In this document: positions 1 through 15,157 of the stretch, piece after piece | Layout: every line of letters begins with the position of its first letter | Numbering within the stretch: the stretch's first letter is position 1 | Virus record (IMG/VR): IMGVR_UViG_2648501466_000031 | Location: 1-15,157 of that record | Reading direction: 5' to 3' (one strand) | Origin: a virus | Taxonomy: Duplodnaviria > Heunggongvirae > Uroviricota > Caudoviricetes | Length of the DNA stretch: 15,157 nt | Notes under the pieces: generated by a model | Told to the model about the DNA's origin: nothing | The model's database searches: none | The model's input: the letters and a program-made list of their open reading frames with translations, nothing else | Position numbers and translations under genes: made by a program

Positions 1-117
1 ACTTTAGAATTTAACGATACTATAATTGAATCTCAGAAAGTCACAGGCAATAAGGCAAAGCATATTCTTGAGGATATAGAAAAATTCTATCGTAACAAAC
101 CCGATACTTATTATTAA
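1..117 (+). CDS. 3' end of an unidentified AT-rich ORF entering from the left edge (ends ...FYRNKPDTYY, stop TAA 115-117)
   Basis: Open frame from position 1 to TAA at 115-117, translated by hand; partial so absent from the ORF track; no recognisable motif. Confidence 0.25.
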   Translation, partial: TLEFNDTIIESQKVTGNKAKHILEDIEKFYRNKPDTYY

Positions 118-305
118 ATTTAATAATAGTTAGATGTGCAGAAATTATTACTCCACCCAAAAAAACAGGATAAGGAATTCCAGATAATTAGGATAAGCTT
201 AACAATAAAAGAACTAATAACGTTTATTATCTCTCACGTAGAACGATGGCATCAAAAAAATCATCTATAAAGAAAGAGTGAAAGCGACGACAGTTTAATT
301 TCACT

Positions 306-329
306 GCAGGCTGGGTAGCTCCAGCCTGC
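306..329. terminator. Perfect 9-bp stem-loop GCAGGCTGG-gtagct-CCAGCCTGC just 3' of tyrB; possible terminator
   Basis: Inverted repeat read directly; sits 10 bp downstream of the tyrB stop (339-341); no strong U-tract on the tyrB strand, hence low confidence. Confidence 0.3.
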
Positions 330-338
330 TTTCCTGCA

Positions 339-1532
339 TTACATCACCGCAGCAAACGCCTTTGCCACACGTTGTACATTTGCCGTATTTAACCCGGCGA
401 CACACATGCGACCGCTGGCGATGAGATAGACACCAAATTCTTCACGTAGTCGGTCAACCTGAGCGGCACTTAAACCGGTATAACTGAACATGCCGCGCTG
501 ATTAAGCAGATAATCGAAATTGCGTTCTGGCATCTCTGTGCTTAATACCTTCACCAGTTCCTGACGCATTGCCAGAATGCGAGTACGCATCTCTTCTACT
601 TCCGCCAGCCAGCTGGCTTTCAATGCCTCGTCATTCAGCACTGCAGCCACCACCTGCGCACCAAAATTCGGCGGGCTGGAGTAGTTGCGGCGAACTGTTG
701 CTTTCAATTGCCCCAGTACGCGGCCAGCGGCTTCGGCATCTTCACACAGAACAGAAAGTCCGCCGACGCGCTCGCCGTAAAGGGAGAAAATTTTCGAGAA
801 CGAATTGCTCACCAGAGCGGGTAATCCAGCGCTGGCAATGGCGCGAATAGCGTAGGCATCCTCTTCCATACCGGCACCAAATCCTTGATAGGCAATATCG
901 AGGAATGGAATAAGCTCGCGGGCTTTGAGAATTTCAATCACCGCATCCCACTGGTCATTAGTGAGATCGGCACCCGTTGGGTTGTGGCAACATGGATGCA
1001 GCAACACAATACTGCGGGCAGGTAATGTTTTCAGCGTCGCCAACAGGTCATTAAAGCGCACGCCGTTAGTCGCTTCGTCATACCAGGGGTAAGTACTCAC
1101 TTCGAATCCAGCCCCGGCGAATATTGCTACGTGGTTTTCCCAGGTAGGATCGCTGACCCAGACGCCTGATTCCGGGAAGTAGCGTTTCAGGAAATCCGCG
1201 CCCACTTTCAATGCCCCTGAGCCGCCAAGGGTTTGAATGGTTGCTACGCGCTGTTGTTGCAGTACTGGATGGTCCGCACCAAACAGCAGCGGCGCAATGG
1301 CATGGCGATAGCTGTTAAGCCCTTCCATCGGTAAATAAAGCGAAGCGCCATGAGGCTGCGCATTCAGGCGCGCTTCCGCCTCCGCCACGGCTTGCAGTTG
1401 TGGAATAATTCCGTCTTCGTTGTAGTACAGACCGATACTTAAATTCACTTTGTCGCTGCGAGGGTCTTCTTTAAAACGCTCCATAAGCGTAAGAATCGGG
1501 TCGCCAGCGTAGGCGTCAACTTTTTGAAACAC
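339..1532 (-). CDS. tyrB: Aromatic-amino-acid (tyrosine) aminotransferase, 397 aa
   Basis: Translation matches class I aminotransferase TyrB over its length ([19 protein letters not shown]-lysine region). The true start is the GTG at 1530-1532 (…[16 protein letters not shown]); the track ORF beginning at 1574 is an upstream in-frame extension. Confidence 0.93.
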
Positions 1533-1728
1533 GCGATGGTTCTCCAGGTTTACGGGCAGGTGGTTAAAACACAATAAACCGGAAGAAGGCGAAGATCGAG
1601 TGGATGTTCAGGAGCGAACGGCAATTAGCAACAGAGTGAGACTCATGACAAACGTACATCCGCCAGAGGCACGACCTTTATAAGAGCATGAAAGAACATC
1701 AACTTATTGAATTTTTAGGATTTTATTG

Positions 1729-1758
1729 GCCGGATAAGGCATTCACGCCGCATCCGGC
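1729..1758. repeat. REP-like palindromic element (GCCGGATaaggcattcacgccgcATCCGGC) in the tyrB-alr intergenic region
   Basis: Imperfect palindrome with GCCGGAT/ATCCGGC arms typical of enterobacterial REP sequences; lies 3' of alr, between convergent-free genes. Confidence 0.55.
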
Positions 1759-1784
1759 ACAGACAATCAAATATTACAGAACGA

Positions 1785-2864
1785 TTAATCCACGTATTTC
1801 ATCGCGACCCTTGAAGTCAGGCGCGTAATAAGTTCGTAAGCGCTTACTTTCGTCATTTCAGCGATACGTTCTACGGGCAAACCTTCGCCCCATAAAATGA
1901 CCGGATCCCCGGCTTTGTCCTGCGCCTGTGGACCTAAGTCTACGCAGATCATATCCATCGCCACGCGCCCGACAATCGGTACTTCGCGACCGTTCACCAG
2001 CACTGGCGTACCGGACGGCGCGGCGCGCGGATAACCATCGCCATAGCCCATCGCGACTACGCCAAGACGGGTATCACGTTCGCTTACCCAGGTTCCACCA
2101 TAACCAACAGGTTCTCCGGCTTTATGCTCACGCACGGCAATCAGGCTGGAGGTTAGTGACATCACTGGCTGACAGCCAAAATCGGCACCGGTGGAGCGAT
2201 CTTCCAGCGGCGAGACGCCATAAAGAATGATGCCCGGGCGCACCCAGTCAAAATGCGACTGTGGCCACAGCAGAATGCCACCCGATGCGGCAATGGAACG
2301 TTGACCAGGTTTGCCTTCGCAAAAGGTATTAAAGATAGCGAGTTGTTTCTCGGTTGCGCCACATTTTGGTTCATCCGCGCGCGCAAAATGGCTGACGATA
2401 TTCACCGGCTGACGAACGTTTTTGCACTGGGTCAGGCGATGATAAAACGCCTCAGCCTGTTCCGGCCTTACGCCCAGACGGTGCATACCGGTATCGAGTT
2501 TCATCCAGACGGTAACCGGCTCGTCCAGGCTAGCCTCTTCCAGCGCAGCCAGCTGTTCTTCGTTATGCACGGCGGTATGAAAATGTTGCGCAGAAATCGT
2601 CGGCAGATCTCTGGCATCAAAAAAGCCTTCGAGTAACAGTACAGGTTTGGTGATTCCCCCCGCACGCAGTCGCAGAGCTTCTTCGAGACGGGCTACGCCA
2701 AAGGCGTCAGCATCGGGGAGCGTTCGCGCGGTCTCAAGAAGACCGTGACCATAAGCGTTCGCTTTCACCACCGCAACCATTTTACTGGCAGGGGCCAGTT
2801 CACGAAGACGTTGCAGGTTGTGTCGCAGAGCGCGGCGGTTAATCACAACAGTTGCCGCTTGCAT
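1785..2864 (-). CDS. alr: Alanine racemase, biosynthetic, 359 aa
   Basis: PLP-binding motif [10 protein letters not shown] near the N-terminus; length and overall sequence typical of Alr; conserved position next to dnaB. Confidence 0.93.
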
Positions 2865-2916
2865 TTGTGTTCCTTGATAAGTGTTTGCTTTAATTACCTA
2901 ATTCATAAAATAATTA

Positions 2917-4332
2917 TTATTCGTCGTCGTACTGCGGCCCCGCATAGTTGTCGAAGCGCGACCATTGACCGTTAAAGGTCAGGCGTACCGTCCCGATTGG
3001 GCCGTTACGTTGTTTACCGATAATAATTTCCGCGATGCCTTTTAAATCACTGTTTTCGTGATACACCTCATCACGATAGATAAACATGATCAAGTCCGCA
3101 TCCTGCTCGATAGAGCCAGATTCACGCAGGTCGGAGTTGACCGGGCGTTTGTCGGCACGTTGTTCCAGAGAACGGTTCAACTGGGACAGCGCCACCACCG
3201 GCACGTTCAGTTCTTTCGCCAGTGCTTTCAGCGAGCGGGAGATTTCTGCAATTTCCAGCGTACGGTTATCGGAAAGCGCCGGTACGCGCATCAGTTGCAG
3301 GTAGTCGATCATGATAAGCCCGATGCCGCCGTGTTCACGGGCAATACGGCGTGCGCGGGAACGCACTTCCGTTGGCGTCAGGCCGGAAGAGTCATCGATA
3401 TAGATATTGCGTTTTTCGAGCAAAATACCCATGGTGCCGGAAATGCGCGCCCAGTCTTCATCATCGAGCTGCCCGGTACGGATTTTAGTCTGGTCAACGC
3501 GCGACAGCGACGCCAGAGAACGCATCATAATCTGTTCTGAAGGCATCTCCAGCGAGAAGATAAGTACCGGTTTATCCTGCAACATCGCCGCGTTTTCGAC
3601 GAGGTTCATCGCAAATGTTGTTTTACCCATCGACGGACGCGCGGCGACGATGATCAAATCCGACGGCTGCAAGCCAGCGGTTTTTTTGTTGAGATCGTCA
3701 TAACCGGTGTTTACTCCGGTAACGCCATCGTGTGGCTGCTGAAACAACTGCTCAATACGCGCCACGGTTGCGTCGAGCACATCGGCGATGTTCTTCGGCC
3801 CTTCGTCTTTGTTTGCACGACTTTCGGCAATTTTAAAGACGCGGGATTCAGCAAGGTCCAGCAGATCTTCGCTGGTACGCCCCTGCGGATCAAAACCGGC
3901 TTCAGCAATCTCATTCGCAACCGAGATCATCTCACGGACAACGGCACGTTCACGCACGATGTCAGCATAAGCACTGATGTTCGCCGCACTTGGCGTATTT
4001 TTTGACAGCTCTGCCAGATAAGCAAAACCACCGACGCTATCGAGTTGCCCCTGGCGTTCCAGCGATTCCGCAAGAGTAATTAGATCGATAGGGCTACCGC
4101 TTTCCTGCAAACGCGCCATTTCAGTAAAGATATGACGGTGTGGGCGGGTGTAAAAATCGTCTGCTACCACACGCTCGGCTACATCATCCCAGCGTTCGTT
4201 ATCTAGCATTAAACCGCCCAACACCGACTGCTCCGCTTCGATCGAGTGCGGAGGCACTTTCAGCCCGGCAACTTGTGGATCGCGTTCGCGGGGTTCAGCC
4301 TGCTGTTTGTTGAAGGGTTTATTTCCTGCCAT
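2917..4332 (-). CDS. dnaB: Replicative DNA helicase DnaB, 471 aa
   Basis: Walker A GARPSMGKT, the DnaB N-terminal domain and a length of 471 aa; classic DnaB. Confidence 0.96.
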   Translation of the reverse strand: MAGNKPFNKQQAEPRERDPQVAGLKVPPHSIEAEQSVLGGLMLDNERWDDVAERVVADDFYTRPHRHIFTEMARLQESGSPIDLITLAESLERQGQLDSVGGFAYLAELSKNTPSAANISAYADIVRERAVVREMISVANEIAEAGFDPQGRTSEDLLDLAESRVFKIAESRANKDEGPKNIADVLDATVARIEQLFQQPHDGVTGVNTGYDDLNKKTAGLQPSDLIIVAARPSMGKTTFAMNLVENAAMLQDKPVLIFSLEMPSEQIMMRSLASLSRVDQTKIRTGQLDDEDWARISGTMGILLEKRNIYIDDSSGLTPTEVRSRARRIAREHGGIGLIMIDYLQLMRVPALSDNRTLEIAEISRSLKALAKELNVPVVALSQLNRSLEQRADKRPVNSDLRESGSIEQDADLIMFIYRDEVYHENSDLKGIAEIIIGKQRNGPIGTVRLTFNGQWSRFDNYAGPQYDDE

Positions 4333-4414
4333 AGTGAATGGAGTTACCGAGATAAAGAATGGGTCGAAACTTTACCATATGAAGCAGACCCTGACGATAC
4401 GTTCTGGAGGACAC

Positions 4415-5398
4415 ATGGCAACACGAATTGAATTTCACAAGCACGGTGGCCCGGAAGTACTTCAAGCCGTAGAGTTCACTCCTGCCGATCCGGCAGAGAA
4501 TGAAATCCAGGTCGAAAATAAAGCCATCGGCATCAATTTTATCGACACATATATCCGCAGCGGCCTTTACCCGCCGCCATCGCTACCCAGCGGATTAGGC
4601 ACCGAAGCAGCAGGCATCGTGAGTAAAGTCGGCAGTGGTGTAAAGCATATTAAGGCAGGCGATCGTGTAGTCTATGCGCAGTCGGCGTTAGGCGCTTACA
4701 GCTCTGTGCATAACATTATTGCGGATAAAGCGGCGATTCTGCCTGCGGCAATTTCTTTTGAGCAAGCTGCGGCATCCTTCCTGAAAGGCTTAACGGTTTA
4801 TTATCTGCTGCGCAAAACCTATGAAATTAAACCCGATGAGCAGTTCCTGTTCCACGCAGCAGCTGGCGGCGTTGGCTTGATTGCCTGCCAGTGGGCAAAA
4901 GCCCTGGGCGCGAAACTTATCGGCACCGTAGGAACCGCGCAAAAAGCGCAGAGCGCGCTAAAAGCGGGCGCGTGGCAGGTTATTAACTATCGTGAAGAGA
5001 ATCTGGTCGAGCGGTTAAAAGAGATCACCGGCGGTAAGAAAGTGCGCGTGGTGTACGATTCCGTGGGCAGAGACACCTGGGAACGGTCGCTGGATTGCCT
5101 GCAACGCCGCGGCTTAATGGTGAGTTTTGGCAACTCATCAGGTGCGGTTACCGGTGTGAACTTAGGCATTCTCAATCAGAAAGGCTCGTTGTATGTGACA
5201 CGCCCTTCCCTGCAAGGCTATATCACCACGCGGGAGGAATTAACCGAGGCCAGTAATGAACTGTTCTCTTTGATTGCCAGCGGTGTGATTAAGGTCGATG
5301 TCGCCGAGCAGCAGAAATATCCGCTGAAGGATGCGCAGCGTGCGCATGAAATTCTGGAAAGCCGGGCAACGCAAGGTTCCAGCCTGCTGATTCCATAA
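4415..5398 (+). CDS. qor: NADPH:quinone oxidoreductase (zeta-crystallin family), 327 aa
   Basis: MATRIEFHKHGGPEVLQ… MDR-family sequence with AAAGGVG NADPH motif; start ATG at 4415 preceded by GGAGGA 5 nt upstream; the track ORF from 4307 is an in-frame upstream extension. Confidence 0.9.
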   Translation: MATRIEFHKHGGPEVLQAVEFTPADPAENEIQVENKAIGINFIDTYIRSGLYPPPSLPSGLGTEAAGIVSKVGSGVKHIKAGDRVVYAQSALGAYSSVHNIIADKAAILPAAISFEQAAASFLKGLTVYYLLRKTYEIKPDEQFLFHAAAGGVGLIACQWAKALGAKLIGTVGTAQKAQSALKAGAWQVINYREENLVERLKEITGGKKVRVVYDSVGRDTWERSLDCLQRRGLMVSFGNSSGAVTGVNLGILNQKGSLYVTRPSLQGYITTREELTEASNELFSLIASGVIKVDVAEQQKYPLKDAQRAHEILESRATQGSSLLIP

Positions 5399-5405
5399 AA
5401 GAAAT

Positions 5406-5436
5406 AGGGCTTCCACCTGGGAAGCCCTTTCTTTTT
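5406..5436. terminator. Bidirectional Rho-independent terminator shared by qor (+) and pspG (-)
   Basis: Stem GGGCTTCC / GGAAGCCC with 5-nt loop, T-tract TTTCTTTTT on the plus side and A-tract (U-tract on minus) on the other. Confidence 0.7.
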
Positions 5437-5563
5437 ATAGTTCGGCTGTATGTAGGGTACAGCACGATGAATCTGTTAGAGGCGCAATAGTGACAGATTT
5501 GATTATCAATTCCTATTTTGTTCTAAGGATAAAACCTTAGGTTGTGATCATCCGCACAATCCC

Positions 5564-5806
5564 TTAGTAACGCCAGCGGTCATAACGCTGATATTTCGGC
5601 ATTTTTGGTGCTTTAATCGCCTTAATAACCCACACCACCGCAATCGCCAGTAGTAACCACGGCAGCAACTTAATCATCAATGCCAGCATACCGCCGAGGA
5701 ACATAATGGCCGTCGCCACAACCAGCGCGGCGATAATGCCCAGCAACGAAACGCCGGTGACCATCAGCATGACAAAAAAGCCAATCACAAAAAGTAGTTC
5801 CAGCAT
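5564..5806 (-). CDS. pspG: Phage shock protein G, 80-aa hydrophobic membrane protein
   Basis: MLELLFVIGFFVMLMVTGVSLLGIIAALVV… …KMPKYQRYDRWRY matches PspG; start ATG at 5804-5806; the track ORF from 6016 is an upstream extension overlapping the dusA 3' end. Confidence 0.85.
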   Translation of the reverse strand: MLELLFVIGFFVMLMVTGVSLLGIIAALVVATAIMFLGGMLALMIKLLPWLLLAIAVVWVIKAIKAPKMPKYQRYDRWRY

Positions 5807-5842
5807 GATGCTCTCCCAAATATGAAATCTCTTGCTGGCATT

Positions 5843-5877
5843 ACAAGAATCATGCCAAAAATAATCTATTGATTTAA
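5843..5877 (-). promoter_or_regulatory. Candidate sigma-54 promoter (-24/-12) plus IHF-like site for pspG
   Basis: Minus-strand reading gives TGGCATGATTCTTGT (close to TGGCAC-N5-TTGC, with GT rather than GC at -12) about 35 nt upstream of the pspG ATG; AATCAATAGATTA (WATCAANNNNTTR) lies immediately upstream. pspG is known to be sigma-54/PspF/IHF dependent. Confidence 0.4.
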
Positions 5878-5939
5878 CAGCAAAACGCCCCGCGACGGTG
5901 CGCAGGGCGTGGTGAATTTGACTACTTTTTGGTGAAAAG

Positions 5940-6977
5940 TTAACGCTTATCCGCCACCAGTTTGAGCGCGTGTTCCAGCACGTTAATGTCAGCACCCGCT
6001 TTATGGGCATTTTCACTTAAATAACGCCGCCACTGCCGCGCGCCAGGAATACCCTGGAACAAACCCAGCATATGCCGGGTAATATGGCCGAGATACGTCC
6101 CCTGGCTGAGTTCACGCTCAATGTACGGATACATGGCGCGCACTACCGCCACCGGATCGGCATCGGTATCCGAGGAACCAAAGATCTCCCGGTCTACCGC
6201 CGCCAGAATACCCGGATTCTGATACGCCTCGCGCCCGACCATCACGCCATCCATATGTTGCAGGTGTGCTTTGGCCTCTTCCAGCGACTTGATACCACCG
6301 TTAATCGACATTGTCAGATGCGGAAAGTCACGCTTCAGTTGATACACACGCGGATAATCGAGCGGCGGGATTTCACGGTTTTCTTTCGGGCTTAACCCCG
6401 AAAGCCAGGCTTTACGTGCGTGGATGATAAACATCTCACACTCGCCTTTGCCGGAAACAGTGTTGATGAAATCGCAGAGAAATTCATAGCTGTCCTGGTC
6501 ATCGATGCCAATACGCGTTTTCACCGTCACTGGAATCGACACCACATCGCGCATCGCTTTCACACAGTCGGCAACCAGCTGCGCATTACCCATCAGACAC
6601 GCACCAAACATGCCGTTCTGCACCCGGTCAGACGGGCAGCCGACATTCAGGTTGATCTCATCATATCCACGCGCTTCTGCCAGCTTCGCACACTGTGCCA
6701 GCGCCGCCGGATCGCTACCGCCGAGTTGCAACGCTACCGGATGTTCTTCTTCACTGTACGCCAGGTAATCACCTTTACCGTGAATAATCGCCCCTGTGGT
6801 CACCATTTCGGTATACAGCAACGTATTGCGGGAAAGCAGACGCAAGAAATAGCGGCAATGTCTGTCCGTCCAGTCGAGCATAGGAGCAATGCTAAACCGA
6901 GAATTCCAGTAAACACCAGTTTTTTCAGGCATCACGCTGGTTTGATTAATTTTTTGTGTTTCATGATTATCGTGCAT
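5940..6977 (-). CDS. dusA: tRNA-dihydrouridine synthase A, 345 aa as drawn; 5' end probably supplied by the adjacent prophage
   Basis: [17 protein letters not shown]… and the Dus catalytic region ([15 protein letters not shown]); the first ~12 codons (6941-6977) are ~24% GC versus ~45-55% for the rest; no Shine-Dalgarno seen at either M1 or M16, so the start is uncertain. Confidence 0.88.
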
Positions 6978-7010
6978 TTTTGAACATTTCAGGCTATTTT
7001 TCTCGCGTTA

Positions 7011-7046
7011 GGTTCCCGCACAGGTTCCCACGTTTTATGGGAACCC
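7011..7046. promoter_or_regulatory. GGTTCCC repeat cluster in the int 5' region: direct copy 7011-7017 plus inverted repeat GGTTCCCA-N7-TGGGAACC (7024-7046)
   Basis: Read directly; sits 20-55 nt upstream of the int ATG (7066) in the dusA-int divergent region; candidate operator or recombinase/RDF binding sites. Confidence 0.35.
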
Positions 7047-7065
7047 GAAATAACGAGGTCGTGTA

Positions 7066-8163
7066 ATGGCATACTATAACATAGAGAAACGACTAAAATC
7101 CGATGGCACACCACGCTATCGCTGTAATGTGATTATCAAAGAAAAAGGTGTTATCACTTACAGGGAAAGTAAAACATTCCCTAAACATGCTCATGCCAAA
7201 ACATGGGGCACACAGAAAGTGATGGAATTAGATCTATATGGCATTCCATCATCAAATGCAGTTGACGGACTTACAGTCCGTGACTTACTACACAAATATT
7301 TAAATGACCCAAATGCCGGAGGTAAAGCAGGCCGTACTAAAAGATATGTGCTGGAACTGCTTATGGATAGTGACGTCTCCGCGCTCAAACTATCTGAACT
7401 GACAGAAAATGACGTAATTGAACATTGCAGGCTAAGAAACAACGCTGGTGCAGGTCCAGCTACAGTTAGCCACGATGTTAGTTATCTTGGCAGTGTTCTG
7501 GATGCTGCCAAACCTGTATATGGAATTAATTACACATCAAACCCAGCAAAAGCCGCTCGTCCATATCTACTTAAACTTGGTTTAATTGGTAAATCAAATC
7601 GTCGTAATCGTAGACCGGCATCTGATGAACTGGACATGCTCATTGAAGGTCTTCAACAACGATCTACACATAAATGCTCAAAAATTCCGTTCGTTGATAT
7701 CCTCAAATTTTCTGTGTGGTCATGTATGCGAATCGGTGAAGTATGCCGATTACGATGGGAGGATCTCGATCAGGAACAAAAATCCATACTCGTAAGAGAC
7801 AGGAAAGATCCACGTAAAAAGGAAGGCAACCATATGAAAGTAGCCTTGCTTGGGGAAGCCTGGGATATCGTCCAACGACAACCCAAAAAATCAGAATTCA
7901 TTTTTCCATATAACAGCACTTCTGTTACTGCGGGATTCCAGAGGGTAAGAAGCAAATTAGGTATTAAAGATCTGCGATACCATGATTTGCGTAGAGAAGG
8001 GGCAAGTCGCTTATTTGAGGCTGGTTTTAGTATTGAGGAAGTCGCCCAGGTTACAGGGCATCGTTCATTAAACGTGCTATGGCAGGTATATACCGAACTG
8101 TATCCGAAATCTTTACATAATCGTTTTGAAGAGCTCCAAAGGAGCAGAAATAAGGCCTCTTGA
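7066..8163 (+). CDS. int: Phage tyrosine integrase (site-specific recombinase), likely dusA-associated integrase type, 365 aa
   Basis: Catalytic signature: box I R (CMRIGEVCRLRWEDL), HDLRR (H-x-x-R), GHRS, and tyrosine in WQVYTEL; position directly abutting and divergent from the dusA 5' end. Confidence 0.88.
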   Translation: MAYYNIEKRLKSDGTPRYRCNVIIKEKGVITYRESKTFPKHAHAKTWGTQKVMELDLYGIPSSNAVDGLTVRDLLHKYLNDPNAGGKAGRTKRYVLELLMDSDVSALKLSELTENDVIEHCRLRNNAGAGPATVSHDVSYLGSVLDAAKPVYGINYTSNPAKAARPYLLKLGLIGKSNRRNRRPASDELDMLIEGLQQRSTHKCSKIPFVDILKFSVWSCMRIGEVCRLRWEDLDQEQKSILVRDRKDPRKKEGNHMKVALLGEAWDIVQRQPKKSEFIFPYNSTSVTAGFQRVRSKLGIKDLRYHDLRREGASRLFEAGFSIEEVAQVTGHRSLNVLWQVYTELYPKSLHNRFEELQRSRNKAS

Positions 8164-8211
8164 CACTGTTTATCTATACAGTTAAAAATAATACTGTATA
8201 CAAACACAGTA
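8164..8211 (+). promoter_or_regulatory. Two tandem LexA (SOS) boxes upstream of the dinI-like gene
   Basis: Box 1 at 8164-8183 CACTGTttatctatACAGTT; box 2 at 8192-8211 TACTGTatacaaacACAGTA (perfect CTGT-N8-ACAG with TA flanks); RBS AGAGGGA and ATG at 8225 follow. Confidence 0.75.
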
Positions 8212-8224
8212 TAGAGGGACTTTT

Positions 8225-8473
8225 ATGCGTATTGAAATCTGCATAGCCAAAGAAAAAATGACTAAAATGCCAACCGGTGCTGTGGATGCGTTAAAGGAAG
8301 AATTAACCCGACGCATCAGTAAACGTTATGACGATGTAGAGGTGATCGTAAAAGCCACCAGCAACGATGGCCTTTCTGTTACACGCACCGCAGATAAGGA
8401 TTCTGCAAAAACTTTTGTTCAGGAGACTCTGAAAGATACCTGGGAATCTGCTGACGAGTGGTTTGTTCACTAA
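8225..8473 (+). CDS. dinI: DinI-family DNA-damage-inducible protein (RecA modulator), 82 aa
   Basis: [11 protein letters not shown]…[16 protein letters not shown]…LSV…[17 protein letters not shown] aligns along its length with E. coli DinI (MRIEVTIAK…GAIDAL…LQETWESADDWFV). Confidence 0.88.
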
Positions 8474-8652
8474 TTAACACGTAAAATCGGTAACGGCTGG
8501 AAATCATTCAATACTCGCACTATCGAAAGTTCGCCAGCCAGCCGTGGCACGTTCTTGCATACGACGTGCTACGGTTTCATTTATCTCCCGAAACTCCATT
8601 TGGATTTATCCGGTGCGCCGTAAAACCCCGTCCTTCAGGGCGTGGAGGATGT

Positions 8653-8736
8653 CAACTGGACGCACTGGAGCTGGTCGATACTTCCGGTGCGCCAGATATT
8701 GAATGGCCTACGCCTCCGGCAGTTCAGGCCAGATGA
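8653..8736 (+). pseudogene. Relic 3' end of a second, convergent tail-fibre-assembly gene (tfa-prime); only the C-terminal ~25 codons are recognisable
   Basis: Plus-strand frame at 8653-8733 reads QLDALELVDTSGAPDIEWPTPPAVQAR then TGA (8734-8736), matching the conserved Tfa C-terminal motif (VDTSTAPDIEWP); the upstream frame degenerates, with a stop at 8491; overlaps the minus-strand tfa 3' end by 29 bp. Confidence 0.45.
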
Positions 8737-9298
8737 CATCCGGCGCGGTGCTGGTATCTGTTGCCTGCACCGCCTTAATGTAGCCAATCCAGGCAATCAG
8801 GCTGGCTTTGTCATCGCCACTGATAATGCCTAACTGCAGTTCCGTTTGCCACAGGCTGATTTTTGAATTTGCGGCGTTCAGAAGATTTGTTTTCTGTTGC
8901 TCGGCTTCGGCCACGTTCGCCGAGTGCTGTTTATCGCTATCTGTAGCCCATTTGTCATATGGCGTAGATGGTGCTGTGGTGGTGGTGCCTTCCGGGTATT
9001 CTCCCAACCGTGAAACTGTCACATGCTTTCCAGTTTCCGTGCTGTAAACGGTTTCGCCGCGATGGTCTGCAACGTATTCCCAACCGGTCAAATCAGCCGT
9101 CCGGCAAACAGCAAAGCCGTCCTTTTTGCTGATTGGCGCATCCACGCACGAATTGCCTGGAACACCAACGCCAACGGGAAGATATTCAACAGCTAAACCG
9201 ATATATTCACGCGTCACGCCATCATAATTATAAACGGTGATATATCCGTCTTCCGTGGCGAAACCGTTTTCATCTAATGAAATTTCTTTTGCGGTCAT
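8708..9298 (-). CDS. tfa: Tail fibre assembly protein (Tfa / Mu U-like chaperone), 196 aa
   Basis: C-terminus …IAWIGYIKAVQATDTSTAPDVIWPELPEA is typical of the lambda Tfa / Mu U family; start overlaps the stop of the upstream fibre gene (TAATG). Confidence 0.85.
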   Translation of the reverse strand: MTAKEISLDENGFATEDGYITVYNYDGVTREYIGLAVEYLPVGVGVPGNSCVDAPISKKDGFAVCRTADLTGWEYVADHRGETVYSTETGKHVTVSRLGEYPEGTTTTAPSTPYDKWATDSDKQHSANVAEAEQQKTNLLNAANSKISLWQTELQLGIISGDDKASLIAWIGYIKAVQATDTSTAPDVIWPELPEA

Positions 9299-10053
9299 TA
9301 TACTGCCCTTACAATGTAGTTGAATGCGAGGTTGCGCGGGCGAGTTTCAGCACCTGTTGAACCATTCGCCTTTAAGTAAACCCAACCAGAGCCATTAAAA
9401 GTGGTTGCATTAATCATATATTTAATCGGAATCATGTCAGAGTCAGGGGTATCGCCCAGCCTGTCCCTGTAAGCGGTATCTGAACTGTATGCCATCGCTA
9501 GATCATGAGTATGCTGCTGTACTGATTGGCTCTGACCAGTTAAAACAACGCGCCCACTATCAACCCCGCGCCCATCATCCCAGCCACGGATAAATTCACC
9601 GCGCAAATCAGGCAATTTTAACGCTGGATAAACTTTTGCCAGCTCCGGGTATTCTTCAGCAGAAAAAGGCGCACCGTTGCATTTAATCCAGCCTGTTGGC
9701 GGTGTGGCTGAAGGCCACGGAACAGGTACACCAACGGGTAACGCTGAGCCTTCTCCCAAACCAAGGTTTTCGAGAGCCGTTTGCACAGTGCCATCCGATT
9801 TGATATCGCCAAACGGATTCTTGCGGCTTAACAGCAGCGCACGAAGTGCGGTAAGCAGCTGGTCATGCCGCCCTTTCTCCAGGCTGGCACCGGAGGCCTC
9901 CACCACGCTACAAAGTTCTTCCTGCAACATGTCAAAGTAGTCATCATCCAGATCGGTGGCAGGTGTGCCGGTCTGGGGGTTACCACGGGTAAAACCGTTC
10001 TTACCCGCGCCGAACTTATCCTTCTGCGCGGTTTTCGTGTCTATACGATGCAT
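9298..10053 (-). CDS. Short tail fibre protein with phage tail-collar domain (Mu S-like), 251 aa
   Basis: N-terminal fibre-anchor region followed by a collar-type motif ([22 protein letters not shown]…[17 protein letters not shown]); positioned between the gp48-like gene and tfa. Confidence 0.78.
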
Positions 10054-10056
10054 GGA

Positions 10057-10641
10057 TTACTCCGGATATTTAAAAATTACGTAGGTATGCGAAGGGCAGA
10101 GTTTGTTAAGCACGCACTCGACAACGGTGTCGCCCCAGATACGCAGTGCGGAATCACAGGGATCGCCACATGTCATCCAGGTGGTGTTGGTGGCGGCTGG
10201 CATGTTGACCTGCCAGTAATACCGCCATTCCGGCGCATTCACAGCGTCAGTACAGGCCGATGAGCAGGTGAACGTGCTTTTGTCGTATCGCGTGATGGCG
10301 GCATCTGGTCTGCCCAGGGCAGCAAGCTGTGCAAGGTAAAAATCCTCATTGATGCCGCCCGCCAGATTAACCTTCGCATCCAGCCGTTGCTGACGCTGGC
10401 GAAGGGTCTGTGTCCCTGCGGGAATACATTCATCCGGCAGACCGCACAGACGCTCCCAGCGGTTTATCAGTTCAGTGGTGGTGCGCGGATCCAGCTCCCG
10501 CATCAGGGCATCCGCACGCTGATGAACACGGGTTAATGACGGTGCCGCACCTGCAATCGCCGGATCGCTGGCTGACCACGCCGGACCGGGCGGCAGCAGT
10601 GCCGACAACAGACGGATGTAATCATCGTTTGTCACGTCCAT
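10057..10641 (-). CDS. Mu gp48 / YmfQ-like baseplate-wedge tail protein (DUF2313 family), 194 aa
   Basis: N-terminus [22 protein letters not shown] resembles YmfQ/gp48-family proteins; position between baseplate J and the fibre gene. Confidence 0.75.
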
Positions 10642-11690
10642 GAAATCGTCCCCAGAACCGCCAGTTCATTTTTTGCAATGGAGATATTGTCCGCCGGTGC
10701 AAGCAACTGATGGCTGTATTCCCCGTTCGCACCGGAAATCGCTTCACTGATACGTGACACCTTCAGTTCTCCCTGCGGATAACCATCACGCAGCAGGAAC
10801 GAACGCAACTCCGCGGTGATGGCAGCCCGTATTTCCGGTGTGTCCGGCGTCACACGGATATGAAAATCCACCGTATGTGCCACCGGCCTGAACACATACA
10901 AATCAGAGCCTGCCACCGGGGCCAGTGGCTCGATATGTTGTCTTGCCGCCGTTTCCGTTGATTCTTCCGGAATGGGATTAATCAGGTCACTGCTGGCAAT
11001 CATCACACCGACAGTCCCCGTTCCCATCCAGTGTCGGTATGTCCATGCGCGGGTAATGCCGGGCACTTCTTTAGCCCAGACGACATAGTCCCCGTCAGCC
11101 CCGCCCTGAGGCGTCCAGTAATACCGCTCAATGACGCGGGCGCGCCACGTTTCCAGCTCTTCAGTATCAAATCCGCCTGTAAGGGTGTCAGCCACACCGG
11201 AAGACGGCAGACCATTCACCGGCGTGACCAGGATTAATGCCGTACCGTCGTCAGCGTTACCGACCGCGCCTGTAGTTGAGCAAGTGATCGGCACACGCAG
11301 GACACCACCGGAGCTGGTTGCATCGGCAGTTGCCGTGTACTGAACCAGGTCATCGCGCTGAATCACGCTCCCGGCAGTCACCTTCAGGCCATCGCTGACA
11401 CCTTCCCAGCGCATATACCCGCTGGCAGCCGTGGCCCCCTTGCGCGGACATCGTTTCATCGCAGCATGTCGCGCCAGCCAGGACTCATCGCACAAGTCAG
11501 GCAGCATGTTCATTGCCAGATAATCGATGTACCCGTAAACCGTATGCAGCGCCGCCGCATACACCTTTGCCCGCACGTCTTCATCCATGCGCCGGAGCGT
11601 GTCGCTGACGTCCAGCCAGGCGAATAAATCGTTACGGAGCATACTGATATTTTCTGCCAGCGTCGGGCGCTGAAATTCACTGTCCGCCAT
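10632..11690 (-). CDS. Baseplate J-like protein (Mu gp47 / P2 gpJ family), 352 aa
   Basis: Size, position and sequence character of Baseplate_J family proteins; overlaps neighbours by 10 and 14 nt (translational coupling). Confidence 0.8.
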
Positions 11691-12105
11691 GCGTTATCGC
11701 ACTCCACAGATCATCAAAAGAAATCATTACCGGTCCGTCACGACGCCAGAGAGTGATACTGTTACCCAGTTCATTAATCCCGGTGCGGCGGATATCCAGA
11801 TCAATACGGGACACCACGCCATCATCAATCATCCATTGCAGGCATTCGCGGATATACCCCCTTACCGTCTGCACCAGCTGATTGGTCAGTTTGCTGCGCT
11901 GAAGCAGCCACAGTCGGGAGCCGTAACGGTCATTCTGTACCGCAGGCCAGGTATCCCCCCACCATCCCATCGGGACGCCGGCGTTGTCATCAGGCTCCGC
12001 CCGCCGCCAGGTAAACAGGGAAATCACCACGGCGCGGGTCAGCGGATCCAGCGGTGCGCTGGCGCAGGTGCGTTTACCGTTCACCGTCAGCCACAGTTCC
12101 ATCAT
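11677..12105 (-). CDS. Mu gp46-like baseplate protein (phage GP46 family), 142 aa
   Basis: Small protein between baseplate V and baseplate J, as in Mu-type tail modules; ATGA overlap with the upstream gene. Confidence 0.75.
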   Translation of the reverse strand: MMELWLTVNGKRTCASAPLDPLTRAVVISLFTWRRAEPDDNAGVPMGWWGDTWPAVQNDRYGSRLWLLQRSKLTNQLVQTVRGYIRECLQWMIDDGVVSRIDLDIRRTGINELGNSITLWRRDGPVMISFDDLWSAITHGGQ

Positions 12106-12650
12106 GCCTCCATCGCTTTATCAGGTTTGTCGGTGTTACTGCCCTGACCGTTCTCTATGTGACGATGCCCGTTATAGGCAAGCCGCATCGCTGACATGGT
12201 GGTGCCGCTGGAGTCGCACAGGTCTTTCACCTGTCCTGTCACTTCCAGGTCCATTTCAAAACGTGCCTTAGGCGCATTGCGAAACGTGATCGTTTTACCT
12301 GCACCGTCCACCACGATCCCCTCCCGGGTCAGCGTCACGGACTGCCCCTGATCGTCATAGACAGCCACCTCCCCAGTCTGCAGCCCTTTCAGGCGGTAGC
12401 GACGGTCCGACACCGTAACAACCACCGCATGAGAACGGTCTCCATCCGGAAACAACACCACCGCTTCCGCACCGCTGTTTGCCCTTGCGGTAAAACCGTA
12501 GGGTTCAAGATGTTCAACCCCGGCTTTGGGTTCACCGGCAATCAGGGACACATCCACGGTCTGACATTTCGTGGCGGCACTGATGCTTTTCACCACGGCC
12601 CGCCCAATCAGGCCGAGGAGTTGTCGCTGCATGGCTTCAATCGTCCTCAT
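12102..12650 (-). CDS. Baseplate assembly protein V / spike (Mu gp45, P2 gpV family), 182 aa
   Basis: Size and order match the baseplate spike of Mu-type modules; beta-rich central region typical of gpV OB-fold proteins. Confidence 0.78.
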   Translation of the reverse strand: MRTIEAMQRQLLGLIGRAVVKSISAATKCQTVDVSLIAGEPKAGVEHLEPYGFTARANSGAEAVVLFPDGDRSHAVVVTVSDRRYRLKGLQTGEVAVYDDQGQSVTLTREGIVVDGAGKTITFRNAPKARFEMDLEVTGQVKDLCDSSGTTMSAMRLAYNGHRHIENGQGSNTDKPDKAMEA

Positions 12651-13729
12651 CAGAACGGGTCCTCCTGTACTCTGGCTTTTTTCTTTTTCCGCGCGCCGGG
12701 GGCTTCGGGTTCAGGCAGATAAGCATCAGGCGGGCCGACACGGATTTCCGTCAGGGTGCCGTTCTGGTCCTGAGTAAACGTGACTTCCGAAACAAGCAGT
12801 TCGGTATTGTCGAAACCACAGACCGGATCAAAGACAATCACCCGCTGGTTGGGCTGCCACAGCGTACCGTTACCCTGTCGCCAGCCCTGCACCACATAGG
12901 TGGTTTCATCCGTCCGCGCCGCCCGTTGTCGGGCTTCAAAGTCCGCACGGGCAATACAGCCTGCCCCCGTAGCCTGCCCTGTCTGCCTGATATACATCGG
13001 ACGGTAACGGGCAATAAATGCGTCCTCTGTGCGGGCCCGCAGCGCGGTGGTGGTGGCCTCACCGAAATCATCGTCGTTTCCGGCACGCTGCCCCGCCACC
13101 TGGTAAACTGAAAACCGCTCCCGGATACTCTTCTCCGTATCACAGGAAAGGATGTTTTCCCCAAGTACCAGCGCGGTATGTGCCCGCGTTGAGCCAATAC
13201 CGCCAATCACCAGCCTGCCGTGCGGGTCGTCGTAAGCCAGTGCCTGCTGCTGACCGAGTATTTTGTTGATTACCTCAATCACCGTTTCACCGTGATCAGG
13301 CTGGACGTCAGGAATAACACCCGACGGCGCACCGTTGTTCACCACCTCAATGCCGAAGGGCGCAGCAAGCGCCTGCGCAATCTGTACCAGCGATCGTCCG
13401 TTAAACTGTGTCGGTTCGGCTGCACAGTCAATCAGATCAGCGGTTAGACTGCGTCCGGCAATACCAGTGCTGACCGAACGGGCATCGTAACGAACGGGCG
13501 TCGCCTCCACCCAGCCGGTGATCACCAGCTCATCACCAATCAGCACTTCCACTTTTGAACCGTTTTTAATGCGCGGCTGAAGCGTGGTGATACCCTCATC
13601 TCCCGGCCACTGGCGGGTGATCTCCACACTGAAATCCCGCGCCAGTCGTTCAACACCGGCACCGATGCGCACCGATGTCCAGCCATTCCACTCCCGGCCA
13701 TTTACCCGTAGCGTGACGTTATCGTTCAT
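12650..13729 (-). CDS. Mu P-like baseplate hub protein (gp44 / P2 gpD-like), 359 aa
   Basis: Size and position immediately downstream of the N-like gene; Lys-rich C-terminal tail (ARKKKKARVQEDPF). Confidence 0.75.
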   Translation of the reverse strand: MNDNVTLRVNGREWNGWTSVRIGAGVERLARDFSVEITRQWPGDEGITTLQPRIKNGSKVEVLIGDELVITGWVEATPVRYDARSVSTGIAGRSLTADLIDCAAEPTQFNGRSLVQIAQALAAPFGIEVVNNGAPSGVIPDVQPDHGETVIEVINKILGQQQALAYDDPHGRLVIGGIGSTRAHTALVLGENILSCDTEKSIRERFSVYQVAGQRAGNDDDFGEATTTALRARTEDAFIARYRPMYIRQTGQATGAGCIARADFEARQRAARTDETTYVVQGWRQGNGTLWQPNQRVIVFDPVCGFDNTELLVSEVTFTQDQNGTLTEIRVGPPDAYLPEPEAPGARKKKKARVQEDPF

Positions 13730-15054
13730 TGCACTGGCACCTTCAGAGGGATCACCGGCACAAAGCCGGGATGCGTAATGGCATTACGCCGGATAATGTC
13801 CGCGTCACGCGCCGCGTTATCAAACCAGGTCGCCGCCAGCACCAGCGCGGGTAAAACCTCATCCGGTGTGCGCTGAATGATCCGTGCAGACTGTTCAAGG
13901 CGCGTGTTGATATCCGCATTCAGATCTGCTTTCACCCGGCGCAGCGCCAGAAACAGCGCATCACTGGTTGTACGGGACAACTCCTTATCAATTGCCGTAT
14001 TCAGTGTGTCGCGAATGTCAGTCAGTTCTTCCCACGTCGGCAGGTCAACTGTGTTTTTCACCGCCGGTGCATTGTTCAGTGCCGGATGCGTGACGGAAGG
14101 CCAGCCAGTGCTCTGCGCAGGTGTTGTTGCCTGCCCCACTGCGGAATTCTGCATCACCGCGGAAGTTGTTGGCGCAGGCAATCGGGTGACGGCATACGCC
14201 GCTTCGCTGATTGCGGTCGTACGAAGGGTGCTGGCAACCACGTTACGCTGCTGCGTCGCCGTGGCGGTGGTTTTACTGTCCGTTTTCCAGACGCCGCGCG
14301 GTTGCAGATCGCTGCCGAGGCTGACACCGGAAAGCGTTTTGATCATGGTGACCAGGTCGCTGGCGTTACCATAAAGGCGTTTCCCGGTACGCCACATTTT
14401 CTGCACCTGCTCAACGAAATTTTTGCCTGACGATGGCGGCGGCAGAAGTACCGAGATATCCCCCTGCAACAGCCTGGCGGCATCCGATACGGCAGAATCC
14501 ACCACTTTCATCGCATCAGAAACATACCCCAGCATTATGCTGGCATTACCGATAACGTCGTTCTGCACAAAATCCGCCACACCATCGATACTGAAACCGC
14601 TGAAGCTGTCACTGATGCAGTCATCCAGTGCAGAACAGGATGACATCAGCGTCTGCGCCGTCGCCGCACCTGATGTGGGGTAAGAGAGTTCTCCTGCTTC
14701 GACAAACTTCAGGTCAAAGCGGACAATACGCCCTTCACTTTTCGATGTGCTGACCCGAACTTCCCCGTCAACACAGACTTTCAGCTCACCATATGTCGGG
14801 TGGACAAGCGTGCCGGGACCGGGTTTATTCAGCGCTTCAATCAGGCGATCGCGCTGGTCAAAGCAGTCATCTCCCACCACATAAGCTGTGATGGACGGGC
14901 GGAAAGTGACTTTTCCCAGATCTTCGGTATAGGGCTTGTCGCGGTTCGGATATTCGTGTGTTTCCACACGGCGACCGGTTCCCGCACTTTCTTCTTCAAC
15001 CTTAAACGGTACGCCGCGAAATGACGCATCCTGAAGCCTGTCTTTCCACGTCAT
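13726..15054 (-). CDS. Mu N-like DNA circulation protein (tail hub / tape-measure-associated), 442 aa
   Basis: N-terminus MTWKDRLQDASFRGVPFKVEEES… is characteristic of the Mu N (DNA_circ_N) family; RBS GGAG 7 nt upstream of the ATG at 15054. Confidence 0.82.
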   Translation of the reverse strand: MTWKDRLQDASFRGVPFKVEEESAGTGRRVETHEYPNRDKPYTEDLGKVTFRPSITAYVVGDDCFDQRDRLIEALNKPGPGTLVHPTYGELKVCVDGEVRVSTSKSEGRIVRFDLKFVEAGELSYPTSGAATAQTLMSSCSALDDCISDSFSGFSIDGVADFVQNDVIGNASIMLGYVSDAMKVVDSAVSDAARLLQGDISVLLPPPSSGKNFVEQVQKMWRTGKRLYGNASDLVTMIKTLSGVSLGSDLQPRGVWKTDSKTTATATQQRNVVASTLRTTAISEAAYAVTRLPAPTTSAVMQNSAVGQATTPAQSTGWPSVTHPALNNAPAVKNTVDLPTWEELTDIRDTLNTAIDKELSRTTSDALFLALRRVKADLNADINTRLEQSARIIQRTPDEVLPALVLAATWFDNAARDADIIRRNAITHPGFVPVIPLKVPVQ

Positions 15055-15070
15055 ATAAACTCCGGATACA

Positions 15071-15125
15071 AAAAACCCGCCAAATCTGCTTTGTCAGTTA
15101 TTTACATCGCAGAAGATGTGGCGGG
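15071..15125 (-). terminator. Intrinsic terminator on the minus strand immediately upstream of the N-like gene
   Basis: Minus-strand reading: GC-rich stem CCCGCCA…TGGCGGG (plus inner pairing CTGC/GCAG) followed by TTTTTTG, ending 16 nt before the N gene ATG. Confidence 0.5.
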
Positions 15126-15157
15126 AACCTAATATTTTTAATTACTATCTGAGTTGA

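Follow-up and report, generated by a model that had tools for sequence, protein, structure and literature searches.

Junction of an Escherichia coli dusA gene and an SfV/SKA5-like temperate phage mapped to an 8-bp core

We are almost certain that the stretch of DNA analysed here (15,157 nucleotides, hereafter the window) contains attL and the adjoining end of a temperate phage that has integrated into the E. coli dusA gene, with structural genes of the SfV/SKA5 type and a Mu-like contractile tail. Recombination of attP and attB by the phage tyrosine integrase took place within an 8-bp core, ATGCTCGA, which occupies nucleotides (nt) 97-104 of dusA. Since attP holds a diverged copy of dusA nt 1-96 beside this core, the product is a full-length, in-frame chimeric dusA whose first 32 codons come from the phage, and the original 104-nt 5' end of the host gene would be shifted to the far end of the prophage (attR), outside the window. 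The arrangement is already known: it was defined in 2015, and a near-identical E. coli element stands in the founding paper's table (Farrugia et al. 2015), while experiments published in 2019 demonstrated integration by an integrase that is almost identical (PMC6328086). This is thus an ordinary, common type of prophage, and it carries little weight as a discovery. It does matter for annotation, in that dusA here is a host-phage chimera, with strain-specific DNA beginning at 6881/6882, inside the gene, and not at its start codon.

The E. coli genes in the window are tyrB, alr, dnaB, qorA, pspG and dusA, in the same order as in K-12. Upstream of dusA, K-12 has yjbM, yjbL and zur, and the window instead has an integrase gene followed by phage genes; the K-12 gene order bears out the initial annotation, which had placed a prophage where K-12 has its yjbM/yjbL/zur side. 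The dusA reading frame (5940-6977, minus strand) is intact and encodes 345 amino acids, with strong matches to Pfam Dus (E 8e-105) and NCBIfam DusA (581 bits). The integrase gene (7066-8163, plus strand) encodes a 365-residue tyrosine integrase of the dusA-associated family (Pfam Phage_integrase, PF00589, E 1e-20). The two start codons are divergent and the gap between them is exactly 88 bp (6978-7065), just as had been read from the open reading frames and the sequence; this spacer is phage-derived and forms the P arm of attP. The expectation that phage structural genes follow the integrase also held up in Pfam searches, which found a DinI-like gene and then Mu-type tail and baseplate genes. 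The DinI-like prophage gene (8225-8473, plus strand; Pfam DinI, E 1e-19) belongs to PHROG 189, the RecA-filament-binding DinI family. In front of it, two LexA-box-like sites of the form CTG-N10-CAG can be read from the sequence on the plus strand (8164-8183 and 8192-8211), and the pair overlaps a promoter-like match at 8160-8189, with TTGACA at 8160. The remaining phage genes lie on the minus strand: a tail fibre assembly gene (8708-9298; Pfam Caudo_TAP) and a tail fibre gene (9298-10053; Pfam Collar), both also matched by PHROG tail fibre families, then baseplate genes that Pfam likens to Mu gp48, gp47/J, gp46, gp45 and gp44 (10057-13729), and a gp43-like DNA-circularisation protein, also by Pfam (13726-15054). 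A scan of the whole window with Rfam gave 0 matches.

The position of the junction is set by the way in which dusA differs from its K-12 counterpart. Over nt 1-96 the alignment has 18 mismatches (18.8%), and over nt 97-1038 only 15 in 942 positions (1.6%), so that the dense cluster of mismatches ends at nt 96. At the protein level, 9 of the first 32 DusA residues differ from K-12, with the RFS(V/I)APMLDW strand kept. Alignment to the unoccupied K-12 gene, which the initial annotation had proposed as a check, located the core at nt 97-104, and the gene as it stands in the window can be divided accordingly on the minus strand: a host-derived part, nt 105-1038 (5940-6873), falling within the region of 1.6% mismatch over nt 97-1038; the 8-bp attL crossover core (6874-6881), the same in attB, attP, attL and attR; and a phage-borne replacement 5' end, codons 1-32 (6882-6977), in frame with the host part and 100% identical to the attP arm of phage SKA5. 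The insertion at the 5' end of dusA that had been put forward therefore stands, and can be placed within the coding sequence, about 100 bases in, with the step in mismatches at nt 96/97; the suggested start of the element, 6880, falls inside the mapped core.

That the element brings its own dusA 5' end, as was also claimed, is supported by comparison with free phage DNA. Window positions 6882-7000, which comprise dusA nt 1-96 and 23 nt of the spacer, are 100% identical to the attP-proximal arm of SKA5, whose record annotates the matching attP stretch as a 123-bp 'tRNA-dihydrouridine' ORF. The attP arm of phage mEp460 is closely similar to window dusA nt 1-96, with several substitutions. Past the octamer ATGCTCGA, SKA5 and mEp460 run into TAGGATGTACCG..., whereas the window runs into host dusA. 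When the window, K-12 and the distal end of the strain 81 element (described below) were aligned together, the 88-bp spacer showed no similarity to the K-12 DNA upstream of the dusA ATG. All four att sites could thus be located: attB in K-12, attP in SKA5 and mEp460, attL in the window and attR in related genomes, and the attP of SKA5 and mEp460 corresponds to the left arm of the window, the core and the right arm of attR joined together. Around the junction, window 6869-6887 (TCCAGTCGAGCATAGGAGC) matches the published Citrobacter rodentium attB string TCCAGTCGAGCATGGGAGC at 18 of 19 bases (PMC6328086). One might instead suppose that the phage inserted into intergenic DNA upstream of dusA and that the differences at the 5' end are mere allelic variation, as the full-length dusA ORF, with its start at the same position as in K-12, would allow. 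We rejected this model on the fall in divergence from 18.8% to 1.6% exactly at nt 96/97, and give it next to no chance of being right: dusA nt 1-96 are 100% identical to a free phage, SKA5, and closely similar in mEp460, and in occupied genomes nt 1-104 are present a second time, in K-12-like form, at the other end of the element.

This second copy is found in GPEC1222, ETEC H10407 and strain 81, in each of which the integrase lies at dusA and the element ends, on its other side, with the 104 nt that originally began dusA. Their attR copies are K-12-like through nt 104 and then continue into a common phage sequence; the displaced fragment is annotated as a partial tRNA-dihydrouridine synthase pseudogene, 105 bp long in GPEC1222 and H10407. 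The initial annotation had named the same gene arrangement without a second att repeat as the case that would speak against it; GPEC1222, H10407 and strain 81 each carry the second att site. GPEC1222 and H10407 contain full prophages of ~39 kb, with the order dusA, int, dinI, invertase, fibre, Mu-like tail, head, terminase, lysis, regulation, PrtN-like gene and attR, and the tail-gene arrangement is the same as in the window. The element in strain 81 is an 8.5-kb remnant without structural genes, in which the dusA-int-dinI segment is 100% identical to the window over 1801 bp. The window covers only ~8.3 kb of its element, with attR and ~30 kb of prophage lying beyond 15157. By analogy with these relatives, the core repeat at the far end of the element would be expected to fit the pattern CCAATGCTCGATRGGATGTAYCG, and that end would read as K-12-like dusA nt 1-104, then TRGGATGTAYCG..., then a GGGAGCC-TAT-TGGGAACC pair, and then yjbM and zur.

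The H10407 element provides an independent check on the junction. Table S1 of Farrugia et al. (2015) gives it as a dusA-specific 'phage lysogen' (4684277..4723914), and these coordinates in NC_017633.1 fall at the end of the displaced fragment and at dusA nt 104, which is the junction that we mapped independently; the insertion point, dusA nt 104, is thus the same in both. The order of dinI, tail fibre and Mu-like baseplate genes is also shared with the window. The two elements differ between dinI and the fibre assembly gene, where H10407 contains a Pin-like invertase together with an alternative fibre/assembly segment; neither is present in the window. They also differ in their tail fibre allele. 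SKA5 (OR670062.1), an SfV/SfI/SfII-like phage with Mu-type tail genes, covers 86% of window 6978-15157 at 98.1% identity; its genome is that of a free phage, its attP is intact, and it carries the invertase segment missing from the window. More broadly, the tail module shares 97-98% nucleotide identity with its counterparts in SKA5, SfI, SfII, SfIV and SfV, and we assign the structural genes to the SfV/SKA5-like type on the basis of a Mu gp43-gp48-like module at 97-98% identity over 65-86% of window 6978-15157.

Experimental evidence for integration at this site comes from 1720a-02 (PhiStx2dact, KF030445.1), a lambdoid phage that carries stx2 (PMC6328086) and whose integrase shares 99.2% protein identity with that of the window. 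For this phage, the insertion point was shown experimentally to lie 100 bp into dusA (Balasubramanian et al. 2019, PMC6328086). Sequencing covered both junctions, attL and attR, together with attP circles excised in vivo, and a short conserved core was described; 99.56% of the junction reads lay at dusA and the rest were excised attP; and the phage encodes a PhidusA' ORF in frame with the host gene (PMC6328086). The integrases of mEp460 and its variant mEp460_4F5 are likewise close, at 97.5-98.6% protein identity, the value for mEp460 being 97.5%. mEp460 has an attP and dinI module like that of the window, at 97% nucleotide identity, but it is lambdoid and has a lambda-type side tail fibre, whereas the tail in the window is Mu-type; for both 1720a-02 and mEp460, the match to the window is seen in the integration module only. 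Further afield, D1279779_RGP05 of Acinetobacter baumannii and Prophage 03 of Pseudomonas protegens Pf-5 (Farrugia et al. 2015) have the same divergent integrase at the 5' end of dusA, an element-supplied 5' end and semi-conserved att repeats, as in the window. They belong to other genera and carry other cargo, and we liken them to the window by their published description.

The integrase in the window has the catalytic residues of a tyrosine recombinase (R-K-H-R-H/W-Y): when it is aligned to 13 relatives (58-82% identity), R222, H306, R309, H332 and Y342 prove invariant and the lysines of RKDPRKK conserved. Its assignment to the dusA-associated integrases, made initially from gene geometry, gains support from several sides. 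The integrase lies divergently beside the dusA 5' end, the element carries an in-frame replacement of that end, the core ATGCTCGA at the junction is common to attB, attP, attL and attR, and nucleotide identity to the H10407 element in Table S1 of Farrugia et al. (2015) is 99.6% over dusA-int-dinI. When we surveyed relatives with an integrase-alignment scan, taking one genome per species, we obtained 80 loci, 5 of which had too little upstream sequence to be evaluated. A divergent dusA was present 60-114 bp upstream in 55 of the 75 evaluable relatives from other species (52-98% identity), and these are spread over Enterobacterales, Vibrionales, Alteromonadales, Aeromonadales and other orders. 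A scan of viral contigs with the same alignment gave E. coli-type integrases in all of the best 80 matches (88-100% identity), which were of no use for covariation, and complete phage records were used instead.

The other 20 evaluable relatives, mostly at 52-65% identity, have no dusA within 3 kb upstream; they come mostly from Xenorhabdus, Serratia, Providencia, Raoultella, Enterobacter and Buttiauxella. They show that the integrase family includes members with other targets, and non-cognate targets within it were also reported by Farrugia et al. (2015). These exceptions could be taken to mean that the window integrase, too, comes from a group whose normal target lies elsewhere, and that its position at dusA is secondary or accidental. 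Such an accident is extremely improbable, and we rejected it: the integrase is found at dusA in 729 E. coli genomes, of the 27 evaluable relatives with at least 64% identity, 24 have dusA next to the integrase, and the 99.2% identical integrase of 1720a-02 targets dusA specifically, with 99.56% of junction reads there (PMC6328086).

Those 729 genomes, among 5426 complete E. coli genomes (~13%, or about one in eight), are the ones that contain the dusA-int-dinI segment at a coverage of at least 80%. Escherichia had already been listed among the genera in which dusA-associated integrases are over-represented (Farrugia et al. 2015). For the longer stretch, which runs from dusA as far as the baseplate genes, coverage reaches at least 80% in 121 of the 5426 genomes. 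A match to the whole window is absent from this set, the best having 91% coverage at 98% identity. The int-dinI module shares 96-98% identity with lambdoid mEp460 and with other phage types, including the Stx2k phage phiSTEC1575, and the 260 matching phage records include many Stx-converting phages. Since int-dinI is common to such unlike phages, it is an integration module that is exchanged across phage morphologies.

Is the prophage copy in the window still active? We think that it probably is. For 1720a-02, with its 99.2% identical integrase, integration has been shown, as has excision in the form of a circle with restoration of wild-type dusA (PMC6328086). It is also possible, if unlikely, that the element is a decayed, non-inducible remnant that retains int and some tail genes, having integrated by the same mechanism and since lost its mobility. 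Strain 81 offers a precedent, with an identical dusA-int-dinI segment in an 8.5-kb remnant stripped of structural genes, and the invertase and alternative tail-fibre segment of SKA5, H10407 and GPEC1222 is missing from the window copy, which could reflect a deletion. Yet every phage ORF in the window is intact; seven of them (int, dinI and the run ymfQ/gp48 to gp43) are as long, or very nearly as long, as their SKA5 counterparts; and the tail module remains 97-98% identical to those of SfI, SfII, SfV and SKA5. We therefore favor an active prophage over a decayed one.

The spacer that separates dusA from int is phage DNA and would have to carry promoters for both genes, so that the chimeric dusA is presumably transcribed from a phage promoter. 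A sigma-70 promoter scan of 6800-8700 found no strong match in this spacer and a single one ahead of dinI; because this consensus scan of the spacer found none, the phage origin of the dusA promoter is something that we infer. Putative -10 and -35 elements have been reported for other dusA-integrase cases (Farrugia et al. 2015). The chimeric DusA protein is itself likely to be functional; Farrugia et al. (2015) argue that the TIM barrel obtains its first beta strand from the replacement.

The spacer also contains short repeats that are probably arm-type integrase-binding sites, judging from their sequence and placement. The word GGGAACC occurs five times in the window, and three of these copies fall within 35 bp (7011-7045), 20-55 bp upstream of int: a tandem pair on the minus strand with a period of 12 (7011-7017 and 7023-7029) and, nearest to int, an inverted copy on the plus strand (7039-7045). 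In other genera, relatives carry repeats at the corresponding position that keep this direct-direct-inverted layout and are built from another repeat word. An exact direct repeat of 7 nucleotides with a period of 10-13, within 80 bp upstream of int, is present at 34 of the 55 dusA-associated loci, as compared with 0.6 loci on average, and at most 4, in shuffled controls. In attP and attR sequences, a tandem pair of each element's word recurs on the other attP arm, ~40-45 nt past the core. For the E. coli element of the window, the word by int is GGGAACC and the far-arm pair is GGGAGCC-TAT-TGGGAACC. The words on both attP arms are GGGGTGCT in Yersinia YeP2, GGTGTCC in Morganella IME1369_02, GGGGTACT in the tectivirus-like phage Vibrio 1F53_PE004 and GGGAGACT in Salinivibrio SMHB1; Pseudoalteromonas C5a has GGGTGACT/GGGGGACT, with a weaker match between the arms. 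A literature search on dusA and arm-type sites found no description of these repeats.

Which protein would bind the repeats bears on how they are read. A permissive Pfam search of the integrase N-terminus gave nothing for residues 1-100 and, over residues 73-165, only a match to Int_N that falls below the threshold (E 0.09). Because Pfam detects no arm-binding domain, the arm-type role is a matter of interpretation, and a regulator or an excision factor could bind the GGGAACC-type repeats in place of the integrase. Returning to integrase binding, E. coli elements with unlike cargo lose homology right after the far-arm repeat pair, which suggests a functional attP of ~270 bp. The layout that we propose for this attP would consist of the inverted copy, two direct copies, the phage-borne dusA start, the core, ~45 nt and two more direct copies. 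Whether such arm-type sites define a conserved ~270-bp attP architecture for the dusA-integrase family as a whole is, in our estimation, an evenly balanced question. As the repeats lie in the spacer common to int and dusA', integrase binding there might make expression of the chimeric gene depend on the prophage state. The layout of the arm repeats, conserved while the words differ, may be a minor addition to what is known of these elements, and it could guide attP prediction and footprinting.

The dusA-targeting integrase module of the window is also carried by Vibrio phage 1F53_PE004 (PQ189389.1; locus L169 in our comparison), a 14-kb PM2-like tailless phage of the Vinavirales. As in the window, the module includes a dusA 5' end supplied by the phage, and both ends of the phage record show the core, ATGCTCGATTGGA. 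The module is thus present in a tailless phage, and it therefore crosses between viral realms.

In the window, GGGAACC repeats lie upstream of the integrase gene at 7011-7045, and the repeated word varies from element to element (element-specific repeats were recorded in the window and at loci L167 (YeP2), L169, L170, L171, L172/L173, L003 and L086). An exact 7-mer tandem repeat occupies this position in 34 of the 55 dusA-associated loci, against 0.6 expected from shuffled sequences. In six different phages, each element's own word recurs about 45 nt beyond the core, on the opposite attP arm. These element-specific tandem repeats are likely arm-type integrase-binding sites; we found no published description of them in the literature on dusA and arm-type sites.

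Twenty integrase relatives, mostly 52-65% identical, have no dusA inside 3 kb upstream (L027, L031-L033, L036-L039, L041-L044, L050, L052, L053, L060, L063, L064, L068 and L080). Their hosts are mostly Xenorhabdus, Serratia, Providencia, Raoultella, Enterobacter and Buttiauxella, with some Shewanella, and these lineages use target sites other than dusA. Klebsiella phage Kp4882-1 retains tandem GGGGTGCT repeats and lacks the dusA-like arm.

An 8.5-kb remnant without structural genes occupies positions 20279-28892 of the E. coli strain 81 locus (L002). Its dusA-int-dinI segment is 100% identical to the window over 1801 bp, and the displaced dusA 5' fragment still borders it; this is the same prophage type as in the window, decayed in place. 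A Pin-like DNA invertase and an alternative tail fibre/assembly segment separate dinI from the tail fibre assembly gene in the free phage SKA5 and in the full prophages of ETEC H10407 and GPEC1222; the window has neither. The region of difference spans 8579-9550: the match to all three ends at 8578 and restarts only at 8656-8782, and the window's allele of the fibre C-terminus and assembly gene also differs from theirs. The window has either suffered a deletion here or carries a fibre module that does not invert.

Upstream of the prophage dinI-like gene, a promoter-like TTGACA at 8160 is overlapped by two LexA-box-like sites with the CTG-N10-CAG pattern, CACTGTTTATCTATACAGTT (8164-8183) and TACTGTATACAAACACAGTA (8192-8211), an arrangement that suggests that this gene is under SOS control.

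Follow-up and report, generated by a model that had tools for sequence, protein, structure and literature searches.

Mobile elements with DusA-associated integrases insert in dusA's 5' end and provide the gene with a new 5' end, the old one being left at the far boundary of the element and the att repeats being semiconserved (Farrugia 2015, PMC4482086). The experiments in that study were carried out in Acinetobacter and Pseudomonas, and mEp460 was named among the bacteriophage genomes encoding homologues of these integrases. Phage 1720a-02 (Phi-stx2dact), an Stx2 lambdoid phage studied in Citrobacter rodentium, integrates 100 bp into dusA, has a short core of 7 bases common to its attL, attR, attB and attP, and carries an ORF, 'Phi-dusA', that shares the reading frame of dusA nucleotides 101-1038; experiments showed that the phage excises from and integrates at the dusA site in an integrase-dependent manner, and promoter and start-codon usage were not addressed (Balasubramanian 2019, PMC6328086). 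In Vibrio cholerae, IMEVchUSA3 was found by lacZ fusion to give dusA a new promoter and a new N-terminus, the latter described as "of identical length" and having 61% identity over 35 aa to K-12 DusA, and dusA was still expressed with IMEVchUSA3, at a somewhat reduced level (Durand 2021, PMC8409611). A further element, cited in PMC8409611, also gives a translation-related host gene another promoter and N-terminus on integration, but its target gene and integrase family are not those of the present case, and it is an element of another type. A 2026 paper on DusA (PMC13136901) summarises such replacement as accepted knowledge. That integrating elements exchange the promoter and 5' end of dusA is therefore already known; it has been in print since 2015, and since 2019 in the case of a phage with 99.5% identity, in its int/attP region, to the one described below.

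The window examined here, meaning the whole stretch of DNA analysed, is 15,157 nucleotides of Caudoviricetes sequence (IMG/VR record IMGVR_UViG_2648501466_000031), and its features at and around dusA are shown in Table 1. It very probably contains the attL junction left where a prophage entered dusA, near the start of the gene, by way of a DusA-associated integrase. The integrase matches Pfam PF00589 over residues 189-346, as a tyrosine recombinase should, and its translation shows the motifs MRIGE, HDLRRE and GHRS and a C-terminal VY, which would hold the catalytic residues. As in the elements described in 2015 (PMC4482086), the integrase gene and dusA are divergent neighbours that meet at their 5' ends, the two ATG codons (7066, plus strand, and 6977, minus strand) being separated by an 88-bp gap. 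The integrase is 97.5% identical at the amino acid level to mEp460 Int and 54-71% identical to dusA-adjacent integrases of Mixta, Pectobacterium, Morganella and Xenorhabdus, and the gene order of int followed by a DinI-like gene also occurs in mEp460 and SKA5. The closest phage match to the segment comprising int and the attP arm (6882-8170) is 1720a-02, at 99.5% identity, and both elements lie about 100 bp into dusA and supply an in-frame phage dusA ORF. The two differ in host and in type, 1720a-02 being the Stx2 lambdoid phage of the C. rodentium work, whereas the window has an E. coli host and carries Mu/P2-like tail and baseplate genes.

Table 1 Features of the dusA junction region in the window
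Feature	Position	Strand	Remarks
dusA ORF	5940-6977	minus	345 aa; M1 at 6977, M16 at 6932
Host-derived dusA, codons 36-345 and stop	5940..6873	minus	Identical or near-identical to prophage-free BL21 and ZJ3920 past the core
Semiconserved att sequence TCCAGTCGAGCATAGGAGC	6869-6887	minus	Contains the core; fits attB TCCAGTCGAGCATGGGAGC of C. rodentium (PMC6328086)
Crossover core ATGCTCGA (plus strand TCGAGCAT), codons M33-L34-D35	6874..6881	minus	Only block identical in attP, attL, attR and attB
Phage-supplied dusA leader, codons 1-32	6882..6977	minus	attP-arm identity
AT-rich patch, codons 1-12 and base 1 of codon 13	6941-6977	minus	24% GC
Phage intergenic region, dusA M1 to int start; putative dusA 5' UTR and int promoter region	6978..7065	.	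88 bp; continuous with the leader in attP
Three GGGAACC repeats, candidate arm-type integrase sites	7011-7017 (-), 7023-7029 (-), 7039-7045 (+)		Repeat layout conserved
Extended -10-like box TGTTATAGT, candidate dusA promoter	7073..7081	minus	Overlaps int codons 3-6 on the opposite strand
DusA-associated tyrosine integrase, divergent from dusA	7066..8163	plus	365 aa; Pfam Phage_integrase, E = 1.1e-20
DinI-like gene, prophage cargo downstream of int	8225..8473	plus	Pfam DinI, E = 1.1e-19

The junction was located by aligning five att sequences, namely attP of mEp460 and of SKA5, attL of the window, attR of the sibling lysogen CFSAN061769 and attB of BL21. The block ATGCTCGA is common to all five, and the flanks change partner on each side of it: on the start-codon side of the core attL is like the phage and attR like the host, and on the gene-body side attL is like the host and attR like the phage. 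attL is accordingly composed of attP-left and attB-right, and attR of attB-left and attP-right. Past the core a partial identity, GG.A.G.AC, is retained in attL and attR, as in the semiconserved att repeats of DusA-associated integrases. Eighteen of the 19 positions of 6869-6887 match the published attB TCCAGTCGAGCATGGGAGC (PMC6328086), where the core was given as 7 bases; 8 identical bases are found here against the E. coli attB. With the crossover at 6874-6881, the phage contributes codons 1-32 (6882-6977) and all DNA upstream of them. In attP of the free phages mEp460 and SKA5 the equivalent 96-nt leader is followed by the core and then by phage-specific sequence, and leader and core lie contiguously in mid-genome in both of these phages, which were deposited as complete genomes. 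Leader and core are present in the attP of 1720a-02 as well. The leader in the window is 100% identical to the SKA5 attP arm, 92.7% identical to mEp460 and 81.2% identical to the BL21 host allele. The element has thus supplied an in-frame replacement 5' end, codons 1-32 being those of the SKA5 attP arm and the 345-aa ORF remaining intact. The sequence-only reading had proposed a phage-supplied N-terminus of about 12-27 residues and a phage-supplied dusA promoter; the attP match bears out the foreign origin and extends it to 32 codons, and the comparison of attP, attL, attR and attB assigns the whole of the promoter region to the phage.

The distribution of this junction in E. coli was determined by a megablast search of positions 6700-7065 against 5426 complete genomes, after which one example of each class was aligned. 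The E. coli dusA 5' ends fall into three classes, comprising full-length matches with the junction present (742/5426), genomes that align at 6700-6980 only with about 93% identity (most of the 5426), and genomes that align at 6700-6890 only (about one fifth). The sibling lysogen CFSAN061769, in which attR was read, is 100% identical to the window over 6700-7065 and 98-99% identical over the aligning segments, and its prophage is about 39 kb long. No complete genome was found that contains the whole window contiguously, and the best matches cover 76% of it because a tail-fibre segment differs. At the far prophage end of CFSAN061769, beside yjbM/zur, lies a 105-bp dusA 5' pseudogene annotated "tRNA-dihydrouridine synthase" (L004, 39060-39164), with a sequence identical to that of the BL21 leader. 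In this sibling the far boundary of the prophage is therefore marked by the old dusA 5' end, as reported for the elements of PMC4482086; the window itself ends inside the prophage. A PrtN-family gene is located at the attR end of the sibling lysogen, and IMEVchUSA3 has a PrtN-like RDF across attP from int. IMEVchUSA3 also resembles the present element in replacing the dusA promoter and N-terminus, and differs in being an SGI1-like mobilizable island, dependent on IncC plasmids and not a phage, with other cargo and other regulation (AcaCD). Where a prophage of this kind has a 105-bp "tRNA-dihydrouridine synthase" pseudogene at its far end, the pseudogene is to be regarded as an attR relic.

The first codons of the fused gene are unusual in composition. 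The patch at 6941-6977, TTTGATTAATTTTTTGTGTTTCATGATTATCGTGCAT, has 9 G+C in 37 nt (24.3%), the next 40 nt (6901-6940) have 18 (45%), and the dusA body (5940-6900) has 54% GC, which bears out the composition noted from the letters alone, and both candidate starts, M1 and M16, lie where they had been placed. Stretches of 37 nt with no more than 9 G+C make up 1.06% of the positions in the window and are nearly all intergenic, and the only one within dusA is that starting at 6941, so that the patch is unusual as coding sequence. A clear Shine-Dalgarno sequence had been reported as lacking at both candidate starts, and the best anti-Shine-Dalgarno duplexes in the 20 nt upstream agree with this (+0.4 kcal/mol for M1 and 0.0 kcal/mol for M16), compared with -6.6 kcal/mol for the adjacent integrase and -4 to -10 kcal/mol for most phage genes in the window.

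Leaders of dusA were then compared across genera in a scan of one genome per species, in which the 5' ends were sorted by type. Native Enterobacteriaceae leaders have 18-19 codons, for example MSSESQTTFPAHRFSIAP, and about 50% GC. Element-type leaders have 32 codons (29 in two cases), begin with MH[EQDG]N or MYEN, and adjoin intact integrases in Mixta, Pectobacterium, Morganella and Xenorhabdus. The MHxN start at a fixed distance of 32 (or 29) codons recurs in these four genera and in Yersinia, several of these leaders being without an internal Met, and in 17 of the 18 element-type leaders GC content is lower over the first 36 nt than over the remainder. The RNA around M1 is predicted to be almost free of structure: for 40-nt windows that start from -33 to +2 of M1, and so span -33..+41, the folding energies are 0 to -0.7 kcal/mol, the mean over the whole transcript region folded being -7.7 +/- 3.9 kcal/mol, and in 17 element-type leaders the mean for -20..+20 around M1 is -0.6 kcal/mol, against -7.6 kcal/mol in the gene body. 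Native dusA alleles also have little structure at their own start codon, to a less extreme degree (-2.3 kcal/mol), and low structure near the start codon is a general property and not specific to elements. The Pfam Dus domain covers DusA residues 30-340, and the solved Thermus thermophilus Dus starts 3 residues before the RLSVAPM motif and strand, leaving residues 1-25 without a counterpart; these residues are therefore taken to extend beyond the catalytic fold. The best reading of the AT-rich patch is an initiation zone that lacks a Shine-Dalgarno sequence and RNA structure and encodes a dispensable hydrophilic tail, with M1 as the likely start codon on the strength of the fixed leader length, the open frame and the missing internal Met in several genera.

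The intergenic architecture upstream of M1 is conserved across genera, element-type loci having first the int start, then an inverted and two direct copies of a short repeat, and after these an A-rich box and AAATGCACGAAAATA. The repeat sequence varies with the integrase lineage (GGGGTGC, GGTGTCC, GGTGTAC) and the three-repeat layout is constant. In the whole window GGGAACC occurs five times against 1.7 expected, a count reached in 9 of 200 shuffles, and mEp460 has one more copy on the other attP arm; the repeats may be arm-type Int sites. Of 83 loci, 51 have a 12-mer, T[AG]TG[CT]TATAGTA, upstream of dusA; its background rate is 0.013 per 260 nt. The 12-mer has the form of an extended -10-like element (TGnTATAGT). 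In native Enterobacteriaceae it lies about 50 nt upstream of the native dusA start and is followed by a GC-rich discriminator, and in element-type loci it lies across the initial codons of int, on the opposite strand. By its extended -10 match and its conservation, the box TGTTATAGT is the best candidate for a phage-supplied dusA promoter, from which an 88-nt dusA 5' UTR would run through the repeats. A scan of 6700-7300 for sigma-70 -35/-10 promoters and terminators gave no matches, so that no canonical -35/-10 promoter can be claimed; an extended -10 candidate would explain the empty scan. The Rfam scan of 6700-7300 gave a single sub-threshold miRNA match (23 bits, gathering score 53), which was taken as chance, and folding of the putative 5' UTR (6930-7066, minus strand) gave a hairpin of GGGUUCCCA and UGGGAACC with a z-score of only -1.44, from which no structured RNA is claimed.

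The AT-rich codons and the upstream sequence had been expected to be missing from prophage-free strains. In those of K-12/BL21 type homologous codons are in fact present, at 81.2% identity over the 96 nt, and the upstream DNA is not alike: a global alignment of the 88-bp intergenic region with BL21 upstream DNA scored 0.5, which is not significant against shuffles of -7.9 +/- 3.9 (maximum 4.5), and at the BL21 locus the leader alone resembles the phages. The comparison with prophage-free strains is, however, confounded because the K-12/BL21-type allele has itself the look of an earlier element's fossil. The BL21/K-12-type leader, MHGNSEMQKINQTSAMPEKTDVHWSGRFSVAP, has 32 codons and an MHGN start. 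After it, in BL21, comes a 1.7-kb block with a GC content of 27-41%, that of the flanks being 50-58%; the block extends from the att core as far as the zur upstream region and takes the place of 133 bp of the short-leader allele. A short leader directly beside zur is found in 1,123 of the 5,426 E. coli genomes (21%), including the type strain ATCC 11775, and the K-12-type sequence in 4,265 of the 5,426 (79%), either as the functional 5' end or as a lysogen attR relic. In other genera, element-type leaders occur beside truncated integrase remnants (L075, L077) or with no detectable integrase (Kosakonia L025/L032, Erwinia L045, L058, L063, L071, L074); in BL21 upstream DNA no integrase remnant was found by tblastn (E <= 1e-5).

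The K-12/BL21-type dusA start is thus probably the fossil attL of an ancient dusA-specific element. The fossil would comprise the MHGN 32-codon leader, the promoter region and the adjacent low-GC yjbM block, integrase and attR having been lost, and present-day phages would be integrating into it. The native allele appears to be the 18-codon leader beside zur, without AT-rich codons, which also occurs in other Enterobacteriaceae. A linked reading, of which the fossil attL forms one half and which taken as a whole is likewise probable, is that dusA-specific elements of Enterobacterales carry a near-exact copy of the native extended -10 box (TGCTATAGT), placed over the first int codons on the opposite strand, and so would imitate both the promoter and the coding start of the interrupted gene. 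The box in BL21, TTATGGTATAGTA, had been considered as a sign of an int relic in K-12; this was dropped on finding the box also upstream of native short-leader alleles, and it is a promoter-like box and not an int relic. PMC8409611 takes the K-12-type dusA 5' end as native, and a search of the accessible literature found no statement that the K-12 dusA 5' end is element-derived, which does not prove that none exists. Nothing is said in PMC4482086 of fossil alleles that lack an integrase, of the MHxN 32-codon leaders as a signature in Enterobacterales or of the shared promoter box, and the fossil status of the K-12 allele and the copied promoter box are considered modestly new.

Two other accounts of where the AT-rich codons come from were weighed. 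One takes the GC step near 6941 as the phage/host joint itself, with only about 12-27 residues foreign, and is invited by the sharp local fall from 45% to 24% GC within an ORF that adjoins an integrase. It retains almost no probability. The attP sequences of the phages run unbroken across ~6941 down to 6882, the exchange between host and phage occurs only at 6874-6881, and the step, some 60 nt inside phage DNA, recurs as the same GC gradient in 17 of the 18 element-type leaders, some of them in alleles without an upstream integrase. Because it lies wholly within phage DNA and recurs in other element-type leaders, the step is not a joint, and the alignment of attP, attL, attR and attB refutes it as the site of recombination; in annotation the prophage boundary belongs at 6874-6881. 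The sequence-only reading was right in kind in its central idea of a chimeric, phage-supplied start, which was already known, and it misplaced the junction and misread the GC step. The other account reverses the direction of transfer, making the K-12-type leader ancestral, the phage leader a copy of it and the AT-rich codons native. The presence of the K-12-type leader in 79% of complete E. coli genomes, its 81% identity to the phage leader and its treatment as native in PMC8409611 would fit this order of events, which is nevertheless improbable. Leaders of the MHxN 32-codon type accompany integrases in genera far removed from E. coli, and in L075 and L077 such a leader is paired with truncated integrase remnants; other Enterobacteriaceae and 21% of E. 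coli, the type strain among them, have the 18-19-codon leader with the conserved promoter box; and the 27-41% GC block of BL21 is bounded by the att core and the zur upstream region, in exchange for 133 bp of the short-leader allele.

The remaining alternatives concern what the patch does. If the real start were M16, at the native Enterobacteriaceae position, 6941-6977 would be untranslated 5' UTR or promoter DNA whose frame is open by chance. Native leaders (ZJ3920, Enterobacter, Klebsiella and others) do begin at the M16 equivalent, for example MPAESHTVYPAYRFSIAP, M16 is kept in E. coli phage, K-12 and Kosakonia leaders, and in the fossil leader of Kosakonia oryziphila AAG replaces ATG at M1; the substitutions between the window and BL21 leaders fall 4/7/7 by codon position, without enrichment at third positions, and codons 3-4 (GATAAT, GAAAAT, CAAAAT) look like -10 hexamers. 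Set against this, every element-type locus keeps an uninterrupted frame from MHxN as far as the core, frequently with a stop immediately upstream, the leader length is constant at 32 codons across genera, most leaders outside the Enterobacteriaceae have no Met near position 16, and the structure-free zone centres on M1, 40-nt windows at M16 already folding at -4 to -9 kcal/mol; M16 also has no Shine-Dalgarno sequence. An untranslated patch is for these reasons unlikely. M16 could still serve instead of or alongside M1, since it aligns with the native start, is kept in E. coli and Kosakonia leaders, and M1 has been lost in one Kosakonia fossil. Somewhat less likely again is that the tract is chiefly architectural attP DNA, a site of bending by IHF or Fis or of RDF binding, with coding as a secondary matter. 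The tract is 60-100 bp away from the core, on the way to the three GGGAACC repeats, which would suit such a role, as would its A-tract with AATCAA behind it (matching the WATCAA half of the IHF consensus) and the conservation of ATGCACGAAAAT across genera at the nucleotide level. A full match to the IHF consensus WATCAANNNNTTR was, however, found on neither strand of any of 15 leaders, and the WATCAA half is present in only 4 of the 15, at differing positions.

Under the preferred reading, in which the patch is the initiation zone of a phage-supplied leader, the phage attP carries, beside int, a ready substitute for the stretch of dusA lost on integration. This substitute consists of a putative promoter region, a start without a Shine-Dalgarno sequence and predicted to be unstructured, and the 32-codon leader ending in RFSIAP, followed by the core ATGCTCGA. 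Recombination in the core at 6874-6881 fuses the leader in frame to host codon 36 onward and rebuilds a 345-aa DusA, the original host 5' end being moved about 39 kb off to attR, and the A/T-rich codons would keep the mRNA near M1 unstructured and so offset the absent Shine-Dalgarno sequence. Altered DusA expression in this lysogen is plausible; it was shown for IMEVchUSA3, another dusA-specific element (PMC8409611).

The phage-supplied dusA start adds little in itself, and the side results could matter more. If the K-12-type allele is a fossil, about 79% of E. coli would make DusA from a start derived from a mobile element, and "native" K-12 baselines, including those of the lacZ fusions in PMC8409611 and of biochemistry on the 345-aa DusA, would compare two element-derived alleles. 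The short native allele, the K-12 fossil and the current phage alleles would then form a natural series with which to ask whether elements tune tRNA dihydrouridine levels.

A further observation concerns ATGCACGAAAAT, the nucleotide sequence of which is conserved beyond the needs of the peptide and hints at an extra role at the DNA or RNA level.

The dusA leaders of the element type begin with the codons ATGCAC-GAA/GAT/CAA-AAT (M-H-x-N; window 6966-6977), and these occupy the same position in the element-type loci of other genera (L053-L077). Even between distant genera the conservation extends to the nucleotide sequence of these codons. The second codon, for His, reads CAC in 13 of the 15 aligned leaders, CAT in L045 and TAC (Tyr) in L057. 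Judged from these alignments, this is more nucleotide conservation than a dispensable peptide would need. Kosakonia oryziphila (L032) has a leader of the element-derived type at a locus without an integrase, and the ATG of the start candidate M1, 96 nt upstream of the ATG codon of MLDW at the crossover core, has become AAG; in-frame Met codons follow the lost M1 at leader positions 7 and 16. The AAG codon suggests that M1 is dispensable after decay of the element.

An M-H-x-N leader is also carried by Escherichia coli BL21, in which a 32-codon MHGN... dusA leader and a 1.7-kb yjbM-bearing block of 27-41 % GC (3183-4913 of the BL21 locus) take the place of 133 bp of the short-leader allele (3191-3323 of the ZJ3920 locus). 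The low-GC block is limited by the att core at one end and by the zur upstream region at the other, and the BL21-type leader and yjbM block together look like a decayed dusA-specific element. Sequence of the K-12/BL21 type, present either as the functional 5' end or as the attR relic of lysogens, was found in 4,265 of 5,426 E. coli genomes, and the short dusA allele in 1,123 of the 5,426.

An extended -10-like box is common to native Enterobacteriaceae dusA upstream regions and element-type loci. In the native loci (L007-L038) it precedes the ATG of MLDW by approximately 101-112 nt, and in the element-type loci it lies across int codons 3-6, on the strand opposite to int. The dusA-specific elements appear to copy the box, a putative promoter, of the host dusA. 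The attP region also contains GGGAACC repeats, with a fourth copy on the other attP arm (1431-1439 of phage mEp460), and in other genera equivalent repeats keep the layout, while their sequence varies with the integrase lineage. Such a pattern would be expected of arm-type Int sites, for which the repeats are candidates.

Features of the dusA-int junction and of the attR end
Feature	Position	Strand	Context
Three GGGAACC repeats	window 7011-7017, 7023-7029, 7039-7045		between dusA and int
Extended -10-like box TG[CT]TATAGT	window 7073-7081	-	upstream of dusA
PrtN-family gene	CFSAN061769 (sibling lysogen) 37276-37557; mEp460 86-394		just inside attR end; outside window

In CFSAN061769 and mEp460 the PrtN-family gene sits opposite int across attP, and it occupies the position described for the dusA-specific excision factor RdfN (PMC8409611). 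The tail-fibre region (window 8579-9751) is unlike that of sibling prophages, where this position holds a DNA invertase (recombinase family protein) together with alternative segments for the tail fibre or assembly, and its arrangement was found as one contiguous stretch in no complete E. coli genome of the collection searched. The left edge (window 1-300) is a stretch of 29 % GC; its counterpart in a sibling genome is a hypothetical gene that lies between aphA and tyrB.

Follow-up and report, generated by a model that had tools for sequence, protein, structure and literature searches.

The tyrosine integrase gene described here lies directly beside the distal end of a Mu-type tail module, and this raises the question of what kind of element the two belong to and how they came to be neighbours. 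The window, by which we mean the whole 15157 bp stretch analysed, is an entire contig of a draft assembly. Its host genes run in the order tyrB-alr-dnaB-qorA-pspG-dusA, which identifies it as an E. coli contig; a prophage has integrated within the 5' end of its dusA gene, and the contig ends just past the gene for the tail protein N with the head and lysis genes beyond view. We consider it very likely that an SfV-like temperate phage has integrated site-specifically into the 5' end of E. coli dusA and that the region 7066-15054 is its integrase-proximal end. Such phages combine a lambdoid genome layout and an HK97-type head with a Mu-type contractile tail, and the arrangement is real but ordinary, representing a very common and already described E. 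coli prophage type. The open reading frames of this region were present at the coordinates in Table 1, and each scored above its Pfam gathering threshold; PHROG assignments were used beside those of Pfam.

Table 1 Features of the dusA junction and the integrase-proximal prophage end
Feature	Coordinates	Strand	Basis
dusA (tRNA-dihydrouridine synthase A), hybrid gene	5940..6977	-	PF01207 Dus; alignment to MG1655 and SKA5
Integration crossover core TCGAGCAT (prophage/host junction)	6874..6881		Common to attB (MG1655) and attP (SKA5)
GGTTCCC x3 (two direct, one inverted) in dusA-int spacer	7011..7045		Candidate arm-type Int or excisionase sites
Tyrosine integrase, dusA-associated type, 365 aa	7066..8163	+	PF00589, E=1.1e-20
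Predicted dinI promoter (TTGACA, 18 nt, AAAAAT) and two overlapping LexA-box-like sites	8160..8209	+	Pattern scan
DinI-like gene, 82 aa, sole intact cargo gene in slot	8225..8473	+	PF06183, E=1.1e-19; phrog_189
Tfa 3' remnant, 26 codons + stop (...LDALELVDTSGAPDIEWPTPPAVQAR*), from a second Tfa gene that converges on the active one	8656..8736	+	Translation
Tail fibre assembly protein (Tfa), 196 aa	8708..9298	-	PF02413 (Caudo_TAP), E=1.4e-29
Chimeric tail fibre, 251 aa	9298..10053	-	Collar domain PF07484
Orphan Pin/Gin-type crossover site CTTCTCCCAAACCAAGGTTT at fibre constant/variable junction	9750..9769		Identity to SKA5 repeat
Baseplate wedge protein, Mu gp48 / e14 YmfQ homologue	10057..10641	-	PF10076 (Phage_Mu_Gp48)
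Baseplate J-like protein, Mu gp47 homologue	10632..11690	-	PF04865 (Baseplate_J), E=4.8e-54
Mu gp46 homologue, called gene 141 aa	11677..12102	-	PF07409 (GP46)
Baseplate spike/assembly protein, Mu gp45 homologue	12102..12650	-	PF06890 (Phage_Mu_Gp45)
Baseplate hub protein, Mu P (gp44) homologue	12650..13729	-	PF21683, PF22255, PF21929 (GpP/Gp44 domains)
DNA-circularisation / baseplate hub protein, Mu N (gp43) homologue	13726..15054	-	PF07157 (DNA_circ_N), E=3.7e-34

Integration into dusA

Alignment places the prophage/host boundary within dusA itself. To the left of 6874 the window is identical to MG1655 and from 6874 rightwards it is identical to Escherichia phage SKA5 (OR670062), with the first mismatches to SKA5 at 6872-6873 and the first to MG1655 at 6882. 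The gene is therefore host sequence over 5940-6873, and the phage provides a replacement 5' end (approximately 6882-6977), behaving like the dusA-specific elements that exchange this end of the gene for their own sequence (PMC4482086). The attR site is outside the window; in the E. coli genome D53-1 the stub of the original dusA 5' end has been displaced to the far end of the prophage and is 83% identical over 107 bp.

The integrase belongs to the dusA-associated tyrosine recombinases. Its R, H-x-x-R, H and Y motifs can be aligned to those of XerA (5hxy) and it is 98.6% identical to the SKA5 integrase by BLASTP, in contrast with only 21.5% identity, limited to the catalytic domain, to the integrase of SfV, a phage that does not use dusA. 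As in the dusA-associated integrases of Farrugia et al. 2015 (PMC4482086), int adjoins the dusA 5' end, the two genes diverging across 88 bp. About half of the elements in that family are prophages and Escherichia is well represented; a PrtN-family gene, a trait of the dusA-specific elements, is present in relatives of the window, whose membership we judged from context and att behaviour only. Three of the five GGTTCCC matches in the window fall within 35 bp of the dusA-int spacer and the triplet is conserved in SKA5, D53-1 and phage mEp460, with one further copy on the other att arm, making these repeats candidate arm-type integrase or excisionase binding sites. A simple scan of the spacer found no sigma-70-like promoter for int. 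In the prophage, int presumably has to be expressed independently, without co-transcription with the excisionase.

The layout of SKA5, mEp460 and D53-1 explains how the integrase came to face the tail. In the circular phage genome int is found where lambdoid phages usually have it, with the early-left operon on one side and the late operon, fibre end first, on the other; it points toward the tail genes, and attP is upstream of it on the early-gene side. It is because of this position of attP that the integrase abuts the tail fibres, integration joining int and dinI to the fibres at one prophage end and sending the candidate PrtN-type excisionase gene to the other. SfV differs in that its int is directed away from the tail genes and gtrA/B/V occupy the slot between Tfa and int. 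By analogy with lambda, its attP would lie between gtr and int and, if so, int and the fibres would be found at opposite ends of an SfV prophage.

A Mu-type baseplate in a lambdoid phage

The tail genes follow the Mu order gp43-gp48, fibre and Tfa, with stop/start overlaps of 1 to 14 nt at every junction but that of gp48 and fibre (a 3-nt gap); the longest ORF for gp46 begins one codon before the called gene, at 12105. Comparison with the Mu annotation, Pfam and BLASTP thus bears out the gene order and overlapping codons reported in the preliminary description, as it does the presence of a tyrosine integrase rather than a Mu transposase, none being present in the window. On sequence grounds the element is, as had been proposed, a mosaic that sets this integrase beside a Mu-type baseplate and tail-fibre module.

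Close counterparts of the baseplate proteins are those of the Shigella flexneri serotype-converting phage SfV, to which N through gp48 are 98-99.5% identical: N 99.1% (orf15), P 99.4% (orf16), gp45 98.4% (orf17), gp46 99.3% (orf18), gp47 98% (orf19) and gp48 99.5% (orf20). The corresponding values against Mu are 42% for the N-terminal domain of N, 35% for P (gp44), 28% for gp45, 40% for gp46 and 30% for each of gp47 and gp48. In DNA the tail block is 97.4% identical to SfV, and SfV, SfI, SfII and SfIV together are 97.4-97.6% identical to the window over 9750-15081; this group of lambdoid myoviruses shares the tail gene order, the fibre N-terminus, a tyrosine integrase and the lambdoid layout with the window type. 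Indeed the SfV record itself annotates orf15-20 as homologues of Mu N, P and gp45-48 alongside int/xis and cI/cro. A contractile tail has been seen by electron microscopy in SfIV (PMC3851460).

A Mu-family transposable phage in which the transposase had been swapped for an integrase would account for the collinearity of N, P, gp45-48, fibre and Tfa with Mu and for the shared Pfam families that bear Mu names. We regard this as extremely improbable however, given that the Mu proteins are just 28-41% identical by BLASTP while DNA identity to the SfV-type phages is about 97%, that the fibre does not match Mu S, and that the SfIV paper reports this phage group to share no DNA similarity with Mu (PMC3851460). 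The full genomes of close relatives are lambdoid, carrying cI/cro, an O-like replication gene, Q, an HK97-type head, a P27-type small terminase and no transposase. The element differs from Mu in its site-specific integration and, judging from these relatives, in lambdoid regulation and head type; its relatives do carry a Gin/Pin-type invertible fibre segment resembling the G segment of Mu.

The slot between the integrase and the fibre

Between the stop codons of int (8163) and Tfa (8708) lie 544 bp holding one intact gene, which agrees with the earlier estimate of about 550 bp and a single small gene, except that a Tfa remnant (8656-8736) is also present. The intact gene encodes a protein 100% identical to the DinI-like protein of SKA5 and its upstream region contains the only two CTGT-N8-ACAG matches in the window (8166-8181 and 8194-8209; 0.16 expected), at a place where the mEp460 record also annotates a promoter. 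In line with the SOS control proposed earlier, these LexA-box-like sites predict a LexA-repressed moron that would be expressed on DNA damage.

The accessory slot, described previously as almost empty, is indeed short in comparison with relatives, because this copy is without the Pin-type invertase cassette found in most of them. SKA5 and most dusA-prophage genomes carry, in the interval between dinI and Tfa, a Pin-type invertase together with an alternative fibre-tip/Tfa pair (about 1.3-1.7 kb); the window, D53-1 and a second complete chromosome, OZ038585.1 (L018), are without it. The Tfa remnant is left from such an invertible or duplicated fibre cassette. It is 93% identical to the convergent Tfa ends in SKA5, and in D53-1 the same piece carries the PGAP label 'tail fiber assembly protein, incomplete'. 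The crossover site at 9750-9769 has the same sequence as one arm of the inverted repeat (20 nt) flanking the invertible segment of SKA5, and is the exact point at which SKA5 and SfV homology blocks switch. It is the sole AAACCNNGGTTT match in the window, in which we found neither a partner site nor an invertase. The window copy may have lost the cassette or never fully had it; as only the orphan site and the Tfa stub are kept, the fibre would be fixed in one form.

The fibre was previously called S-like. It does occupy the Mu position but it has no BLASTP match to Mu S (E<=1e-3) and is half as long (Mu S, 504 aa). SfV orf21 shares 92% identity with residues 1-108, and HK97 Stf shares 55% with residues 93-251. 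On these similarities the protein is a chimera: its N-terminal part, for attachment to the baseplate, is of SfV type, and its C-terminal tip is of the lambdoid Stf type. The adjacent Tfa is 59% identical to HK97 Tfa, its last 65 aa being 45% identical to Mu U', and the fibre tip and Tfa together form a lambdoid (HK97-like) side-fibre cassette. This cassette differs from that of SfV and is only 46-59% identical to that of SKA5. The segment 8000-10100 was found in one piece in none of the complete E. coli genomes (the best single place covers 61%), and the exact fibre-tip/Tfa combination is therefore rare among finished genomes.

That rarity, in a short draft contig, could indicate that the junction of integrase and tail is a chimeric assembly artefact. 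We attach next to no credence to this explanation, since an independent assembly (L011) contains the same dusA-int-dinI-Tfa-fibre junction with an identical fibre protein, the chromosomes of D53-1 and OZ038585.1 share the invertase-less order, and homology to D53-1 is unbroken across 5745-8782 at 97.9%.

Complete relatives and deletion derivatives

The combination of integrase and tail module had been thought unusual, a view contradicted by SfV, SfI, SfII and SfIV, by the dusA-associated integrase family (PMC4482086) and by SKA5, which is 98% identical over 86% of 7000-15157; prophages with this exact organisation form a described, standard family. SKA5 and the dusA prophages share with the window the order dusA stub/attP, int, dinI, fibre module and baseplate. 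At least 80% of the whole window, dusA junction included, is present in 126 complete E. coli genomes with such dusA prophages, examples being RSHH22, D53-1 and ETEC H10407.

A degraded prophage remnant or domesticated tailocin-like cluster keeping only the integrase, dinI and tail genes is in our view unlikely, although the contig end just past N and the missing invertase cassette with its leftover Tfa stub would fit it, and deletion derivatives of the SfV-like type do exist. The cryptic prophage e14 of E. coli K-12 retains only the gp47-gp48-fibre-Tfa-Pin end of the tail module, and in contig L010, which encodes an identical 251-aa fibre protein, early genes are fused directly to gp47. Against this, all ten genes from int to N are intact, full length and 98-100% identical to those of SKA5 except for the fibre tip and Tfa. 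D53-1, with the same invertase-less int-dinI-Tfa layout, carries a full 38-kb prophage with terminase, lysis genes, Q, repressor and attR, the PrtN-family gene lying at its far end with the dusA stub. A public collection lists the exact N protein in 5707 blocks, and upstream of it all eight long contigs listed carry the genes for tape measure, tube, sheath, neck and head. At the other end, five of these eight have int next to dusA, a sixth (L015) has dinI directly followed by dusA in its gene list, and two end in other genes. Contig breaks inside prophages are moreover common because such modules recur several times per genome, with the window matching 4 places in the median E. coli genome. 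Under the preferred reading of an SfV-like prophage in dusA, the remaining genes probably lie elsewhere in the draft assembly, on further contigs.

The jayE (gp47), ymfQ (gp48) and stfP N-terminal sequences of e14 are 96.5% identical to 9749-11419, and e14 likewise combines a tyrosine integrase with a baseplate end of Mu type and a fibre segment that Pin can invert. Unlike the window it is a remnant left by deletion, 15 kb long and inserted in icd; its integrase is a different one, at the other end, and pinE is retained.

The int-dinI module also occurs with a different tail type. In the lambdoid siphovirus mEp460 this module is 97% identical over 6874-8577, a stretch that takes in the attP arm of dusA type and the GGTTCCC repeats, and likewise 97% over 7000-8577, and it holds the same position, between an early-left operon with a PrtN-type xis and the distal tail-fibre gene, but the tail is of the lambda-type non-contractile kind (J, lom, stf) with no Mu-type baseplate. 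Phage cdtI and related Stx phages group with mEp460 as carriers of a similar module. In cdtI the match is split into two parts, extends over 3.6 kb and covers the cdtABC toxin genes.

The tail module and its relatives

An integrase, a DinI-like gene and a tail block in Mu order with overlapping stop and start codons had been described between positions 7066 and 15054 of the window, and this gene list is borne out by the open reading frames, by Pfam assignments that all lie above the gathering score, by PHROGs assignments concordant with them and by the annotation of Mu, whose order gp43-gp48, S, U is the same as that of the tail block. All genes of the window are intact and neighbouring genes of the tail block overlap by 1-14 nt, except that gp48 and the fibre gene are 3 nt apart. 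The integrase is of the tyrosine type, as claimed, with a PF00589 domain and the motifs RIGE, HDLR, GH and VYT (R, H-x-x-R, H, Y) aligning with those of XerA (5hxy), and there is no transposase in the window. As to the likening of the last two tail genes to S and U of Mu, the C-terminus of Tfa is 45% identical to Mu U', and BLASTP gave no match of the fibre to Mu S, so that the S-like label was dropped.

Coordinates of the host genes, phage genes and sites discussed
Feature	Position	Strand	Basis or remark
E. coli chromosome (tyrB, alr, dnaB, qorA, pspG, dusA)	1-6977		ORF list, E. coli genome search, annotated relatives
tyrB	339-1574	-	
dusA	5940-6977	-	
Crossover core	6874-6881		TCGAGCAT, common to MG1655 and SKA5
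GGTTCCC, three copies	7011-7045		Two direct, one inverted
int	7066-8163	+	Phage_integrase (PF00589), Pfam E=1.1e-20
Promoter-like site	8160-8189		TTGACA-18-AAAAAT
LexA-box-like sites	8166-8181, 8194-8209		CTGT-N8-ACAG
DinI-like gene	8225-8473	+	DinI (PF06183), Pfam
10-bp direct repeat	8610-8619, 8684-8693		CCGGTGCGCC
3' stub of a second, convergent Tfa gene	8656-8736	+	SKA5 comparison; 26 codons, overlaps active Tfa stop by 29 nt
Tfa	8708-9298	-	Caudo_TAP, Pfam
Fibre	9298-10053	-	Tail Collar domain, Pfam
Orphan Pin/Gin-type recombination site	9750-9769		CTTCTCCCAAACCAAGGTTT, inside fibre gene; identical to one arm of the SKA5 invertible-segment inverted repeat
Four genes after the fibre, in this order			Phage_Mu_Gp48, Baseplate_J, GP46, Phage_Mu_Gp45, Pfam
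P	12650-13729	-	GpP/Gp44 domains, Pfam
N	13726-15054	-	DNA_circ_N, Pfam

Comparison with phage records by megablast places the tail block with the Shigella serotype-converting phages SfV, SfI, SfII and SfIV, which are 97.4-97.6% identical in DNA to 9750-15081. The proteins N through gp48 are collinear with SfV orf15-20 at 98-99.5% identity, whereas they share only 28-41% with Mu gp43-48. The remainder matches other lambdoid phages, with int, dinI and the adjoining att arm (6874-8577) 97% identical to phage mEp460, while the fibre tip, Tfa and downstream stub (8480-9333) match HK97 at its stf-tfa end with 85% identity; within the fibre protein, residues 1-108 share 92% identity with SfV orf21 and residues 93-251 share 55% with HK97 Stf. 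In the Escherichia phage SKA5 (OR670062) the int-dinI module and the SfV-type module are arranged as in the window, and the identity is 98% over 86% of 7000-15157.

The preliminary description had regarded the joining of a Mu-type tail to an integrase as an unusual mosaic, and this is not supported, as a standard, already described family with the same organisation was found (SfV-like phages, SKA5 and 126 complete E. coli genomes). The SfV record, in which int, xis, cI, cro and Q also stand, already names Mu N, P and gp45-48 as the homologues of orf15-20; SfIV has a contractile tail by electron microscopy, with an appearance likened to SfV, SfII and SfI, and is reported to lack DNA similarity to Mu (PMC3851460); and a truncated relative is found in e14, the cryptic prophage of K-12, whose jayE-ymfQ-stfP is 96.5% identical to 9749-11419. 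The SfV annotation, the SfIV paper and e14 thus show that a phage type which joins a Mu-type tail to a tyrosine integrase was described long ago and is very common; it has been recognised since SfV and is widespread in E. coli. An SfV-like prophage in E. coli dusA is therefore already known, and the significance of the present case is slight beyond annotation, in that the contig is now placed as E. coli chromosome at dusA with an SfV-like prophage.

Other identities were considered. A Mu-type transposable phage was rejected since DDE transposase A, B protein and Mu ends are absent both from the window and from its close relatives, read over their full genomes, and there is a site-specific dusA junction instead. 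An R-type tailocin would be a tail and lysis gene cluster without head, terminase, integrase or att sites, whereas the window holds an intact integrase and an att junction and its relatives have heads. Integrase and att junction are the lambdoid traits seen in the window itself; cI, cro and Q are seen in relatives only. An assembly chimera was also rejected.

The Tfa-dinI slot and the fixed fibre

The integrase had been placed about 550 bp from the end of the fibre genes with a single small gene between. The distance from the int stop to the Tfa stop is 544 bp and does contain one intact gene, but the spacer also holds the 3' stub of a second Tfa gene. PGAP annotates the counterpart of this stub in D53-1, a complete E. 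coli genome with a dusA prophage. The 85% match to HK97 covers the stretch of that phage downstream of tfa, so that lambdoid stf-tfa cassettes may have had such a stub for a long time. Just downstream of dinI, PGAP calls the D53-1 counterpart of 8470-8558 (- strand) a frameshifted, incomplete 'capsid protein' pseudogene.

The one intact gene is the DinI-like gene, for which SOS control had been supposed. The two LexA-box-like sites are the only ones of their kind in the window, against 0.16 expected, and they overlap the promoter-like site just upstream of the gene, at the counterpart of which a promoter is annotated in mEp460. From these motifs we infer, on sound grounds, that the gene would be under SOS control.

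That the accessory slot is almost empty proved correct, with only dinI remaining where relatives carry an invertase cassette or other cargo. In SKA5, the complete E. coli genome RSHH22 and most relatives, the interval from dinI to the active Tfa houses a Pin-type invertase together with an alternative fibre tip and Tfa. Homology of the window to SKA5 ends at 8578, 38 bp before the SKA5 invertase stop codon; from 8656, where the convergent Tfa ends lie, it is found again with its orientation inverted. Neither an invertase nor a partner for the orphan recombination site is present in the window, and the fibre is therefore held in a single configuration. This layout without an invertase recurs in D53-1, in OZ038585.1 (a complete chromosome with an identical N protein) and in a draft contig with an identical fibre protein. 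Among complete E. coli genomes none covers 8000-10100 in a single piece, 61% being the best coverage, so that the pairing of this fibre tip with this Tfa is uncommon in finished genomes; three draft assemblies do have it. The 10-bp direct repeat brackets part of the 77 bp without a match (8579-8655); a deletion or recombination event by which the invertase cassette was lost could have left it behind, or it could be due to chance.

The slot is a recognised variable cargo site, a point for curation. It is filled by gtrABV in SfV, and the cdtABC toxin genes of phage cdtI interrupt the match of that phage to the int-dinI module. Contigs with an identical N protein carry further genes after the invertase, namely a DUF4145 gene in the slot or its neighbourhood (two contigs, L015 and L016, 17478-18525), a GIY-YIG (LEM-3-like) gene (L020, 17907-18680) and a DUF3037 and HipA-like pair beside dinI and umuDC-like genes (L021, 17986-19541), all of them possible defence or toxin-antitoxin morons. 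L020 ends in other genes rather than int-dusA, and the end of L021 is likewise without int-dusA.

The dusA junction and the position of the integrase

The window matches in part all 5426 complete E. coli genomes searched, and at least 80% of it, host flank included, is found in the 126 already mentioned. We aligned the window with MG1655, which has the empty K-12 site, and with SKA5. The window equals the MG1655 site up to 6873 and SKA5 from 6874 onward, and the first 96-104 nt of dusA are thus phage DNA, which should be noted in curation. The resulting hybrid dusA is an intact ORF of 345 codons. It diverges from int, which directly adjoins its 5' end (starts at 6977 and 7066). No tRNA or tmRNA was found in the window, which excludes a tRNA integration site; the target is dusA. 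A dusA-associated integrase gene adjoins the 5' end of dusA, which the element exchanges for its own sequence; prophages account for about half of these elements, many have a PrtN homologue, and Escherichia is among the well-represented genera (PMC4482086, Farrugia et al. 2015). The integrase and junction of the window, judged by context and att behaviour, match this description, and the integrase shares only 21.5% identity with SfV Int. Of the semi-conserved direct repeats (attL/attR) expected to flank such an element, the window holds one junction only; D53-1 has the displaced original dusA 5' stub (83% identity over 107 bp) and a PrtN-family gene at the far end of a 38-kb prophage, and in the phage records of SKA5 and mEp460 attP is circularly joined, in keeping with excision as a circle, by which wild-type dusA would be restored.

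The closeness of int to the fibre genes, odd at first sight, is explained by the position of attP. SKA5 and mEp460 share the order early-left operon, PrtN-type excisionase candidate, two or three small reverse genes, dusA-like attP, int (directed towards the tail), dinI and fibre genes. On these maps int has its normal lambdoid place, with the early-left genes on one side of it and the fibre end of the late operon on the other. What sets the layout apart from lambda and HK97 is where attP lies. The att core of HK97 is found between tfa and int, whereas in SKA5 and mEp460 attP is on the other side of int; as attP is on the early-gene side, int and dinI stay joined to the fibres at one prophage end. 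The closeness is a direct consequence of the map and not a special juxtaposition. In an SfV prophage int and fibres would lie at opposite ends, going by the lambda-like gene order of the SfV record.

In the integrated state the early-left promoter would no longer serve int and the excisionase together, and int would need control of its own. The 88-bp spacer between dusA and int, which must also promote the hybrid dusA, contains the GGTTCCC triplet. SKA5, mEp460 and D53-1 conserve the triplet and have one more copy on the other att arm, which makes the repeats plausible, candidate arm-type binding sites. A simple promoter scan of 6978-7065 found no sigma-70-like promoter for int. A joint reading, which we hold to be rather improbable, is that integration parts int from the PrtN-type excisionase and the early-left promoter, that excision would depend on separate control of int from the spacer, possibly through the GGTTCCC repeats and the PrtN-family protein and unlike pL/pI/sib of lambda, that the spacer would be a phage-supplied dusA promoter, and that the invertase-less, HK97-tipped fibre would mark a host-range-locked sublineage.

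Completeness of the prophage and the contig ends

JHSE01000105.1, a contig of draft assembly GCA_001265835.1, is identical to the window from end to end, so that readable sequence stops at 15157, and a P27-type terminase, HK97-type head, sheath, tube and tape measure are seen in the relatives named below. Both a complete phage and a remnant had been entertained for the source strain. We consider a full-length prophage probable. SKA5 is a deposited phage genome, and the prophages of RSHH22 and D53-1 are full ones that include tape measure, tube, sheath, neck, HK97-type head, terminase, lysis, Q, replication, repressor and early-left genes; a tail and head gene set also lies upstream of N in each of the eight long contigs listed with an identical N protein. 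Deletion derivatives of the SfV-like type do occur, as in e14 and the contig L010, which has an identical fibre protein, yet these full-length relatives and the intact state of every gene in the window make a degraded remnant quite improbable. In L010 (CAJRCL010000074.1, 7276-9810) SfV-type int, early genes and cI/cro run straight into gp47-gp48-fibre, with head genes and most tail genes missing, and this contig is either an e14-like deletion derivative or a misassembly.

The contig end (15055-15157) falls about 100 bp upstream of N. Relatives have a variable small gene between N and the tape measure, encoding 164-170 aa of unknown function or, in L020, a 125-aa bPH-domain protein, whereas SfV has no gene there; the break near 15157 may reflect repeated or variable sequence. 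Rfam gave no match in the window at the gathering threshold. At the left contig end, past tyrB, positions 1-500 are low in GC (0.39 vs about 0.52) and correspond to the yjbS or small hypothetical gene region in the tyrB-aphA interval of relatives.

Follow-up and report, generated by a model that had tools for sequence, protein, structure and literature searches.

What does a temperate phage gain from a small dinI-like gene placed between its integrase gene and its tail-fibre genes, and to which of its neighbours do the two LexA-type boxes in front of that gene belong? The original prediction for this locus proposed an SOS-induced, phage-encoded RecA modulator at the edge of a prophage, able to feed back on RecA coprotease activity and thereby on prophage induction or SOS mutagenesis. 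We analysed the whole 15,157-bp stretch of DNA in which the locus lies (hereafter the window) together with homologous loci from phages and bacterial genomes. The reading that we favour, at odds of roughly three in four, is that the locus represents a self-contained accessory cassette at the end of a temperate phage genome, with a predicted LexA-controlled sigma-70 promoter, a DinI-family gene and a putative hairpin terminator. Feedback of the product on RecA and on induction is plausible.

The host part of the window is enterobacterial chromosome, in which tyrB, alr, dnaB, qorA, pspG and dusA are followed by the prophage (NCBIfam assignments). The prophage is e14/SfV-like and carries the dinI-like cassette at its dusA-side end (Table 1). 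Integration into the 5' end of dusA is a known signature of elements with dusA-targeting integrases (Farrugia et al. 2015, PMC4482086); here int lies beside the junction, and the dusA 5' end has been replaced by that of the element. Window positions 6874-7200, of which about 104 nt belong to the dusA 5' end, share 99% identity with the free phage SKA5, and this phage-derived end together with int puts the dinI-like gene at the left edge of a dusA-integrated prophage, as had been proposed. The int-dinI pair is common to the window prophage, mEp460 and SKA5, and at least 80% of a 1.75-kb query for the pair is covered in 706 of 5,426 complete Escherichia coli genomes. Genes for tail-fibre assembly, the tail fibre and the Mu-type baseplate proteins gp48, gp47, gp46, gp45, gp44 and gp43 (Pfam) occupy the strand opposite to the dinI-like gene, whose 3' side in the window consists of a hairpin, then a deletion scar, then the convergent tail-fibre assembly gene.

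Table 1. Positions of the features discussed, numbered from the first nucleotide of the window.
Feature	Position	Strand	Basis
dusA	5940-6977	minus	NCBIfam
Left prophage end: phage-derived dusA 5' end and int upstream region; attL near 6874	6874-7065		SKA5 identity, NCBIfam
Tyrosine integrase (int), dusA-targeting type	7066-8163	+	Pfam Phage_integrase, E = 1.1e-20; adjoins dusA
-35 hexamer TTGACA, overlapping the int stop codon; left border of cassette	8160-8165	+	Promoter scan, alignment of contexts
Predicted LexA box 1, core CTGT-N8-ACAG at 8166-8181, in the -35/-10 spacer	8164-8183		Sequence motif
-10 hexamer AAAAAT	8184-8189	+	Promoter scan
Predicted LexA box 2, TACTGTATACAAACACAGTA, core at 8194-8209, over the expected transcription start	8192-8211		Sequence motif
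Shine-Dalgarno sequence AGAGGGA, 5 nt before the ATG (8225)	8213-8219	+	Read from sequence
dinI-like gene, 82 amino acids	8225-8473	+	Pfam DinI, PHROG 189
Conserved 3'UTR element: GGCUGG/CCAGCC stem around a 21-nt core	8481-8539	+	Cross-locus conservation
14-bp GC-rich hairpin (8540-8576) and weak T-tract; probable terminator, right border of cassette	8540-8585	+	Folding, alignment

Promoter, operators and DinI-like product

The best sigma-70 match of the region in a promoter scan (10 of 12 hexamer positions) consists of TTGACA and AAAAAT separated by an 18-bp spacer, and given where these hexamers lie, box 1 occupies the spacer and the expected transcription start falls within box 2, so that the two boxes bracket the -10 hexamer of a near-consensus promoter. 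Both boxes, which had been described as two CTGT-N8-ACAG sequences upstream of a DinI homologue, are present with perfect cores and lie 28 bp apart, start to start. The core of box 1 is CTGTTTATCTATACAG and its 20-mer CACTGTTTATCTATACAGTT, while box 2 takes the form TACTGT-N8-ACAGTA. By our own count, box 1 matches the consensus TACTGTATATATATACAGTA (also given as taCTGtatatatataCAGta) at 16 and box 2 at 17 of 20 positions, and the functional box of K-12 dinI, ACCTGTATAAATAACCAGTA, matches the same 20-mer at 15; box strength here means matches to this consensus, not the heterology index of the Lewis matrix.

CTGT-N8-ACAG occurs exactly twice in the window, both times at this promoter, against an expectation of 0.16, and only 2 of 200 shuffled sequences contained two or more copies. 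When the 20-mer consensus was searched with up to three mismatches, box 2 was the sole match in the window and none of 200 shuffles contained any. The shuffles, together with the conservation described below, rule out an origin of the boxes by chance. The layout of the promoter is such that LexA should repress it, and a LexA dimer at either box would be predicted to exclude RNA polymerase.

Identification of the gene product as a DinI homologue was confirmed by profile searches. The protein matches Pfam DinI (PF06183) over positions 1-63 of the 63-position profile with 70.9 bits (cut-off 24.2; E = 1.1e-19), and also matches PHROG 189, 'RecA filament binding protein DinI' (E = 5.7e-31). With K-12 DinI it shares 46% identity from end to end, and K-12 DinI (PDB 1GHH, 7YWA) is its sole real match among solved structures. 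It is a single-domain protein of about 80 amino acids, the usual build of the family, and the acidic residues of its C-terminal helix (E67, D71, E74, D77 and E78) align with E65, E69, E72, D75 and D76 of DinI; the helix ends in a WESAD(D/E)WF motif, which does not vary among 15 members of the family. The acidic C-terminal helix of DinI reportedly contacts RecA. Since the DinI fold signature and this helix are retained, the product is expected to bind RecA filaments like E. coli DinI. It scored 73 bits against the cut-off of 111 for the chromosomal DinI equivalog NF007893 (NCBIfam), and is therefore regarded as a paralogue of chromosomal DinI; the RefSeq name is 'DinI-like family protein'. Among the most divergent loci, DNA identity of the gene is 69-75% and identity at third codon positions 39-52%, a sign of purifying selection on the gene.

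Cassette borders and operator conservation

Conservation of the operators was assessed in 213 dinI-like loci from IMG/VR, GTDB genomes and GenBank phages, which reduced to 48 distinct 100-nt upstream sequences. Searches with a single protein, or with an alignment headed by the window protein, returned near-identical copies only; one scan of genome contigs contributed four loci, and divergent loci were reached through queries with divergent homologues. Both boxes are kept in 46 of the 48 upstream variants (at most one mismatch in the eight defined bases), with a spacing of 26-29 bp that is mostly 28 bp, and this holds even for loci whose proteins share no more than about 60-70% identity. In the 31 variants of common register, change is almost absent from the half-sites (CTGT, ACAG) and from the -10 stretch TTAAAAATAA but free in the N8 interiors, at the final position of the -35 hexamer and between the -10 hexamer and box 2. 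Invariant half-sites around variable interiors form the pattern that would be expected of selection for LexA binding, and operator conservation exceeds background, as is looked for in members of an SOS regulon. In divergent prophage variants, box 1 is CTGTATAAATAACCAG and so matches the K-12 dinI box core in full; the prophage promoter is therefore homologous to the host dinI promoter and has acquired a second box.

The extent of the conserved unit was delimited by aligning six contexts: the window, mEp460, SKA5, an Stx2a phage, 2H10 and CP-1639. Homology between them starts exactly at TTGACA and ends just past the hairpin, about 100 nt after the dinI stop codon. What adjoins the unit upstream differs: a dusA-type int in the window, mEp460 and SKA5, ssrA in CP-1639, an attachment-site duplication in the Stx2a phage, a different integrase in opposite orientation in 2H10 and, in VT1-Sakai, the yehV junction. 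The borders are sharp in at least five phage contexts, and in every context the cassette has the attachment site on one side and, on the other, the tail-fibre genes, towards which it reads. With its own promoter, a terminator-like end and sharp borders between unrelated flanks, the unit has the make-up of a phage 'moron', as judged from sequence.

These borders also settle to which neighbour the boxes belong. The int stop codon is a TGA at 8161-8163 and box 1 begins 3 bp past it, so the observation that the boxes directly follow int holds as a statement of position; LexA boxes are moreover palindromic, and one could imagine that they act on int, as a roadblock or through an antisense RNA into the gene, and so tie excision to the SOS response. 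Yet the boxes lie downstream of int, the promoter scan found no minus-strand promoter-like site in 7900-8900, and the same promoter-operator unit precedes dinI beside ssrA, yehV, an attachment site and an integrase of opposite orientation. Because the cassette begins at the -35 hexamer whatever adjoins it upstream, the boxes are tied to dinI and not to int, and an action on int is the least probable of the explanations considered here.

A further explanation looks downstream, where the dinI-like gene could be the first of a Gifsy-type antirepressor operon (dinI, antirepressor, irsA) whose boxes trigger induction. Gene order and regulation in Gifsy-1 to Gifsy-3 fit such a model (PMC3121763), and the YkgJ-like gene that follows the cassette in VT1-Sakai, like ykgJ itself in K-12, indicates that read-through operons exist. 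At the window locus, however, the explanation is largely refuted and we consider it very improbable. The hairpin, the deletion scar and the convergent tail-fibre assembly gene follow dinI directly; we found no conserved open reading frame 3' of dinI, and the downstream GTG-start frames (52 and 56 amino acids) cross the cassette border into non-homologous DNA and therefore could not be conserved between contexts. The interval of about 130 nt between dinI and the ykgJ-like gene is too short for a 70-residue antirepressor. Nor would an antirepressor be needed with a repressor of the SKA5 kind: SKA5, which shares the int-dinI module and the tail genes, encodes a CI protein composed of a helix-turn-helix domain and a Peptidase_S24 domain, a self-cleaving type that we take from this relative for the window prophage because the prophage's own immunity region lies outside the window.

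The conserved 3' untranslated element

The stretch from 8481 to 8576 is more conserved than the dinI-like gene that precedes it. It begins with the stem-and-core element, in which a 6-bp GGCUGG/CCAGCC stem (arms 8495-8500 and 8534-8539) encloses an invariant 21-nt core, CATTCAATACTCGCACTATCG (8505-8525), and ends with the GC-rich hairpin. Loci that agree at only 39-52% of dinI third codon positions still share 90-100% identity in the core, which is difficult to account for unless the sequence itself is under selection.

Folding agrees with a structured transcript end. The 115-nt 3'UTR is predicted to fold at -34.6 kcal/mol (z = -3.8), better than all 200 shuffled sequences. When the 61 variants were folded singly, nearly all contained the hairpin, its stem built from many different complementary sequences, with a median of -19 kcal/mol. 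Folding of single variants was used because RNAalifold missed this terminal hairpin, indels having misaligned its 3' arm; RNAalifold recovered the short upstream stem alone, with one compensatory pair and several disruptions. The T-tract past the hairpin depends on context and is weak in the window (TTTCATTTAT), which makes the efficiency of termination there uncertain.

The element also occurs apart from dinI. In lambda it lies at 24,169-24,256, between ea31 and ea47; in the HK97-like phages HK106 and HK542 it lies between attP and the tail-fibre genes; and in K-12 it is found upstream of ykgJ at NC_000913 304,246-304,334, after a decayed dinI pseudogene. Of 5,426 complete E. coli genomes, 5,241 (97%) contain the element, and we found no description of it.

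Coding explanations for this conservation were rejected. In-frame coding past the dinI TAA (49 sense codons, 8474-8620) would overrun the cassette border and displays no synonymous bias. A minus-strand frame ending in '...GWRTFDSASIE*' is, as we read the alignment, interrupted by TGA in the commonest variant through a CGA/TGA polymorphism, which makes the 'capsid protein' pseudogene that PGAP sometimes annotates over the element look spurious. The overlap between element and tail-fibre gene in HK542 is only 4 nt. Known RNAs fared no better: no Rfam family matched the element on the plus strand; CssrB (RF02799) matched the hairpin alone, on the minus strand and far below threshold; HnrS is restricted to EHEC/EPEC (PMC13502914); and EcsR2 flanks ykgJ on the opposite side (PMC4350180). 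No dinI entry was found in the supplements of Tree et al. 2014.

Part of what selection maintains in the cassette may therefore be an RNA rather than a protein, with 8481-8576 acting as a small RNA or as a cis element of stability or termination. The slow divergence of the core relative to dinI, the strength of the fold, the pairing retained in the hairpin through many different stem sequences, and the stand-alone copies in lambda, HK106, HK542 and upstream of K-12 ykgJ all speak for it, as does the precedent of DinR, which derives from a LexA-controlled dinI mRNA (PMC10907235). Several observations temper this, namely the lack of a plus-strand Rfam match, the sparse covariation of the upstream stem and stand-alone copies without an obvious promoter of their own. 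Pairing was examined with the dinI start region alone and gave no convincing target; the core pairs with the dinI translation start at -19.2 kcal/mol against -12.6 +/- 2.9 kcal/mol for shuffles, a marginal result (p ~0.02, uncorrected) among several ideas that were tried. The same conservation could also be due to a DNA site for protein binding or recombination, or to a terminator that works in both directions where the cassette and the tail-fibre genes converge. We hold the RNA explanation, in this general form, to be a tentative one, on the unlikely side.

A more specific form of it is somewhat less likely again. It would make the 3'UTR (8481-8576), not dinI, the part under strongest constraint, and would have it be an undescribed regulatory RNA of lambdoid prophages, produced after damage from the LexA-controlled dinI transcript. 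Such an RNA could work in trans, as a small RNA or as a sponge for a core small RNA, or in cis, on mRNA stability or read-through, and the proposal may also extend to the copies of lambda and of HK97-like phages and to the one that precedes ykgJ in almost every E. coli. With DinR as precedent, an SOS-linked regulatory RNA is a reasonable hypothesis, and a role at the DNA level or as a terminator of the convergent junction is equally possible.

Proposed mechanism and comparison with known systems

Under the favoured reading of a LexA-controlled dinI cassette, LexA dimers would occupy both operators in an undamaged lysogen, exclude RNA polymerase and keep the gene tightly off, as the promoter anatomy and the regulation of homologues suggest. 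DNA damage would activate RecA and lead LexA to cleave itself; because both boxes are near consensus, the promoter would probably open only at strong depletion of LexA, and so late. From what is known of the family, the DinI-like product would then bind RecA filaments, stabilise them and damp some coprotease reactions, UmuD cleavage above all. In a phage with a RecA-dependent S24 CI, this might, speculatively, tune induction or limit SOS mutagenesis during phage replication. The boxes over the promoter, their family-wide conservation and the LexA-controlled homologues described below all argue for the SOS control that was originally predicted; the consequence drawn from it, feedback on RecA, is unsupported in the form in which it was put.

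LexA-controlled prophage dinI cassettes are already known and annotated in GenBank (mEp460, VT1-Sakai), and with hundreds of sequenced E. coli genomes, as well as named phages, carrying the window cassette, the finding itself is of little weight. The 3'UTR element, as a candidate SOS-linked regulatory RNA, is the sole part of the cassette that might repay further work.

[quoted passage not shown] 2011, PMC3121763) and are induced 4.6- to 23-fold by nalidixic acid, with a box 19 bp from the ATG (PMC8072944). As in the window, a prophage dinI homologue stands first behind a LexA-box promoter in an accessory region of a lambdoid prophage, but the Gifsy operons have one reported box and a downstream antirepressor that drives induction, whereas the window has two boxes, no antirepressor frame and a hairpin. 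Non-polar deletion of the dinI homologues in Gifsy-1 and in Gifsy-3 left induction unchanged (PMC3121763). The Gifsy repressors are inactivated by antirepressors and not by RecA-stimulated cleavage, so this null result is limited to phages with uncleaved repressors. With a self-cleaving S24 CI of the SKA5 type, by contrast, a RecA modulator becomes plausible, and a phage with such a repressor would be the right system in which to look for an effect of a prophage DinI on induction or on UmuD-dependent mutagenesis.

Other phages combine LexA control with DinI-like sequences in different ways. Tum of coliphage 186 and the split tum genes of PSP3 and Fels-2 are LexA-repressed and include a DinI-like part (PMC3121763); there the DinI-like half is fused to, or lies beside, an antirepressor half, whereas the window gene is a stand-alone DinI domain. 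The din-like gene of the linear plasmid prophage PhiKO2 is reported as LexA-regulated (as cited in PMC7556043), and both it and p60 of the Serratia phage OS31 are described with a near-consensus LexA box about 14 bp upstream and in an orientation opposite to the tail-fibre genes (PMC7556043). By these descriptions, PhiKO2 and OS31 are phages of other types with a single reported box, their two proteins being about 60% identical to each other, and they share with the window the orientation relative to the tail-fibre genes. In CFT073, a dinI-like locus changed alongside sulA, umuD, recN and dinI in an evolved strain (PMC2817434).

Two chromosomal systems bear on the ends of the cassette. K-12 dinI (b1061) resembles the prophage gene in having a LexA box that overlaps its promoter and in the conserved acidic C-terminal helix of its product; it differs in having one good box against the two better ones of the prophage, and the 3'UTRs are unrelated. 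DinR of Klebsiella is a small RNA processed from a LexA-controlled dinI mRNA and pairs with ftsZ mRNA (PMC10907235); compared by description, it is chromosomal and Klebsiella-specific, and its parent dinI mRNA, with a 3' end that functions separately, serves as a model for the conserved 3'UTR of the cassette.

The nearest relatives of the cassette itself are mEp460_021 (JQ182728), with 97% DNA identity, and VT1-Sakai H0001 (AP000400), with 89.7%. Both share with the window the TTGACA promoter, the two boxes, the 82-residue protein and the 3'UTR element. The mEp460 record places a 'promoter' feature on the module, and that of VT1-Sakai, besides a 'putative promoter', a 'putative SOS box' to which 'LexA protein' is said to bind; only the promoter-proximal box, the counterpart of box 2 in the window, is marked there as an SOS box, box 1 lying inside the 'promoter' feature. 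On the 3' side, VT1-Sakai has a YkgJ-like (CxxCxxCC) open reading frame where the window has the deletion scar, and in mEp460, as in the window, the cassette stands directly behind the same dusA-type integrase.

The element 3' of the dinI-like gene

A non-coding element that is more highly conserved than the dinI-like gene itself lies immediately 3' of the gene's stop codon, and consists of an invariant core enclosed by a short stem and, 3' of these, a hairpin (see table). Copies without dinI are found in lambda, HK106 and HK542, and the element is also present, again without dinI, in 97% of complete E. coli genomes. An Rfam search with its plus strand returned no family match, and we found no published description of it. 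On the minus strand, a weak match to CssrB, a chromosome-encoded Shigella sRNA, is limited to the hairpin and scores 32 bits where the gathering score is 76 (E = 1e-4); this suggests that the hairpin may also terminate transcripts arriving from the tail-fibre side.

In E. coli D53-1, the NCBI pipeline places on the strand opposite to the element a partial, frameshifted pseudogene named 'capsid protein', and in further genomes the same place is labelled 'capsid protein' or 'nucleocapsid protein'; this labelling looks like an annotation artefact spreading through RefSeq.

Features in the window and their counterparts elsewhere
Feature	Position	Remark
dusA 5' end (first ~104 nt)	window 6874-6977	
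3'UTR element	window 8481-8576	
Invariant core	window 8505-8525	21 nt
Hairpin	within window 8481-8576	14 bp
CssrB match	window 8543-8606	minus strand
Apparent scar of a lost invertible segment	window 8579-8800 and 9551-9764	
Element copy in lambda	24,169-24,256	
Element in E. coli D53-1 (L216)	21471-21558	counterpart of window 8471-8558
dinI-like pseudogene, E. coli K-12 (L215)	NC_000913, about 304,190-304,420	minus strand

Tail-fibre and dusA flanks

In related prophages, namely SKA5 and the majority of the best E. coli matches, a Pin-type invertase and alternative ends of tail-fibre and assembly genes lie between dinI and the tail-fibre genes. The window lacks this invertase but retains pieces whose match to SKA5 is inverted, and two stretches here have the appearance of a scar left by a lost invertible tail-fibre segment. 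On the other flank, the 5' end of dusA is 99% identical to free phage SKA5, annotated at the matching place with a small 'tRNA-dihydrouridine' ORF, and is phage-derived; the prophage thus brings its own substitute for the start of the gene that it interrupts.

Relation to the host chromosome

In the upstream regions of divergent prophage dinI variants (among the collected loci L001-L213), box 1 reads CTGTATAAATAACCAG, the same as the LexA box core of the chromosomal K-12 dinI (L214), and the TATATTCAAC that follows box 1 is likewise common to these variants and the K-12 promoter. The prophage promoter therefore looks as if it was derived from that of the host dinI, with some 13 bp (TTAAAAATAACTG) giving rise to a new -10 and the second box.

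Upstream of ykgJ in K-12 lies a decayed dinI-like pseudogene whose 3' half is still recognisable and whose promoter and 5' half are lost; the same conserved 3'UTR element and then ykgJ follow it. This order parallels that of dinI, element and YkgJ-like ORF in phage VT1-Sakai, and ykgJ therefore seems to be what is left of an ancient prophage cassette, now fixed in E. coli.

Follow-up and report, generated by a model that had tools for sequence, protein, structure and literature searches.

A probable scar of a decayed Pin/Gin-type invertible tail-fibre cassette, with an embedded 46-bp IS609 derivative, in a prophage integrated next to dusA

Programmed inversions of phage tail-fibre genes with adjacent tfa (tail fibre assembly) genes are well catalogued (PMC9881135). 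The G segment of Mu with Gin and the C segment of P1 with Cin share, more broadly, the invertible layout to which the locus described here is compared, and the P segment of e14 with Pin (pinE-stfE-tfaE-tfaP-stfP-ymfQ) has the same gene order, the same tail-to-tail tfa pair with a 29-bp overlap, the same YmfQ/Mu-gp48-type baseplate neighbour, and a 26-bp crossover site at the junction of the constant and variable parts of the fibre gene. Moreover, close relatives of the prophage examined here carry pinE and tfaE by PGAP name. Compared with e14 P, Mu G, and P1 C, the present locus retains a single crossover site, about 80% of its second tfa (hereafter tfa') is deleted, and both the invertase and the alternative fibre tip are gone. 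Decay of such invertible fibre cassettes is widespread among enterobacterial prophages, and Escherichia coli K-12 carries an equivalent: tfaS, beside yfdK in CPS-53 (KpLE1), likewise has no N-terminus and converges with a 29-bp overlap on an intact tfa, and the adjoining fibre gene likewise keeps a crossover site without an invertase. In K-12, however, it is the long-type gene that is truncated (291 bp remain) and the short-type one that is intact, whereas here the types are reversed and the truncated gene is reduced to 81 bp plus about 10 nt and interrupted by a miniature IS609. Phages HK97 and HK106 bear the same scar on the downstream side of tfa; positions 8480-8782 are 96.7% identical to HK97, including the invertase (pin) stub, the miniature IS609 (100%), and the relic, and the crossover site is likewise retained in the fibre gene of HK97. 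The context differs in that the HK97 scar adjoins sib/attP/int of a lambdoid siphovirus, with nothing annotated there, whereas the scar reported here adjoins dinI and int in a dusA prophage with a Mu-like baseplate. No description of the HK97 scar was found in the literature searched, the P2 tail-fibre (1992) and HK97/HK022 genome (2000) papers lying outside that search.

The DNA analyzed (the window; 15,157 nt, IMG/VR record IMGVR_UViG_2648501466_000031) contains the left end of a dusA-integrated prophage (Table 1). Near-identical loci occur in E. coli 104 and D53-1, where they are annotated in the order dnaB-qorA-pspG-dusA-int-dinI, and the minus strand beyond the fibre gene encodes a Mu-gp48/YmfQ-like protein and baseplate J. 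The interval between the dinI-like gene and the intact tfa is interpreted here as the composite scar of a decayed Pin/Gin-type invertible tail-fibre cassette, a reading to which a probability of roughly 0.9 is assigned. As a presumably non-functional fossil of a well-known system, with its tfa' remnant already annotated as a pseudogene by PGAP, the interval is of low interest in its own right; the 46-bp IS609 miniature within it is the only part that may merit attention by itself. Two LexA-box-like palindromes lie on the plus strand at 8164-8183 and 8192-8211 (CTG-N10-CAG at 8166-8181 and 8194-8209), where they overlap a promoter-like site upstream of the dinI-like gene, and they suggest that this gene may be under SOS control. 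On the minus strand at approximately 8470-8557, D53-1 and WP8-S18-CRE-02 (WP8) carry a PGAP annotation of a 'capsid protein' pseudogene fragment with a frameshift, which may be spurious.

Table 1. Features of the window in and around the interval between the dinI-like gene and tfa
Feature	Positions	Strand	Basis or remark
dusA	5940-6977	-	Pfam Dus match
Tyrosine integrase gene	7066-8163	+	next after dusA
dinI-like gene	8225-8473	+	Pfam DinI, 70.9 bits; annotated as DinI-like family protein in strain 104, D53-1, and JNU
Spacer between dinI and the pin 3' end in intact relatives; not tfa-derived	8474-8542	.	identity to strain 104
Hairpin directly downstream of the pin stop codon	8543-8574	-	partial Rfam CssrB match, 32 bits
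pin invertase stub	8577-8596	-	coordinate transfer from pinE of strain 104 (L002 4428-4439 = window 8577-8588)
Left piece of tfa' relic (approximately ...NL..DY codons, small indels)	8597-8609	+	alignment with five tfa' alleles
46-bp miniature IS609 (IS200/IS605 family), no tnpA or tnpB	8610-8655	+	matches to E. coli K-12 IS609 ends
tfa' relic, last 26 codons and stop of a short-type tail fibre assembly gene	8656-8736	+	Tfa identity, Pfam, PGAP
Intact long-type tfa	8708-9298	-	Pfam Caudo_TAP, 103 bits
Tail fibre gene, 251 aa	9298-10053	-	Pfam Collar, 52 bits; translation
Orphan 26-bp invertase crossover site, TTCTCCCAAACCAAGGTTTTCGAGAG	9751-9776	+	20/20 match to inverted-repeat arms of intact cassettes (L001, L002)

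The original prediction had identified the plus-strand frame ending at 8736, which reads ...GCQLDALELVDTSGAPDIEWPTPPAVQAR before its stop codon, as a Tfa C-terminus, and this identification holds. The translation of the relic (LDALELVDTSGAPDIEWPTPPAVQAR, then stop) is identical at 25 of 26 residues (8656-8733) to the C-termini of intact Tfa proteins of 139-147 aa from JNU, strain 104, and wlxctx60, with tblastn E values of about 1e-12 to 1e-16. The 26 residues alone also score above the Pfam Caudo_TAP (PF02413) cut-off (23.2 bits vs. 22.1; E 8.4e-5), matching the last 21 positions of the profile (111-131 of 131). Chance similarity to Tfa is ruled out by this identity, the tblastn E values, and the Pfam score. 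Further, PGAP marks the same 81 bp as a tfa pseudogene, 'incomplete, missing N-terminus', in D53-1, CDE6306, WP8, S51, and PM7. The rest of a Caudo_TAP reading frame is absent: the 26 contiguous codons, which close a 56-codon ORF (8566-8736), are preceded by the miniature IS609 and the pin stub. The minus-strand tfa ends in ...DTSTAPDVIWPELPEA and its stop codon at 8708; the two genes therefore overlap tail-to-tail by 29 bp (8708-8736), and the coordinates agree with the overlap originally described. A tail-to-tail overlap of the same 29 bp exists in every intact cassette as well as in K-12 tfaS/yfdK. Since the final 29 bp of the relic double as the 3' end of the live tfa, they have stayed conserved. 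The relic itself is presumably without function. The intact Tfa of the window is 97.5% identical to that of a P2-like prophage with an intact cassette; relative to this homologue, from strain wlxctx60, it is five residues (DGEKW) shorter.

The relic is, however, much shorter than the interval from 8474 that was first assigned to it, because 8474-8596 belongs to the 3' end of a lost invertase gene and its downstream flank and 8610-8655 is an IS609 derivative. Tfa-derived sequence in the interval amounts to 8656-8736 and about 10-13 nt at 8597-8609. The latter emerged when the window, with the IS removed, was aligned with five tfa' alleles (GGATT(T)ATCTGGACGC); tfa' homology then extends leftward as GGATT(T)AT joined to CTGGACGC, that is, ...LDY joined to LDA....

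That the relic is the second, convergent tfa of a Gin/Pin/Cin-type invertible host-range cassette, as was proposed from the layout, is borne out by related prophages, among which strain 104, JNU, and wlxctx60 carry an intact cassette with its invertase. Strain 104 has the same dusA prophage (97.7% identical over 7000-8588 and 98.3% over 9750-11000), and between dinI and the fibre gene it encodes pinE (minus strand), a 172-aa fibre tip (plus), tfaE (plus), a short tfa (minus), and a gp53-like fibre (minus). JNU and the P2-like prophage of wlxctx60 are in the opposite state, with the invertase (minus), a gp53-like tip (plus), a short tfa (plus), a long tfa (minus), and a collar-type fibre (minus), such that the relatives are polymorphic for orientation. 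Positions 8656-9775 of the window are 97.6% identical to the wlxctx60 segment, and the JNU/wlxctx60 arrangement is the presumed direct ancestral state of the window. The dinI-like gene had been said to sit where the invertase and alternative fibre tip would be; this part does not stand, since dinI is also present in the intact relatives, just outside the cassette, and the deletion lies between dinI and tfa. The module common to HK97 and the other copies begins at 8480/8481, inside the spacer between dinI and pin.

The absence of an invertase and of an alternative fibre tip was correctly predicted: tblastn searches of the whole 15-kb window with PinE, a second invertase, and two alternative tips returned nothing at E<1e-3. 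Where an intact cassette has two tail-to-tail sets of tip and tfa, the window has one complete set (8708-10053) and a 26-codon stub. Of the adjacent serine invertase gene, 12-20 nt of the 3' end are left. Positions 8400-8588 are 100% identical to strain 104, reaching 12 nt into the 3' end of pinE, and the minus strand of 8577-8588 is therefore the G-D-K-stop of pin. While the TGA stop and these last three codons are certain, similarity is degraded from there to about 8596, as judged from alignments with the pin 3' ends of strain 104 and of strain EcE.CRE.COL (L005), and the pin/tfa' junction, which carries small indels, lies somewhere within about 8589-8600.

Intact cassettes are bracketed by the inverted repeats CTTCTCCCAAACCAAGGTTT and AAACGTTGGTTTGGGAGAAG, which resemble the crossover sites of Gin, Cin, Pin, and Hin. 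The search for such sites suggested alongside the original prediction was productive in that one perfect site survives in the fibre gene of the window, where it encodes ...ALENLGLGE... at the boundary between a constant N-terminal part and a variable Collar-domain tip, a boundary that is also mosaic among relatives. No second site was detected in the window at up to 3 mismatches (a single match, with 0 expected by chance), whereas intact relatives have two inverted 26-bp sites bracketing the segment. With one crossover site and no invertase, the fibre gene would therefore be locked, with the Collar-type tip and long Tfa expressed; from its genes and sites, the switch is predicted to permit no inversion and the host range of this prophage to be fixed rather than switchable.

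Between the pin stub and the relic, 67 bp of the scar match neither pin nor tfa. A query spanning 8575-8665 was searched against E. coli genomes. Matches were obtained in about 4900 of 5426 genomes, over 8605-8646 only, and the K-12 match is an end of IS609 in the ydcL-tnpA-insQ-ydcO locus. Positions 8605-8642 match the left end of K-12 IS609 at 37 of 38 nt, 8629-8655 match its right end at 27 of 27 nt, and the hairpin CGTCC-TTCA-GGGCG is common to both ends; 8610-8655 is therefore a 46-bp fusion of IS609 ends, consisting of the 5' part of the left end, the common hairpin, and the 3' part of the right end terminating in TCAA. These matches also bear on an 11-bp direct repeat, TCCGGTGCGCC, which occurs exactly twice in the window (8609-8619 and 8683-8693), encodes SGAP in two different frames as originally reported, and had been taken to suggest that two tfa 3' fragments, each with SGAP, were stacked by repeated partial duplications or insertions of tfa ends. 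The repeat is exact, yet its first copy lies inside the IS609 left end and is found in K-12 IS609 itself, and is therefore not a tfa fragment. Moreover, the 46-bp element occurs elsewhere with unrelated flanks, 8610-8655 contains no Tfa protein match beyond the SGAP of the 11-mer, and when the window is simulated with a first-order Markov model, roughly 23% of the runs contain at least one direct repeat of at least 11 nt within 100 nt. Stacking of tfa fragments is thus refuted by the matches to the left and right ends of IS609 and is hardly credible any longer. In D53-1 (L003), the same G-to-A change is found in both 11-mers (equivalent to window positions 8612 and 8686; alignment columns 78 and 153). 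D53-1 differs from the window by only 4 substitutions over 210 nt; the paired change could be a coincidence, templated correction between short repeats, or an assembly artefact.

The cleavage sites of IS609 are TTAT on the left and TCAA on the right (PMC6906374). In all six loci inspected, which have unrelated flanks, the 46-bp element is preceded by TTAT (8606-8609 in the window) and ends in TCAA. It thus shares with IS609 and with palindrome-associated transposable elements (PATEs) the same ends, a subterminal hairpin homologous to the reference element, insertion 3' of TTAT with TCAA at the right end, and no visible target duplication. It differs from them in that it is 46 bp long, its left and right hairpins are merged into one, and it has no tnpA, tnpB, or omega-RNA scaffold. 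Encoding no TnpA (Y1 transposase) in its 46 bp, against 1748 bp for the K-12 copy, the element would at best be non-autonomous. The identical 46 bp, again between TTAT and a terminal TCAA, were found next to nleD, on the haemolysin plasmid pUMNK88_Hly, in a phage-plasmid beside a terminase gene, and 42 bp upstream of stxA1a, and a 51-bp query was matched at ≥99% identity in at least 53 records. Rather than debris, the element may be a mobile, non-autonomous miniature IS609, a single-hairpin unit moved in trans by IS609 TnpA, that marks and perhaps triggered the final, fibre-locking deletion; this is put forward tentatively, as somewhat less probable than its negation. Alternatively, such short copies may arise when full copies collapse. 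If the miniature were mobile, the sites colonized by it would range from HK97 and phage-plasmids to a haemolysin plasmid, effector islands, and the stretch 42 bp upstream of stxA1a, and the paired change in D53-1 would hint at templated correction between an IS end and a tfa relic. No description of a 46-bp IS609 miniature was found in the literature searched.

A copy with one base different is present in E. coli O157:H7 FRIK944 (L017 1506-1551), where it occupies the interval from the Q antiterminator gene to stx1, with the start codon of stxA1a 42 bp further downstream. The 391-bp stretch around this copy is matched over at least 80% of its length in 345 of 5426 E. coli genomes, at full length and ≥98.5% identity in the rows sampled. 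No empty version and no version with a full-length IS was seen at the stx1 site. A search for empty or full-length IS609 versions at two sites of the miniature other than that in the window found none. The DNA of 8600-8660 folds no better than shuffled sequence (z = 0.13), and Rfam searches gave sub-threshold matches only, namely CssrB (32 bits; gathering score 76) and HgcC (E 0.78). The second concerns 8626-8655 of the plus strand, where the IS609 right-end hairpin and GAGGATGTCAA weakly resemble the 3' end of the archaeal HgcC RNA; the likeness is not significant, and it fits, weakly, a conserved right-end or omega-RNA-like motif of the IS200/IS605 family.

From the intact relatives and the junctions of the scar, an order of events can be proposed. 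The ancestor would have carried dinI, pin (minus strand), a crossover site, an alternative tip (plus), the short tfa' (plus), the long tfa (minus), a fibre tip (minus), a second crossover site, and the constant part of the fibre gene. An illegitimate deletion of approximately 1.4-1.6 kb, possibly in two nested steps, would then have stripped the cassette of its alternative tip, of the pin-proximal crossover site, of almost the whole pin gene, and of the first ~117 tfa' codons. What survives is a handful of final pin codons with the probable pin terminator hairpin, and the last ~29 codons of tfa' (about 90 nt), a remnant within which the 46-bp IS609 derivative follows a TTAT. It is also conceivable that the deletion was caused not by random illegitimate recombination but by a transposon (IS609 in tfa' promoting adjacent loss) or by the invertase (Pin acting on pseudo-sites). 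On its right side the deletion stops about 10-13 nt from the left end of IS609, the miniature at this site has been seen only in the deleted form, and the junction sequence at 8583-8594, ATCTCCCGAAAC, resembles a crossover half-site at 9 of 12 positions. Half-site matches of this quality are, however, at chance level (10 found vs. 12 expected), on which ground a crossover-like pseudo-site at the junction was rejected. Further, the IS200/IS605 family is not known to produce deletions next to its insertions. The argW prophage of EcE.CRE.COL, additionally, presents an IS-free state of decay with other junctions, in which 105 bp of pin are joined to 123 bp of tfa' with the same flanks and the same SGAP allele; such deletions therefore happen without IS609. 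Causation by IS609 or Pin is, on balance, unlikely, and illegitimate deletion is preferred. The EcE.CRE.COL remnant could represent either a previous step in this decay or a separate case. When a chimeric 310-nt query was searched against 5426 complete E. coli genomes, no intact tfa' with IS609 inserted at this TTAT was found, the best matches all being without the 46 bp.

The hairpin at 8543-8574 is probably the terminator of pin. Its sub-threshold Rfam match is to the 3' hairpin of the sRNA CssrB, and between the allele groups of the scar-copy alignment it exhibits a compensatory change of a T-A to a C-G pair, although a simple scan called no T-tract terminator there. Given its position next to the pin stop codon, the CssrB match, and the pair change, CssrB may be a 3' fragment of pin mRNA. 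A scan of 8100-8900 for terminators and promoters found nothing in the scar beyond what shuffled sequences give, the sole terminator-like match (8740-8754, plus strand) being inside tfa.

Such hairpins raise the question of whether the scar has been kept for a function, either as a terminator or 3' UTR (pin and IS609 hairpins) that insulates the tail-fibre operon from dinI and int, or as a linker for homologous exchange of tfa and fibre tips. The compensatory change would be in keeping with this, as would the match of the hairpin, below threshold, to the 3' terminus of an sRNA family described from Shigella, the 94-98% identity of 8481-8782 in at least five unrelated prophage contexts and two viable phages, and the sharp mosaic boundaries, one at 8782 and the other at the crossover site (about 9750-9775). 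On the other hand, the hairpin has no detected T-tract, the region of the IS hairpin folds no better than shuffled sequence, and most E. coli tfa pairs do without the scar, which is carried by 7 of 5426 genomes as against 1793 with a longer tfa'. Recent horizontal spread explains the conservation equally well. A retained function is considered improbable, and the scar is taken to be a remnant of cassette decay that has since been disseminated.

The spread of this remnant is seen in the 302 bp of 8481-8782, for which all copies found show 94-98% identity and have the same junctions and an identical miniature IS609. In HK97 and HK106 the scar directly follows sib/attP/int in a lambdoid phage context; among complete E. 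coli genomes it occurs in 7 of 5426, representing at least five prophage contexts. Five of these seven genomes were inspected, GSH8M-2 (with length and coordinates identical to those of WP8-S18-CRE-02) and FJ_Ec_21 being left out. The scar is located at dusA in D53-1, as in the window, beside pphA in CDE6306, at argW/intS in S51, at att-lambda (bioA-ybhB) in PM7, and next to another integrase in WP8-S18-CRE-02. Since all copies have identical junctions, a single old event is indicated; the scar would have arisen once and then travelled with tfa between unrelated phages by recombination in the conserved tfa 3' ends. Its unique junctions therefore make it a tracer for horizontal movement of the tfa module among at least five unrelated phage types, including HK97. 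Among the carriers, identity drops abruptly at 8782 and again at the crossover site (about 9750-9775), and the tfa body and fibre tip between these points differ from carrier to carrier; the conserved tfa 3' ends and the crossover site therefore act as seams of modular exchange, at which host-range modules are swapped. Between these breakpoints the window is 97.6% identical to the P2-like prophage, and outside of them it is 96-98% identical to its dusA-prophage relatives, whose own tfa and tip show only about 70% similarity. In WP8-S18-CRE-02 (L012 1893-3223), approximately 1 kb with a gene for a LEM-3-like GIY-YIG nuclease is inserted at the hairpin, with window positions 8552-8578 duplicated on both sides of the insert.
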